Assembly (NCBI GenBank): GCA_963708075.1
Contig: OY970194.1
Location: 1,696,001 to 1,760,000, forward strand
DNA length: 64,000 bases
DNA from: Sedimentisphaerales bacterium
Lineage (GTDB): Bacteria; Planctomycetota; Phycisphaerae; Sedimentisphaerales; Anaerobacaceae
Direction: 5' to 3'
The position numbers were made by a program, and so were the translations under genes. This document shows positions 1 through 64,000 of the stretch, one piece after another; the first letter of the stretch is position 1, and the number at the start of each line of letters is the position of its first letter. Under the pieces are notes generated by a model. The model was not told the DNA's origin, ran no database searches, and saw only the letters and a list, made by a program, of their open reading frames with translations.

Positions 1-896
1 TGCAGCACGCGACGCACGCCGGTGAATACGCTGCCGTGATCCTCGCTTGGCAACGGCCGCAGGCATGTCGTTTCCCTGGGCCACATCTTCGCATATCCCG
101 GACTCTGGTACGCCGATCCGGCTATATACTGTCGAAAACCTGCCTCCCACCGCAACATCCGCGAGAAGCTGACCTGGGGATCCTGGCAGTACTCAATCCA
201 ATGCTTGGGGAAGTAGCACGTTCGCAGACCCCTTGCCAGAAGTCCGACCGCCGGGCGGTCTACACCCGTCGTGCGCCGAATCTCGGGCTGGTGCATCAGG
301 CACAACTCCCGGATCGCACGAAACAGCAGGAAGGCAGTCGGCACGGGGAAACCGAACGACCATTCGTTGTCGATGACCACCCACCGATCTCCATCCACCA
401 GGATATTCCGAGGGCTCAAGTCCAGCAGGCCGCGAGACAGGCAATCCACGGAGAGATCGTCATTCCCAGGTTTCTCACCCGCGATCGTGGAAAGAAACTC
501 CGAAGGGCAGCCGCGGCTGAGCCTCAGTCCACAAACCTTGCGAACGTAGAGCCCAAGGAGGTCATCGGCCCTGGCACAATGACCGGAACCGAGTTCGCGC
601 CCGATGCTCTGGGCCAACGAAGCCTGAGCGAGATACTCGTAAAGGATCCCTTCCTCTCGCAGGCTGCCGCACAACACGTGGAAGTGTCCCTGAAGGTACT
701 CGGCGTTCTCACGCTCTCGGACCGTGATCAATTCCAGGAATGCCCGCGCCTCCTCCGTGGCGGCCACCTTGTACACGACGTTTCTGCCCTGCTCTTGCAC
801 CAGAATCGTCCGCGTGTGAAACCGGCGCAGGCGATGACAGGAATCGGCAAGAATGGTGCCACTGAGCAGATTTGGGCTCCCGTGAATGCCTTGCAT
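1..896 (-). CDS. Kinase-like protein of the polysaccharide cluster (3' end runs off the window; absent from the ORF track)
   Basis: Manual translation from ATG 896 is open to the window edge (MQGIHGSPNLL...). Contains VVYKVA, ILYEY and DLSPRNILVDGDRWVVIDNEW, resembling protein-kinase-like catalytic and metal-binding loops. Confidence 0.7.
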   Translation of the reverse strand, partial: MQGIHGSPNLLSGTILADSCHRLRRFHTRTILVQEQGRNVVYKVAATEEARAFLELITVRERENAEYLQGHFHVLCGSLREEGILYEYLAQASLAQSIGRELGSGHCARADDLLGLYVRKVCGLRLSRGCPSEFLSTIAGEKPGNDDLSVDCLSRGLLDLSPRNILVDGDRWVVIDNEWSFGFPVPTAFLLFRAIRELCLMHQPEIRRTTGVDRPAVGLLARGLRTCYFPKHWIEYCQDPQVSFSRMLRWEAGFRQYIAGSAYQSPGYAKMWPRETTCLRPLPSEDHGSVFTGVRRVL

Positions 897-927
897 CCGA
901 TCTCGATTGCCTGCGTCCGGGGACCTG

Positions 928-1743
928 CTACCGGCCTCCGCAGATCCGCCTCAATTTCGCTTTTGCGCCTCGGATCTTACGTCGCCAGCCCACGTAGTAC
1001 TTCACATCCCACGGGTCATCCAAAATGTTGCTCACGACCTCGTTGTGCCATCTCTTGGCATCGTCCATGCTGCGTATGCCATGGCTGGCCACCGTGGCGC
1101 TCATCTTCAGCCATTCATCCAGCCTGCCCGCAAACATGAACCGCGGCGACCATGGATAGTCCATGTGTTCCGCGCAGAGCGGCGGGACATAGAACCCGTT
1201 GACATAGCCTTTGAGCGCCAACCGTCTGCCAAAGCTCGTGCCACCCATACCCTCAAAGCCCAGGTCACGCAGCGTCTTGAGCTTGACCAGCCCACATCCA
1301 TCGGTCCAGGGATGCCGAAGAATCCGATGTCGCCCGAACGTCTGGATCTTGTGCTGAGCCCGCGCTTCATCGTAGAATTCCGGGCCCAGATGCCAGCAGG
1401 AGATCTGTCCGAGTTCGGGAACGTCCGCGTGAGCCTGAGCGATGACGCGGCTCCAGCCGGTCGGAAAGATGAAATCGTTGGCTACGAAACCCACCAAATC
1501 TGCCTTCGACTTCGTGAGAGTCTCGTTGACCGCTCCATTCACGTGGACATTCGCCCGCGATAGTACTTTTCTTGCGATCCGCGGATCTTCCACGGACGCG
1601 AGATACTCCTGGACACCATCGGTCGACGCATTATCCCAGATCGTCAGGGAGAACTCCTCCGTTGGGTCTGCCAGGATAGACTGCAGCGCCAATTTCGTGT
1701 ATGCGAGACGGTTATAGCTCACAAAGAGCAAATCAATCTTCAT
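928..1743 (-). CDS. Glycosyltransferase family 2
   Basis: N-terminal LLFVSYNR...IWDNASTDG GT2 motif; located in a sugar biosynthesis operon. Confidence 0.9.
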   Translation of the reverse strand: MKIDLLFVSYNRLAYTKLALQSILADPTEEFSLTIWDNASTDGVQEYLASVEDPRIARKVLSRANVHVNGAVNETLTKSKADLVGFVANDFIFPTGWSRVIAQAHADVPELGQISCWHLGPEFYDEARAQHKIQTFGRHRILRHPWTDGCGLVKLKTLRDLGFEGMGGTSFGRRLALKGYVNGFYVPPLCAEHMDYPWSPRFMFAGRLDEWLKMSATVASHGIRSMDDAKRWHNEVVSNILDDPWDVKYYVGWRRKIRGAKAKLRRICGGR

Positions 1744-1889
1744 TGGAGGAGATCACTCCCGGCACATTGTTGCATGGCTGCAAACGACATATGAGTACAA
1801 AGACGTAGTGCGATACAATATCGTGCGGGCATCGCACACGCAAGCAGTTTTCTGGTGCCCCTGGCGAATCCACCTATCACCAGCAAGAT

Positions 1890-3446
1890 TCATTTCCTGG
1901 CCTCGCCGGCGACCTGCGTGCGCGGAAGCAAGCGTCTGACCTGCTCCCTCAGAGTTTGCCGTTCCTGCCCACTCATCACAAATACATATGTGGCTATGCC
2001 GTACACACCGATCAGCGCAAAAACCAGAACTAGCCAGGAGAGCCAGCCATTCACGTTTCCGGGAATCTGCAACAAGTACCCAAAGATACATGTGGCCACC
2101 AAAACCATGCATCGGCGCAAACACGTGCGGACATAGTAATCGATCAGGCCTATCTTCAGTACACGACACACGTACCACGTGCAGGCCAGGCCGCGGACCA
2201 ATATTACGCCAATAGTATAACCCCAGGCGACACCGACCAAGCCCATCCTCCAGCCTAGCAGGATGCTCAACGCAATCCCCCCAACACCTTCTACACCCGC
2301 GAAAATCGCCTGGACACCCTGACGGCCAGTGCCGCCGAGAAACAGGTTGTTTGCATATAGAGTGCTTTCCACCCAACAGCCTACGCCCAAAACAATCAGC
2401 ACAGAACTGGCAGTCTCAAACGCAAATCCCGCGGGCATCCACAAACGGATGAATGCCGGCCCTGCAAGCAGGACCTGCAGGATGATTCCAGAAGCGAGCA
2501 TGCTGCTGTAACGCGTGGTCTTTTGAAAGAGTTGTGCGACCCCTGCGTGGTTGTTCTCCCCGTCGAGGAGTGCAAACCTGGGCCAGGACACTTGAAGCGG
2601 CGCCCACACGATCTGCCTGACCTTGGCGATAAGCAGGGCCGCCACAGCGTAGATTGCCACGGCCTCGAGGGATACCAGCTTGCCGATGACAAGCTTCTGG
2701 TTCTGCAACGACATGCTGTAGGCCATATTGCCGATCACGTTCAGAGCGCCGAATCTGAACAACTCACTGAGCCGCTGCCATTTGACCAGCCCTATCCCTA
2801 TGTGAATCTCCGGACACTCCTTGCGGAATGCGAAAACACTAAGCAACAGGGTGACAACTGTACTGGCGACGACCACCCAGCCCATCTCGGCTAACCCGCG
2901 ATCAAGGAGCAGACATGCCGTAAGGCCGCCCGCGTAAAGAATCGCATTGGCGACGGTGATAAGATTGGCGGTAACCCACTTCTCGCGAGCCCGCAGGGTG
3001 GCGTCGAATATCCGCATCGGGCATTCCATCGCCGCAGCCACGCCCAGGATTCGAACAAGGACCGAAAGCGACCGGCCCCCCTCGTAGAATCGCGCCACCG
3101 GTTCCGCGATCACTGTGGAGATCAGCAGAATCACTACGCCCACAACCATGAACATGGCCAAGCCTGTGCTGATGACTTGGCCCGTGGCCTCGTTTTCCCT
3201 GCGTCCGGCGTAGAACGGTACATAGCGCATAATGCCCGCCCCCACGCTCAGCCGCAATAACCCGTAGTAGCCCACCAGCGATATCACCAGGCTCCAGATC
3301 CCGTAATCGGTCTCGCCCAGTTGCGAGAACAGAAAAGGTGTCAGCAGCAGTCCGATAGCCGTGTTGACCACCAGCGGAAACCAGTTGCTCATCGCATTGA
3401 CCGCCAATGAACGACGACGGTCAATACCTGATGCATTTGTTTTCAA
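1890..3446 (-). CDS. Oligosaccharide flippase (Wzx/MATE-like)
   Basis: 518 aa with many hydrophobic helices; LG...YGIW and VAIYAVA motifs typical of polysaccharide flippases. Confidence 0.85.
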   Translation of the reverse strand: MKTNASGIDRRRSLAVNAMSNWFPLVVNTAIGLLLTPFLFSQLGETDYGIWSLVISLVGYYGLLRLSVGAGIMRYVPFYAGRRENEATGQVISTGLAMFMVVGVVILLISTVIAEPVARFYEGGRSLSVLVRILGVAAAMECPMRIFDATLRAREKWVTANLITVANAILYAGGLTACLLLDRGLAEMGWVVVASTVVTLLLSVFAFRKECPEIHIGIGLVKWQRLSELFRFGALNVIGNMAYSMSLQNQKLVIGKLVSLEAVAIYAVAALLIAKVRQIVWAPLQVSWPRFALLDGENNHAGVAQLFQKTTRYSSMLASGIILQVLLAGPAFIRLWMPAGFAFETASSVLIVLGVGCWVESTLYANNLFLGGTGRQGVQAIFAGVEGVGGIALSILLGWRMGLVGVAWGYTIGVILVRGLACTWYVCRVLKIGLIDYYVRTCLRRCMVLVATCIFGYLLQIPGNVNGWLSWLVLVFALIGVYGIATYVFVMSGQERQTLREQVRRLLPRTQVAGEARK

Positions 3447-3484
3447 GTGTTCTTACCTGCCTTCGTCAGATGTTAGTCTCAGGT

Positions 3485-4669
3485 TCAGCTTCGGTTTCCA
3501 CGAAAAGCCTGGATACTTCTGGTGATATATCTCTGCTTCTCATCAGATAGCTCCGGGTAGATTGGCAAAGCGACACTCAGAAGCTCAGCAGTGAGCGCGT
3601 TGGGGAAAGCCGCCTCATCGAGCGCGTACTTTCGCTTGTAATATGCGACCCTGCTCATGGCCTGAGCACCGCCTACCGTGGCAATGCCCCTTTGAGCCAG
3701 ATACTCTATGAAGTCGTTCCTCTGCCTGTGAGTACTCTTTATCGAACTCAATTGCTGTTTGTGGACGACATCGCGAGGATTGAAAAGACAGACATATGAC
3801 TGGTAACCATGCCTGCGACCCGGCGGCTCCGTAGGGGTCATCAACCAGTCAAGCGAACTGAGGTCCTTGTCATACCGCTCGGCCAGCTGGCGTCTTCTCT
3901 CCAAAATGGTCGGGATTTTCTGGATCTGCACTACACCGAGACTCGCATGAATGTCGCTCATCTTGTAGTTGAAGCCCAGGACCTCATAGGACGGTAGGAC
4001 ATGAACACCGTTGTGATGTCTCTCCCAAGCAGAAACAGACGCCCCGTAGTTTCTGAGAATCTTCACCTTCTTTTCGATTTTCTCATCGTTGGTCACGACC
4101 ATGCCACCCTCAGCTGTGGTGATCATCTTTCGCGGGTGGAAACTGAAAATGCCTGCATTTCCAAATCCGCCTATGTGCCTTCCCCTGTAATATGCTCCCA
4201 ATCCCAATGCGCCGTCTTCGATAACCTTTAGGCGGTGTTTCCGGGCTATTCGCATAATCGGGTTCATATCGACGGAAAGACCGAAAAGGTGCACGGGGAT
4301 GATGGCCTTCGTCCTGTCGCTGATGGCCTCTTCGACTTGACGCGGGTCCAGCGAAAAAGTGGCCAGATCGATGTCCACGAGGACCGGCTTGGCATGTATG
4401 TATTCAATGGGGTTCACCCCTGCGCAACACGTGAAAGCAGAAGTGATCACCTCGTCGCCGGGTCGAATTCCACACGCTATCATCGCCACGTGCAAGGCGG
4501 CTGTACCAGAGTTGACCGAACTGGCATATGAAGTGCCAACATATGCGCTAAACCGGGCTTCAAATTCCTGTGCCTTTGGGCCCTGCGATATCCACCCGCT
4601 CTTGATCGATTGGATGACGGACTCTATCTCGCGACAATCAAAAGCCGGCTTAGCTATGGGTATTCTCAT
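3485..4669 (-). CDS. DegT/DnrJ/EryC1/StrS PLP-dependent sugar aminotransferase
   Basis: SGWISQGP, NSGTAALH, FSFHPRKMITTAEGG and GFNYKMS motifs. Confidence 0.95.
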   Translation of the reverse strand: MRIPIAKPAFDCREIESVIQSIKSGWISQGPKAQEFEARFSAYVGTSYASSVNSGTAALHVAMIACGIRPGDEVITSAFTCCAGVNPIEYIHAKPVLVDIDLATFSLDPRQVEEAISDRTKAIIPVHLFGLSVDMNPIMRIARKHRLKVIEDGALGLGAYYRGRHIGGFGNAGIFSFHPRKMITTAEGGMVVTNDEKIEKKVKILRNYGASVSAWERHHNGVHVLPSYEVLGFNYKMSDIHASLGVVQIQKIPTILERRRQLAERYDKDLSSLDWLMTPTEPPGRRHGYQSYVCLFNPRDVVHKQQLSSIKSTHRQRNDFIEYLAQRGIATVGGAQAMSRVAYYKRKYALDEAAFPNALTAELLSVALPIYPELSDEKQRYITRSIQAFRGNRS

Positions 4670-5304
4670 TTAGATTTCCTCACGGACCTCGCGGGATTTC
4701 CCACGACTGTCTCGAACGGAGCTACGTCTTTCAGAACAACGGCGCCCGCACCAACAATCGCGTTCTCGCCGATCCTGACAAACTCAATAATAGTAGCTCC
4801 AATGCCGATGAAGGCCCCCTTCTTGATTTTGACACAACCAGCCATACAGGCACCTGGAGCAATGTGAACGAAGTCATCCACTACACAATCGTGCTCAACA
4901 ATCGCGGACGTGTTGATGAGCGAGCCCTTTCCAATCCGCGCACCGCTGTTTACGACGGCATTCACGGCAACCATGCTTCCTTCGCCCAGGCTTGCATCAC
5001 CGGACACATGGGCATCAGGGTGAACCAAGGTAAGCGGTTCATGACCCAGAGAGTTGAGTCTCTCCCACATGGCCTTGCGAGTTCTCGGGGTCGCGGTGCC
5101 GATCACAAATGCGCAGCCAGCAAAGTCGGGCTCCCTTAAGCGGTTGGTCCCTCCGAGAACAGGGCAGCCCGCTCGGCACGAGCCGTGGAGTTCAGCATCG
5201 TCATCCAGAATCCCTATTACGCGGTACCCATCAAGTTGACGCAGGAGGTCTATTGTCACCTTGCAGTGCCCGCCCGCACCTAATAAAAGAACGTTCTTCT
5301 CCAT
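4666..5304 (-). CDS. Sugar acetyltransferase, NeuD/PglD family
   Basis: LGAGGHCK, VEHDCVV, hexapeptide repeats and VVGNPAR; start placed at ATG 5304. Confidence 0.9.
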   Translation of the reverse strand: MEKNVLLLGAGGHCKVTIDLLRQLDGYRVIGILDDDAELHGSCRAGCPVLGGTNRLREPDFAGCAFVIGTATPRTRKAMWERLNSLGHEPLTLVHPDAHVSGDASLGEGSMVAVNAVVNSGARIGKGSLINTSAIVEHDCVVDDFVHIAPGACMAGCVKIKKGAFIGIGATIIEFVRIGENAIVGAGAVVLKDVAPFETVVGNPARSVRKSK

Positions 5305-5437
5305 TCTCTTCACGTCCCTATATGGTTCGATGGTTCCTCCCGAATATTGTATATTTTGCCTATCAGTTGTTGCCGATCTTCCGTATTTCCTTGGCAGGCA
5401 CACACGCGATGATAATGCCTCACGGGGTGCTCAGGTT

Positions 5438-5735
5438 GACGGCGTCGATGGCCACGGTTCAAGATGCCGCCAGCTTACCGATGACGACCACCTCGTTCTG
5501 CAGCGACACGGCGTAAGTTATGTTGCCAATGATGTTCAGTGTGGCGAACTTGAACAACGCGCTGAGTCGCTGTCATCTGACCAACCCAGTCCCCTGATGA
5601 ACCTCGTGGCACTGCTTGCGAAATATGAAGATGCCAAGCAGCAAATTGATCACCGTGCTGATGACTTGGTCCGCCGCCTTGTTCTCCCTGCGTCCAGCGC
5701 ATAATAGCATACAATGCATTATGCGCGGCTCCACA
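5438..5735 (-). pseudogene. Degenerate, internally deleted paralogue of the flippase gene
   Basis: By eye, 5440-5660 aligns to about 2646-2868 and 5655-5730 to about 3166-3245; the TGG of VKWQ is changed to TGA. Confidence 0.75.
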
Positions 5736-5773
5736 GCATCCTGCCGTGAACCGTTAAGCCATCCGTATTGAGA

Positions 5774-7002
5774 CTAGTGGTTCATGACATTCGTACCTGT
5801 GGGTAAAGGCGTCCGAGCTTGATGCGGGCGTCCTTCGTCGTGAATTGCCAGTCTACCCCGCGTTGACGAGCGTTGCGGTCCCGAGCCCACGGAGTCACCT
5901 TGCGGACCAGAGCCGTAAGGCTCGGGGTACGGGTCCGAAGGCATTGGCGTGTCAGGACGCTCAATTCGCATTCGGCGATGTTGAGCCAACTGCCATGCTT
6001 GGGCGTGTAGTGGATTTCCAGTCGCTGGGCCAAGCGACGTGCCTTATCCGCAGGGAAAGCCTTGTACAGCGAAGCGACCGTATGGGTGTTGAGATTGTCA
6101 CAAATCAAGATCACTTTCTCGGCTTGGACATAACGGCCCTCCAGCAACGCGGCCACTTCCTGCGCCCAGTCCACCGCCGTACGCCGGACACGAACGCTGA
6201 CCTGTCGCCAGCCCTGCAAAGCTTCGGTAAATAGAAACACACAGGCCGTGCCCGCCCGCTCATACTCGTGATCCTACCGTCGCGGGTGCCCCGGCTCCGC
6301 CGCCAGGGGCCGGCGAGTTTCCTTCACCAGTTGCACGGGTTGTTCATCCATCTCGACCACCGGGTGTTTCGGATCATACGGGCGTTCGTACAGATCCAAA
6401 ACATCCTCCATGCACGCGACGAACTCCGCATCGGCCTCGGGCGCAATTACCCAGCACTCCTGGAGGTCCGGCCGCAGTTGGTTCTTTTTTAGCGTGCGTC
6501 GCACCATCTGGTCACTGATCGAATCGACCACCTCCAGGGCAACCAGACGTTCGGCCAGCAGCTTGAGGGTCCAGTGGTCTCGCCCTTCGGGCGGGGAGCT
6601 ACACGCCAAGGCAATCAGCCGGGCCTCTCCCTGGCCGTCGAGTTTCGCCGGGTGCGAGGGCTGGGCCTGCTTCTTGCGTTGTAGGGCAGCCGCCAAACCC
6701 TCCAGCATCAGCCGTCGCCGTACGTTCTCTACGCTACGCACGTGGCAGGAAAACGCCTCGGGAATCGGTCGGTCCGGCCACGCCGGTCCGTTCACATCAG
6801 CCGCCAGCAAGATATGGGCATGCTTGATCTTGTAGGCTGCGGCCTTGCCTTTCTTGACCATCGCTTCCAGTTCTACGCGTTCTTCGGCTGTGAGCCGAAC
6901 AATGTACTTCTTCTGCAACAGTGTTCTCCGTCAAAGCTGTCCTTCCTCTAACGGAGAGTATACACGCACAGACCTCTAAAATCAACAGTCATGAACCACT
7001 AG
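5774..7002 (-). mobile_element. IS630-family insertion sequence (~1.23 kb)
   Basis: Perfect 15-bp terminal inverted repeats CTAGTGGTTCATGAC (5774-5788 and 6988-7002) including the CTAG/TA target; transposase inside. Confidence 0.92.
5782..6918 (-). pseudogene. IS630 transposase interrupted by an in-frame TAG at 6274-6276
   Basis: ORFs 6274..6918 and 5782..6240 share one frame: ...PGHPRR*DHEYERAGTACVF...; DDE motifs MDEQ, CDNLNTH and SWLNIAECE. Confidence 0.9.
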
Positions 7003-8090
7003 AAGTAGTAAAGCGGCTCCGAATTGGGGATCCCGGTCTGTTTTTCGGACGGTCCTCTCTCCTTTATTGCCACTTGGCGCTGAGGCAAGGAACGGGAATA
7101 TCTCGCTTGTTCAAGCTGCAGGACCCTGGACAGGAGATCCTGGCACACTGCCACCGGGTTCAGTCCAAATCGCTGGCGCAGGCTTTTGACCATATCTGTT
7201 GGAACAACGGGCCGGCCGTTCGCATCGGTCATACGTTCGATCGCGACAAATCCCTGGGGCGTGAGAACGAGAATCTCGCCCGACGCCCGACGCTCGACGA
7301 CCTGGCCCGGGACACCCAAATACGGGTAAGGGCTCGCCTCGGCATGCGCCCTCCATATCACAACTTGCCTTCCCTCAAAGAAGGTGTACGCACCAGCAAA
7401 TGGTGTGGACGAGGCGCGAATCAGACGACAGATCGCATCCGCAGGCAGTGACCAGTCGATCAGGCCGTCCTCGGGCCTTCGCGGATAACACCGAAGTGTC
7501 AAGGCTGGATCAGCGGGCTGCGGTTTCGGTATGATGTCGCCGGTTTCGAGACCTCCGAGCGCTTCACAAAACATCTGCGGGACCAAGCACTCGCAATCGC
7601 TGATGAGATCTCCCACGTATGTTGACTCCGTTATCGGCACCTGTCTGCGTACCAGGATTGCCCCTGAATCGAGGACACTCGGCTCCATCTTGTGAACGCA
7701 CAGACCCATGTACGGCTCATTCTGAAGAATCGCATAGGCATAAGGGGCGTTGCCCCGATACCGGGGTAGATCACCCGCATGACAATTGAGCACGCCACGG
7801 GGAAACAGATCACACACTCGCTCTTTGATGACGGTCAACCAGTTGACGCTGACCGCGACCTCGGCGCCAGCGCGAGCAAGCTTAGCTACGATTTCATCCG
7901 AATTGACTGCTGCGGAATCGAAGAAATCCACCGCGAATTCAGCCGCCAGCCGAGCGAAATCAGCCTCCTTGATCTCAGACTCAGGCGAAGCTCGGCATGT
8001 TCCCACAATTCGCGGAATGTGACCCGCTGCCACTAAAGCCTTTATGCTGTCGTAGAGAATCCGCGTGCGACCGAAAGCTGCAAAACGCAT
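6999..8090 (-). CDS. Formyltransferase (Fmt-like; probable sugar N-formyltransferase)
   Basis: LNCHAGDLPRYRG, LDSG and IDWS...IRA...AYTF motifs; sugar-pathway context. Confidence 0.85.
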   Translation of the reverse strand: MRFAAFGRTRILYDSIKALVAAGHIPRIVGTCRASPESEIKEADFARLAAEFAVDFFDSAAVNSDEIVAKLARAGAEVAVSVNWLTVIKERVCDLFPRGVLNCHAGDLPRYRGNAPYAYAILQNEPYMGLCVHKMEPSVLDSGAILVRRQVPITESTYVGDLISDCECLVPQMFCEALGGLETGDIIPKPQPADPALTLRCYPRRPEDGLIDWSLPADAICRLIRASSTPFAGAYTFFEGRQVVIWRAHAEASPYPYLGVPGQVVERRASGEILVLTPQGFVAIERMTDANGRPVVPTDMVKSLRQRFGLNPVAVCQDLLSRVLQLEQARYSRSLPQRQVAIKERGPSEKQTGIPNSEPLYYF

Positions 8091-8115
8091 GGAGTTACCC
8101 TTCCTTGAGAGACTC

Positions 8116-9147
8116 TCACTGTACAATTTGCGCGAACGGACAGCACCGGCAAACAGTCGCCTGCGCGTCCACAGGATCCGCTGTGGACTTTCGGATACGC
8201 GCGGCGACTTCCCCAACCTTGAGCCCTGCCGTGTGCAGATCTACAACCGGTCGCGGACCCAATGCAGCCAAGGTCCAGGCCATGCGGTGTGGCGGCACGG
8301 GGTCTCCTGGATAGACAAATATGCCGTTTGCCTGCAATCCCGGTACGTCAATTAGACCGGCAAACTGAACCACCTTGACCGCAGGTGCTGCGGCGGCAAG
8401 GTCGCCGGGGGTGAGATCACCCTGTGCCCCGATGATATAGTCCTCCCGTGTGTAATCGCATATGACAAGCGCGTCAGCCGTTCCCAAAGCGCTGGGAGGA
8501 AGGCTCTTCAGGCTTTGCGCGAGACACACATCTACACCCGCTCGTCTGAGATTCTCTTCGATTTCCACACCAAATTTATCGCCGCCGATGACGAAGATCC
8601 TGTTCCTATGGATTTCAATACCCGCCTCAAGAAGCAGTTTCAGGGCAAGCCAGCCACTGTACGCAAAGACATCCACCGTCGGATGGTACTCATCCGTGCC
8701 CAGCACGAGGATGCCTTTTCTTCTGCATGCATATAGATCAATATCGCCGGGCCGAAACTCCCATGCCTCACACATCAAAGGCACAACCGCGGTTGGTTTC
8801 ATCGCTTCCACAGCCCCGGCGTCAATCGGGCGAATAAAACCCAGGTTTGTGACTATATCCGCCCGGGCAAACAGATCGGGTGTACGCTCCGTGTGTATTT
8901 CCACGGCAGCATCTACTCCAAACCTGGATGCAAGTTCTCGAGTCTGCGCGATCACGGCATCCACAGAGGCGTAACGCGATTCTCCTGTCACGGCGATCAC
9001 GCGCTGTGCTCCTGCAAGTGCGGCAATGATCGGCGTGACAACGTACGCACCACTGGCCGCCTCCGTCAGTACGGTAAGCCCTGACAAATCCAGGCCGAAC
9101 GCGGCAACAGTCTCCGGAATCAACTTCACTATGCGCGCATCATTCAC
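8116..9147 (-). CDS. Hypothetical protein with Rossmann-like segments
   Basis: GTG start at 9147 with GAGGA upstream; protein-like composition (VLTEAASG, VTNLGFIRP, IFVIGGDKFG); same strand as the operon. Confidence 0.7.
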   Translation of the reverse strand: MNDARIVKLIPETVAAFGLDLSGLTVLTEAASGAYVVTPIIAALAGAQRVIAVTGESRYASVDAVIAQTRELASRFGVDAAVEIHTERTPDLFARADIVTNLGFIRPIDAGAVEAMKPTAVVPLMCEAWEFRPGDIDLYACRRKGILVLGTDEYHPTVDVFAYSGWLALKLLLEAGIEIHRNRIFVIGGDKFGVEIEENLRRAGVDVCLAQSLKSLPPSALGTADALVICDYTREDYIIGAQGDLTPGDLAAAAPAVKVVQFAGLIDVPGLQANGIFVYPGDPVPPHRMAWTLAALGPRPVVDLHTAGLKVGEVAARIRKSTADPVDAQATVCRCCPFAQIVQ

Positions 9148-9304
9148 CGGCCCCGTCCTCCATGAAGTCTTGGCATGATCCGGCACAGTAGATAAGCTCT
9201 GTTGTCGCAGGACACGAACGTTGCAAGTACTTTCGTTTGACCCCATATCGTAGATCCCTCCTCGATGTGGGACGGAGTGATCAGCCCAAGATGCCTTCGG
9301 CTGG

Positions 9305-9585
9305 TCGATTTCCGCGATCTTCCGCACTTCCTTTGCAGGCACGCCGGCGACGATAGTGGCTGGGGGGACGCTGCGGGTGACGAGGTCCCCGAGAACGCGG
9401 GAATCCAGTCCCCCAAGAGCCGAAAGAAACATCACCCCCTCGCCTCCTGTATCCACACTCACGCGCAAATGATGAACAATGAGGACACGGCCCCTGGCGC
9501 TGCGGCTGGGCAAGTCAGGACCGTGGATACGGTGTAGCGATACGAGCGAAAAGAAGGAACTTTTTCGCCGGGGAGAATATCATTG
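9305..9585 (-). pseudogene. Remnant of a hexapeptide-repeat acyltransferase
   Basis: Retains the characteristic C-terminal VTRSVPPATIVAGVPAKEVRKI but lacks the beta-helix core and an intact start. Confidence 0.5.
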
Positions 9586-9662
9586 TACGTGACAGGAACC
9601 TTAAATGGGTGACCCCGAAGTCCCAGGAACAGTGTTGTCGGGGCTCCTCCACGGCATCCGCT

Positions 9663-10292
9663 TCACTGCGCGGCGTTCGCTTCCGGGCCAACGCGCTCCA
9701 GCCACGCTTCTTTCCAGAAACAAAAGCACATTCGCTTGCAGCCGGCGATGCGATCCTCCAAATCTGGCGCAGGCTGGCAATACACTTTGTCCAGGAGCAC
9801 GGTGTTCTTCAGCTTCAGTATCCGGCGCGATCGTTCGTCGAAGAACCGATCGACACGCGTCAGCACAGTGTACGTGCCTCCGCAATACCGCTCCATGGTC
9901 GCGGCGGTGTAGTGCATACCCTCGTAACGGTTGTGGCTGTCCAACGTCGACCGTATCTCAGCCGGAAGCTTCACCCGAACTCGGTCTCCTGGTTGCAGCG
10001 CCGCCGGGAGCCCAGTTGAATCATGAATTTTGGACGCGGCCCTGGGCCGCGCGATACCTAGCACACGTCGGGCTTTCCGCACCGCCAATGTCGGATCATT
10101 CCACAGTCTGCGCGATGTGGCCCGCAAGTAGCGGCCCGTCTGGCACAAGCCCATCTGAAGCCTCTCCAAACGCGTGGTTCCCGCTACAGGCAGGACTCTC
10201 AGTTGACAGCGCATACAAGAAACCTCCTCCCGGACCAATGGAAACTGACAGGAATCTGACTCCTGAAGTTGGTCATGATTGTAGCACGTCAC
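9663..10292 (-). CDS. Hypothetical Cys-rich protein with an SH3-like C-terminal domain
   Basis: LQPGDRVRVK...MERYCG...RVDRFFDE...C...C.R.C...WKEAWLERV; start uncertain. Confidence 0.7.
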   Translation of the reverse strand: MTCYNHDQLQESDSCQFPLVREEVSCMRCQLRVLPVAGTTRLERLQMGLCQTGRYLRATSRRLWNDPTLAVRKARRVLGIARPRAASKIHDSTGLPAALQPGDRVRVKLPAEIRSTLDSHNRYEGMHYTAATMERYCGGTYTVLTRVDRFFDERSRRILKLKNTVLLDKVYCQPAPDLEDRIAGCKRMCFCFWKEAWLERVGPEANAAQ

Positions 10293-10533
10293 GCTCTGCC
10301 GTTAAACGGGAAACTGAAGGGCGTGTGAAATTCTCTTTCGGCGCGACGCCATTCCTCTGTCTGCAATGATTTATGAACGTTTGAAGAACGGAGACCGAGC
10401 ATAGGCACGCCAATGATCGCCGGCGTTCGTGACGAGACTCGCGGCGTCTACGGCCCAAACCACCTCGGCAACGCTGCGACACACGTAGGTGGACAGGATC
10501 ACCTCATCTCCCGCACGCGGCTGCCCTGCGGGA

Positions 10534-11628
10534 TCATACCGCCAGCCGAGGCTTCAGTTCTCCCTTGTACGCCGGTTGCTGCCCGTCCCACAGCGCGTAG
10601 GGAAGGACGAAATGGTGGCTGTATGCATCGCGGATCTCCGCCAGAGGTCGCCGGGTGAGAACTTGCGGATCAGAGAGAACCTTCGTCAGGATCAGGTACT
10701 CACCCTCGACGGCTCCCCATCGTTTCTTGAACTCATACACGCCGCTCTCACGTGACGGGCTGGATTGCCAGTTGAGCCACTTGATTCCGAGATCCATGTA
10801 GTACTTCACTGCGGCATCGACGACGGGCACGTTCGCGTTCAGTTCCATCCCCGCCTCATTGTACGCACAGGAGAAGTAGTCCACAATGCCGCGTCCTCTG
10901 ACAAAGAGCCCTCCCCCAAGCAACTCCGCCTGCTGATAGGCCAGAAAGAGTTCCGCTTTCCCCAAGGGCGCGAAACTCTTCCAAGATTCCATCAGAAATT
11001 GCCTGGGCAACGGCCGGACGCCGATCTCGGCATACCGGTCCTTGTAGATATCCAGCCAGGTCTCGACCTCCGCAACCGTCTCGGCCAGCCGCACTGTGAC
11101 ACCCAGCGAGACCGCTCGCTGGAGCCGATTCACGATCCGGTGCCGGGCCTTCGAATTCAGGCAATCGAGAGGATGCCGATCCAAGTCATTATACTGAAAG
11201 AAGTTACTGAAGCAGTATTCCGGCTCCAGGGTTAAGACATACAAGGCTGTGACGCGCTCGTGGAACGGCGGTATGGCCACCGACATTGTCACACAGCCCA
11301 CGGACTTGGCGTGCTCCGCTATGGACCGCATCAATGCCGGGATGACCTCTCCCTCGCGGTCAGGGACACAGGAGCAACCCCCATAGCCCATGAAGGGGTT
11401 GGCATGAGCAATCGCCCCCAGAGGCCCCCGAAACACGGTATAATTGGCCGTGCCCAAGATCTTGCCGTCCTCGGAGGCCACGGCAACATAGAAATCCTCG
11501 CCCTTCAGCCGCGAGAAAACGTACGCCCAGCGAGGATCATGCTGTGCTGGAACATACTCAAGTTGGTCGAAAAATGCAAGTACAGCGTCAAAGGGCGCAC
11601 TTTGCCCCGCGTAAACCGCCACGTCCAT
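10534..11628 (-). CDS. FemAB-like GNAT-family protein
   Basis: PFMGYGG, tandem GNAT layout and SGVYEFKKRWGA. Confidence 0.85.
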   Translation of the reverse strand: MDVAVYAGQSAPFDAVLAFFDQLEYVPAQHDPRWAYVFSRLKGEDFYVAVASEDGKILGTANYTVFRGPLGAIAHANPFMGYGGCSCVPDREGEVIPALMRSIAEHAKSVGCVTMSVAIPPFHERVTALYVLTLEPEYCFSNFFQYNDLDRHPLDCLNSKARHRIVNRLQRAVSLGVTVRLAETVAEVETWLDIYKDRYAEIGVRPLPRQFLMESWKSFAPLGKAELFLAYQQAELLGGGLFVRGRGIVDYFSCAYNEAGMELNANVPVVDAAVKYYMDLGIKWLNWQSSPSRESGVYEFKKRWGAVEGEYLILTKVLSDPQVLTRRPLAEIRDAYSHHFVLPYALWDGQQPAYKGELKPRLAV

Positions 11629-11823
11629 GATTCCATCCCTCACTCACGTCCATACACCCATCCACCGCGCCGCTGCATCCTAGCGGACCTCCTGCCATCA
11701 GCGGCATTTCGCGTCAGGTCACATCCAGCATCGCCTCGACTGCGAAGCTCCCAGTGACCTGTCGCGATGCTATTTGGGTAGCGAGTTTCCTATACACCAT
11801 TCAGGCGGAAAAAGCAAGAGAAT

Positions 11824-12966
11824 TCACCCCGTAAAAGCAAGTTTTTTCATAATTTTGCGTAGAGTATCGGCGCAGAAGCGTATTTGTTCGTCGGTCAAGT
11901 CCGAGTAGAGCGGCAAAGCCAGCCCTCGTGACGCCAGTCGTTCCGATACAGGCAACTGTCCCGGCTGATATCCGAACATGCGGCCATACACATCCTGCGA
12001 GTGAGCCGCGACGGAGCCCGGGCCCGCGCCGACGCCCTCGCCTGCCAGCGCCTCCACAACCGCCTGCTGGCTCATGGTCTCGTCCAGGACGACCATGAAT
12101 GTCTGCCACGTGTGCTCAGGACTGGCGGCCGGCAGGCGAATCCCCGGGCAATCCTTCAGTTGGTCCAGGTACTGCCCAACGATCTGACGCCGACGGGCCA
12201 GAATGGCGGAAAACTTCCCCAGTTGCACCTGGCCGACCGCCGCCTGCAACTCGGTCATTCGATAGTTGAATCCGGCCTCCTGAAAGTCACGGCAGCCGCC
12301 GCGAAGGATCTGGCCGTGGTTGCGCCACATCCGGCAGGCCTCAGCCAAGGCATCGTCGTTCGTCACGATCGCCCCGCCCTCGCCTGTGGTGACAGCCTTT
12401 CTGGGATGAAAGCTGAAGATGCCCATGCAGCCGAATGTGCCGACGGGCACGTGGCTGTATGTGGCGCCCAGCGCACAGGCGGCATCCTCTATCGTCTGCA
12501 GATGGAATTCACGCGCAATGTCGAGGACGGCATTCAGGTCAGCCGCCAACCCGAACTCATGCACCGGCACAACCACACGTGGTTTGCCCCAGTTCTGCGA
12601 CAGGCATTGCTGAATCTGCCGACGCAGGTCCACGGGGTCCATGTTGTACGTGTCGGGCAGAACGTCCACGAGCACGGGCCGTGCGCCGACAGCAATCGCC
12701 ATGTTCGCCGCCGAAGGCCAGGCAAAGCTCGGGATGAACACTGCATCCCCCGGGCCCAGGCCCAGCGCCAGATAGCACACGTGCAGGGCTGCCGTGCCGG
12801 AAGAGACGGCGACACAATGCTTCGTGCCATGCATCGCGGCAATGGTCTTCTCGAAAGCCGCAACCTCCGGGCCCTGAACGACCCAGCCGCAGGCCAGGAC
12901 TCGACGGATCGCTTCGACTTCACGATCGTCGAATGTCGGCTTTGCCAGTGGAAATCGAATCTCCAT
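11824..12966 (-). CDS. DegT/DnrJ/EryC1/StrS sugar aminotransferase
   Basis: GWVVQGP, SSGTAALH, IEDAACALG and FSFHPRKAVTTGEGG motifs. Confidence 0.95.
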   Translation of the reverse strand: MEIRFPLAKPTFDDREVEAIRRVLACGWVVQGPEVAAFEKTIAAMHGTKHCVAVSSGTAALHVCYLALGLGPGDAVFIPSFAWPSAANMAIAVGARPVLVDVLPDTYNMDPVDLRRQIQQCLSQNWGKPRVVVPVHEFGLAADLNAVLDIAREFHLQTIEDAACALGATYSHVPVGTFGCMGIFSFHPRKAVTTGEGGAIVTNDDALAEACRMWRNHGQILRGGCRDFQEAGFNYRMTELQAAVGQVQLGKFSAILARRRQIVGQYLDQLKDCPGIRLPAASPEHTWQTFMVVLDETMSQQAVVEALAGEGVGAGPGSVAAHSQDVYGRMFGYQPGQLPVSERLASRGLALPLYSDLTDEQIRFCADTLRKIMKKLAFTG

Positions 12967-13949
12967 TACGCCGACGCTCCGTGGAAATACTCCGCCGTTT
13001 TGGCTATGCCCTCTTCCAGGTCCACCTTCGCCTCGAAGCCAAGCAACTCTCGAGCCTTCGCCACACTGGGGACTCGCAACTCGACATCCGCGTAGTCTTT
13101 TGCCGCGAAGAGAATCTTCGATGGCGAATTGAGAACGCGTACGATGGTTTGAGCCAGGCCGTAGATCGTCAACACCGCCCGGGCATTGCCGATGTTGAAG
13201 GATTCACCGACTGCCTTCGGGTGCGTCATGGCGAGCATAAGCCCATCGACGAAATCATCGATGTAACACCAGGCCCTGATCTGATTTCCCTCGCCATGAA
13301 TCTGGATGTCCTTACCCGCCAGCGCGCGTTCCACGAAGATCTTGATGGCCCCTTCGCCCACCTGGCCCGGGCCGTAAATGTTGAATGGCCTGAGCGTCGC
13401 CGTCGGCATCCAGTATTCATCGTGGTACGCCTTGGTCAAATGCTCGCCGGCAAGCTTGCTGACGGCGTACGTCCAGCGTGCCTCCCCCACAGCCCCGATG
13501 TGTGTGGTGTGGTTCTCCTCCGCGCGAAACGCCGACTGCCCGAACACCTCGCTGGTGGAGAAATCCACAAATCGCTGCAGGTCGGGCAGCTCCCGCGCCG
13601 CCTCCAGGGCGTTGGCCGTCCCGATCATGTTTACCCGCATCGTTTCGGTGGGCCGTTTGATCACCGTGTCGATGCCGGCGATGGCCGCACAATGGATGAC
13701 ATAATGGGCCCCCGCCATGGCCGCCTTGAGGCTCGCGAAATCCAGCACATTCCCTTTGACAATCCGCAGATTGGGGTGGGAATGGTAGGGCTTGGAGCTC
13801 AAAGAGTCACGACGAAAGTCGTCATAGACGATGATAGTGTTGTCATCGATCAGCCGCTCGATCAACGTCGAGCCGATGAACCCTGCTCCACCTGTGATAA
13901 AGATGTTCTTATTCTTAACCAGTTTTGATGCCATCACATACCTCGCCAT
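12966..13949 (-). CDS. NAD-dependent epimerase/dehydratase (extended SDR)
   Basis: [22 protein letters not shown] and RPFNIYGP motifs. Confidence 0.93.
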
Positions 13950-14040
13950 TGTAAGTTAGCGAATACTCTCACCCTGTGGCTCGCAGGCAATGTCATCCTG
14001 CCTGTCGCGAGAATTGCCGGTCGGGAACCATGGTCCTGCA

Positions 14041-15009
14041 CTACAGATGCTTCTTGAGGAACGGATGGAAGTCGCCCCTGAGCCCGATGGCCTTGCTGCG
14101 GCGGATGTCGGAGACGGTCTGGATCGCTGCTTTGGCCTCGGTGAGACCGAATCCCCGCCCCGCAAGGATACCCTCGTAGCTCCTCGTGTGCAGGTCCGTG
14201 AACCCGCCGCTGAACTCGACCTCCTCACCGTCCACGGTGATGGAGCGAAATGTGCCGGTCTTCTCCTGCGGATACTTGGGCAGATCTCGCCCGTCGATCG
14301 ACAGGAACCATCTGACCCTGGCGCGCTTCAACTCGAGGAATCCGGCCGCCTTGGCGGGCTCATCCAGGTGGACAATGTTGTACTGGACCTCGCCGAAGAT
14401 CCACTGGAGCATGTCGAAGAAGTGGACCCCGATATTGGTCGCGACGCCGCCGGATTTCTCAACGCTGCCCTTCCAGGAGGCCATGTACCATCTTCCCCGC
14501 GGCGTGATGTAGGTCAAATCAATGTCATGCTTCTTGTCTGCGGGGGCGGCGTTGATCTTTTCCTGCAGCGCGGCAATCGCCGGATGCAGGCGCAACTGCA
14601 GAATCGTGTGCACCTGCCTGCCTGTCTCCTCCACGATCTGTTCGAGGGCATCCACGTTCCAGGGATTCAACGTGATAGGCTTCTCACAGATTGCATCGGC
14701 GTCGATGCGCAAAGCAAACCGGATGTGGGCATCATGCAGGTAATTTGGGGAACAGATCGACACGTAATCCACTTTCTCCCCGCTGCCGCGACGGCGCTTC
14801 TCCAGATGCCGATCGAAGCGCTCGAACTCCGTGAAGAAGTGCGCCTCCGGGAAATAGGAGTCGATGACGCCAACGGAGTCGTTCTTGTCCAATGCAGCGA
14901 CCAACTCGTTGCCGGTGTCCTTAATGGCCTTCATATGCCGCGGAGCGATGAACCCGGCGGCACCAACCAATGCGAACTTTTTCACTGCTCCAGCCTCGAC
15001 AGTTACCAT
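14041..15009 (-). CDS. wbpB: Gfo/Idh/MocA oxidoreductase, WbpB/WlbA-like UDP-GlcNAcA 3-dehydrogenase
   Basis: FALVGAAGFIAPRH, FFTEFERFDRH, ICEKP, SWKG...SGGVATNIGVHFFD and FTDLHT motifs. Confidence 0.85.
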   Translation of the reverse strand: MVTVEAGAVKKFALVGAAGFIAPRHMKAIKDTGNELVAALDKNDSVGVIDSYFPEAHFFTEFERFDRHLEKRRRGSGEKVDYVSICSPNYLHDAHIRFALRIDADAICEKPITLNPWNVDALEQIVEETGRQVHTILQLRLHPAIAALQEKINAAPADKKHDIDLTYITPRGRWYMASWKGSVEKSGGVATNIGVHFFDMLQWIFGEVQYNIVHLDEPAKAAGFLELKRARVRWFLSIDGRDLPKYPQEKTGTFRSITVDGEEVEFSGGFTDLHTRSYEGILAGRGFGLTEAKAAIQTVSDIRRSKAIGLRGDFHPFLKKHL

Positions 15010-15800
15010 TCCCTGTACCTTCTATCAACGGTTCTCATTCAGCGACCCCACCCGATCCGGCTAACGGAAGGCAGTACACGAGCACGGAGCAGGCATTTTG
15101 CACACCGCCGTCGGGCAGGCACACCGCCTCTTGGTCCTCGCTCTTGTGTCTCCGGGCAGACTCCGTCCCCGTCGGCTGCACTCGGCCAACTGCCATAACG
15201 TCATGTATGACAGGGCTTTACGGAGTTGTCCAACCTGTCATACACCACATCATGCGATGCCCGCGACTGTCCCCAGCTCTCGGCGTGTATCGTCGCCTTT
15301 TGCAGCTTTGGTAACGGTATTATCGTCCCATTCGGACAACATAGTTAAGCATTTCGGGCAATCAGTTTCCGGCCGGGAGGATTCTATCAGGGTCTGTCCC
15401 CCTCCAACCAGGCTCGGACGCGGCCGTGCGTGTTCCGCCTGGGGCTTCCCAGAAGACCCCGCAGAGAATTCCTGTCCCGGCAAGTGCTCGAACCTCTGTT
15501 CCAAGCACCCTCCATCGAGCAAAAGTGCGGGAAAGGCAAGGGATAGCACCGCCCGGACCCGGCCGTTGTCGACTGCCCGACACGTCCCACGACCATCCCA
15601 ATCCGTACTATGCCCTCTAAGTGACTCCCTAGCAAGCATTTATGCGCGACCATAACCCTCACAGCCAAAACCGGTCTGGTCTCGCGATGGCTCCACGCCA
15701 CTCCCAACGAACACATCCCATCGAACTGCCAATCGCCCAAATCCCCTACCAGGGGCATGATTCCCACCCCATCCATGTGGAATCGCGCTGACAGCGTCCC

Positions 15801-15829
15801 TTTATATGGGGACACCTGCCTGGTGTCAA
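15801..15829 (-). promoter_or_regulatory. Sigma70-like promoter facing the polysaccharide operon
   Basis: Minus strand TTGACA-N17-TATAAA. Confidence 0.6.
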
Positions 15830-16055
15830 GTCCCTCAAGTAAGGAAAAGGATAGGTTTGTGACCAAACCCGTGCACTTCCGATAACGAGCGGATACGGGA
15901 CTTGACGTGCACCGGCCAGGTCGCGACGGCCGTAAGTCTTGGAACCCGGGGGGCATTTCGTAGACTTTTGTTGAAGACTAGCGCAAACTATGCTTTGGCA
16001 TAGATCGAATGGTTCTGGGGGTAACAAAATGACACGGTTGGACGTATTATGCAGG

Positions 16056-19000
16056 ATGGGACACGACCGATATTCACCGGCTTCTCGAATGCGCGGCGCT
16101 CTTGTGGCGGCACTACTGTGCCTGGCCATGATCGAATCATCCGCGGCTGCCGCGACGTACTTCGTGGATCCTGTATCCGGGAACGACGCCGGCGACGGAC
16201 TGAGTCGTGAAAGTGCCTGGAAGACGATTCCACACGCAGAACAGAATGCCGCCAAGGCTTCCACCGTCTACCTGCTGAGCGGCAATTACGGGGCTGTCTC
16301 CATCGCCGGCGCCGGCAACGGCGGCCGGGCAAGCTGGACGGACGCCGTCATGCTGACCCCCTACCCGGGGGATTCGCCTGTCCTCAGCGGACTCCTGATT
16401 CAGGGAAACGTGCGCAGGTACCTGATCCTTGACAAGCTGTTGATCCAGTGCCTGGAAGGCAATGGCTCCGCCATCCCTGTCAACATCCAGTCGGGTGAAT
16501 ACATCAAAATCCAGAACTGCGAGATCCGGGGCGTGCTCGGAAGAGACGCAGAGGGCAGGTACAACAACGCGCTATCGACCTTCAACCTTGTCGAGATGGG
16601 TCATCCCTATACTTCCTCCGGCATCGGCAACATCTTCATCACCGGCTGCAACATTCACACCGGAGGCGCCAACGGCATGTCGATCAAGGGGCCCTACTCC
16701 GGTGACATCTGGATACAGTCAAACGAGATTCACAACTTCGGCGCGAGCGGAATCGGCCTCGCCGGCGCCACGAATGGCTACCGGTCCTACCTTCAGAACA
16801 ACAGGATCTATATCCAGGAGTCCGTCTGGGTCTCGACCGCATCCGTCCCCGAATACTATCATGGGTCGGGCCTGAGCATACGCGTGGCAGACGTCACGGC
16901 CACGGGCAATATCATGCGCGCCTGCGGAGCGAGCACAACAATCACCTGCTACCGGGACATATTCGCCCAGGACGGCTATCGAAACATGGTGTTCGAGAAC
17001 AACCTTATTTACGATCCTCTCAACAGTTCCAACGCCATCCGGCTCGAAGACATCGGCAGTAATTTCGTGTTCAATAACAACACGATCTTCGGTTCCCACT
17101 CGGGAGGCACCAAGGGCGTCTACTACTACAGGAACGTACTGTACATCACGCGCTTCGCCCCGGGATGTGACCGGGCCACCGTCCAGTTCTGCAACAATCT
17201 TCTCGCCGGCTACACAGCCGGGTTCGATGGAGTCGGTATCAAGTGTGTTGGCAACATCATCCATGCGTATGGCACCGCAGGTCCGGTCTGGCGCGATCAG
17301 AACTGGGTGAACGCGAACCTGCCGGGCAACCGCGTGCTCTGCTGGAGCACCATAACCGACAATGTGGAATTCCGCACGTCCGGCCGCATTTTCCAGGGCG
17401 GTCCACTTTTCGACCAGTACGCCACCACGTATCCGAACGGCGGTCCTCACCGGGTCGATCTGGGCGACTCGTACTCACTGGCGCAAGGCAGCCAGGCCAT
17501 CGGATATGGCACGGCGGCGTACGCGCCGACGCGCGACATCAAAGGCTTTCTGCGCGATAGCTCGCCGGATGCCGGCTGCTACGAGTATAAGGCGGGCGGC
17601 GTCGGCAACAGTGGCCCGGTGTTCGCCGCGATCGGGAACAAAGAGGCCACGGCCGGCACACGTCTGACGTTCCAGGTGAGCGCCAGCGATCCCAATGGGG
17701 ACACCCTGACCTACTCCGCCTCCAATCTCCCGCAGGGGGCGACGTTCTCTGGACAGACCTTCGAGTGGACCCCCGCGGCCGATCAGGTCGGCAACCATTC
17801 GGTGACGTTTACCGTCAGCGATGGGCAGTCCCAGGATTCCCAGACGATCACGATCGCCGTCGCCGCGGCTCCCATTCCGAACTCGGCGCCTCTGCTCGGG
17901 GCCGTCGGGGGCAAGTCCGTCAATGAGAACGAGCTGTTGAGCTTCACGGTCAGCGCGACCGATGCTGATGCACAGGACACGCTGAGCTATTCCGCCACCG
18001 GCCTGCCGAACGGCGCCGGGTTCTCCGGGCAGACCTTCAATTGGACGCCCGGCTACAGCCAGGCGGGCAGCTATCAGGTGACATTCATCGTCAGTGACGG
18101 CCGCGTCCAGGATTCCGAGACCGTCACGATCTCCGTGGCAAACGTCAACCGGGCGCCGGCACTGAATAGTGTCAGCGACCGATCCGTCGATGCCGGCAAC
18201 GCGCTGGAGTTCAGCCTCTCGGCCGTCGACGTGGATGGGGACAATCTTACGTATTCGGCCACAGGTCTGCCGGAAGGCGCAAACCTGACTGGCCCGAGTT
18301 TCACCTGGACGCCCACATCCAGCCAGATCGGCTCGTACGACATCACCTTCACCGCCAGCGACGGCAGTCTTGGCGATGCCAAGATGGCCACCGTCGTGGT
18401 GGTAGCCACCCAGCCCGACACCGCCGCGCCGGTAGTAGCCCGGAGCACGCCGGAGGCCGACGCGATTCAGGTGCCCTTGAACAGCCTCGTGACGCTTGAG
18501 GTCACTGATGCGGGCACAGGCGTGAACGCCGCCACCGTCGTGATCCAGGTGAACGATCAGGTCGTCTACCAGGGCAACGAGGCAGTTTATGCAAGTTCGT
18601 ACGGCCGTTGCAGCCGGTCCGGCTCCAAGAACGACTATCGATACATCTATCAGCCCAACCAGATGTTCGAGTTCGATCAGACGGTGGCGGTGAAGGTCAG
18701 TGCCGCCGATCTTCAGGGCAACGCCATGAACGAGTACTCCTACTCGTACCTGACGGAGATGAGGTCGTTCGGAACGAATAACCAGGTGAGCAAAGGCACA
18801 GGCTCGTCCGGCACGAGCAAGCCCGTGACCGTACGAGATACGGCCGGGAACCTGTGGGCAGCCTGGCATGCAGGTCCCCAGGGGGGCAGGGATATCTACG
18901 TGGCAAAGCTGGCCAGCGGCAGCGAGGTCTTCCAGACTCCCGTACGGCTGACCGCCGACAGCCAGGACCAGTGCAATCCGGACCTGGCCGCGGGGCCGGA

Positions 19001-20470
19001 CGGCAAAGTGTATGTTGCCTGGCAGGACAACCGCCGCGGCAACTGGGATATCTTCGCGTCCGTCAACGCCGACCGTCAGAACTTCTCCAAGGAAACCCGC
19101 GTCTCGGATTCCAACGACAACGAGATCAACCCCGCCATCGCCGTGGATGGCCAATCGCCCAGCCGTGTCTACGTCGCTTGGCAGGACGGCCGCAACGGCA
19201 ATCAGGACATCTACGTGGCCGGCTCGGCGAATGCATTCGTCGCCACCACCATATCGAGGGTGACGACAGATATGGCGGATCAGACAGAGCCCGACATCAC
19301 AGTCGACGGACAGAATATCGCGTACGTCGTGTGGACGGACATGCGAAACGGTCAGGCCGACCTCTACGGGGCCGCCTCCAGTGCCGGTCCATGGACCAAT
19401 GTGCCCATCGTCACTTCCGCCGGCGAGCAGACCGGTCCGGCAGTAGCCGCCGAGCCCGGCGGATCCTGCCTGCACCTGCTGTGGGTGGACAACGCCGGCG
19501 GCGATCAGGACATCTACTACGCATCGTTGTCCGGCCTGCCCGATAGTCCCGTGGCCGGTCGCAATATCGTGGACGACACATCCGGTGCAAATCAGACATC
19601 GCCGGCCATCGCTTGCGGCCCCAATGGCACGGCCTTCGCTTGCTGGCAGGATTCGCGCCATGAGGCGCAAATGCCGATGCGGATCTCTACTTCGCCGAGC
19701 TGAAATCCGGAACTGCCGGAACCAACGTTCTGGTGGGCGACAACAATACCAACAGCGGGCAGAGCGAGCCCGCCATCGGCGTGAACCTGTACGGCCATCC
19801 CTATGTGATCTGGTCGGACGATCGGGATCAGCAGACGCAAGTCTACTACGCCGCCGGGACGTTCATCGATCCCGAGCCGTTGGACTACAGACTTGTGGCG
19901 GCCTCCGCCGGAGCCACCGTCGGGACCGATCCCGCCGCCATCAGCAAGGTGGAGGACGTCTCCATCGTCGTGCCTCCCGGAGCCTGCCGCAGCGACCTCC
20001 GCGTGACGATATCGAGAGTCGTCAACCCTCAGGTCAAGTCCCTTGAGTGCCTGGGGAGCTATGACTTCGGGCCCAGCGGTATCGACTTCGATCTGCCGGT
20101 CACCGTCACGATTCCGTATCGTTTCTCCGGCGGCAAGCGTAATGCCCGGCCCTACTGGTATGACGCGCTCACGGGCGCTCTGAGCCAGCAGGGAATTACG
20201 GAGGTGGAGAGTGTCGTCATCTCATCGAATTTGAACGCCCTGCGGTTCAAGACGACGCACTTCACGGCGTTCTATCTCGTCGCCGGCGATTCCGAGTCGG
20301 GCACTGCATTCAGCGACGACGCAGGCATAGGCGGCTGCTCCATCTCGGCCACCGGCAAGGGCTCGCCAATGGAACTGCTGATTCCATACGCCGCCATCGC
20401 AACGATCATGATCATTTTGCGACGGCGAGACAGGCGCAGGCAGAAGCTCCTCGACAAGATTCAAGAGTAG
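16056..20470 (+). pseudogene. Large secreted surface protein (beta-helix, three Ig/cadherin-like repeats, Ig domain, beta-propeller repeats, C-terminal GGC+TM+basic anchor) split by a frameshift near 19662
   Basis: Signal peptide (RGALVAALLCLAMIESSAAA); repeats SATD.DGD.LTYSA..LP.GA...FTWTP and VYVAWQD.R.GN.DIY. After WQDSRH the repeat continues in another frame (GANADADLYFAEL...) into ORF 19733..20470. Start uncertain (16029/16056/16089). May be an assembly error rather than a pseudogene. Confidence 0.8.
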
Positions 20471-20509
20471 GCGTTCAGCTCAGCACTGACACGCACACTG
20501 TGACAACCC

Positions 20510-20549
20510 GCCGGCCCGCGGCCAGCTCCCTCGGGCCGGCATTTTCTTT
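20510..20549 (+). terminator. Probable intrinsic terminator
   Basis: GCCGGCCCG/CGGGCCGGC stem followed by ATTTTCTTT, 40 bp after the stop codon. Confidence 0.55.
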
Positions 20550-20622
20550 GCGCATCCCCCCTGTCACACGATTGCAGCATGTGAATCGGCTCTCAGATTC
20601 TCAACGTGCAGATCCGGATTTC

Positions 20623-20716
20623 CGGGTGGCACGGGCAAACTTGTTGGCCCGTGGGGTCTCGGAGGATCAGGCACAATCAAATCAGCACCGTCAAACGAGT
20701 TTGGCGGTGCCACCCG
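20623..20716. repeat. REP-doublet element, family A (CGGGTGGCAC...GTGCCACCCG)
   Basis: Two palindromes in inverted orientation; a reverse-complement homologue lies at 46333-46425. Confidence 0.8.
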
Positions 20717-20760
20717 ACTTATGAGGGGTCCCAGACTGAACACGTACTGATGGATGCGGG

Positions 20761-22773
20761 TCAGGTGCGCAGTTCGGCGGCGACGGCTTTGTTGAGGCTG
20801 GCGAGGATCGCGGCCTGATACTGGTCCACGGTCTCGTGGGTGAGCGTGCCGTCTTCGTCGCGGAAGCGCAGGGACAGGGTGAGGCTCTTCTTGCCTGCGG
20901 GGATTCCCTTGCCGCGATAGATATCGACGAACTGGACGTTCTCCAGCTCGGCTGGGGCAGCGTTCTGCACGGCCGCGGCGATGTCCGACCAGCGGGTTGT
21001 CTCCGCTACGACGATGGACAGGTCGCGGTCGATGGCTGGGAAGCGCGGGATCGGGCGGATTTTGATCGGCCCGGCTTTCAAGGCCATCAGCTCGTCGAAA
21101 TCCAGCTCTGCGCCGCACGGGGTCACGTCTTTGAAGTCGAGCTTCTGGCGAACGGCCTCCGAGAAGATCCCCGCCTGCCCGATCTCCTTGCCGTCAACCA
21201 GGACGCGGGCCCCTACCTCCGCCCAGGGGAGCTCGGCGGGCACGAACTCGGCCCTGGCGTTGCGATTGAGGCTCTCGACGAGACCCTCGACGGCGCCGCG
21301 AAGGAGCCGGAAGTTGGCATCGACCACGAGTCCCAGGTTCGCCCTTTCCAGCGGCAGGGAATTCCTGTCGCCGGCGGGAACGAACGTGTCGGCGATCTCG
21401 TATACGCGGCACGGCAGGTTCTTCGCATTGACGTTCGTCTTGAGCACGTCGAGCAGCGAGCCCAGCAGCGTACGGCGCAGGATGCCGGCTTCTCGCCGAG
21501 CCGTCTGCCGCACGGCCAGATGCGACCCCGGCCCACCGGCCGTGAAGAGGTCCGCAACACCCTGATCCACAAAATCGACGTTGATCGTCTCGTAGAAGCC
21601 GCAGGCGTTGAGCAACGTGCCGACATACTCCGCCATCGCGTGGCGCGCGTCGGCGGGCACGGCCTCGATCTGAATCCTCCTTCGCGTGGGCACCTTGTCG
21701 TAGCCATACACGCGGATCACTTCCTCGATCAGGTCCACCTCGCGGTCAATATCGCTTCGCCAGCTTGGGATCGAGCAGATGACCGAGCCATCCTGTAGTC
21801 GCGGCTCAAAGCACAGGCCCGCGAAGATACTCAACACCTGCTGCGTCGGGACTTCGATCCCGAGCAGCCGGCTCACGCGGGAGAGCCTCATGGATACCTG
21901 CAGCGGCTGGGGCTTTCGCGGATAGGCGTCCACGAGCCCTTTGGCCACCCTGCCGCCGGCGAGTTGCACGATCAACTGCGTCGTACGCCTCGACGCCCAA
22001 TCTATTTTCTCTATATCCACAATCCGCTCGAACCGGAAGGAAGCCTCCGACGGAAGGGCCAGCCGGCGGGAGGTCGTGCGGATGCAGACCGGATCAAAGT
22101 AAGCGTCCTCCAGCAGGATCGTCGTCGTGGCGTCGCTGACCTCGGTGGCCAGGCCGCCCATGATGCCGGCGACCGCGACCGGCCGTCGCGCATCGGCAAT
22201 GACAAGCATCTGGGGGGCCAGCGCGCATTGCGTACCGTCGATGCTGACGATCTGCTCGCCCGGCGCGGCCTTGCGAACGATGATCTTGCGTCCTTCGATC
22301 GTGGCATAGTCGAATGCGTGCGGCGGCTGACCGGTCTCCATCATCGCATAATTCGTGGCATCGACGACGTTGTTGACGGCTCGCATGCCAACGGCCTCCA
22401 GCCGCTTCTGCATCCACGCAGGCGATGGTCCGATCTTGACGCCCTCGATGACCCGGGCGGTGTACCGGCCGCACAGGTCCGGCTCGCGAATCTCCACGTC
22501 CACGAACTCGGAGGCGGGCCTTTCCACTTCCGGGAAATCGATCTTGGGCAGACTCAGCGGCTTGCCCGTGGCGGCGGCCAATTCCCTCGCGATGCCGATA
22601 TGACTGAGGCAATCACCGCGATTGCTCGTTACTTCCACGTCGATCACCGAATCGTCGGCCAGGTGCTCGATCCCCTCACAGGGCAGTCCGAGATTGCTCA
22701 GAATCTCCGCAATCTGCTCGGCCTGCAGACCGGTTTGCACGTAATCGTTCAACCAATTCAGAGAAATCTTCAT
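20761..22773 (-). CDS. pheT: Phenylalanine--tRNA ligase beta subunit (short form without the OB/B2 domain)
   Basis: MKISLNWL, NRGDCLSHIGIARE, VVDATNY..METGQP, REVDLIEEV and FPAIDRDLS...TLT motifs. Confidence 0.97.
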   Translation of the reverse strand: MKISLNWLNDYVQTGLQAEQIAEILSNLGLPCEGIEHLADDSVIDVEVTSNRGDCLSHIGIARELAAATGKPLSLPKIDFPEVERPASEFVDVEIREPDLCGRYTARVIEGVKIGPSPAWMQKRLEAVGMRAVNNVVDATNYAMMETGQPPHAFDYATIEGRKIIVRKAAPGEQIVSIDGTQCALAPQMLVIADARRPVAVAGIMGGLATEVSDATTTILLEDAYFDPVCIRTTSRRLALPSEASFRFERIVDIEKIDWASRRTTQLIVQLAGGRVAKGLVDAYPRKPQPLQVSMRLSRVSRLLGIEVPTQQVLSIFAGLCFEPRLQDGSVICSIPSWRSDIDREVDLIEEVIRVYGYDKVPTRRRIQIEAVPADARHAMAEYVGTLLNACGFYETINVDFVDQGVADLFTAGGPGSHLAVRQTARREAGILRRTLLGSLLDVLKTNVNAKNLPCRVYEIADTFVPAGDRNSLPLERANLGLVVDANFRLLRGAVEGLVESLNRNARAEFVPAELPWAEVGARVLVDGKEIGQAGIFSEAVRQKLDFKDVTPCGAELDFDELMALKAGPIKIRPIPRFPAIDRDLSIVVAETTRWSDIAAAVQNAAPAELENVQFVDIYRGKGIPAGKKSLTLSLRFRDEDGTLTHETVDQYQAAILASLNKAVAAELRT

Positions 22774-22885
22774 GCCACAAATCCTTCCAGGTTCTGCGTT
22801 GCGGCCCCACAGTACCGCAGGCAGCAACGGATGTCAATCCGCGCAACCGCGGCCGCTCTCGTTCGGGCCGCGATAAAAAACTTAA

Positions 22886-22914
22886 AAGGTATCGAGCTTC
22901 GCCGCACTTGTCAA
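22886..22914 (-). promoter_or_regulatory. Sigma70-like promoter for pheT
   Basis: Minus strand TTGACA-N17-TACCTT. Confidence 0.55.
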
Positions 22915-23108
22915 CGTAAGCGGTCCTTTGTAAGCTGGCGGACGATCGAAAGACGGGCTCGGGCGTGCGGAACGCCGGGGCAGCGAAAAGATATGAAGCT
23001 TCCGCGGTGGCAGTTGGTTGGAAAGGCCCTCGACCTCACGGATGTGCAGCCTCCCTGCGTTGAGGACCATTGAATCAGGCTGCGTGATTTTGCAGGAGAA
23101 TAGTGGTT

Positions 23109-23654
23109 ATGATTCCGATAAGGACAAAGTACAAAGTCTGCGTTCTGCTGGTTGCCTGGGCTGTCGCGGGCGTTCTGATGATCCAAATCGCCCGGTCGGA
23201 TGCCGGCAAGCCGGAGTTCTCCCGGACCACGATCGATATCGGGGTGGTGGTCAGCGACGTGGAGAAGGCCGCGAAATTCTATACGCAGGCCCTGGGCTTC
23301 ACCGAGACGGGTAGCTTCGATGTGGCGGCCCAGATGGCATGCGATACCGGCCTGACCGACAGCAAGCCCTTCAAGGTCCGCACGTTCACCCTCAGCAAAG
23401 AGCCGACCGCCACGAACCTGAAGATCATGCAGATCGCCGGCGCGAAAGCGGTGGACAACCAGTACCTCAGCTCGAGCCTGGGCTTTCGATACCTGACGGT
23501 GTTCTTCGGCGACCTGGGCAAGACCGTCGAGCGGCTCAAGCAGAACGGGATCACGCCGGTCAAGCCGCCCTACCGTCTCGGCAGCGGAAACAACCACTTG
23601 GCTCTTGTCAAGGACCCCGACGGCAATATCATTGAGTTGATCGGGCCAATGTAG
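23109..23654 (+). CDS. VOC/glyoxalase-family protein with N-terminal signal or anchor
   Basis: IGVVVSDVEKAAKFYTQALGF and VKDPDGNIIELI motifs. Confidence 0.88.
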   Translation: MIPIRTKYKVCVLLVAWAVAGVLMIQIARSDAGKPEFSRTTIDIGVVVSDVEKAAKFYTQALGFTETGSFDVAAQMACDTGLTDSKPFKVRTFTLSKEPTATNLKIMQIAGAKAVDNQYLSSSLGFRYLTVFFGDLGKTVERLKQNGITPVKPPYRLGSGNNHLALVKDPDGNIIELIGPM

Positions 23655-23690
23655 CAGCGTTTGTGCGAGGTCAGGTTCGGAGCAACCTCG

Positions 23691-25196
23691 ATGCAGTCGG
23701 AAACGCGAACGAACGATTTCGAGCGGTTTGAGCAGCTCATCCAGAGCGGCACATACTGCATCTCCATCGTCACGCACGAGGAGCGCTATGCGCTGGAGAT
23801 CGTTCGCAAGACCGCCGCCAGGCTCAAGCGCGACATGTGGATCTGGTCCGTTGCCGACGGCGTTCGCGACGGCGCGATCGACGGCGGGCCCTGCATCGTG
23901 GGCACGGACACGCCCGCGGCGGGGCTGACAAACCTCTCGCAGGCCAAGCCCGGCTCGCTCTGCGTCACGCTCGACCTGGCCGAGCATCTCAAGAGCGGAA
24001 AGGCCCTGCGCATCCTCCGCGACCTGGTCGACAATTTTCATAAGATCGGCATCGCGATCATCATGATCGACTGCAATGGCAATGTGCCCGATGTGATCAA
24101 GGCCTACGCGAGGTCGTTCGAGATTTCCTTCCCCGATGAGGAGGAGTTGCAGCAGATCATCCGGGCCACGCTGCAGCGGCTCCATCGCAAAAAGCCGGTC
24201 GAGATCGGCATCACGCAAAAAGGACTCGACACGATTGTCCGCAACCTGCGGGGGCTGACGCGCCGCCAGGCCGTGAGGATCATTACTGACGCCGTCAGCG
24301 CCGACCAGAGCTTCACCGACGACGACATCAACGTCATCATCGCCAACAAGCGGCGGATGATCCAGCAGGGCGGCTTGCTTGAATACATCCAGACGCCCCT
24401 TGACCTGAGCGAGATCGGCGGGATGGGCCGTCTCAAGAAATGGCTCACTGACCGGCGTGACGTCTTCAGCGCCGAGGCAAAGGCGTTCGGCATCGTGCCC
24501 CCCAAGGGCGTGCTCATGCTGGGCGTGCAGGGAGCGGGCAAGAGCCTGTGCGCCAAGGCGATCGCTACCGGCTGGCAGCAACCGCTGCTTCGCCTGGACC
24601 CAAGCACACTGTATGCGAGCTTCATCGGCGAATCCGAGCGGAACCTGCGCGAGGCCCTGCGCCAGACGGAGATGATGGCCCCGGTGATCCTCTGGATCGA
24701 CGAGATCGAGAAGGCGTTTGCCTCCGCCGCCAGTCACAGTGCCGACGGCGGGCTTTCCCAGCGGATGTTTGGCACGCTACTGACCTGGCTGCAGGAGCAC
24801 CAGGCGCCGGTATTCGTCGTGGCCACGGCCAACGACATCGAGGCCCTACCGCCGGAGCTGCTTCGCAAGGGACGATTCGACGAGATCTTTTTCGTGGACC
24901 TGCCCACGACGGAAGTCCGGAAGGAAATCTTCGTGATCCACTTGAAGAAGCGTGGCCGCGATCCGGCGGACTTCGATCTGGACGCCCTGGCCGATGTCTC
25001 GGAAGGCTTCAGCGGGTCGGAGATCGAGCAGGCCGTCATTGCCGCCCTGCACGAAGCCTACGCGGAGAAGGCCCGGCTCGATACGGAACGGATCGCCGCC
25101 GCCGTACAATGCTCGCCCCCGCTGTCCGCAACCATGGCGGAGAAAGTGATCGCGCTACGCGAGTGGGCCAAGGGCCGCTGCGTGCCCGCCGATTGA
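23691..25196 (+). CDS. AAA ATPase (Ycf46-like)
   Basis: IGGM..LK.WL, GVQGAGKS, ILWIDEIEK, LPPELLRKGRFDE and LREWA motifs. Confidence 0.92.
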   Translation: MQSETRTNDFERFEQLIQSGTYCISIVTHEERYALEIVRKTAARLKRDMWIWSVADGVRDGAIDGGPCIVGTDTPAAGLTNLSQAKPGSLCVTLDLAEHLKSGKALRILRDLVDNFHKIGIAIIMIDCNGNVPDVIKAYARSFEISFPDEEELQQIIRATLQRLHRKKPVEIGITQKGLDTIVRNLRGLTRRQAVRIITDAVSADQSFTDDDINVIIANKRRMIQQGGLLEYIQTPLDLSEIGGMGRLKKWLTDRRDVFSAEAKAFGIVPPKGVLMLGVQGAGKSLCAKAIATGWQQPLLRLDPSTLYASFIGESERNLREALRQTEMMAPVILWIDEIEKAFASAASHSADGGLSQRMFGTLLTWLQEHQAPVFVVATANDIEALPPELLRKGRFDEIFFVDLPTTEVRKEIFVIHLKKRGRDPADFDLDALADVSEGFSGSEIEQAVIAALHEAYAEKARLDTERIAAAVQCSPPLSATMAEKVIALREWAKGRCVPAD

Positions 25197-25308
25197 TCCT
25201 GAGCGACACAACGTTCTGCGTCACCACTATCCGCCGAATTTGTCTTCTCAAGGCGCCCTGTCCTCGTATAATAGCCGCCAAACAGGCTCATGGAAAAGGA
25301 CGTCTGAC

Positions 25309-25737
25309 ATGACCAGATGCTTGATGCCGCTCCTTGTTGTTGGCTTTCTGAGTGCAGTCACGATCGGTGGATGCGTGGAGCGCAGACTTACGATCAACAC
25401 ATCGCCCGAGGGTGCACGGGTCATCCTGAACGACCAGGAGATCGGCGCCTCGCCCGTGACAGTCCCCTTCAACTGGTACGGCGATTACTGGGTCCGCATC
25501 AGCAAGGACGGCTACGAGACGCTCGACACGCATCGCAAACTCAAGGCCCCCCTGCACGACTACTTCCCCTTCGATTTCTTCGCCCAAGTCCTCTACCCCG
25601 GCCGGATCGTCGATTCCTATGAGTGGAACTTCGAGCTGGCGTTCAAAGAGTACCCCACCCGCGACACGCTCATCGAGAATGCCCAGTCGCTGCAGAGTCA
25701 GCTCGAGCAGCGCAGCCTGACGGCCCCGTCGCGCTAG
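25309..25737 (+). CDS. PEGA-domain lipoprotein
   Basis: Lipobox IGGC followed by LTINTSPEGARVILNDQEIGASP...KDGYET. Confidence 0.85.
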   Translation: MTRCLMPLLVVGFLSAVTIGGCVERRLTINTSPEGARVILNDQEIGASPVTVPFNWYGDYWVRISKDGYETLDTHRKLKAPLHDYFPFDFFAQVLYPGRIVDSYEWNFELAFKEYPTRDTLIENAQSLQSQLEQRSLTAPSR

Positions 25738-26672
25738 GCGAGGTTGTGCCGGTACCAGTCGATGGACTTTTCGAGGCCTTCGCGGAAGAGAACGACGGGC
25801 TTGTAGCCGATCAGGTTCTTCGCGGCGGTGATGTCGGCGAGGGAGTGCTTGACGTCGCCCGGTCGCGAGGGTTCGTAGATCGGCCGAACATTCTTGCCCA
25901 GAAGCTCGTTGATCGCGTGGATGATCGCATTGACTGTCACGGCCTCACCGCAGGCGATATTGACGACCTCTCCGTGCGTTTCTTTCGCGCGTGCCGCCAG
26001 GAGATTCGCTTCCACGATATTGTCGATATAGCTGAAATCCCGGCTTTGCTCGCCATCGCCGTAGATCGTGGGCGGGCGGTCCTGCAGGATGGCCGTCACG
26101 AACGCGGGGATCGCCGCGGCGTACTGGCTGGCGGGGTCCTGGTGAGGCCCGAACACGTTGAAGTAGCGAAGGGAGATCGTCTCCAGACCGAAGACGCCCG
26201 AGAATACCGAGCAATAATATTCACCCACGAGCTTTCCGACAGCATAAGGAGACAGCGGACTGGGCGCCATCGTCTCCACCTTGGGCAGAGTCGGCGTATC
26301 GCCGTAGGCGGAGGAGCTTGCGGCGTAAACGAACCGCTTCACGTGAGCGTCCCGCGCCGCCATGAGCAGTGTGAACGTGGCGTCCACACAATGCCGATGT
26401 GTGGAGGCGGGGTCGTCCACGCTTCGCGGCACGGAGGGCAGTGCTCCCTCGTGCAGGACGACGTCGATACCCTTCACGACTTCGCGGGCCACCTCCGGCT
26501 CGCCCATGTCGGCCTCGACGAAGTCGATCTTGTCCTTGATCGGCGCCAGGTTGCTCCGCTTGCCCGTCAGCAGGTTATCCACCACCCTGACAGAGCATCG
26601 CTCCTTGACGAGGCGTCGGCAGATGTTGGAGCCGATGAAACCGGCCCCTCCGGTTACCAGATACTTCTCCAT
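25734..26672 (-). CDS. UDP-sugar 4-epimerase (WbpP-like SDR)
   Basis: [32 protein letters not shown] and LRYFNVFGP motifs. Confidence 0.92.
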   Translation of the reverse strand: MEKYLVTGGAGFIGSNICRRLVKERCSVRVVDNLLTGKRSNLAPIKDKIDFVEADMGEPEVAREVVKGIDVVLHEGALPSVPRSVDDPASTHRHCVDATFTLLMAARDAHVKRFVYAASSSAYGDTPTLPKVETMAPSPLSPYAVGKLVGEYYCSVFSGVFGLETISLRYFNVFGPHQDPASQYAAAIPAFVTAILQDRPPTIYGDGEQSRDFSYIDNIVEANLLAARAKETHGEVVNIACGEAVTVNAIIHAINELLGKNVRPIYEPSRPGDVKHSLADITAAKNLIGYKPVVLFREGLEKSIDWYRHNLA

Positions 26673-26684
26673 CCAAGACCTCAG

Positions 26685-26777
26685 GATTTGTGATTTACGA
26701 TTTACAGCTTGGCCACGCGGCGCACCAGGCGCAGCCGCGATGGTAAATCAAAAGTCATAAATAGTAAATCGTAAATC
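26685..26777. repeat. Inverted heptamer tandem-repeat hairpin (GATTTAC)n...(GTAAATC)n
   Basis: GATTTGT GATTTAC GATTTAC ... GTAAATC AAAAGTC ATAAATA GTAAATC GTAAATC in the wzc-epimerase intergenic gap. Confidence 0.75.
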
Positions 26778-26779
26778 CG

Positions 26780-29011
26780 TCATGCGGGGTTGGCGGCCAT
26801 CTGGGCTTTGAGGTAGCGGCGGTAGGCCTTGAACTGCTGGCGGAAGTACCCGCCCTTCATGGCCTCGGCCCCGAACAGCACGCACCCGACCACGTTGGCG
26901 CCGACATCCTGCAGCTCCGAGATCGTTCGCTCGGCCGCTCCGCGTCTGGTGACGGCAGCGTTGAACACCAGGATCGTCGCATTCACAAGCTTGGCCAGGA
27001 TCTTCACATCGCTGACCAGCAGAACGGGCGGACTGTCGATGATGACACGGTCATAATCGCGGGCGACGTTTTCAATCAATTCCCTCATCCGCTGGCTCGC
27101 CAGCAGCTCCGCGGGATTGGCGGTGGGCGGCCCGGAACAGATCAGGTCCAGGCCCTCGACGCCGCCGGGCTGGATCGCTTCATGGTAATCAGATTCGCCT
27201 TTCAGGATGCTCGTCAGCCCGGGCCGATGCTTACAGGCATCGTCCTCCGAGGTTTCCAGCGGATACGCCAGGTGCAGGCTCGGCTGCCGCAGATTTCCGT
27301 CGATCAGCAGCACTTTCTCGAATTTGGCCACGAACGCCGAGGCGAGATTGCACGCCACGGATGTCCTGCCGTCGCCGGGGGAGCCGCTGGCGACAAGGAG
27401 TGTTTTCAGCGGCGTATCGCTCGACAGCTCGAGATTGGTCCGGCACTTGCGATAGGATTCGCCGAGCAGGGAGTAGGGCGCCGCATCGACCACGCGGCAC
27501 AGATCCACGTCGTCCACGGCGCGGTCCTCATTCGCATCCGGGATCACGGCCAGAAGCGGGATATTCAGGAACCGCCGGACGTCGCTCGACGTCCGCACCA
27601 GGTCGTTGAGCATCTCAAGCAGAAACGCGAACGCCAGGCCCATGACCAGGCCGAGCATCGTGCCGCCCGGAACCCACAACAGGATATGGCGGGAGATCAC
27701 CATGTCGAGCGGCTCGGGAGCCGGGCCGACCAGTTGCACCTTCGGAGTCTCCGGATCGTCGAGCATGATCCTGAGCTTTTCGACCTGCATCTTGATCTGG
27801 GTGAGCATTTCCACCCGCTCGTCGCGTTTCTTCATCGCCTGCTCATATTCCGAGCGTGCGTCGTCCAGGCCATTCTGCTTTTGCTGAGCGTCGTTCCGCA
27901 GCCGCTGAAGCTCGGCCAGCCGCTCCTCCAGGACGCGCAGCGTGTCGCGGGCGTTCATCAGATTGGCCCGCCGGGTCTGCTCGGCGATCTGTGTTCTGCG
28001 CTGGCTCCTCTCTGTCTCGATCTTGTCGATCAGCTCCTGCGTCTGGCGCACGATGCGATGGTTCTCGCCGAATTTCGTCAGTCGGCCGGATAATTGAGCC
28101 TGGTACAGGGCGATCTGCTGGGCCAGTGAAATCATCAGGGGGTCCTGCTCGATGGCGTGCTCGATCTGCACGGTGATGGGGCCCTCGGCCAGTTGCCTGA
28201 GGTTGCCGATGTCGGCCTGAAGCTGCTTGATCGCCAGGGTCATCTGGCTCTCCTGCAACTCCAGGTCGTTCAAGCGAAGCGTGATGGTATGCTGGAAGTA
28301 GCGGCCCGCGGGTTTCTCCAGGTCGGAGATGCCGGTCTTCGTGCGCACATCCTGCATGGCCCGCTCGCTGTCGGTGATTTCTCTCTCCACGGCGCCCTGC
28401 CGGGCCGTGAGTTCCACGAGCTTCCCGCTAACGCCCGACTTCTCACTCTCTCCATGTTGAGTGACAAACAGGCGGGCCATCTCGTTGACGATCAGGGCCG
28501 CTTCCGCCCGGTTGCCGCAGGTCATCGACACGACGATGTGCTCGGCCTCGCGCTGCGGATAGGCGTTCAGGTGCCTCTCCAGGCTCTTGGTGGCCTCATC
28601 CTTGTCCCCATGCATCGCCTGTCGAAACCACTTTGTCTCGCGGACCTTGTCGCTGATCCTGAGCAACTCCTGCAGATTGCTCTGCATCTTCATCAGGTTG
28701 GCCAGAGAGAGACGATGCCCATACTGGATGTCCTGCTGGACCTGGGAGGCCACGACTTCCATCGGGTCGGTCTCGCCGGGCGGCAGGACCTTGATCACCG
28801 TCTCCGCCTTGTACTGGGGCAGGTATCTTCGGACCAAGTGCCAGCCTCCCGTGCCGGCCGCGCCTCCCATGATGGTCATGAAGATCACAAGCCACACGTG
28901 GCGGCGCAGCATGCCCAGGACTTCCTTCGGCGTCAGCGCAGCGGCCGAAGCCTTCCGTGCCCCGGATGGTCTCGACCCTTTGCCGGCAGCCGTTGGATTT
29001 CGGCTTATCAT
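26780..29011 (-). CDS. wzc: Polysaccharide co-polymerase/tyrosine autokinase (Wzc family)
   Basis: Two TM helices flanking a coiled coil; ESYRKCRTNL, Walker A SPGDGRTS, LIDGNLR, IIDSPP and a C-terminal Tyr cluster. Confidence 0.9.
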   Translation of the reverse strand: MISRNPTAAGKGSRPSGARKASAAALTPKEVLGMLRRHVWLVIFMTIMGGAAGTGGWHLVRRYLPQYKAETVIKVLPPGETDPMEVVASQVQQDIQYGHRLSLANLMKMQSNLQELLRISDKVRETKWFRQAMHGDKDEATKSLERHLNAYPQREAEHIVVSMTCGNRAEAALIVNEMARLFVTQHGESEKSGVSGKLVELTARQGAVEREITDSERAMQDVRTKTGISDLEKPAGRYFQHTITLRLNDLELQESQMTLAIKQLQADIGNLRQLAEGPITVQIEHAIEQDPLMISLAQQIALYQAQLSGRLTKFGENHRIVRQTQELIDKIETERSQRRTQIAEQTRRANLMNARDTLRVLEERLAELQRLRNDAQQKQNGLDDARSEYEQAMKKRDERVEMLTQIKMQVEKLRIMLDDPETPKVQLVGPAPEPLDMVISRHILLWVPGGTMLGLVMGLAFAFLLEMLNDLVRTSSDVRRFLNIPLLAVIPDANEDRAVDDVDLCRVVDAAPYSLLGESYRKCRTNLELSSDTPLKTLLVASGSPGDGRTSVACNLASAFVAKFEKVLLIDGNLRQPSLHLAYPLETSEDDACKHRPGLTSILKGESDYHEAIQPGGVEGLDLICSGPPTANPAELLASQRMRELIENVARDYDRVIIDSPPVLLVSDVKILAKLVNATILVFNAAVTRRGAAERTISELQDVGANVVGCVLFGAEAMKGGYFRQQFKAYRRYLKAQMAANPA

Positions 29012-29088
29012 GTCTTTCTCCGATCAGCGCCCGCGGATCATCCCGGCTCCGCGGATACGCAGTGTAACATACTCTTCACCACCCTGTG

Positions 29089-32000
29089 CTATTGCGCCAA
29101 TCTCCCCATGGCGGAGTCGATCCGGTCCTTCATGATCTTGGGCATCGTGCCCGCCCCGACCTCCAGGGCCCGGCGATAGGCGGCCAGCGCCTTCTTGCCA
29201 TCGCCCAGCGCCTCGTGAACCATGCCCAGATGCTCGTACACCTCGGGCGGGGCCGTCCCTTGCACCTCGTACTGCTGGATCGCCGCCGTCAGCGATTGCA
29301 CCGCCTCGGCATTCCGGCCGTTCTTGTGCAAGACGAACGCATATGTATCCAGATAGTTGGCCTCGTTCGGCTTCTGCTCCAGCGCCTTTTTCGCATACTG
29401 CAGCGCATCGGCGAGCCTCAGGTTGCTCTGGGCCAACATGTACGCCAAATTATTCAATACGACACTGTTGTTGTTCTTCGGCGTTTTCTCCAGAAGACTT
29501 TCGTAGACACCGACAGCCTTTTCGAGATACGCATTATCGGAAGTCTTCTTGTGAGCGAGCACCAGGATCTGGGCCTTCTGTGCGATGTACTCGGTATGCT
29601 GCGGCGTATCCGGCGGGCACAACGCGATGCACTTGTCGATATAGTTGATAGCCTCGTTATAATCCTCCTTGATCTTGGCGAGGTTGAACATCGTGTAGTT
29701 GGCGGCTGCCGAACCCGGGTCTGTCCGAAGCCTCTCGTTGCAGTATTTTGAGACCTCGTCGCCGCCCATCAGGAGATAGACCCGCAGCAGCACCTCCACC
29801 GCCACCCGCTCGTTGGTCCACGCCTTGTCCACCGCCTTTCGGCAGTCGTCGCGGGCGGCCTCCACATCTCCGAACTTCTTCCTGGCCTCCGCCATTCGGC
29901 AGAGAGCGGCCGGGCCATAGGACGTGTCCACGTACTTTCCGCCCTCCTCAAGGGCCTTGTTCAGTTTCTCCGGATGCCACGCGCCCCCTGCTGCGGCGGA
30001 CTCGCCGGCGCCGAGGATCAGCGCGAGCAGGTACCCATCCAATGCGGCTGTGAAATTCAGATCGCGAACCGCCTCGGCCGGAGCCTGATTCGACGCGTCC
30101 TGCTGTTTGAGCCTGTACGCCTTTTCGTACAGCTCTTCCGCCCGGGCATAGTCACGCTGGTTGATCGCAAAGGTTGCGGCGCGATTGAGCCAATCGACAT
30201 TCTCCGGGTCCTTCGCCAACATATCGGCGTAGAGCTGCTTGACCGCATCGTTGCGGCCGAGATTCAGATAGATACGCTCCAGCAGTGCTCGTGCCTCACG
30301 CGGGGTCCCCGGCTTGTCGAGAATGCCCTTGAGCTCGGAGATGGCCTCCTCCTCCCTGCTCGCCCACAGGTACGCCTTGGCCAGCATCGTGGTCGTTACG
30401 GGATCGTCTTCCAGGGATCGACTCTTCTTCAGATCGGCCACCGCCTGGTCGTAGTCGCCTCTCAGGAAGCCGATCTCGCCCCGCAGCCGCCATGCCGCCG
30501 CGTTCTCCTGGCTGCCTTGCAGGTTTCGATTCACCAGCTCAAAGGCCCGATCCAGGTCTCCCTGCCGCTTCGCAACCAGCGCCTCCATCAGAAGGATCCG
30601 TGGCTCATCGGGATATCGCTCCTTGAGACTCTGCAGCTTGGGCTGCGCCTCCTGAACCAGCCCGATATCCAGATAGGCCCGGATCTGGCCGATCCGGTTG
30701 GCCGGGTTATCCTCCAGAGTCAGCAGCTCTTCCGAGTACTTCTTCACGGCGTCCGCATCCGCGGTTTCCTCGGCGACCAGAACCAAACCCTTCAACGCAT
30801 CCACGCGATTGGCCGGCTCGGTGTACATCTGCTGCAGGAGCTTCACCGCCTCACTGAACCGTCCCGTACGGAGATAATGACGCCACAGGAGCTGGCTGTC
30901 CTTGGACTCCGCGAGCAACTGCATGGCCTTGTCGTTTTCGCCTCTGGCACGGTAGTACTCGGCATAACTATCGAGCATGAGCTGATTGCCCGGCTCCAGT
31001 TTTCTGGCTTGTTGGAACGCCGATTCCGCCACGCCGAAAAGTGCCTGCTTCCTGTTCTCGTCCGTCTCCTTCAGGGCGACCTGTGTCGCCAGCTTTCCGA
31101 GCAGGACCGCGTTGGGAACGCTTGGCGCGCTGGCCTGTATAGTCTGGTACAGCGCCAGGGCCTTCATCGGATCGTCCTTGCCGATCATCTCGGCGTACGC
31201 GGTCAGCACGCTGACGTCCCGCGGGTCGAGGTGAATGGCCCGCTCGACGGCCTGCTTCGCCTCAAGCTCCTGTTCCGACGACAGCCTCTCGCCGAGCTGC
31301 TTGTTTCGCACGTACAAGGCACCTGCCAGGGTCTTGGCCACCAGAGGGTCCATCGGGTTGAGGCCGGCGGCCTTCTTGAGGTCTTCGATGGAGGCAAGCT
31401 GATTGCCCAGTGCGGCCTGGACGTTGCCCCGCAGCAAGTAGCCATACGAGAAGATCGGCCGCTGCCGCAGGCATTCATCCAGATGGGACAGAGCCTCTTT
31501 GTTCTCGCCCTTGGCAAACGCCAGCCGGGCGGCGAAGAGATATCCGCCGCAATCGTCCAGATTGTCCTGCCTGGCGATCCTGGCCACTTCCTCCGCAAGG
31601 CCCCAGTCCTTCTGGCGCCGCGCCAGGTCGAACAGGTAGCTGGCCGCCTCATGCCGGGGACTCAATTGTCTGGCGCAGGTAAGCCGGCTCTTCTCCAGCG
31701 CCTTGTGCGGTAGTAGTGTTGAGTACCTCCTGCCACTGCGCCGCGGCCAGGTCCGGTTTCTCCTGCTGCTGGTAGACCAGGCCAAGCTCGATCGACCGCC
31801 GCAGCGGGTCTTTGATCCCACGGACTGCCTGCTCGCGGATCTCCCGCCGTCGCGGTTCCGGACAACTCGATGGGTCAGGCTCCGAGAGCAGCTCTGCATA
31901 GAGCAACATCTCCACGCTTTCCGGGGCGTGCTTGAGAAACGCCTCGACGATCGCTTTGGCCGTTGCGGTTTCCTTTTGTGCGATGAGCGATTCACATATC

Positions 32001-34078
32001 TGGACGACATCCTGGTCTTCCACGACTGCCGGAGCGATCTTGAGCAACTGAAGCATGAAATCCGCCTGCTGCCGCTCCAGGTTGCGCAGTTCCATCGTCA
32101 GTGCCTGCACGGATTGCACGCCGTTGCCGTTCTCATCTGCTTTAACAGGTGCGGGTGTGATCGGAGAATCCTCGGTCGTGCGCTCCTGGCGAATCGCGTT
32201 GCGAAGCTGCGCGGCCTTGGCCCGGGCCAGACTCATGCCGAGACGCAGCGAATTGGGGTCGCTCGAGTTCAGGTGGGAGATCGCCTCTTCCGCCTCGGGG
32301 ATATGTCCCCTGGCGATCAAAGCCCCGATACGCAACACCCTGCTTCTTTCCGTCTGCCCGAACCTCTCATCGAAGATGCCGACAGCGTTCAACACCATAT
32401 CGTACGATCTCGCCTGGAGCAGGGTCTCCGCGTAATCCAGAAGCACATTCGGCTTCATGTCGATGATGCCGGCCCCGAGCGCCGAGCCGAGGAATTCGAT
32501 GACGGCCCCGATCTCGGTCGTCCCCTTGAAGATGTTGGCAAGCGTGTAGGACAGGAGCGGGTCCCTTTCCTGCGGCGTGCTGGAAGCCTTGATCTGCTCG
32601 TAGGCGGCGTAGAGACTCCGGATCGCCTTGCCGGTGTTGCCGCGGGCCAGATCGAGCATTCCCTGCCACATCACCACCTGCGGGTTCTGCCCGCTGCCGC
32701 GAATCTGCTCGATCTCGTGCACCGCCGTTTCGACCTTGGTGAGCATCTCCGCACGCTGCGGCGACGATCTGTCCAAGGTCAGCATGCGCTCCACGTACCA
32801 TCCGGCCAGAGACGCGCACAGGGAGAAACGGCAGGCCTGCCGGGCATACTGGCGCGGTCCCGGGACGTCCTGCGCGTCCGGCAGCGTGAGCGCTCGCTCC
32901 GCAAGCTCGATCGCCCTGAGCAACGCCGCCTCGTCCCCCATAAGGGAGTACTTGCGGTAGTACAATCGTGAGGTGAATCTCGCATACAGGACGTTGTTCT
33001 TGTCCAGAGTGCCGGCCTTTTCCGCCGCATCGATCGCATGACCCAGCGCTTCCGCCGCCGCGGCGGAGCCCAGGTACGCTGAGTACACCGAGTAGAATTC
33101 CGCCGTTACGGCGGAGGCATTTGCATTTTCCGGGAACTTCTCGACGAGCCCCTGGTACTCCTGCTGCAGGGCCTGCATCTCGGTCCGTGTCGCAGCCGCC
33201 CTGCCGGTCCTTGCCACGGCGAACTTGCGCGTCACGAAGTTGATGCACGCCTGCGGGACGTTTCCGGTCGCCTTCATGCCTTCCGCCAGGATCTCATTGG
33301 CCTGCCTGGCCGCGGCCTCTTTCTGATCGAGACTGCCTCGCGACGCGACGTTCTCGCCCCGTTGCAGGATGACTCTCGCCAGATAGTAGTAAATATCAGG
33401 GCTATTGGGGTCCATTTCCCTGGCTTTCTGCAGGCTCCCTTCCGCTTGCTGGAGCAGCTCATCCGGCGACGTCACCGACCCCATGCTCGCCATCTCCAGC
33501 GCCGCCCGCCCCCGGATGAGGTGCAGGCAGGGTCCAAGGCGAGCGATGCCGCCGGCCCAGCGAGGCTCCTCCGCCTTCCCGAAGGACGGCTCCCACTGCA
33601 TCACGGGGTCATTCATCGCCCCGGCGCTTTGAGCGATCTCCATCAGCTCCGTGGTCTGCTTGAGCACCTCCTCCCAGTACTCATTCATGCTCTGGCCGAC
33701 GCTGCTGAGGCTGTCCGCCAGGATATAGGCGTACTTGAGCCGGCCGACCCGGGCCCGCAGGTTCTGCGGGTCCGCCGTGACGATCTGCTGCCAGCAGCCC
33801 AGAATGCTGCGCCAGTCCTGCGTCTGGTTGAATACGTCGGCCAGTTGGAAGTATAAACCGATCTTGTCCTGCGGCGAGCGCGTCAGGCCGATCGCACGGG
33901 AGTAGTTGCGCCGGGCCGATTCGTAGTCCCCGGCCGCCTTGGCCGCGTCGCCATCAGCGATGTACTGGGCGGGATTGCGGCTGAGCTTGAGGATGACCAC
34001 GACCGCCCCCAGCGCCAACAGCAGGAATACCGTCGAGCCAATCAGTGCGACCTTTTTGTTGAGACGTCTCCTCGCCAT
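29089..34078 (-). pseudogene. Giant membrane-anchored TPR protein (~1660 aa if intact), frameshifted near 31670
   Basis: ORF 31649..34078 ends ...YLRQTIESPA* while the overlapping frame continues ...RQLSPRHEAASYLFD into TPRs ending LNNLAY...YLDTYAFV. One missing base restores it; could be an assembly error. Confidence 0.8.
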
Positions 34079-34089
34079 TACACTTCCTT

Positions 34090-34833
34090 TCAGTCCGGCC
34101 AGTGTTCCTGCTCCAGAATGGGCAAGATCACACTCAGGAGCTTTTCGCTGGCCTCCGTGGCGGCTGCCTTTGCCGGGGCGACATACCCCTGGTTGAAAAC
34201 CAGCTCGATCTTACAGAAATACGCATGTTTGCCGAAGATGTTTTTGTTCAGGGCCATGCGGGCGTCATCCCGGCTGCCCGCGTACTCCCCGTTCACGCGA
34301 AACAGGTACAGGACCGGAAATTGGCCCCCGCCTTGCAGGACGTCGCCGGCCGAAGCCCCGAAGAGGAGATACCGCCCCGGGACACTCCGGGCGTCACCCT
34401 CTGCGCCGAGTTGGAAGGTGACCCCGTTTGTCGCGATCCGTCGATAACCGCCGCCCGTGTAGCATTCCTCCGGCACGTGCGGCACGCGATCCGGAAGCTT
34501 GTAGTACGTGATGAACAGCAACACGTTTCGTGTGGGATTGTCGCCGGGCACACGGGGGTCTTCCAGGACCCACTGGATATAGTCCTCCGTCCCGAGAGAC
34601 TTCAGTATGTCCTCATTCTCGATACTGAGCCTGGCCGCCACCCGGTACGGGGCCAGTTTCTTCTCGTCCATCGCGCTGAGCGGCTTCTTCAACGGCAGCG
34701 GCTCTTTCTTCATGTACAGGCCGAGCTGCTTCTTGGCTACCGACATCCCCGCCCCGGCCAATCCAAGCACCACCACACAGAGCAAGAACGCCGGTTGCAG
34801 GTAAGCCCTTTTGTTGTCCCCGGTCCGCTTCAT
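34090..34833 (-). CDS. epsI: Exosortase-associated EpsI-family protein
   Basis: N-terminal TM helix and PHVPEECYTGGGY motif; ATGA overlap with the exosortase. Confidence 0.85.
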   Translation of the reverse strand: MKRTGDNKRAYLQPAFLLCVVVLGLAGAGMSVAKKQLGLYMKKEPLPLKKPLSAMDEKKLAPYRVAARLSIENEDILKSLGTEDYIQWVLEDPRVPGDNPTRNVLLFITYYKLPDRVPHVPEECYTGGGYRRIATNGVTFQLGAEGDARSVPGRYLLFGASAGDVLQGGGQFPVLYLFRVNGEYAGSRDDARMALNKNIFGKHAYFCKIELVFNQGYVAPAKAAATEASEKLLSVILPILEQEHWPD

Positions 34834-35879
34834 CTCTCGCTCCGCCTCCTCACAATCACGTTGTCGCCGCCGGAGCCTTCGTCCTCCTCGATGAACAGGC
34901 TCGCCATGAACGTCGCGAGCAGGCCGTAGAAGGCAAAGGCGAGCGGCAGCATGGCCAGGCCGAGCATATCGTGATAAATCCCCTGCGTGTACTGGGGCTC
35001 GGCCAGGACGTAGATGAAACCCGTCACGGTCACGCGAATGACGTTGCAGAGGATCGCGATCGGCACCGTGCTCAGCAGCAGCACGATCCGCTGCCACATC
35101 GGCCGATAGTGCAGGTAGGCCATCGCCACTCCCAGAGCCAGAAAGGCCATCATCAGCCGCATACCGCTGCATGCCTCGGCCACGTCCAGCGGCGGCTCCA
35201 GCCGATGCCCCTTGTAAACGATATCGATGACAACGCCGCTGGCCGTCGCGTCCACCCCATGGAGCAGATTCAGCAACGCCGTGGCAACCGATGCGGCGAT
35301 CTGCCGCATGGGCGTGGTCAGACCCACGTAGTAGCGCCGCGGCAAAGGCACCGCGAACAGGAGAAACACAATCGGCAACCACGTATATTGGACCAGACGC
35401 CATCCGCCCAGAAACAACACGACCGCCCCGACGGCGGCGATCATCGACACCGGCCGGAAATAGGCGTATCCGGACGGACTCACCACGTTGAATACGTAGA
35501 AGGCCAGTATCGCCAGCAGGAGGAGCAGGCCCAGGTAATTCGGCCGGGTCTGATTCGCGGGCAAGCGGCCGAGCCGGCGATTTCGGAACAGTTCGGCCAG
35601 CGGGTCCCGCACGTACTCCAAGCCGAGGATTTTCCGGCGGCGCTGGTGGATGAAATACAGGCTGAACAAAGGGATGAGGAAACCGTGCGACCAACTGGGG
35701 TCCGTCAGCCACAGATGAACCAGCTCCTGCAATTCGCTACGGAACAGGAAGCCCAACAGCGCCGCGAGAATCGCGATCTTCAAGTAACTGTGCAGCCCGA
35801 GCTCACCCCATCGGCGATCCTGCAGGGATGGGTCCGTGCCATACCCCCGGGTCGGTGACGAACCAAGCGTCTGAGCCAT
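34830..35879 (-). CDS. epsH: Exosortase (EpsH family)
   Basis: WSHGFLIP, catalytic VAEACSGMR, NVIRV and YHDMLG; multiple TM helices. Confidence 0.95.
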   Translation of the reverse strand: MAQTLGSSPTRGYGTDPSLQDRRWGELGLHSYLKIAILAALLGFLFRSELQELVHLWLTDPSWSHGFLIPLFSLYFIHQRRRKILGLEYVRDPLAELFRNRRLGRLPANQTRPNYLGLLLLLAILAFYVFNVVSPSGYAYFRPVSMIAAVGAVVLFLGGWRLVQYTWLPIVFLLFAVPLPRRYYVGLTTPMRQIAASVATALLNLLHGVDATASGVVIDIVYKGHRLEPPLDVAEACSGMRLMMAFLALGVAMAYLHYRPMWQRIVLLLSTVPIAILCNVIRVTVTGFIYVLAEPQYTQGIYHDMLGLAMLPLAFAFYGLLATFMASLFIEEDEGSGGDNVIVRRRSER

Positions 35880-35894
35880 ACCCCCCTGTTTTCG

Positions 35895-37898
35895 TCACAG
35901 CCAGTGAGGCAGGACGAAACCTTTCCCAAAGTCCGCGTCAGCAAAGTTCCGGTCGTACACGAAGCCGAAGCCGTAGGCTGCCCGGAAGGCGTTCCGCAGG
36001 ACAGCCCGCCAGCGCGCAGTGGGATGAGTCCCGACGTTGATCAGGTCGTGTGGCTTGATGAAGAAGTCGGGCTGCTCTCCCGCGGCGATCTTGTCCAGGT
36101 CCACCATGACGATTTCTTCTTTTTCCTTTCCGATCCGTCGAATGACCTCGACGTTCTTGGGCCACGCCAGAGGTCCGAGGCCGCCGGCGGCGGCGATGGC
36201 CATCTTCAGGGTCATCGGCCGGCCGGTAATGTTGATCACCCCACTACGATTCACATTACCCATAATAAAGAATTCGCCAATGATGTCAACCGGCACGTAC
36301 ACCGTATCGCCCGGCTTGATCACGACATTGTATCGGGGGTCGCCGGCCAACAGCTTGTCGGCGGGAATCCGGAGCACCCGGCTCTGTGCGGCTTGCTCCC
36401 ACTCGATCTCCGGCGGCAACTGCTCCCGATCAGGCGGCGGCGTCGCTGTGCGGGTCTCCAATCCAGTCGGCAGCATCGGTCCCCGGGTCTCCAGTCCGGT
36501 CGGCACCGCCGGCACGGTCTGGGGTTGCCCCTTTGGGATCTGGACCCACTGACCGTCGCGATATACCCATTCAGACTGTCCGCCCGTGCCTGTCCCGGTT
36601 TCTTGCGGCTTCGGGGAAACGTCTGCGATCGGCCGGGTCGGCACCGGCACCCACTGGCCATTGCGAAAGACCCAATCGTAGCTCTCCCCCGCTTTCAGTT
36701 CGGGCGGGGCCGCCTGCGCAGGGCTGTTGGGTTCATTGGCCAGCACGATCGGCGACTGTACCACGTCCTGCGGCCGCCGAGGTTTGTCTGCGGGCGGTTT
36801 CGGCGACCCGACGAGCTGGAAGCCGTAAGGCATCACGCTGGCCGTGACACTCTCGTCTTGCTTTTTGGCCGGCGCGGGAGTGGGAACGACTTTCGCGCTC
36901 GTCGGGAAACTGTCCTTCTTCGCAGACGGCGCGATCAAGTCGAGCATCTCCCTCTCCAGCTCGAATTTCTCCGCCGGCTCGCGGGGCTCAGGGATGTCGG
37001 CCTTGCGAGGCGGGACGACTGAAGGCTCAGGCCCTCGCGGCGTTGCAGTCACGCCCTCCAGTCTGCTCGGCCCGCTCGATTGCGGCTGAATCAATTCCAG
37101 TTCCGATCCAGGCACGGACCTGACCGTATTGCCGCCAGTGTTCATGACCGGCACAGATCTGGCTGTATTGCCTCCGGTGGCCGGAGCAGGCGCCAATCTG
37201 GTCGTATCACCTCCGGTGATCGGAGCAGGCGCAGATCTGGCCGTATCTTCGCGACTGGCGGCAGGTGCGGCTTGCGTGTCATCCTTTCGCGAGACGTACA
37301 CGTAGCTGACGTTGAACTGCATGGGGCCGCCCGACGTCGCCAATGCATCGGTCAGCCGGAAATCGTAACGGGGAATGAGGTATCGTCCGGGCCGCGACAC
37401 GCCGTTGCCCAGGATCGAGAAGGTCCGCTGCTGCGAGTCCAGCAGGATCACTGTCACCGTGGGCTCCTTCAGGATGTTCGGCGCCAGCGTCCGCTTGATC
37501 TCCTCCTCCAGTTGCGTCTCCGTCAACCCCGCCGCCTGTATGCGGCCAACCTCAGGGATGGATATCTGCCCGGTCTCGGAAACCATGAACTGGTTAACCA
37601 GCGCGACCCCTTCCTGGAACAGCTCGTAAATCGAGACTTGGACGAGGTCGCCCGGTCGTAGTGCATAGTCGCCCTTCTGCGCGACGACGTCTTTGGGCCG
37701 GGGGTCCTCCGCACTCTCCCAGGCCACCGGGGTTTCCTCCGCCACGCCCAGCGAATCCAGGATGACATTGACCGCAGGCGTAGGCCGGAAACGCCCGACC
37801 TGCGTGGGGTCAAGGACCTTGTTGGTGCATCCCCCAATACTCAGGCCGACCACAACGGCCAATACCAGATCACAGATGATGACTCGTAAGTAGCCCAT
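35895..37898 (-). CDS. wza: Polysaccharide export lipoprotein (Wza-like) with a long Pro-rich repetitive linker
   Basis: Lipobox IGGC; YALRPGD...GQISIPEVGRIQAAGLT poly-export domain; SLBB domains; IKPHDLINV. Confidence 0.88.
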   Translation of the reverse strand: MGYLRVIICDLVLAVVVGLSIGGCTNKVLDPTQVGRFRPTPAVNVILDSLGVAEETPVAWESAEDPRPKDVVAQKGDYALRPGDLVQVSIYELFQEGVALVNQFMVSETGQISIPEVGRIQAAGLTETQLEEEIKRTLAPNILKEPTVTVILLDSQQRTFSILGNGVSRPGRYLIPRYDFRLTDALATSGGPMQFNVSYVYVSRKDDTQAAPAASREDTARSAPAPITGGDTTRLAPAPATGGNTARSVPVMNTGGNTVRSVPGSELELIQPQSSGPSRLEGVTATPRGPEPSVVPPRKADIPEPREPAEKFELEREMLDLIAPSAKKDSFPTSAKVVPTPAPAKKQDESVTASVMPYGFQLVGSPKPPADKPRRPQDVVQSPIVLANEPNSPAQAAPPELKAGESYDWVFRNGQWVPVPTRPIADVSPKPQETGTGTGGQSEWVYRDGQWVQIPKGQPQTVPAVPTGLETRGPMLPTGLETRTATPPPDREQLPPEIEWEQAAQSRVLRIPADKLLAGDPRYNVVIKPGDTVYVPVDIIGEFFIMGNVNRSGVINITGRPMTLKMAIAAAGGLGPLAWPKNVEVIRRIGKEKEEIVMVDLDKIAAGEQPDFFIKPHDLINVGTHPTARWRAVLRNAFRAAYGFGFVYDRNFADADFGKGFVLPHWL
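37108..37252 (-). repeat. 39-bp (13-aa) coding tandem repeat in wza
   Basis: DTARSAPAPITGG / DTTRLAPAPATGG / NTARSVPVMNTGG / NTVRSVPG. Confidence 0.85.
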
Positions 37899-38346
37899 TC
37901 CAGAGATTTATCGGCTCCACGCGCGCCCCGCTTAAGTTTTTGACCCCCCAGAACGCGAAGATCATAGATCACAAGTGGAATTGGCCGGCACGAGCATACC
38001 CAAGGGTGCATAGTAATCCGTGTAGGCACCCCCGTTTTCAGTACTGAAACCACCATATTCAGTCAGACAACAGACCTTCTGATACCGCCATTTGGACCTA
38101 AGAAACGCATATCCCGCCATCGCCAGTTTCACTGATCCCTTAACACCGCGACGTTTCGCTTGCCTTCGCGCCACCTGGCCCCTACAATAAGACTATGAAT
38201 TTGCAGGCTGGCCAGGGAAGGATTTCTGGTTGATGCCCTGGGGGCCGGCAATCCGCGGGTGTCATGCCGCAGTGAGATGCCATTCATAATCGTGGCATCA
38301 GGTAGCGTTCTTGTTCTCTGCAAAAACGGGTCGCGAAGGTTAGCTG

Positions 38347-38643
38347 ATGCGAATCACGGATATCATCTGGAAGGAAGCTATTGTTGAGAAGCTGAGCTAC
38401 AAGCATGGCGTGTCGATTGCAGAGGCCGAGGAAGTCCTTCGTACCAAGCCGGTGGTGCGCAAGGTGATCAAAGGACGCGTACGCGGCGAGGATGTGTACG
38501 CCGCCATGGCGCAGATCGCCGGCGGAAGGTACTTGATCGTCTTCTTCATTGACAAGAAGCGAGGCATGGCGTTGCCCATCTCGGCGCGCGACATGGACCC
38601 CGCCGAAAGGAAATACTATGCGAAGCACAAAGAGACGGGTTGA
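38347..38643 (+). CDS. BrnT-family toxin
   Basis: W...KL..KHGVS..EAEEVL...GRYLIVFF...ISARDM...ERKYY. Confidence 0.88.
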   Translation: MRITDIIWKEAIVEKLSYKHGVSIAEAEEVLRTKPVVRKVIKGRVRGEDVYAAMAQIAGGRYLIVFFIDKKRGMALPISARDMDPAERKYYAKHKETG

Positions 38644-38887
38644 CCCGCTGCCGGACGAGTTCAAGTCACATGAGGAGGCAGCGGAATTCTGGGACACCCA
38701 CAGCATCACCGACTATGAGGAATTCCTGGAGCCTGCTGATCTTAACGTGGACATCCAGAGACGACACTTTCAGATCGAGGTGGATGAAGAGAGTTTCCTG
38801 GCTCTACGTGAGACCGCCAAAAAAGAACAGAAACCCGTCAAACAACTCGCCAGTGAAATCCTCAAGCAGAGGCTCGGCACTGGCTGA
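38618..38887 (+). CDS. Cognate antitoxin (BrnA/CopG-like)
   Basis: LPDEFKSHEEAAEFWDTHSITDY plus an RHH-like C-terminus; overlaps the toxin gene end. Confidence 0.85.
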   Translation: MRSTKRRVDPLPDEFKSHEEAAEFWDTHSITDYEEFLEPADLNVDIQRRHFQIEVDEESFLALRETAKKEQKPVKQLASEILKQRLGTG

Positions 38888-38966
38888 CGGCAGGAAAGAC
38901 GCATCGGATGCCGTCGCGCCTCCCGCCCAACGCGTGCTTGCCCGAGGAGCTTTTGGAGACGGCCCC

Positions 38967-39185
38967 ATGACAGACCCCATCCACGAAGAGATTCACAAGT
39001 ATCGGGAGGAGCATGCTCGCAAGTTCAACTTCGATTTGGCTGCTATCTGCAAGGACCTGAAAGAGCGATCACGTAACCTCAAGGTGGTTCGCCTACCTCC
39101 GAACAAGCTAAGCCCCAAGAAGGGAAATAAGGTATGTCGCAACACGTCCCCCTTGCCTTTCTGCTGGCTTAGCTCTACAATATGA
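38967..39185 (+). CDS. Small protein of a type usually paired with PIN-domain toxins
   Basis: MTDPIHEEIHKYREEHARKFNFDLAAICKDL; GGAG ribosome-binding site. Confidence 0.65.
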   Translation: MTDPIHEEIHKYREEHARKFNFDLAAICKDLKERSRNLKVVRLPPNKLSPKKGNKVCRNTSPLPFCWLSSTI

Positions 39186-39348
39186 CTATGGAATCGCAGG
39201 CTCGTGCGCTTTTTGAGACGGACAAGAAAAGGTCGAGGCTGACACCGTGTGGCCAAGAAACCGTGATTTTGCGCTACACTAACCGCGAGGCGTGTAAACG
39301 CACTTGTCACCAACGCAATATAGTCATGGGTACGGGGAGGACCGTTCT

Positions 39349-39750
39349 ATGAAGACATCAGGGTTTTGGGGACATTTCGAAGAGCCCACAGCGGAGGCTA
39401 ATTCTCATTCCAGAGCCATTTGTGGCACCCAAACCAGGCAGCGAGAAGAGCCTGACCAACGAAACACATTCGTTATTGCAGACACAAAGACCGTGACGAA
39501 CACCCGGGAAGAAGCAGATCAAGATATCCATAATGGACACCATTGTGCGATACCGATCCGTGTTGCCTCCGGTGAAACGTTCACGAAACAGCGAGAGGAG
39601 CCTGATCAAGACGAAAGCAATCAAATCCATGTGGCAGTCCCTAGGCAATCTCTTTGCCGCACTCAGACGATGACGGAAGGACGAGAGGAACCAGACCAAG
39701 ACCAAAGCAGCTACGGATACAGTCCAATCCCTGTGAACACAAAAACATGA
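39349..39750 (+). CDS. Multi-core graspetide (omega-ester peptide) precursor
   Basis: GGAGG RBS; 133 aa; leader motif FWGHFEEP; four TxTxxREE(P/A)DQ(D/R) repeats; ATGA overlap with the ATP-grasp gene. Confidence 0.88.
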   Translation: MKTSGFWGHFEEPTAEANSHSRAICGTQTRQREEPDQRNTFVIADTKTVTNTREEADQDIHNGHHCAIPIRVASGETFTKQREEPDQDESNQIHVAVPRQSLCRTQTMTEGREEPDQDQSSYGYSPIPVNTKT

Positions 39751-40727
39751 ACATGACCGCTGAGCACGTTCTTGTCCTCACAAATTCATCTGACGTCACG
39801 TCCGACTATCTATGCTCAAGATTCGAGCAGGCACGGGTCGAATTCTCTCGATTCGACACAGACAGAGACTGCCGTGAAGCTGCGTTTCTATACCAAGCGC
39901 GAAGCCCCAGGCTCAAATGGGCTACACACTCCCTCACCGCAGATCAAGTAACAGCCGTCGTACTCAGACGACCCAAACCTGCGGAGGTTCACAGGAATAG
40001 CGACGTGTACTCCGAGAGGCATACCGCCGGAGAATGGTCAGAGGCAATAGAGGGATTCCTCGCTCATATAGACGAAACACTCTGGGTCAATCACCCAGCA
40101 AGGAATAGCGCCGCAAGCCACAAGATTGAGCAACTCAGCCGCGCGGAGAGGTACGGCTTACACGTTCCGCGGACCCTCGTAACCACCAATATTCAGGAGG
40201 CCGAGAGATTTGTCCTCTCTGAGAAGAATGGTGTCATCGTCAAGCCACTGGCCAGCGGCTTCATCGAAAGGGAAAGGCATGAACAGGATACTGTCATTTA
40301 CACGAGCCACTTCAAAGCAGAGAACATAGGCCTTCTGAAAGAGATTCAGTTCTGTCCTGTTCTATTCCAGGAAATGATTCTCAAAGCAATTGACGTTCGT
40401 GTGACGATGCTAGATGGGATCATCGTCGCAACGGGGATAAGAGCCATGGGACCAGATGGCAGGCAACGACTGGATGTCCGACGGAACAACATGTCTGACG
40501 TTGAGTACGTTCCGACCGAACCGCCGGCTGAAGTATCAGCCGCTGCTAGGTCGTTGGTGCGAAGCTATGGACTGCGCTTTGCTGCTCTTGATTTTGGCGT
40601 CGCGGAGTCCGGAGAGTGGTTCTTCTTTGAGATCAATCCTAATGGCCAGTGGGCATGGCTTGATCTTCATGGGAAGGCAGACATCGCATCGGTGTTTGTC
40701 AGACAATTGAAGGAGCCTCACCCTTGA
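39747..40727 (+). CDS. ATP-grasp peptide macrocyclase (MvdC/MvdD-like graspetide synthetase)
   Basis: VLVLTNSSDVTSDY, WVNHP...ASHKIEQL...GLHVPRTLVT, IVKPL, PVLFQEMI.K..DVRVT, DVRR, FAALDF and FFEINPNGQWAWL motifs. Confidence 0.92.
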   Translation: MNMTAEHVLVLTNSSDVTSDYLCSRFEQARVEFSRFDTDRDCREAAFLYQARSPRLKWATHSLTADQVTAVVLRRPKPAEVHRNSDVYSERHTAGEWSEAIEGFLAHIDETLWVNHPARNSAASHKIEQLSRAERYGLHVPRTLVTTNIQEAERFVLSEKNGVIVKPLASGFIERERHEQDTVIYTSHFKAENIGLLKEIQFCPVLFQEMILKAIDVRVTMLDGIIVATGIRAMGPDGRQRLDVRRNNMSDVEYVPTEPPAEVSAAARSLVRSYGLRFAALDFGVAESGEWFFFEINPNGQWAWLDLHGKADIASVFVRQLKEPHP

Positions 40728-41530
40728 GAATTGGCGACTTCCTATTGACGATCTGCAAGTCCTGCGAGAATGTTGGCGAAAAGGCATGCCGTGTAGCGAC
40801 TTATGCCCTTCTATTCATCCTGAACCCAGGCCATAGATATAGGGAAGTCAAGGCGCAGCGAATGGACGTAGGCGTGATACGGGACACCGATGCTCCAAGG
40901 ATCACACCTGTCAGTGCAGAAGCCGCTCGTGAGTATTTTCAGGAGGAACTCCGGAGAGGCCAAGTCGTCGATGAGAAGAATAAAGTCCTACTGACTGTCG
41001 CGGCTCTCTTGGTTGCAGCATGCGCAGCCATTGCATCCAACATTGAACCCAAATGGCCAATTCTCCTCCCACTAACCTTAACCGGGATTTCGGTCTTTCT
41101 TGTCCTAGTACACTTCGGTGTCCGATCTGTTCCTGTACCCAGCCATGAAATAACCGACCAAGAGAAACTGGCGGAGTCGTTCTCGGAATGCAGAAAGTCC
41201 CTCTCGCTGGCTACCTCCTATAGGGTAGGAGTCTATCGTGCTTCGCTGCGTGCCGCGACATTGGGCATTGTGTCGTTGCTACTTGTCTTTGCCTATTTTG
41301 CCTTCAGCAGAGCCGCATCTTCTGAGAACAAACTCATCAGGGCTGTGAAGAACGATTTGGAACTCGCAGATTGGCTACGGGGACCACAAGGCCCAGTCGG
41401 ACCGCCAGGGCCCAAGGGTGAACGAGGGCCAGAGGGCCCACAAGGTCCTATTGGACCTCAGGGGCCACAGGGATCTACTGGACCTGAAGCCTCACAAAGA
41501 TCCCTTGAGGATGGTGGCGAGGCGGGATGA
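40724..41530 (+). CDS. Membrane protein with a C-terminal collagen-like (Gly-X-Y)12 tail
   Basis: TTGA overlap with the ATP-grasp gene; three hydrophobic helices; GPQGPVGPPGPKGERGPEGPQGPIGPQGPQGSTGPE at 41381-41488. Confidence 0.75.
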   Translation: MRIGDFLLTICKSCENVGEKACRVATYALLFILNPGHRYREVKAQRMDVGVIRDTDAPRITPVSAEAAREYFQEELRRGQVVDEKNKVLLTVAALLVAACAAIASNIEPKWPILLPLTLTGISVFLVLVHFGVRSVPVPSHEITDQEKLAESFSECRKSLSLATSYRVGVYRASLRAATLGIVSLLLVFAYFAFSRAASSENKLIRAVKNDLELADWLRGPQGPVGPPGPKGERGPEGPQGPIGPQGPQGSTGPEASQRSLEDGGEAG

Positions 41531-41546
41531 TAACGACAGCCGTTCA

Positions 41547-42569
41547 TCATGGGCGTTTCGGCGTGAGGAAGGCGTAGGCCAGGATCGCCAGCAGGGTGAT
41601 GGCGGAGATGTGCTGAAGCAGGCCGGGGCCCATGTGGTGATCGTGGCACGCCATGGCGACATCGACGCTGGAAATGAGGGAATCCAGCAGGAGGCCGGCT
41701 CCGAGGGCGCAGCCGGCGACCGTTAGAAGGTAGAGGATCGCGGTGCGTCTGCCCAGTTTGTTCCAGATGGTTGCCAGTCCGGCGGCGTTGGTCGCGGGGC
41801 CGGTCATGAGAAAGACGAACGCCGCTCCGGGGCTGAGCCCCTTCAGGATCAGAGCGGCCGCCACCGGCACCGAGGCCGAGGCGCATACGTAGAGGGGAAT
41901 CCCAATCGCCATCATCACCAGCATCGCCGGCAGTCCATGTCCCAGTCGGCCGGCGAAGAAATCATCCGGCACGATGGTGGAGATCAATGCGGCAATCGCC
42001 AGCCCCACCAACAGGGGCTTGCCGATGTCGCGCGGCAAGGAGATGAAGCCGTACTTCATGGCGTTCAGTAAACGATGTTTCGGCTTCTTGCTGCAATGAG
42101 GGCAATCACCGGCGGGTTCCGGGGCTGGGGGGTCCGGCAGTTGTGTTTGCTCCTCGCGTCCAAAGACGTTCACAAGCCCGCCGCCGATTAGGCCGGTGAT
42201 GAAAGCGACCAGAGGTCTGAAGACGGCAAACACCGGGCCGAGCAGGCTGTAAGTCACGAGGATACTGTCCACGCCGGTCTGCGGTGTGGAGAGCAGAAAC
42301 GAGATCGTCGAGCCTTTGCTCGCTCCGTGCTTGTGCAGGGACATGGCAACGGGGATCACGCCGCACGAGCACAGCGGCAATGGCACGCCGAACAGGCTGG
42401 CCTTCAGCACGGGTAGCATCCCCTGCCCTCCCAGATGCCGCTCCACCATCCGCTGTGAGACGAGGACCGACAGCAGGCCGGCCACGAAGAATCCAAACAG
42501 CAGGTACGGCGACATCTCCGCCACCGTCGTCCAGAAATCCACAAGGAGTTGCCAAAGAATCTCAACCAT
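41547..42569 (-). CDS. DUF318/SO_0444-like permease
   Basis: GVPLPLCSCGVIP, STPQTGVDS, LYVCASASVP and GPATN motifs. Confidence 0.9.
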   Translation of the reverse strand: MVEILWQLLVDFWTTVAEMSPYLLFGFFVAGLLSVLVSQRMVERHLGGQGMLPVLKASLFGVPLPLCSCGVIPVAMSLHKHGASKGSTISFLLSTPQTGVDSILVTYSLLGPVFAVFRPLVAFITGLIGGGLVNVFGREEQTQLPDPPAPEPAGDCPHCSKKPKHRLLNAMKYGFISLPRDIGKPLLVGLAIAALISTIVPDDFFAGRLGHGLPAMLVMMAIGIPLYVCASASVPVAAALILKGLSPGAAFVFLMTGPATNAAGLATIWNKLGRRTAILYLLTVAGCALGAGLLLDSLISSVDVAMACHDHHMGPGLLQHISAITLLAILAYAFLTPKRP

Positions 42570-42616
42570 GATCTACCATTCTATTCTCAGAAGGTGTTTT
42601 AAGAAGTCGATTCATC

Positions 42617-42767
42617 GTAGCATAGGCATCTTGCCCCTGCTGGGTGCCATGCTTACGCTTGCGTGAGCATGCCTTGCCCAGCGAGTCGAGCATGTCTACG
42701 CAAGCGTAGACATGGCACCCGGCCCTATGAAAAGCCGTCTTTTCCGCGGGCGAGACGCCCGTGCTAC
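42617..42767. repeat. Nested REP-like elements: outer GTAGCA...TGCTAC pair and inner GGGTGCCATG...CATGGCACCC pair (42642-42720)
   Basis: Visible inverted palindromic pairs; the outer end contains the TAG stop of the Fe-S gene. Confidence 0.75.
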
Positions 42768-43513
42768 TTCTCACGGACCTTCTCGGTCGCATGAATCGTC
42801 TCCGTACGAAGCACACTGCCTCGCAGCGAGATCGTGACATCTTCAAAGCTCAGCGGTTTGCCGCTGCGTGCGATCGCAGTACGAGCCACGTGAGTCAGAC
42901 CGGAGCAGCATGGGACCTCCATATGAACTACCGTCAGACTGCGCAGGTTGTTCGCCTGGAGAATCTGAGTCAGCTTCTGGATGTAGAACTGGACGTCGTC
43001 CAGCTTCGGGCAGCCGATAGCGATGCTTCGGCCCTTGAGAAGACGCCGGTGGAAGTCGCCCATCGCAAAGGGAACGCAATCGGCCACCAGCAATAGATCG
43101 GCATCGGCGAAATACGGCGCCATCGGCGGCACAAGTTTCAATTGCACCGGCCACTGGCTCAGGTGCGAAGGGATCTCGGCCGCATCGCTCTGCGCGGGCG
43201 GCTCGTTCCTTGTCAACTGCTGCATCGCCATCCCCGGGCACACGAACAGCGGCTCGGCCTGCGGCTTACTCTGGTGCCCGAGGTGAACCTTCACGGCTTC
43301 TTCATCGAACTCCGTCGCCTCGCGCTGCTCGATCGTGATGGCGCCCTCGGGACAGTGTCCGAGGCACGCCCCGAGGCCATCGCAATAGGAATCGCTGACG
43401 AGCCGGGCTTTGCCGTTGATGATCTTGATCGCGCCTTCGGCGCACGCCGTCGCGCACAACCCGCACCCGGTACACTTGCCCTCGTCGATTCTCACGATAT
43501 TGCGAACAGCCAT
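42764..43513 (-). CDS. 4Fe-4S dicluster protein (hcp-associated type)
   Basis: CTGCGLCATAC, CDGLGACLGHC, QWPVQL, GCPKLD and MEVPCC motifs. Confidence 0.9.
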   Translation of the reverse strand: MAVRNIVRIDEGKCTGCGLCATACAEGAIKIINGKARLVSDSYCDGLGACLGHCPEGAITIEQREATEFDEEAVKVHLGHQSKPQAEPLFVCPGMAMQQLTRNEPPAQSDAAEIPSHLSQWPVQLKLVPPMAPYFADADLLLVADCVPFAMGDFHRRLLKGRSIAIGCPKLDDVQFYIQKLTQILQANNLRSLTVVHMEVPCCSGLTHVARTAIARSGKPLSFEDVTISLRGSVLRTETIHATEKVREK

Positions 43514-43546
43514 TCTATATCTCCTGTAAAGACGCAGCGTTGGTAT

Positions 43547-43620
43547 GTAGGGTGGGTTCTCAACCCACGCGTCAGGATGCGCCTTGACCTGGGAACGCGT
43601 GGGTCAAGGACCCACCCTAC
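43547..43620. repeat. GTAG-family REP doublet, family B
   Basis: GTAGGGTGGGTTCTCAACCCACGCG...CGCGTGGGTCAAGGACCCACCCTAC; reverse copy at 53596-53669. Confidence 0.85.
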
Positions 43621-43648
43621 GGATACTGGAACAAAATGCGAACGTTCT

Positions 43649-45304
43649 TTACGCACTCAGCGCGGCAGCCAGATCTTCTTTTACAGTAGCGATCGGCTTG
43701 ATGTCGAACTTCTCAACGAGCACATCCAGCACTTCGGGCGTGACAAACGCCGGCAGGGTCGGTCCAAGCCGGATATCGGTGAGGCCCAGGTGCAGCAACG
43801 TCAGCAGGATCGCCACCGCTTTCTGCTCGAACCAGGACAGAACCAGCGACAGCGGCAGGTCGTTCACGCCGCAGCCGAACGCATTGGCCAGCGCCACGGC
43901 GATCTGAACGGCCGAGTACGCGTCGTTGCATTGGCCCAAATCGAGCAGTCGCGGAATGCCCTCGATCTGGCCGAATTCGAGCTTGTTGAAGCGGTATTTG
44001 CCGCACGCCAGGGTCAGAATGACGCAATCGTCCGGCACCTGCTCCGCGAACTGGGTGTAATAGTTTCGGCCGGGCTTGGCGCCGTCGCAGCCGCCGATCA
44101 GGAAAAAGTGCCTGATCTTGCCCTGCTTGACGAGGTCGATCACCTTGCCCGCCACGCTCATGACAGTGTTGCGGGCGAAACCGACCGTGATGTATTTCTC
44201 GGGCACATCGACCGGGAATCCCGGAGCGGCCAGCGCCGCCTCAATCACGGGCGTGAAGTTCCGGTCGGTGATGTGCGTGACGCCGGGCCAGCCGACCAGG
44301 CCGGAGGTGAAGATGCGGCCGTGATAATTCTCCTTGGGCTTCTGCAGGCAGTTGGTCGTCATCAGGATCGCGCCGGGGAACGCCTCGAATTCGTTCCGCT
44401 GAACCTGCCAGGCGCCGCCGTAGTTGCCCACGAGGTGCTTGTACTTCTTCAGGGCCGGGTAGGCATTGCAGGCCAGCATCTCGCCATGCGTGTACACATT
44501 GATGCCTTTGCCCTGCGTCTGCTTGAGGAGTTCCTCCAGGTCCTTGAGGTCGTGGCCCGAGACGACGATGCATTTGCCCTTGACCGGTGTGATGCGAACT
44601 TTCGTCGGCTCCGGATGACCATAGGTTCCGGTATTAGCGGCGTCCAGCAATTCCATGGCCTTGAGATTGATCTCGCCGACCTTGAGGGCCCGCTGCAGCA
44701 GATCCCCAGTATCCGTGGGCCCGCGTGTCAGATAATCGTGCATCTCGTGGAATGCGGCGTAGAGTTGCTCATCCTCCTTGCCGAGAATCCGGGCATGGTC
44801 CGCGTACGCCGCCGCGCCTTTGAGGCCGTACTCGATCAGCTCCTGCAGGCCGGTGGTCGTCTTGCCGAGCTTTTCCATGCGTCGGTCGATCCCGACCTCG
44901 CGACCTTTGTCGATCAGTGTCAGGAGATCGTCTCCGCCCTCCCACCAGGCGACGGGACATTCGAGCTTCTCGGGCACGCGTCCGGCCTGTCTGGCGGCTT
45001 CCTCGTAGAGGCACTGCGCCCGGTCTTTCATCCGTGCCGCCTCCTCCATGAGCGTCTTGAACCGCTCCGGGTCGAAATTGACGTTCGTCAGCGTGCTGAA
45101 GAGCGCCTGGATCGTGAATACATCGACATCGCGATCCCTCGCCCCCAACTGGTACGCCCGGTGGGCATACCGGGAAATGTCTTTGGCGGCGTACACCAGC
45201 AGGTCCTGGAGCGCCGCGACTTGCGGGTCCTTCCCGCAGACGCCATACTGCGTGCATCCTACCCCCCCTGCTGTTTGTTCGCATTGCATACATAGCATGT
45301 CCAT
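43649..45304 (-). CDS. hcp: Hybrid cluster protein (hydroxylamine reductase)
   Basis: MLCMQCEQT...C...GVCGK, SGHDL, YTHGEML, MTTNC, GGCDG, LACGK, GQCND and SWFEQKA motifs. Confidence 0.97.
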   Translation of the reverse strand: MDMLCMQCEQTAGGVGCTQYGVCGKDPQVAALQDLLVYAAKDISRYAHRAYQLGARDRDVDVFTIQALFSTLTNVNFDPERFKTLMEEAARMKDRAQCLYEEAARQAGRVPEKLECPVAWWEGGDDLLTLIDKGREVGIDRRMEKLGKTTTGLQELIEYGLKGAAAYADHARILGKEDEQLYAAFHEMHDYLTRGPTDTGDLLQRALKVGEINLKAMELLDAANTGTYGHPEPTKVRITPVKGKCIVVSGHDLKDLEELLKQTQGKGINVYTHGEMLACNAYPALKKYKHLVGNYGGAWQVQRNEFEAFPGAILMTTNCLQKPKENYHGRIFTSGLVGWPGVTHITDRNFTPVIEAALAAPGFPVDVPEKYITVGFARNTVMSVAGKVIDLVKQGKIRHFFLIGGCDGAKPGRNYYTQFAEQVPDDCVILTLACGKYRFNKLEFGQIEGIPRLLDLGQCNDAYSAVQIAVALANAFGCGVNDLPLSLVLSWFEQKAVAILLTLLHLGLTDIRLGPTLPAFVTPEVLDVLVEKFDIKPIATVKEDLAAALSA

Positions 45305-45383
45305 TCAATCTCCTTTTCCCGTTGAACCGTTAACTATTACAAGGTCTTTCCAGCCGCCAGACGAATGCGGGATGGCCCGAGCC

Positions 45384-45734
45384 TCAACCGCGAATCATAA
45401 TCAGAAGCATTTTGAATCGTTCATCCGCCTCCAGGGCGTGCGGCACATTCGCCGGCATGATGATGATCTCCCCGGCCGAGACGCCCTGCGGCTGTCCGCC
45501 GATGGTCACGGTGGCGTGCCCCTCGGTCACCAGGACAATCGCGTCGTACGGGCTCGTATGCTCGCTGAGCTTCTGGCCCCGGTCGAATGCGAACAGCGTG
45601 ACCGTGCCGGCCTGCTTGTCGAGGATCGTCTTACTGACGATCGAATCCTCGGCGTAGCCGATGAACGTCTCCAGGCGCGCCGCCTTGCCGAGGCATGCCT
45701 CCAATACACTCTCATGATGCGTATGCACTGTCAT
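45384..45734 (-). CDS. Cupin-domain protein
   Basis: TLFAFDRGQKLSEHTSPYDA...EG...MPANVPHAL; ATGA overlap with rrf2. Confidence 0.9.
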   Translation of the reverse strand: MTVHTHHESVLEACLGKAARLETFIGYAEDSIVSKTILDKQAGTVTLFAFDRGQKLSEHTSPYDAIVLVTEGHATVTIGGQPQGVSAGEIIIMPANVPHALEADERFKMLLIMIRG

Positions 45735-46186
45735 TTTGCCCTCCTGTGCAACCACGGTTGCCGGGCCGGGGTTTCCCCGCCGTCCACGAGATCGGCGAGC
45801 CTCACACTCCCCAGATACTCCTCCATATGGCCCTGTAGTTCGGTGATTTTGGCGCGGACCGCACAATATCCCCCTCGCGGGCACGCGCAATCGCTGATCA
45901 GACACCGGTTCAGCCTGACCGGCCCCTGGATCGCCTCGACGACCTCCAGAAGGCTGATCTGCTGCGGAGCCCGCATCAGTTGGAACCCGCCTTTGGGCCC
46001 CATGCTGCTGCTGACGAGCTTGGTATCGTGCAGCCGCTGCATCAGCTTGCAGGCAAGCTGGTACGACACCTCCTGCTCCTGCGCGAGCACGCGGGTCGAG
46101 ACCGAGCCGTCCTCATACCTGCCCGCCAGGCCAATCATCAGCCGCAAGGCATAATCCGTGTTTCGTCGCAAGATATCCATATTCAC
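45731..46186 (-). CDS. Rrf2-family transcriptional regulator with Fe-S cysteine motif
   Basis: TDYALR, GPKGGFQL...ISLLEVVEAIQG and CLISDCACPRGGYC. Confidence 0.93.
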   Translation of the reverse strand: MNMDILRRNTDYALRLMIGLAGRYEDGSVSTRVLAQEQEVSYQLACKLMQRLHDTKLVSSSMGPKGGFQLMRAPQQISLLEVVEAIQGPVRLNRCLISDCACPRGGYCAVRAKITELQGHMEEYLGSVRLADLVDGGETPARQPWLHRRAK

Positions 46187-46235
46187 CTCTACCCTTTACC
46201 CGCCCGGCAGAGTTCACCTTGTGACTCATGCCGTA

Positions 46236-46271
46236 TAAGACTAATATAGTCCTACTCGCCCGCCCGTTCAA
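46236..46271 (-). promoter_or_regulatory. Promoter of the rrf2-hcp operon with an overlapping palindromic operator (46236-46254)
   Basis: Minus strand TTGAAC-N17-TATATT; operator TAAGACTAATATAGTCCTA covers the -10 box. Confidence 0.7.
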
Positions 46272-46332
46272 GCAAAAAAGAAAATTTTTTTCGCACAGCC
46301 TCGCACGTGTTCCGCGTGGAGCCGCCGCTCGC

Positions 46333-46425
46333 CGGGTGGCACCGCCAAACTCGTTTGACGGTGCTGTTTCGATGGGCCCGGCCCATTCAAGACCCCACGG
46401 GCAAACAAGTCTGCCCGCGCCACCC
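46333..46425. repeat. REP-doublet element, family A
   Basis: Reverse-complement homologue of 20623-20716. Confidence 0.8.
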
Positions 46426-46511
46426 TTTGCTGGATCTGCCCACGTTGAACAGGCCCCTCCTCTACCTTGCTCTGTGCCCCGAATCCGCGGTCATTTGCCG
46501 GCCGGGCGCCT

Positions 46512-47969
46512 CTACGGTAGAAGCTTGACCCCCTTGCCCGCAACGAAACCCTCGGCCACATCCCAGGCCTTCTGCCGGGTGGATACATCCGGATAATTCG
46601 GCGGCTCGCTGATCCCCTTCCTTGCCAATAGCCTCGCCGCCTGCACGCGGACTTGCTGGGCCAGATTGGCCGCTTCGCCGAGCAGCCGCATGGATTCCTG
46701 CGGCGAGTGGAACCCCATGCCATTGTTCGATGCGATGAAATCCCACCGGATCTGCGCCCGCCGAAGGAGCCCGCGGGCCTCCTCCAACTCCTCTGCCGAA
46801 GCGCCTGCCTGTACCGCGGCCGCGATATCGAAATGCGCCCGAACCAACGCTTCTTCCGTCGCCAGCCGCGCATTCTCGGTCTTCGTCTGAATCCCCTCGA
46901 CGCGCGTGCGGATCTCGTCCTCCTCCCAGCGGTGGCAAACGGCGCAACTGTTGGCGATATTCAGCAAGGGGCTCTGCACGTGATGATCCATATACTTCAC
47001 CCCCCCTTCCGTGCGGTACGGCATGTGGCAATCCGCACAGGAAACGTTCCGATAGGAGTGAATCCCCGTCAGGTACAACTCATAGTCCGGGTGCTGCATC
47101 TTGACGATCGGCGTGCCCGAGATCGCATGCACATAGTCAACATGCTTCACCTCGTCGTAATAGGCCAGTATCTCCTCCAGCGTCGTGCCCTTGCCCCACG
47201 GAAACACCAGGTAATTCTTCAGCCCCGCCTCCTTGTCCGTCCGGAAGTAGTATTCCACATGGCATTGGGCACACACCAGCGACCGCATCTCCTGGTGAGT
47301 CGCGTCATTGATGTTCCGGCCCATCGCCTCGAAGGCCTCTTTCAATGCCGGTCGGGTGATGCGGAGCTTCAGCGTCTGCGGATTGTGGCAATCCTGGCAG
47401 CCAATCGGGTGCGTAACCTCGCCGGCAAGATCGTAAAAGTTCGAGGCGTAGAACTCCTTGACGCCCATCTTATTCATCAGCCGGGGCACATCCGTACTCT
47501 TGCACGTCCAGCACGTCCCGGCGTTGAACGGCCGGATCAGCCGGGCCGTCTTGCTCACGTCCTGAACGGCGAAATAATGCCCGCGGGCCTGGAGGTAATC
47601 CTTACTGAACCCGTACCCTGCAAAGAGAATCACCTCATGCGGATCGATGTCGAGGTAATCGCGAGGATACGACCCGCCGTACTTCGTCTTTGTGTCCTCG
47701 ATGCTGGTCCGCATGTACGACTCGTACTCCAGCGGGTAGTTCTGCCCCCAGACGGCGTTATTGGGCTCCCATTCCGCCAGCGGCCGGACCACCACCGGCG
47801 GCCTCTGCGTCTCCCACCGCCGCTCCATGATCGAGACCGCCAGCAGCCCCAGCAGCACAACGACTACCGCGACCACCCCGATCAGAAGCAAACCCATCCA
47901 AAGCGGCAGCGAAGCAGACCTCCGGGGGCTACCCCCTGGCCGTTCTCCCTGGCTCATGTCGCCCGTCAT
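46512..47969 (-). CDS. nrfA: Ammonia-forming cytochrome c nitrite reductase, catalytic subunit
   Basis: CWTCK plus four CxxCH motifs, KMQHPDYE and GFHSPQE. Confidence 0.96.
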   Translation of the reverse strand: MTGDMSQGERPGGSPRRSASLPLWMGLLLIGVVAVVVVLLGLLAVSIMERRWETQRPPVVVRPLAEWEPNNAVWGQNYPLEYESYMRTSIEDTKTKYGGSYPRDYLDIDPHEVILFAGYGFSKDYLQARGHYFAVQDVSKTARLIRPFNAGTCWTCKSTDVPRLMNKMGVKEFYASNFYDLAGEVTHPIGCQDCHNPQTLKLRITRPALKEAFEAMGRNINDATHQEMRSLVCAQCHVEYYFRTDKEAGLKNYLVFPWGKGTTLEEILAYYDEVKHVDYVHAISGTPIVKMQHPDYELYLTGIHSYRNVSCADCHMPYRTEGGVKYMDHHVQSPLLNIANSCAVCHRWEEDEIRTRVEGIQTKTENARLATEEALVRAHFDIAAAVQAGASAEELEEARGLLRRAQIRWDFIASNNGMGFHSPQESMRLLGEAANLAQQVRVQAARLLARKGISEPPNYPDVSTRQKAWDVAEGFVAGKGVKLLP

Positions 47970-48050
47970 TGTCCAACTCCTTTCTCATTGCCGGTTAGGC
48001 AAGAGACCTGACATGCCATCCGTTCGCATAGAGGCCGTAGGGCCCTCTTC

Positions 48051-48104
48051 GTAGGTCGTGCGTCCTCGCAGGACCCTTTGGGCGAGTGGGGACGCTCGCC
48101 CTAC
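48051..48104. repeat. GTAG-family REP-like pair
   Basis: GTAGGTCGTGCGTCCTCGCAGGACC...GGGCGAGTGGGGACGCTCGCCCTAC; the right arm recurs at 55347-55371. Confidence 0.65.
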
Positions 48105-48144
48105 GCAGGCACCTCACAACCGCCCATCTTGAAGAATGGGCATC

Positions 48145-48804
48145 CTACTTCTCCCCTTTCGCCCTATCCAACTGTCCCCTCTCATCCCTCTTCATCCAGT
48201 CCAGCCCCGCATCCGGCAGGCCCGGCCGTAGCGGCACCGGCGACGCCGAAAGGCTCCGAACCTTGCCGTGGATATTCTGGTGGCAATCCCAGCACCGACG
48301 TTCACGGGTCGGGGGTCGGGTGCCAGGTGCCGGTGAACCGCCCCCGGCTCCCTGATCCCTGATCCCCGACACCTGATCCCTAATCCTTGACACCTGATGG
48401 CTGTGACAATGAACGCAATTCGCCTGCACCACCCGCACCGCCCTGGCGGAAAGCTCCAATACCTGCGACTGCGTGCCCATCGTGAACACATAGGAATGCT
48501 TCATCCCATCCTGAGCTTTATAGGCATATTTCGCCACAAAACTGCTGTGCGGCACATGGCAATCGACGCAAACCGCGACCCGCCCGTGACTACCCCGCTG
48601 CCAGCTCGCATAAGCATCGGTCATCACATGGCAATTGATGCAAGTCTGCGGCTCGTCCGACAGATACGAGGTCGCATTGGCGATCCGAGCCAGCACCAGC
48701 GCCATGCCAATCGCCATGCCCACAAGCCCATAAATCCCGACCTGCACCACTCTCGGCAGCCCGGCCAGCGTGACAATCGATATGCCCCAATCGACAATTT
48801 TCAT
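48145..48804 (-). CDS. nrfH: Tetraheme cytochrome c nitrite reductase small subunit
   Basis: TM anchor, SYLSDEP.TCINCHVM, CVDCH, CVHCH and CWDCH; directly upstream of nrfA. Confidence 0.94.
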   Translation of the reverse strand: MKIVDWGISIVTLAGLPRVVQVGIYGLVGMAIGMALVLARIANATSYLSDEPQTCINCHVMTDAYASWQRGSHGRVAVCVDCHVPHSSFVAKYAYKAQDGMKHSYVFTMGTQSQVLELSARAVRVVQANCVHCHSHQVSRIRDQVSGIRDQGAGGGSPAPGTRPPTRERRCWDCHQNIHGKVRSLSASPVPLRPGLPDAGLDWMKRDERGQLDRAKGEK

Positions 48805-48956
48805 GCGGCGAATAGTACTGTCCCCCACCCCGTCCCGCAAGCCCGACGAATGAGGTTTTTCCCCATGGCGAACGCAGGGCCACCCGACCCGATGGCCGAC
48901 AGCGTCCGTTGGTAGTGACGCCGTGAGGCGTTTCTTGACCGCCTGACAGACCCGGG

Positions 48957-48985
48957 TTGACCAACTCCGATCTCAACGATAGAAT
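48957..48985 (+). promoter_or_regulatory. Sigma70-like promoter for the nucleotidyltransferase gene
   Basis: TTGACC-N17-TAGAAT. Confidence 0.6.
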
Positions 48986-49057
48986 ACAGTCAAATACGGT
49001 CGCGCGGCGTGCCGCGTGAGCGCACATCGCCGGTACACGAAATGAGGAATCGGAATC

Positions 49058-49402
49058 ATGATTTCGATGGATACATGGCAAGGTCAGGAGACTGACAAAG
49101 CTCTGCTGGACAAGTGCCGCCAGGCCATCAGACGGGTCGTACCCGATGCCGACGTCATCTTGTACGGTTCGCGCGCCCGGGGAGATGCTCAGGAATACTC
49201 CGATTACGACATCCTCGTTCTCGTGGATGAGCCGGTAAGCGTCGCCCTGAAGGATCGGATTCTCTCCAGCATCTATCCGTTGGAGCTTGACACGGGGGCC
49301 ATGCTGACGCTGGTCACATACAACCGGCGCCAGTGGGAGTCGTTCCCATATAGAGAAATGCCTTTCCATCAGAACGTCGAGCGGGACGGGGTGGCGTTGT
49401 GA
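49058..49402 (+). CDS. Minimal nucleotidyltransferase (MNT antitoxin)
   Basis: VILYGSRARGD...SDYDILVLV...NVERDGV; start 49058 or 49067. Confidence 0.9.
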   Translation: MISMDTWQGQETDKALLDKCRQAIRRVVPDADVILYGSRARGDAQEYSDYDILVLVDEPVSVALKDRILSSIYPLELDTGAMLTLVTYNRRQWESFPYREMPFHQNVERDGVAL

Positions 49403-49482
49403 ATGACGCGACGGCTTTCGTGGACTACATCGACAGCCTGATCGCTCGAATCGAACCACCAACAACCGATGCCGGCCGCTAG
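49399..49482 (+). pseudogene. Probable relic of an internally deleted HEPN toxin
   Basis: 27-aa ORF with GTGA overlap, VNDATAFVDYIDSLIARIE..., resembling the last HEPN helix. Confidence 0.5.
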
Positions 49483-49706
49483 CCTGCCACGTGGATTCTT
49501 CCCACTGGGGACATCCACCTTCCCTCTCCCCCGAAGCCGCAGAGAACACCCGCCGTGCAAGAATGTGGAATGTGTAGGTTTGACCCCCTACTCGTCCCCA
49601 GGGCAAGGACCAAGACACGCAGAAAAACGCCGAATCGGATGCTGTTTCTTCTTGCCGTGCTCGGTGTGGCGCGTTATCACCACGGGCGTGACTGAAGGAG
49701 AATCGG

Positions 49707-50222
49707 ATGCCCATGACAGATCCAAATGACGTCTTTAGACAGTATCTTGAGGAGAGACCGTTACTGGACTTCTCTGTCTACACGAATACACAGATCGAGC
49801 GACTTAACAAGCTCGCATCTGAGATTAATGGTATGATGACACAGCGTAGAGATGCTCAAGTGTTTAGTGATATATATGGATCATTTTGGCTATGGGTACT
49901 TGGAGCATATGAAGTTGTCAGGACTATGGCTCAGGCAAGATCATCTTTTGTGCCAGAAGTGACTCAGCGACTTAAAGACTATAAACGTAAGATTGCCAAC
50001 ATCCGTATGCCGTTTGCCAAGCAAGAGTATCAAGGAAGAAATCGCCCCATTTTCAATGAAGCTTCTATGTCTGGAATGAATACGCAGACTGGAGATATGT
50101 TCTTCACAATCGAGGGCGTTCAGTTTTCAAGCATGTCATTAATGAAGGAATTTCGTGATCTAATGGTTAGCATAAAGGCCACGGATATACTTAAAAGACA
50201 CGATGAATCGTATAATCAATAA
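49707..50222 (+). CDS. Hypothetical protein (AT-rich gene)
   Basis: AAGGAG RBS; 171-aa ORF in a visibly lower-GC segment. Confidence 0.75.
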   Translation: MPMTDPNDVFRQYLEERPLLDFSVYTNTQIERLNKLASEINGMMTQRRDAQVFSDIYGSFWLWVLGAYEVVRTMAQARSSFVPEVTQRLKDYKRKIANIRMPFAKQEYQGRNRPIFNEASMSGMNTQTGDMFFTIEGVQFSSMSLMKEFRDLMVSIKATDILKRHDESYNQ

Positions 50223-50292
50223 ACGTCGACGAATGCGAGTAACTAGGGTCGGTCCATAGTAACGCCAAATAACTGTTGGGAGAAAAACAGAA

Positions 50293-51216
50293 ATGTGCGC
50301 GTGCAACTCGCGGCGACATCGAGTTAACAACAACCATTTCTCTCCTGCGTTTGCGAACGAGCAGTGGACGGCGGACAAACACTATGTCTGTTATTATCGT
50401 GACCATCACAAAGGGAGAGTGAGTCAGACCACGAACGGGCGGAGGCAGTGGGGTCGCCTGCGCAGGCTGTACACGGATCGTGTCGAATATGCGCTCAACC
50501 ACGAGTTGGAGACCCCTGCATCGCTCATCTATGACGCACTGCTCCGCGGGCGGTCACTAGATGCACAATCGCGTCTTAAGTGGTCGCAGTTCCTTCGTTC
50601 TCAGTTTGTGCGTACGCCAACGTTCATGCGCTACGAGGAGACGGCAAAGCAACTCACAGGTGTAAGGGAGCAACCGTTGCATGATCGGGTCGGCTGCGAG
50701 GAGTGCCTGGACCTTCACGAAGTTGCTGGAAGAGACTGGACCATCTTGGTTGCGCACCCTGATGACTTCTTCATCAGAACAGACAATCCTGTATACGTGA
50801 CCGGTTTTTTGATATCGCCTAAGTCAGTCCTCTACTACCCGCTCAGTCCTCGGTGTTGCTTCGCCGCCTGCTCTATGCCGGATGATTGGAATCCTGATGA
50901 GGATATAACGACTAGCAATCCTTCGCATACAGCCGTGGAATTGGAAAAGGGTGTGGCTCATGTCCTCAATTTCTACTTCGCCAGAGCCGCTGGCGAGTCG
51001 GCCATAGTGTGTCCTGACCATGACAGCGCGTTTATTCGGGCAATGTTGACTCAGGTTCTTGGCATCTACCCACAGATGCCGTTCGACCTTCATATGCCGA
51101 AACTCCACGAGGTAGAGGATGCTCGCGAAAGCCTGAGAGGGCTTATGACCGTAGCGGACGGGGTTGAGTACGCTACATACCGGCCGCCTGAAATAGAGCC
51201 GTTCTACGCAAAATAG
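50293..51216 (+). CDS. DUF4238-like protein
   Basis: NNHFSPAF, QFVRTP, FIRTDNPV and YYPLSPR motifs. Confidence 0.72.
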   Translation: MCACNSRRHRVNNNHFSPAFANEQWTADKHYVCYYRDHHKGRVSQTTNGRRQWGRLRRLYTDRVEYALNHELETPASLIYDALLRGRSLDAQSRLKWSQFLRSQFVRTPTFMRYEETAKQLTGVREQPLHDRVGCEECLDLHEVAGRDWTILVAHPDDFFIRTDNPVYVTGFLISPKSVLYYPLSPRCCFAACSMPDDWNPDEDITTSNPSHTAVELEKGVAHVLNFYFARAAGESAIVCPDHDSAFIRAMLTQVLGIYPQMPFDLHMPKLHEVEDARESLRGLMTVADGVEYATYRPPEIEPFYAK

Positions 51217-51426
51217 CGGGTGTCCTTCTGGGAATTCCGGGCGCATTAACATGCGAGGGGGGGGAAGGGGCAGGAGGAAGGGGTCAGGCCTTGGATCGAG
51301 GTGTCCTGAGCCTTGGGCGTGACGGTTGACGTTGGCGTGGCGGCCGCATCGGAAAACGTTGTTGATTTGCGGGGGACGGGGGTACAATGGGTCATGGCTG
51401 AGTTGCGTTGTGAGGAAGGATTGGTT

Positions 51427-52143
51427 ATGGGCCGGTGCAGAAGAGGATTTACGCTCATCGAGCTGCTGGTGGTTGTCGCGATCATTGCGATGCTGATGGC
51501 GATTCTGATGCCGGCGTTGAGCAGGGCCAAGAAGCAGGCGCAGGCCACCACGTGTCTGAGCGGCCTCAAGCAGATCGGCGTGGCGGCCGTGCTCTACGCC
51601 CAGGATAGTGACTGGTTCATCCCCCGCGGCTCGACGGGCAGCACGCCCATCTGGTTCATGCAGTACCTCCCGTACGTCGGCCAGAGGCACAATGAAGGCG
51701 ACTACAAGAGCGTCAAGATCTATCGCTGCAAGAGCTTCCCCACGATCGGGACGGGCCTGTATGACATTCCGAACTCCAGACAGACGGTCTGTTACGTGAT
51801 CAACGACTGGACCTTTTCCAGCAAGACCGACACCACAGGAACCGGCGTGGGAAAGCCCACGAAACTGTCCGTGTTCAAACGGCCGGCCCAGACGATCTAT
51901 CTGGCCGACAACGAGGCCGGCTCCTGGCGTCCCATCATCGAGAGCGCCAACAGCCGGGAACTCATACGCTGCGACATCTTCATGCGCACGCATCTGCCGC
52001 TTTCGGACGACCACGACATCAATAACGGACAACGAGTAGCTCGGGAGCGGCATCGGAAAGGCTGCAATGTCTTGTTCCTCGACTGGCACTCCGAATATGT
52101 CGGCGCCGAAGACATGACCATGGACATGTGGCGCGACAAGTAG
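51427..52143 (+). CDS. Prepilin-type N-terminal methylation protein with H-X9-DG-like C-terminus (DUF1559-like)
   Basis: RRGFTLIELLVVVAIIAMLMAILMPAL...C.S.LKQIG and RHRKGCNVLFLDWH. Confidence 0.9.
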   Translation: MGRCRRGFTLIELLVVVAIIAMLMAILMPALSRAKKQAQATTCLSGLKQIGVAAVLYAQDSDWFIPRGSTGSTPIWFMQYLPYVGQRHNEGDYKSVKIYRCKSFPTIGTGLYDIPNSRQTVCYVINDWTFSSKTDTTGTGVGKPTKLSVFKRPAQTIYLADNEAGSWRPIIESANSRELIRCDIFMRTHLPLSDDHDINNGQRVARERHRKGCNVLFLDWHSEYVGAEDMTMDMWRDK

Positions 52144-52303
52144 CCGTCCATATCCGCGTTCATCGCCGTTCTTCGGCGGTTTCATCGTCTCTGTGTCCTC
52201 GGTGACCTCTGTGGCAAGAAGATTTTCTCCCCCCCCCTTCTTTAATCCTTGCGGGACAAGGGTTTACAAAACACCGAACAGCGGCATTTTGTTGAGATTT
52301 CTG

Positions 52304-52332
52304 TTGACGCTCAGACATGGTGAATATACCAT
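52304..52332 (+). promoter_or_regulatory. Sigma70-like promoter for the HNH-AP2 gene
   Basis: TTGACG-N17-TACCAT. Confidence 0.5.
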
Positions 52333-52402
52333 AGGTGGAGTGGTGTGTACCAGTGGTAGGGGCGAATCATCATTCGCCCGCGTGGATCGAAAGGGAAGAA
52401 TC

Positions 52403-53413
52403 ATGAGACAGCGGACAGAGCGAAAGAAGCAGAAGAACGGCAAGACCCGGGTGCGGCCGGCGAGAAAGAGGCTTCCCGGGGTTCCGCCGGCGGACAGTAA
52501 GATCTGGCCGGAGCAGTATCGGGGGAAGAATTGGAAACCCGCCTATGGACTGCTGTTTGCGGGCAAGTGCCAGTTGTGTGCGTACTCCTGTCCCCTGCCG
52601 AAGTCACGACAAATGCTCGACAAGTGGCACGGCGAGCCCCGGCTGCTGCTGTGCATGAACCATCCGGACAGTCCCGGCGAGTTGACGGAGGTCCTGCCGA
52701 CCGAAACGTGCCGGAACTTCACGGCAAGGAAATGGCTGCCACCCCGGGCCGAACGGGCGAAGAAGCTCACCTCTCCCGAAGTCGATGACTCGGACCCGAC
52801 CGTCCGCCGGATCCCGCTGAGCAACGGCTTGTTTGCCACTGTCGATGCCGCTGATTATGAGAAGGTCAGCAGGTACAAGTGGTATGTGAGCTACCGCGGA
52901 TCGAATGTCTACGCGGTCTGCAACAAGGGCAAGCGGCGCGTATACATGCACCGCATGCTCATGCGGCCGCGCACGGGCTACATCGTGCACCATGTCGACG
53001 GCAATGGCCTGAACAATCGGCGCTGCAACCTCCACATCTGCACGCGGCGGGAGCACCAGGCCAGCCGGGGGCCTTGCGGTGGGACCTCCAGATTCGTCGG
53101 GGTGTTCCGGCACGACGGCAAGATGGGCAAATGGCAGGCGGGAATTCAATACCGTGGGAAACTGCACGACCTCGGGCTCTTTGATGACGAGGTCGAAGCA
53201 GCCAAGGCCCGGGACCGTAAGGCATACGAACTGCATGGCGAACGCGCCTACATCAACCGGCCGGAGGACCTCCGCCGGTGGTTGCGCCAACGACGCCGTG
53301 CGGTCGCTCCCCGTGCATCGATGAAGGACACGAAGGCCTCAGTGCGGCCTTCAGCCGCAACCCAAACCAACTCTCGCGCCAAAACGCCAAGGACCCAAAG
53401 AAGAAGGGCGTGA
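52403..53413 (+). CDS. HNH endonuclease-AP2 domain protein with an N-terminal Cys-rich domain
   Basis: YMHRML...VHHVDGNGLNNRRCNL (HNH); SRFVGV...KWQAGI...LGLFDDEVEAAKARD (AP2); CQLCAYSC...CMNHP...CRNF. Confidence 0.9.
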   Translation: MRQRTERKKQKNGKTRVRPARKRLPGVPPADSKIWPEQYRGKNWKPAYGLLFAGKCQLCAYSCPLPKSRQMLDKWHGEPRLLLCMNHPDSPGELTEVLPTETCRNFTARKWLPPRAERAKKLTSPEVDDSDPTVRRIPLSNGLFATVDAADYEKVSRYKWYVSYRGSNVYAVCNKGKRRVYMHRMLMRPRTGYIVHHVDGNGLNNRRCNLHICTRREHQASRGPCGGTSRFVGVFRHDGKMGKWQAGIQYRGKLHDLGLFDDEVEAAKARDRKAYELHGERAYINRPEDLRRWLRQRRRAVAPRASMKDTKASVRPSAATQTNSRAKTPRTQRRRA

Positions 53414-53494
53414 GAAACCTCCTTTATCTCGGCGCTGTCTGCGTCTTTGCGCGAGACATAGTCAAGGTTGGTGTGGAATGCACCCCCTACCGCT

Positions 53495-53770
53495 CCGACC
53501 ATGCTAATCTCGTGGATACCGGGTGGCAGCGGCAAGTGGAGCCATTCATGGGCCTTCGGCGCACCCGAAGAGGATGAAAATGGCCCACGCCGCTCGTAGG
53601 GTGGGTCCTTGACCCACGCGGTTGACCACGGGAAACGTTCTTCACGCGTGGGTTGAGAACCCACCCTACATATTGACGCCACGCTCTTTTCAGAGGAGTC
53701 TTCGGAGCTTGCAGATGGCGTGTATGCGTAGACACGGGCCATCGGCAAGCCGGCGCTTGCCGCTGCCACC
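53495..53770. repeat. Composite REP mosaic: family C (GGGTGGCAGCGGCAAG...CTTGCCGCTGCCACCC) interrupted by an insert containing the family B doublet (53596-53669)
   Basis: Compared with the uninterrupted copy at 55443-55534 and family B at 43547-43620. Confidence 0.75.
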
Positions 53771-53838
53771 CATCCTAAGCGATATTCTCTACACACACTG
53801 TCTTAGAATGGTCAGGGTACTACTTTGCGCCACACCTG

Positions 53839-55213
53839 TTAGTCTCGGTCTGTGCGGTTTGCGGGTTTGGCGTTGAGAAGCTCGGGGAGGGTCGGCATCG
53901 CTTCGAGGACGTGACAGACGGTGTAGAGGTGCTGCGAGTACCAGTTCGGCCGGTTTGTGCCGGGCTTCCTCTCGTTGCGAAGCTGGAAGAACGTCCGGAA
54001 GAGGCCGGTGTCTGATTGCATGTAGGTCAGGGCGTTGATGCCGGAGAGGGCTTTCTTCTTCGCCTGCTCGTCGCCGGTGGCGTTGTAGAGGTCCGCCAGG
54101 GCCAGGCAGTACCGGGCCGTGTGGCCGGGCATCATGTGCTCAAAGCCGGCCTGCTCGGAGACGGCCGGCGCCGGGGCCGCGGGATGTCCCTCGGTATGAA
54201 CCAATCGCTCCTCCATCCTGGCCAGAACGCGCCGGCCCATCCCGATGTATTCAGGGTGGGCTTTCGCATGGCGAAACAGGTAGTCGGCGGTGAAGGACAT
54301 GGGCTCGGCGGAGAGATAATTCTCCGGCTTCGACACGATGTCTTCGTGATAGGTGCCCCAGAGATTCCTTTCGACGTTTCGCTCCAGCATCAGCTTCAAG
54401 GCGCGATCATGGACCTGCTGCCAGGATGGTTCGTTTTCGTAGCGGAGAAGGTCCTCGAAGAACTGCACGAAAAAGACCGGCGCGCCTCCGAATTGCTGGC
54501 GAACGGCGCCATCTTCAGGGACCACGCGGAAAGGCCAGCTTCCATCTTCGTTCTGGCGGCGGACCAGCGTCTGGGCGATGGCTTTCGCGCCGGCGAGGTA
54601 CTTCGCCTCCTTTGTGGTCTCGTACAGGGCAATGTAGGCGCTTGCGAGGAACGCGCCCTTATCGGGTTCGATGCTGTCCTTGTCCTGCGAGCCGCCGGGT
54701 CTTCCATTCGAGAATACCGAGTAAGGCAAGTTGGGGTAAAATGCACTGGATGGTGTGGAATGGGTGAGATTCCAGTCGGCCAAGTCGCGTGCCCGGAGAA
54801 GCCATTCCCGCTCACCCGTGTAGGCGTGGTATCGCAGGAAGGTGAAGATGAAGTAGGCGTGCTGGCGTGCCGGGAAGGCAAGTTGCCGGTCCGAACGCGA
54901 TCCATCCTCATTCACGTGCGCACGGGTGAAATACCCGGCCAGCTCGCCGTCGATCCTGCCGGGAACATAGCCGCCATCCGCCTTCTTCAGAAACTGCATG
55001 GCCTGCGCAATCGCCTCAGTGACAGGCCGGCGTGGCAGGACAACACCGTTTATGACCGGAACACGGTTCCCCGCTGTCCCCTCTGCCGCACGGAAGCCCC
55101 CCGTCCATGAGAACCGACGCGATGACAAAGAGCAACACAAGATTCGTTGCCGGCCAGGGTGAATGCCGGCCGGGGCCATGAGGTGTAAATCGCCCTTCGG
55201 CGTTTGGCTTCAT
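53839..55213 (-). CDS. Probable secreted alpha/alpha-toroid protein; signal peptide appears separated by a frameshift near the G6 run at 55097-55102
   Basis: Helical repeats (LYETTKEAKYL.GA..IA..L...QNEDGSW; LYNATGDE); the hydrophobic signal (NLVLLFVIASVLM) from ATG 55213 is in a neighbouring frame. Confidence 0.65.
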
Positions 55214-55416
55214 GATCACAGTCCTTCCCAACAACATAGGATCGTTCAGACACACTTTGTGTCACAGAAACCGTCTCTCTCAGACTTGAGGAGTTCGCAC
55301 CCATAGAATAGCAGGGACGAGCACCGCTGTCACGCGTCGTACAGTGGGGCGAGCGGGGACGCTCGCCCTACGCAGAGGTGTGCGGATCACCTGGGTATTC
55401 CGATCACTCTCCTACA

Positions 55417-55534
55417 CCGACCATGCTAATTTGGTGAGTGCTGGGTGGCAGCGGCAAGCGCCGGCTTGCCGATGGCTCACTGGAAACGCAGCACCATCGG
55501 CAAGCTCCGAAGACTCCGCTTGCCGCTGCCACCC
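55417..55534. repeat. REP-doublet element, family C, with CCGACCATGCTAAT flank
   Basis: Terminal inverted repeats GGGTGGCAGCGGCAAGC; homologue at 53495-53770. Confidence 0.78.
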
Positions 55535-55693
55535 ACCGCTTCAGTGTAGTCGGAGCACTCCCGCCGGCTGCGCGTGTGCGGGAGAAAGTGCGGATTTTCC
55601 TGCATTGACGATGGGGCAAATCGGGGTGAAATGCGAGGAGAGAGTGTTGTCAAGGGGCTTCACAATGAGACTACATTGCGAAAGGGGAGACCG

Positions 55694-57127
55694 ATGAAGA
55701 CTTGGGGGCATATCACTATCTGTGTCGTGTCGCTCGCTTGGGCGAGCGTGGCGACGGGGGCGACGCTTCACGTCGATGCCGGGGGCGGAGGCGATTACAC
55801 GAGCATCCAGGCCGCTCTCGATGCGGCGGTCACGGGCCACGACAAGATCGAAGTGAACCCGGGAACATATTATGAAGCGATCGACTTCCACGGCAAGGCC
55901 GTCCGGCTCTACAGCAAGGGCGGACCCGCCGCGACGATCATTGACGGGACCGGGAACTATCACGTAGTACGTTGTACCAGCGGCGAGGGCCCCGACACCA
56001 TCCTGGAGGGTTTCACCATCACCGGCGGCAATGCTGACGGCGTGCCACCGGAAGATGCCTGGGGCGGTGGAATGTACAACTCCGGGGCCAGTCCAACCGT
56101 GACGAACTGCGTGTTCACGGGCAACACCGCCGGCTGGGGCGGCGGGATGTTCAACACGGGGGCCAGTCCGAGTCTGACAAATTGCGCGTTCCACGACAAT
56201 TCCGCTGACCGGGGCGGCGCGATGTATAACGAAGGCGGCAGCCCTGCCGTAAGCGGTTGCATGTTTCACGACAACTCGGCCACCCGAGGCGGCGGGATCT
56301 TCGACGAGATCGGCAGCAATGCGATCGTGACCCAATGCGCGTTCCACAACAACCGGGCCGACGAGGACGGGGGCGGGATCTGCAACGGATTCATCGGCCG
56401 CGCGACTGTGATCGACTGCACGTTCACCAACAACGGCGCCAGATATGGCAGCGGGATCGCCAGCATACAAGGCAGCGGAGATGCGACCGGTTGCACCTTC
56501 GTGGATAACACGGCGGACGAGGGCGGGGCAATGTACTATGGCGATAGTGCCGGAACCGTGAGTGACTGCACCTTCCAACACAACCTCGCCGGGGCTGGCG
56601 GCGCCATCGCAAACGGCGTTAGCGATGTGCTCGTGACCAACTGCATCTTCACCGCCAACGGCGCAGCGGGCCAAGGCGGCGGGATATCGAACGTATGGAG
56701 CGACCTGGCCGCGACGCATTGCACCTTCAGCGGCAACACCGCAGAGATTTCCGCCGGCGCGATCATGAGCATGGGGGTCGGGAGTACCACGACTGTGACC
56801 AACTGCATTCTCTGGTCCGATCTCGGCGGCGAACTTGATACCGGCTTTGCCACTCTCTTGGTCACCTACAGCGATATTCAAGGTGGCTGGGGCGGCGAGG
56901 GCAACATCGACGCCGATCCGCTTTTCACGGGGGCCGCCGGCGATTTTCATCTGGCGCCGGGCTCGCCGTGCATCGACACCGGGACGAACGACCCGGCCGG
57001 AGGACTGCCAGGCACGGACATCGAAGGCAATCCCCGGCCGGCGGATGGCAATGACGACGGCGTCGCCGTGGCGGACATGGGAGCATACGAATTGCCGGCG
57101 AAAGTGAAGAAGGCCAGGAAGCCGTAG
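55694..57127 (+). CDS. Secreted parallel beta-helix repeat protein (choice-of-anchor Q-like C-terminus)
   Basis: Signal peptide, DYTSIQAALD, repeated NC.F..N.A..GGGM motifs and DFHLAPGSPCIDTG...DMGAYE. Confidence 0.9.
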   Translation: MKTWGHITICVVSLAWASVATGATLHVDAGGGGDYTSIQAALDAAVTGHDKIEVNPGTYYEAIDFHGKAVRLYSKGGPAATIIDGTGNYHVVRCTSGEGPDTILEGFTITGGNADGVPPEDAWGGGMYNSGASPTVTNCVFTGNTAGWGGGMFNTGASPSLTNCAFHDNSADRGGAMYNEGGSPAVSGCMFHDNSATRGGGIFDEIGSNAIVTQCAFHNNRADEDGGGICNGFIGRATVIDCTFTNNGARYGSGIASIQGSGDATGCTFVDNTADEGGAMYYGDSAGTVSDCTFQHNLAGAGGAIANGVSDVLVTNCIFTANGAAGQGGGISNVWSDLAATHCTFSGNTAEISAGAIMSMGVGSTTTVTNCILWSDLGGELDTGFATLLVTYSDIQGGWGGEGNIDADPLFTGAAGDFHLAPGSPCIDTGTNDPAGGLPGTDIEGNPRPADGNDDGVAVADMGAYELPAKVKKARKP

Positions 57128-57149
57128 CCGGCGTTCGGGTGCCCACCTT

Positions 57150-57899
57150 CTACGCTTCAGGCGTGAAGCAGCAGTAACCGATGCCGTCGCACTCATCCTT
57201 GAGTTTTTGCCAGACCCGGTCGTCGTCGATCACCTGCAAAGCGGCAGGATAGAGGATATTATTCTCTTTGTAGATGTGCTCGCGAAGCGTCGGGACGATG
57301 AAACTTGCCAGTTCGTTCAATCTCCGCTTGAAGTCTGCGAAATCATGCCGATCAACAGCCTCAACAAGTTTCTTGAGCTCGCGTTTTCGAGGTCTGAGCT
57401 GTCTGTGCTCCTCGCGCATCACCATCGGCGGGCCGTACATGCCCCGCTTCTCGAGCTCGGGGAATAATACGTCCTCTTCCCGCTGATGATGCCGCTCCGC
57501 CTCGACCAGGTGCTCGGCGATGTGCGCCAGTTGATGAAACTCCCGTGTTTGCCCGGGGTATTCGGACATCCCTTGGATCGTTTCGTTCACCTGTTGGAGC
57601 ATGTCGAGAAAACCGAGGATGGCATCGTGCTCATGGACAAGCGTGGAGACCACGTGGCCCTTGGGCAATCTGGCACGCATCTGCTCGAGCTGCTCGCCGA
57701 GCACCTCCAGATGAAGAGGGCACAACCCGTGCAGGTCTTCGACGCTCAGGCCCGCATCGAGCAGGTTCTGCTCCGCAATAGCCAGTTCGTCCGGGCCCAC
57801 CGTCGCCAGAAATTCCATGGCTTCGGCCTTCACCTGATCCGGGTCCTCGCCTGCATTAAGCCGCTTGAGAATGCCGGTAAGCTGCTCTGTCTTCTCCAT
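57150..57899 (-). CDS. DUF438/hemerythrin-domain protein
   Basis: ELAIAEQ.L...LCPLH, GHVV...EH, HHQREEDVLFP.LE, VMREEH, HIYKENNILYP and IGYCC motifs. Confidence 0.9.
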   Translation of the reverse strand: MEKTEQLTGILKRLNAGEDPDQVKAEAMEFLATVGPDELAIAEQNLLDAGLSVEDLHGLCPLHLEVLGEQLEQMRARLPKGHVVSTLVHEHDAILGFLDMLQQVNETIQGMSEYPGQTREFHQLAHIAEHLVEAERHHQREEDVLFPELEKRGMYGPPMVMREEHRQLRPRKRELKKLVEAVDRHDFADFKRRLNELASFIVPTLREHIYKENNILYPAALQVIDDDRVWQKLKDECDGIGYCCFTPEA

Positions 57900-57992
57900 G
57901 ATCAAATCCTCCAATGGAGCAAAATCGAAATCTCCTGTGTTCCGTCGAACGGCCCTGCATCTCGGCAACGTGCAGGAGATGCCTAAGCTATA

Positions 57993-58011
57993 TAGGATCA
58001 ATATAGTCCTA
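57993..58011. promoter_or_regulatory. Candidate Rrf2 operator upstream of the hemerythrin gene
   Basis: TAGGATCAATATAGTCCTA, 16/19 identical to 46236-46254. Confidence 0.6.
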
Positions 58012-58090
58012 TTGGTTCGGCGAAAATGGAAAATTTCTTCGCATACCGAGATTCGTGTGCGACTGAACGTTGTTGCGGAACAGGCCCATT

Positions 58091-58185
58091 TGTCATGCTG
58101 AACGAAGTGAAGTATCTGGGCAACGACTGCAATCAACGCTTGTTCCTGCACTCGGCCCAGATCCTTCGCGGCGCTCAGGATGACA
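58091..58185. repeat. REP-doublet element, family D (TGTCATGCTGA...TCAGGATGACA)
   Basis: Inverted arms TGTCATGCTGAACGAAGTGAAGTATCTGGG and CCCAGATCCTTCGCGGCGCTCAGGATGACA. Confidence 0.75.
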
Positions 58186-58292
58186 GTGTCCGTGCCAAGG
58201 ATTGACGTCGATCATCGCACTATGGCAACTCGCAAAAGGTGATCGCACGCGGGATCGTCCATTGCGGGTGACCGAGGCCGTGGAGAAGGCGG

Positions 58293-60038
58293 CTAGCCCT
58301 CTTGCAGGTAAGACCGAGAGGCGACGGCGACCTCGCCATCGGCCGTGATATCGACCTGGCCCCGCAGCCGTTTTGCGGAAGTAAACGAATACTCCTGCGC
58401 CCCTCGCAGCAAAACACTGCTGCTATCCACCTCCAGGTGCAGCTCTTGTTCGGGGTTCCTGTGTCGCAGCACGTTGGCCATGACAAAGGCCTTTTCGAGG
58501 CCGTCGCCGGTGTAGTAGTTGGCCACCTCGTCCGGCTGGGCCAGGCGGTTGCCGTCGTAGATGGAGACATCCTTCATGCGGCTGAGCCACTCGTACACCC
58601 CCTCGATGGACATGGATTTGGTCGCTTCGAGGGAGACGGGGCTTCGCTCGATGGCCGCCTTGACGAAGGGACGCCAATCGCAGCTATCCATGTCCCGATA
58701 GGCGTAGAACGCCAGGTCGGCCGTCGCGTTGTGTCCGCGGATCCCGCGCAGGTACTCAATGATCTCCTCGCGAGTCTGATCCGGGGAAATCTGGATCACG
58801 CCGGCATCAAGGAATCGCTTGTTCGCTCCCGGCAGGTCGGGCTCGATGTGGACGAAGTCCGCCAGGTCATCGACGAGCTTGTCCGCCTCCGGGATCGTCG
58901 GTTCAAGGAACTTCTTCAGCGCCTCGCGGCCGCGAGGCTCCCGGACGTCAACCTTCTGTTGCCTGATGAACTCGTTCAGGCGGTCGCAGCGGACACGCCC
59001 GGGGATTTCATAATGCATGAAATCCTCGTCGGCCACCTCTTCCAGAAGCTTCTCGTGCGTAGCGTCGCCGATCTTGTAAGGGCTGCCATGCTCGTACTCG
59101 TAGAGGAACTCGGCCTGGAGGAATCGCGGCTGGCCGTGGCAGTCGCGGCAAATCTGGAAATACTTCTGGTATTGGTGCTCCGAGCGAAGAAAGCTGGCGA
59201 GGATCGTGAAGTCCAGCCCTGTCGTAAGGTAATCGGCCAGCCGGGCCCGGAAATGATCGTAAGCCTTCGGGGCAATCGTCGCCTCGTCATAGAGGCAGTG
59301 GACGTAGCCCGTGCAGTGCGTGACGGCCGTCACTCGTTCATTGCGCAGGGCCCGCTGCGCCTTCATGGAAATCGCCGTGCCGTTGAACCACATCGTCTTG
59401 GTGACGAGCCGGCGGTTGTTGGTCAGGATGCCGTCCTGCATGTCGATGAAGTTCTGCGAATGCAGCGGCGTCAGGAGCATGTAGATGTCCTCAAGGGGCA
59501 CGCCGCAAACTACGAACGCTGCCGCCGCGTACAGGGCCGCGAGCGACACGCACTCCCCCGCCGCTTTCGTGTACCCTGGTCGGAATCGAAAGGCGTCCAT
59601 CGCCTCCAGGGTCTCCGTCTTCCAGTAAGGGATCACGTCCGTCGTGTACTTATCGAGCCCGAAGTGCCGGCGGATATCCACGTCGAAGTAGTATTTGTCC
59701 CCCTCATAGCCGAACAGGGCGTTGCTCGCGGCGATTTCCTGCGGCGACAGGTACGGCGAAAACCGCTTCAACTCGACCTCCTTGGTGGTCAGCCCCCACG
59801 TTTCCAAGTCGAGGTTGAAATCGAACTCGTCCATGATGAACTGCCGAAGCCGCATCAGCTTGCGGTAGCTGCTCTTGCCCTCCAGCTTCTTGAGCCAGTC
59901 CAGCTCCCGCCATTTCCAGAGGATCGGGCTCATGATGTCTGCCAGGACCAGGCCGTACATCAACTCCGGAAAGACAAAGATCTCCATGTCCGACAACGTG
60001 TATGCCGACGAGTATTTCTCGATTTCTCTCGTATCCAT
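58293..60038 (-). CDS. Hypothetical protein, possibly transglutaminase-like
   Basis: Long ORF with host-like codon usage; GECVSLAALY...PLHSQ; start 60038 or 60047. Confidence 0.75.
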   Translation of the reverse strand: MDTREIEKYSSAYTLSDMEIFVFPELMYGLVLADIMSPILWKWRELDWLKKLEGKSSYRKLMRLRQFIMDEFDFNLDLETWGLTTKEVELKRFSPYLSPQEIAASNALFGYEGDKYYFDVDIRRHFGLDKYTTDVIPYWKTETLEAMDAFRFRPGYTKAAGECVSLAALYAAAAFVVCGVPLEDIYMLLTPLHSQNFIDMQDGILTNNRRLVTKTMWFNGTAISMKAQRALRNERVTAVTHCTGYVHCLYDEATIAPKAYDHFRARLADYLTTGLDFTILASFLRSEHQYQKYFQICRDCHGQPRFLQAEFLYEYEHGSPYKIGDATHEKLLEEVADEDFMHYEIPGRVRCDRLNEFIRQQKVDVREPRGREALKKFLEPTIPEADKLVDDLADFVHIEPDLPGANKRFLDAGVIQISPDQTREEIIEYLRGIRGHNATADLAFYAYRDMDSCDWRPFVKAAIERSPVSLEATKSMSIEGVYEWLSRMKDVSIYDGNRLAQPDEVANYYTGDGLEKAFVMANVLRHRNPEQELHLEVDSSSVLLRGAQEYSFTSAKRLRGQVDITADGEVAVASRSYLQEG

Positions 60039-60251
60039 ATCTTCCATTTTCCCCTGCAAAACGCCCACCCTGCCCCTGCCGATGAACAAAGGTTACCACG
60101 GATGCCAAAATATCGCCACAGTTTCGTGAGATAAGGGTTCCCTTGGCCATACTTCTCTTGTACGATCACAACCGAACGTTGTTTGGGTGGTTGGGGGCCT
60201 CTGCCGTCCGCAGCCTCATTGGTTCGCCGAACTGCTTTGGGAGTGTATGGC

Positions 60252-61481
60252 ATGAGACGAACGGAATTCTTTGAAGCCGCAGTCAGAGCCGGATTCTACG
60301 GCATCGACCGGGGCGGACTCTTCGGGAAGAAAGACAACGTCCGCAAGTACTGGGAAGATGTATTCATCAAGGCGGCTGTTCGCCCCTCTATCGAAAGTCT
60401 GCTCGCCACGAACGGCCGTCTGCGAATCGTGGACCTTGGCGCCGGCAGCGGGGAAGGCCTGGAACTGCTGGCGCATATCCCCCCGTCGGAGCCGGTGAAA
60501 ACGCGAGAGCCCTTCGTACTGGACAAGCCTCAGATCGAAGTCTATTGCGGCGTGGACATCTCGCCCGCCATGGTCGAACAAGGTCGGGAGAATTACCGGG
60601 GCAGGAACTACGCTCGTTTTCTCGAAGCCGACCTTTCCGACGGCTTCCCCCTGCCAGGCGAGCCACCGTTCCACGTCTATTTCTCCTCCTACTGCTCGCT
60701 CTCTCATCTGACCGCGTCCGAGCTGGAGCATCTCTCGGCGCAGGTGTTCACCCATGCCGGTAAGGGGAGCATCATGGTTTATGATGTGTACGGGCGCTAT
60801 TCGCCGGAATGGCCCATCTACTGGGATAAGAGCGCCGATCAAGAACTCCCGTACAATATGGCCTACCTCCAACCTCCGGAACAACAGGATCCCAAGACGG
60901 CCGACTGGTTCGACGTGACATTCTGGACCGGCGACGAGCTCGTGGACACGATTCAGCGGGCCAGCGCAACATCCGGACGAAATGTCAAGGTGCTTTTGCT
61001 CAAGGACCGATCGGTCCTCGTTGGCCGGCACATGGACACCTCCTTCTTCAAACCCACTCGATTCGGAGTCAGGCAACAGGTTAACGTCCTGTTCGACCGC
61101 GACTATCGGGGCGATACATCCGGCTTGAGACTCAATCTCGACTACCTGCCGACGAGGTCGGATTCCGATGAACGAGCCGCCGAACGCATCCGCACGTATC
61201 TCGCCTCGTGGTCGTCCGTCGTCGACATTCTGGACGCTCTCACCCAGCATGACAATCCGCGCGTCAAGCAGTTGATCGAATCGAGTAATGAGACGCTTGC
61301 GGAAGAACTGAAGATGCTCGCCTGGCTCTACAGAAACGCTGACCGGTTCCCCGTCGCGGATTTCTGGGCCAGCATCATGGGGCCGCAAGTCGCCTGCGTG
61401 CTGCGAAACCTGGAAATGGAGCTACCCCCGGGACTCGGCTGCGGCCACAGCCTCATGTGCGTCGTTGAAGTCCAGGGGTAG
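60252..61481 (+). CDS. Class I SAM-dependent methyltransferase
   Basis: IVDLGAGSGEG and GVDISPAMV motifs. Confidence 0.85.
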   Translation: MRRTEFFEAAVRAGFYGIDRGGLFGKKDNVRKYWEDVFIKAAVRPSIESLLATNGRLRIVDLGAGSGEGLELLAHIPPSEPVKTREPFVLDKPQIEVYCGVDISPAMVEQGRENYRGRNYARFLEADLSDGFPLPGEPPFHVYFSSYCSLSHLTASELEHLSAQVFTHAGKGSIMVYDVYGRYSPEWPIYWDKSADQELPYNMAYLQPPEQQDPKTADWFDVTFWTGDELVDTIQRASATSGRNVKVLLLKDRSVLVGRHMDTSFFKPTRFGVRQQVNVLFDRDYRGDTSGLRLNLDYLPTRSDSDERAAERIRTYLASWSSVVDILDALTQHDNPRVKQLIESSNETLAEELKMLAWLYRNADRFPVADFWASIMGPQVACVLRNLEMELPPGLGCGHSLMCVVEVQG

Positions 61482-61525
61482 CCTGAATCACCTCTTGATG
61501 TCCTCACGTACGTCCCAGGAAGGGA

Positions 61526-62377
61526 TCAGGCATGTCGACAGACATCGGACAAGGAACAGCAACTGCACTCCGGTCGATGCCGGCCGGTGCAATTTTCCAG
61601 GATGCCGATTCGGGAGAGCGAGAAATCGTACTTGACCGGATCAGCGGGCTCTATTTCGGCGAAGGCCTCGGTGATCTTCACGGCTGTCCGCAGCGAAGTG
61701 GTCTTGTCGTTGTGAAGGCCCAGGATGCGGCAGAGGCGCGCCATATGCACATCGACGGGAACGATCAGCTTGGCCTTGTCGATGCGCCGCCAGAGGCCCA
61801 CGTCCACCTCGTCGTGCCGGACCATCCAGCGCAGGAACAGGTGCAGTCGCTTGCTGGCGCTGCCCCGGCTTGGACTGGCCAGAAGATAGCCGAGCCCGCC
61901 GGATACACGCCCGCCGTGCGCGTCGGCGTAGAGCCGGCACAGGCTGTCGCAGAACGTGCTCAGGGCCGGCAGCACAGTCGGATGCTCCTCGCGGTAGCCC
62001 TCCAGGAAGAATGATTCCAAGTCGCCGTGATCATCCAGGACTCGACGGAAGAGGTCGAGCAGGTCCCAGATATCACTACCCGCGGTGAATCGATGTTTGA
62101 ACGTGCGAAGGCTTGCCCGACCGGCGCCGTTGAGACGCATGGTGAAGTCGTAGGGCGCCCGGTTCATGCGGTCGAAAAGCTGCGTCAGGCTGCGTTCAAT
62201 CTGTCGCACGCGACCGTAGGCCAGCGCCGTAGCGAGAAACGCGGCGATCTCCATATCCGAGCGCTCGGAGAAACGATAGACGAATTGCAGCGGGTCGGGC
62301 GGCACGAACGCGCGGTGATTGTACCTCGCGTACAGCCGCTCCAGCAGATTCTTTGTTTCCACACTTTCGGCGATCAT
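61526..62377 (-). CDS. TIGR02757/DUF2400 family protein
   Basis: DPLQFV...ALAYG, KRLHLFLRWMVR, PVDVH, DPVKYDF and a C-terminal Cys cluster. Confidence 0.9.
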   Translation of the reverse strand: MIAESVETKNLLERLYARYNHRAFVPPDPLQFVYRFSERSDMEIAAFLATALAYGRVRQIERSLTQLFDRMNRAPYDFTMRLNGAGRASLRTFKHRFTAGSDIWDLLDLFRRVLDDHGDLESFFLEGYREEHPTVLPALSTFCDSLCRLYADAHGGRVSGGLGYLLASPSRGSASKRLHLFLRWMVRHDEVDVGLWRRIDKAKLIVPVDVHMARLCRILGLHNDKTTSLRTAVKITEAFAEIEPADPVKYDFSLSRIGILENCTGRHRPECSCCSLSDVCRHA

Positions 62378-63174
62378 AACGAGCCATCGCTCACCCCCGC
62401 GATGTACCGGCCGTTGCTGCGGAACACTTCCACGCGACAGTCGAAGAGCCTGCTCAGCTTCTCCGAAGTCAGCATCTGCTCGGCCGGGCCTTGCCCCAAC
62501 ACGCCGCCGCCTTTGAGCAGGACCACCTGGTCCACACAGCAAGGCAGCTCATCGAGATGGTGAGTTACGATGACTACGGTCGGATGATTCCGCCGGTTCA
62601 GCAGCCGCTCCAGCACGCCGATGCACGCCGCGCGGGCTCCCATGTCCAGCCCCGCCGTCGGCTCATCGAGCAGCAGCAGACCCGCCTTACCCACCAGCGC
62701 CCGGGCCAGCAGCACCTTCATCTGTTCCCCCGTGGAAAGTTGAGCGAACGCACTGCCGTGATGTTCGCCAAGTCCAAACTGCTCAATCTCCTCATCCACG
62801 CGCCGCCACTGGGCCAATGAAACATCCCGATCAATCGGCAACCGGATCGTCCCGAACAGGCCGGTAGCAACAACCTCGCGAACGGACACACCCCGATCAA
62901 ACGCCGGACTCCGCGAAGGCTCGATCAGCCCAATAGTTGAGCGAGTCTTCGCCAAATCCACTTTCCCGAACACCTGCCCGCCGATACTGACCGCCCCGTT
63001 GCTCGGCCACATATACCCGCCCAAAATAGCCAAGAGCGTCGATTTCCCCGATCCATTCGGTCCCAGTATAGCGCAGCAACTACCTGCCGCGACTTGCACA
63101 GAAATGTCCGTAAGAATAGCCCGCCCCCACCGGACGATGCCGACATTCTCAAGATGTATCGCATGTGCATTCAT
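62374..63174 (-). CDS. ABC transporter ATP-binding protein (ModF-like)
   Basis: GPNGSGKS, LSTGE, LLLDEP and VTHH motifs. Confidence 0.93.
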   Translation of the reverse strand: MNAHAIHLENVGIVRWGRAILTDISVQVAAGSCCAILGPNGSGKSTLLAILGGYMWPSNGAVSIGGQVFGKVDLAKTRSTIGLIEPSRSPAFDRGVSVREVVATGLFGTIRLPIDRDVSLAQWRRVDEEIEQFGLGEHHGSAFAQLSTGEQMKVLLARALVGKAGLLLLDEPTAGLDMGARAACIGVLERLLNRRNHPTVVIVTHHLDELPCCVDQVVLLKGGGVLGQGPAEQMLTSEKLSRLFDCRVEVFRSNGRYIAGVSDGSL

Positions 63175-63302
63175 AAGCCGGCGATGATAACCACACCGAA
63201 GTCCAAATGCACGCCTGTACTCATGGACTCATCGCAGACCATGAGGGGCTCTGCCCCTTCACCCCGGCATTTTGCGCTTCTTGCCAATAGCATGACAGTC
63301 TC

Positions 63303-63437
63303 GTAGGGTGTGCACTGCACACCATCTTCTTCCCATCCTCACAGAGCGTGTAGGGTGGGGCTTGCCCCACCGCTTCCCGGGCCTTCGTTTGGAGTCCCGC
63401 CTTCAGGCAGCCCAGGACCGCGTAAACGCGGGACTCC
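63303..63437. repeat. Cluster of REP-like palindromes
   Basis: GTAGGGTGTGCACTGCACACC, GTAGGGTGGGGCTTGCCCCACC and GGAGTCCCGC...GCGGGACTCC. Confidence 0.65.
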
Positions 63438-63536
63438 CAACGCAGATGCCCTGCGCTGTTTCCCGCCCTCAGAGATGTGGCCATGCTTCTCCGCCAAGGA
63501 CAGCGCAAGTTCCTGGCGATGGGACCGTTTCTTCAC

Positions 63537-63565
63537 TTGCACTATATACGGCAGTGCCGTATATT
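63537..63565 (+). promoter_or_regulatory. Sigma70 promoter with a perfect 10-1-10 palindromic operator (63544-63564)
   Basis: TTGCAC-N17-TATATT; ATATACGGCA-G-TGCCGTATAT. Confidence 0.75.
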
Positions 63566-63574
63566 CAGTACAAT

Positions 63575-63619
63575 ATGAAAATCATCAGAAACCGCATCGT
63601 TCACCAAGTGTCGCGATGA
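63575..63619 (+). pseudogene. Relic of a deleted RelE/HigB-type toxin
   Basis: 14-aa ORF with ATGA overlap to the antitoxin; removing one A gives MKIIETASFTK, like HigB-2/RelE N-termini. Confidence 0.5.
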
Positions 63620-63939
63620 GTAAGACCAAGAAAGTCAACCTATATGCGGCAGTCAAGGAGGGACTCGATGAAATGGTCGCCATTGAGAAGGGCGAGAGAG
63701 AGCCCGTGCGCGTCCATCGCTTCTTCACAAGCAAGGACATAAGAGCCCTTCGCAAAAAGGCTGGTGTCTCACAACGCACCTTTGCGGCCATGCTCGGCGT
63801 CAGTAACAGGACCCTTCAGGATTGGGAACAGGGCCGGCGAATCCCGACCGTGCCCGCCATGAACCTGTTGCGCCTGTACGAAGCCATGCCCAAAGCGACC
63901 ACAAGAGTCATAGCCGAAGAGCCGGCCCTTGCGCCTTAA
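63616..63939 (+). CDS. HigA-2-like XRE helix-turn-helix antitoxin
   Basis: IRALRKKAGVSQRTFAAMLGVSNRTLQDWEQGRRIP. Confidence 0.9.
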   Translation: MSKTKKVNLYAAVKEGLDEMVAIEKGEREPVRVHRFFTSKDIRALRKKAGVSQRTFAAMLGVSNRTLQDWEQGRRIPTVPAMNLLRLYEAMPKATTRVIAEEPALAP

Positions 63940-64000
63940 ATGAATGTGAAATGCGTAGGTGTGACCCCCTGTTCGGGTTGACCCCTTTCCCGTCCCTTCC

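Follow-up and report, generated by a model that had tools for sequence, protein, structure and literature searches.

The window, a 64,000-nucleotide stretch of contig OY970194.1 from a Sedimentisphaerales bacterium, contains on its forward strand a three-gene graspetide cassette that has spread horizontally. The first gene (39349..39750) encodes the precursor peptide P0001, which has 133 residues and an average mass of 15,057 Da, and its ATG lies 8 nt downstream of a GGAGG Shine-Dalgarno sequence (39336..39340). It is followed by the gene of the ATP-grasp macrocyclase P0002 (326 residues, 39747..40727), identified by profiles, PDB matches and fold, and by that of the membrane partner P0003 (268 residues, 40724..41530), which begins with a TTG codon and contains three hydrophobic helices at approximately residues 88–106, 113–133, and 177–197. 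Adjacent genes overlap, in an ATGA at the precursor–ligase junction (39747–39750) and in a TTGA at the junction between the ligase and the membrane gene (40724–40727). An in-frame ATG at 39753 represents an alternative start for the ligase, and the corresponding 324-residue product has the length of a 100%-identical database record. The precursor ORF with its ribosome-binding site and both gene couplings had been reported in a preliminary description of this DNA and were found in place.

The base composition of the operon sets it apart from its surroundings, as had been remarked before: its GC content is 52.7% compared with 60.4% for the genome, where 24 of 3,416 segments of 2.2 kb are equally low, and GC3 is 0.47–0.57 in the cassette genes compared with 0.76–0.80 in the flanking genes. 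The cassette occupies a slot between a polysaccharide-export gene and a permease gene. In seven congeners with both flanks on one contig, this slot holds other, variable content, comprising esterases, transporters, HNH proteins, and toxin-antitoxin genes, with no canonical defence systems. Because the slot is variable in these congeners and the cassette is missing from it, we regard the cassette as an insertion into a variable slot. No direct repeats marking the insertion were found in the flanks, and promoter and terminator scans returned chance-level numbers of matches (2 against 2.4 expected and 4 against 4.0 expected, respectively). The toxin-antitoxin genes known to precede the cassette were identified by Pfam profiles as a BrnT-family toxin (38347..38643, forward strand; PF04365, E 2.8e-9) and a CopG-type antitoxin (38624..38887, forward strand; PF12441, E 1.1e-9). 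This pair was rejected as part of the cassette, since the BrnT gene occurs without the cassette in relatives; it lies in the same generic variable slot and is the only defence-type neighbour at this locus. As previously stated, no ABC exporter, protease, or methyltransferase gene adjoins the cassette.

The precursor leader carries the motif FWGHFEE (residues 6–12, 39364..39384), which follows the family pattern F-x-x-x-F-x-E and is presumed to form the ligase-binding helix. Downstream of it stand four cores of the form TxTxxREExDQ(D/R). Core 1 (residues 27–38, 39427..39462) has two threonines and ends in DQR, core 2 (residues 48–59, 39490..39525) is accompanied by the extra Thr46 and Thr52, core 3 (residues 77–88, 39577..39612) has two threonines plus Lys80, and core 4 (residues 107–118, 39667..39702) is accompanied by the extra Thr105. 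The positions first given for these elements, FWGHFEEP at residues 6–13 and cores starting at residues 27, 48, 77, and 107, were exact. The C-terminus corresponds to the xIP tail of the family, present in 42 of 59 family precursors among the matches listed. The precursor is devoid of a GG motif, and a GG site is absent from all 11 close precursors. When the residues of the precursor were shuffled 100,000 times, a single shuffle contained one core and none contained two, and all four matches to the strict core motif in the six frames of the 7.5-Mb genome fall inside the precursor ORF. The DNA sequences of the cores differ among themselves and no repeat family covers them, which suggests that the cores are maintained by selection at the protein level.

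The leader residues F6, W7, F10, E11, and E12 are invariant in the 11 close precursors, whose 44 cores stand in register across the alignment. Within these cores, Thr1, Thr3, Glu7, and Gln11 are found in 44/44 by construction, being fixed in the search pattern, and Arg6 is present in 41, Glu8 in 43, Asp10 in 42, and Asp12 in 31. The REExDQ core that had been called invariant is therefore not fully so, as core 1 ends in DQR and the last position is Asp in these 31 of 44 cores. An extra Thr is located at position −1 in 14/44 cores and at +5 in 20/44. Core length tracks the sub-branch: the studied locus has short cores, and those of a second sub-branch are extended by one residue. Among the matches listed, family precursors hold one to five cores and 51 of 59 match the F-x-x-x-F-x-E pattern. 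The leader motif is not lineage-specific, since it is common to a broad branch across Planctomycetota, Cyanobacteria, and many unassigned contigs.

By comparison of sequence, fold, and phylogeny, P0002 is a graspetide synthetase. It scored 233.6 bits against the NCBIfam model TIGR04187 (cut-off 350), 156 bits against MvdC, and 134.7 bits against MvdD, compared with 31.3 bits for RimK (TIGR00768, cut-off 143.4) and at most 22 bits for GshB models, and it lies under every curated NCBIfam cut-off. All six matches of a PDB sequence search are graspetide-type ATP-grasp ligases by name or entry title. The AlphaFold model (pLDDT 89.1) matched MdnC with an E of 1e-25 and a TM of 0.79, and RimK with an E of 1e-14 and a TM of 0.65. 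P0002 shares this fold and the conserved RR and xxR positions with MdnB/MdnC, CdnC, and PsnB at an identity of at most ~26%. Residue R218 probably corresponds to Arg213 of PsnB, although it does not discriminate between the families because RimK also has an arginine there. Systems of the microviridin type employ two ligases whereas the cassette encodes one, and the microviridin-type locus L114 features a C39-ABC exporter and HlyD, neither of which is found in the cassette.

The sequences DVRR (residues 243–246) and EINPNGQW, singled out earlier, are present in the ligase. The former includes the D-V-R loop (residues 243–245, 40473..40481), the branch counterpart of the D(F/W)R loop of MdnB/MdnC, CdnC, and PsnB; according to the available part of one report, this loop is conserved in graspetide ligases and necessary for PsnB activity (10.1101/2021.03.09.434688). 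The Asp and Arg are retained and the aromatic residue is replaced by Ile or Val in 39/39 branch rows, whereas the loop reads DWR in 27/28 other graspetide ligases and [SA]N[LI]H in 3/3 RimK rows.

We placed the ligase in three trees: a quick IQ-TREE of 90 rows that left out ORFs shorter than 290 aa, and two subsamples of 70 rows (FastTree) and 19 rows (quick IQ-TREE). Reference ligases were labelled from annotation or from their own precursors. In all three trees the ligase belongs to a branch with support of 99–100 and a long stem, apart from the microviridin, actinobacterial, group 3, 5, and 7 ligases and from RimK; these trees contain no group 4 or group 6 references and no confirmed group 2 reference, and their deeper branching is weak. 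No group 6 reference ligases were found in plasmid, phage, and viral-contig collections. An approximately unbiased (AU) test rejected a topology uniting the branch and four group 3/5 ligases in a single clade (p 0.012). For a union of the branch with RimK the result was marginal (p 0.046), a value that mainly reflects the attachment point of a very long outgroup. The preliminary reading of P0002 as a graspetide synthetase rather than RimK or GshB is accordingly borne out by profiles, PDB matches, fold, and trees, the last of which place it among graspetide ligases and away from RimK.

The branch is widespread, and within it the three genes travel together. A metagenome scan confirmed at least 538 relatives, from which 79 loci were taken; the pairing counts below cover L001–L079 plus L083 and include the studied locus and two duplicate pairs. 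Among the matches listed, a homologue of the membrane gene lies downstream of the ligase in 66 of 70 loci with room for it, 4/70 loci keeping the ligase without it, and in 56 of 65 loci with room on the other side, an upstream ORF encodes a precursor of the pattern [TS]x[TS]x(3-4)ExxDx[DER]. The cassette occurs rarely and sporadically in its class (2/401 genomes) and the branch is absent from 23/23 congeners, several of which are incomplete MAGs. One of these 23 has a related ligase, in a group 7-type locus elsewhere in its genome. Among named relatives, those nearest to the ligase (68–72% identity) come from Sedimentisphaerales MAGs. The cassette is conserved, mobile, and strictly paired with its membrane gene.

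Comparison with the graspetide groups indicated that the core chemistry, as judged from residue spacing, is a variation on a known theme. Graspetide groups 13–24 are reportedly those of Ramesh 2021. Makarova et al. merged groups 3, 5, and 6 as cluster 13 and warned that their motifs overlap, according to the sections of that work available (PMC8939145). Group 6 (OEP6-1 type; cluster 13, thuringinin branch) combines tandem T-x-T-x-T with E-x-x-D-x-D after three to four residues, similar to the studied cores, a likeness that concerns precursor rows and not ligases. The supplement rows available to us under the group 6 label include the three-residue spacing seen in cores 2 and 4. When the pattern T-x-T-x-T-x(3-4)-E-x-x-D-x-D is read from these rows, cores 2 and 4 fit and cores 1 and 3 do not, the third Thr being optional in the close precursors (14/44 cores). 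The group 6 leaders in these rows start with a PFIxxFxE-like motif resembling the cassette leader, but they also carry a Y-D/S-x-x-x-N-L segment that the studied precursor does not have.

The group 5 spacing T-x-T-x-x-x-x-E-x-D (cluster 13; proviral L089 and L094) fits the cores if the second Glu is used. Group 5 loci share the gene order of the cassette and have a homologous membrane gene, whereas their leader is longer and their ligases have the DWR loop and fall outside the branch by the AU test mentioned above. The core closes with DD in group 5 rows and with DQD in the studied cassette; the full pattern T-x-T-x-x-x-x-E-x-D-D was rejected, as Gln follows the Asp in 4/4 cores and the spacing agrees up to the last Asp. 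The thuringinin system (group 3; TgnA/TgnB; L115) resembles the cassette in its multi-core precursor, single ligase, and membrane gene. The cassette had been likened to this type, yet its core spacing is of the group 5/6 kind: none of the four cores matches T-x-x-T-x-x-x-E-x-x-D-x-D (Fig. S2 row), and grouping with thuringinin ligases was rejected by their position in another branch of the trees and by the same AU test. Neither the REExDQ core nor the xIP linker or tail was found in the Makarova supplements.

Based on these comparisons, the product of the cassette is very probably a small protein with four ring-shaped units closed by staples. The ligase would bind the precursor via the F-x-x-x-F-x-E leader, by analogy with MdnC and PsnB, and would then use ATP to activate Glu/Asp residues in each TxTxxREExDQD core and esterify them to the two invariant threonines, giving each core a minimum of two nested lactones. 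Eight water losses would be expected, and up to 11 if Thr46, Thr52, and Thr105 react. We infer with high confidence that the product carries leader-guided, ATP-dependent Thr–Glu/Asp lactones, 8–11 per precursor. We further consider it highly probable that this binding and cyclisation hold together with the membrane gene as a dedicated cassette member. Of the multi-core bicyclic peptide originally envisaged, the four cores stand, but two esters per core represent a floor rather than a fixed number. According to the part of a recent report available to us, thuringinin has two esters per repeat and OEP6-1 has three nested cross-links (PMC12291112). Ring connectivity cannot be safely predicted; nor can the donor Glu, since both Glu residues are near-invariant and the group 5 and group 6 spacings indicate different ones.

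The membrane partner shows a weak match to PycTM, the three-helix membrane protein of Pycsar systems, through its conserved R78, K85, and LLT residues; both are three-helix proteins with the D-x-K-x-x-x-L-L-T helix. Of 25 family members, 20 matched the PADLOC PycTM profile PDLC02365 at E ≤0.1 (best 9.1e-6; P0003 9e-4), whereas Pfam PycTM matched 0/25. In hhalign, the family aligned with 16 Pfam-defined PycTM proteins at a probability of 90.4 over only 44 columns, whereas none of 11 controls, reversed or locally shuffled, exceeded 5.2. The Atlas score for this match was 0.78, which we take as a lead only. P0003 differs from PycTM in having extra N-terminal helices and a collagen-like Gly-X-Y tail (residues 220–254, 41381..41485; PF01391, E 2.8e-5, under the curated cut-off). 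Membership of Pycsar itself was rejected, the cassette having no PycC cyclase gene. The structural model of P0003 is all-helical (pLDDT 93.8); Foldseek returned no match for it at E 0.001, and fold searches retrieved generic helical bundles only (up to Z 10.2), an uninformative outcome. The positive-inside rule would place the R78/K85 helix in the cytoplasm and the tail on the external side, where it is predicted to form trimers. The tail is present in 41 of 66 partner genes among the matches listed and in 97 of 140 representatives. Both the tail and the resemblance to PycTM are additions to the preliminary description. The partner also aligns with the downstream proteins of L085, L087, L089, and L091–L094 at a probability of 96; it is probably kin to cluster 18 of Makarova et al., and cluster 18 or 40 represents its candidate identity. 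In the portions of that study available, cluster 18, the membrane family of thuringinin loci, is proposed to be a transporter (PMC8939145).

To describe the genomic context, we ran PADLOC on 220 ORFs located up to 5 kb from 39 branch loci that had usable flanks, among the matches listed, and on 208 ORFs of 40 control regions, each 7 kb long and placed arbitrarily in nine genomes of the same phylum. Any PADLOC match at E 1e-20 was found at 21/39 loci compared with 9/40 control regions (Fisher p 0.005), p values here being overstated because kin loci are dependent and the control taxa unmatched. With generic matches removed, which were sorted by eye after the results had been seen, defence neighbours remained at 15/39 loci compared with 4/40 control regions. 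For named systems only (restriction-modification, CBASS, Thoeris, Pycsar, BREX, Dpd, SEFIR, retron, and Dsr), the counts were 12/39 and 2/40. A complete Pycsar system adjoins L042 as a separate neighbour, and a clear defence neighbour is missing at 24/39 loci. Actinobacterial graspetide loci located on proviral contigs (12 loci on 11 distinct contigs, 3.5 kb flanks) served as a mobile control and gave a match at 1/12; the neighbours of six group 5/7-type loci included two methyltransferases and a generic ABC ATPase. No C39 peptidase or ABC transporter was identified among 94 nearest neighbours (Pfam E 1e-8); the genome holds one C39 domain, away from the cassette.

The absence of a GG site, protease, and exporter suggests that the product is retained in the cell. 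We tentatively propose, at not far short of an even chance, that the four-unit product stays there and acts with the three-helix PycTM-like protein as a conflict or defence module. Its likeliest form would be protection against phages: the peptide would restrain or gate the membrane protein, or capture a phage protease, and infection would unleash damage to the membrane. The resemblance to PycTM, the defence neighbours, the missing exporter, and a lanthipeptide precedent all point in this direction. According to the part of a preprint available to us, which cites Shomar et al., anti-phage lanthipeptide clusters without a protease give phage resistance (10.64898/2026.08.26.747419); these lanthivirins offer a functional analogy as RiPP clusters lacking a protease of their own, whereas their chemistry and enzymes are unrelated to those of the cassette. 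The proposal is weakened by the 24/39 loci without a clear defence neighbour, by the generic character of the slot in this genus, by the tendency of mobile cargo of any kind to gather in defence islands, by the shortness of the 44-column PycTM match and the lack of Pfam matches, and by the missing cyclase. Its more specific version, an anti-phage system in which an intracellular multivalent lactone-stapled peptide serves as ligand, gate, or protease sensor of a PycTM-related effector, we consider rather unlikely.

A more ordinary role, as a secreted multivalent protease inhibitor, is a real if somewhat unlikely possibility. The membrane protein would then be a dedicated exporter, a surface anchor, or a self-protection factor, host proteases would trim the leader and linkers, and the location in defence islands would reflect hitch-hiking. 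The sections available of one survey describe all graspetides characterised at its time as protease inhibitors (PMC8939145), and most graspetide clusters are described in the accessible part of another report as lacking dedicated protease and export genes (10.1101/2023.06.21.545981). The transport proposal for the thuringinin-loci family, the alignment of the partner with membrane genes of the group 5/7 type, the single C39 domain elsewhere in the genome, and the collagen tail, which fits a surface function, all agree with such a role. Against it speak a 200-residue three-helix protein without an energy-coupling domain, the lack of a GG site in 11/11 close precursors, and the PycTM resemblance and defence enrichment.

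An addiction module, with a toxic membrane protein kept harmless by the stapled peptide and a cassette that maintains itself selfishly without a phage trigger, appears improbable. The strict coupling of the three genes, their patchy spread in mobile slots beside toxin-antitoxin genes, and the likeness of the partner to a membrane-damaging effector would suit it, but the 4/70 loci that keep the ligase without the membrane gene would not, and ester-stapled peptides are expected to be stable, in contrast to typical antitoxins. A RimK- or GshB-like ligase, or one acting on a substrate other than the repeat ORF, is very improbable: the scores under all curated cut-offs and the marginal AU test would allow it, but the 233.6 compared with 31.3 bits, the loop signatures, and the Thr/acid repeat precursors ahead of 56/65 loci (among the matches listed) argue against it.

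We did not find the branch in the portions of the text and supplement of Makarova 2022 that were searched (PMC8939145), and the available part of its Table S1 ligase table names no planctomycete. The words REEPD, REEAD, REESD, and EEPDQD occur in none of its 11 supplementary files, where a word may be missed because of line breaks, gaps, or truncated cells. A literature search, which covered few subscription papers, retrieved none describing the branch or a defence role for graspetides. One report, in the part available, describes RiPPs co-expressed with defence genes, with no graspetide example in that part (PMC11118758); a preprint on a P. gingivalis ICE, also available in part, concerns a different graspetide type accompanied by a secretion system. 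As far as these sources extend, the weak likeness of the membrane partner to PycTM, the absence of exporters and C39 peptidases beside the family, and the excess of defence neighbours appear to be new. The branch is a widespread one that we did not find catalogued, and with a membrane partner faintly like an anti-phage effector and frequent anti-phage neighbours it may be a defence module rather than the source of a secreted inhibitor.

These observations bear on what multi-core graspetides that lack exporters do in nature. A defence role, if true, would be the first for graspetides in the literature found and would extend to thuringinin-branch clusters with homologous "transporter" genes. If the PycTM likeness and the defence neighbours reflect function, a large RiPP branch would be an immune system and the membrane protein of thuringinin loci would gain a role. 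Even if they do not, the branch would offer cyclic-peptide engineering a new macrocyclase type, with a D-[IV]-R loop, a short leader, and two core lengths. The cassette also places graspetides in Planctomycetota and, with three short genes in 2.2 kb, can be tested whole. Two of 149 representatives encode ligase–membrane protein fusions, singletons that are either real or products of assembly frameshifts.

Among the 39 loci of the cassette's branch (ligases with a D-[IV]-R loop) for which usable flanks were scanned, three are adjoined by genes of the caspase family (Peptidase_C14), located at L044:1202–2725, L045:1676–2623 and L056:10322–11365, respectively. The first of these loci, L044, is also one of the four loci without a membrane gene. 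A caspase next to a protease-inhibitor peptide could constitute a regulated death module. In the source genome, we identified a single C39 peptidase domain, located elsewhere than the cassette (G000:C1:4601178–4601519).

In two unrelated proteins of the representative set, P0176 (584 aa) and P0195 (571 aa), the membrane protein is joined to the ligase. These may be either genuine fusions or the product of an assembly frameshift.

A disrupted member of the cassette's branch is present on a plasmid of Acaryochloris (L117:4860–7407); here the precursor is split from the ligase by an IS1 transposase, and the ligase is fragmented. The upstream ORF at another graspetide locus (L050:332–778) retains the FWxxFEE leader and the REE repeats, with few Thr residues and no Asp. 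Its core chemistry is possibly divergent, with Lys or Ser residues as donors. A single-core precursor at L093:7789–8016 features a C-terminal core of the PTHSKT...GDDDPDE type and is followed downstream by a related membrane gene; this precursor falls outside the graspetide groups labelled in this analysis.

Graspetide loci of the group 7 type were found in a congener and on a Rhizobium plasmid. The congener locus (L220; G685:C83:19342–23271) encodes a single TKKxDxETGED-like core, and its downstream gene corresponds to approximately 215 aa. The flanks of the plasmid locus (L119:1–6515) hold an ABC three-component gene as well as an AbiEi/AbiEii pair.

The left flank of the variable slot that houses the cassette (window 34090–37898) is composed of exosortase (EpsH) and polysaccharide-export genes and is kept in congeners. 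Two promoter-like matches, a number at chance level, were the only ones identified in the region, and both share the hexamers TTGCCT-17-TACAAT. One is localised upstream of the toxin-antitoxin pair (window 38160–38188) and the other upstream of the precursor (window 39153–39181), where it overlaps a 22-nt imperfect inverted repeat (39106–39174). Between the antitoxin and the precursor lies a 72-aa ORF (window 38967–39185), for which a family search gave no meaningful match; DNA resembling this ORF is present in several congeners. An intergenic 85-bp repeat (window about 42640–42725) occurs in several copies at 94% identity in the source genome and in many copies in congeners.
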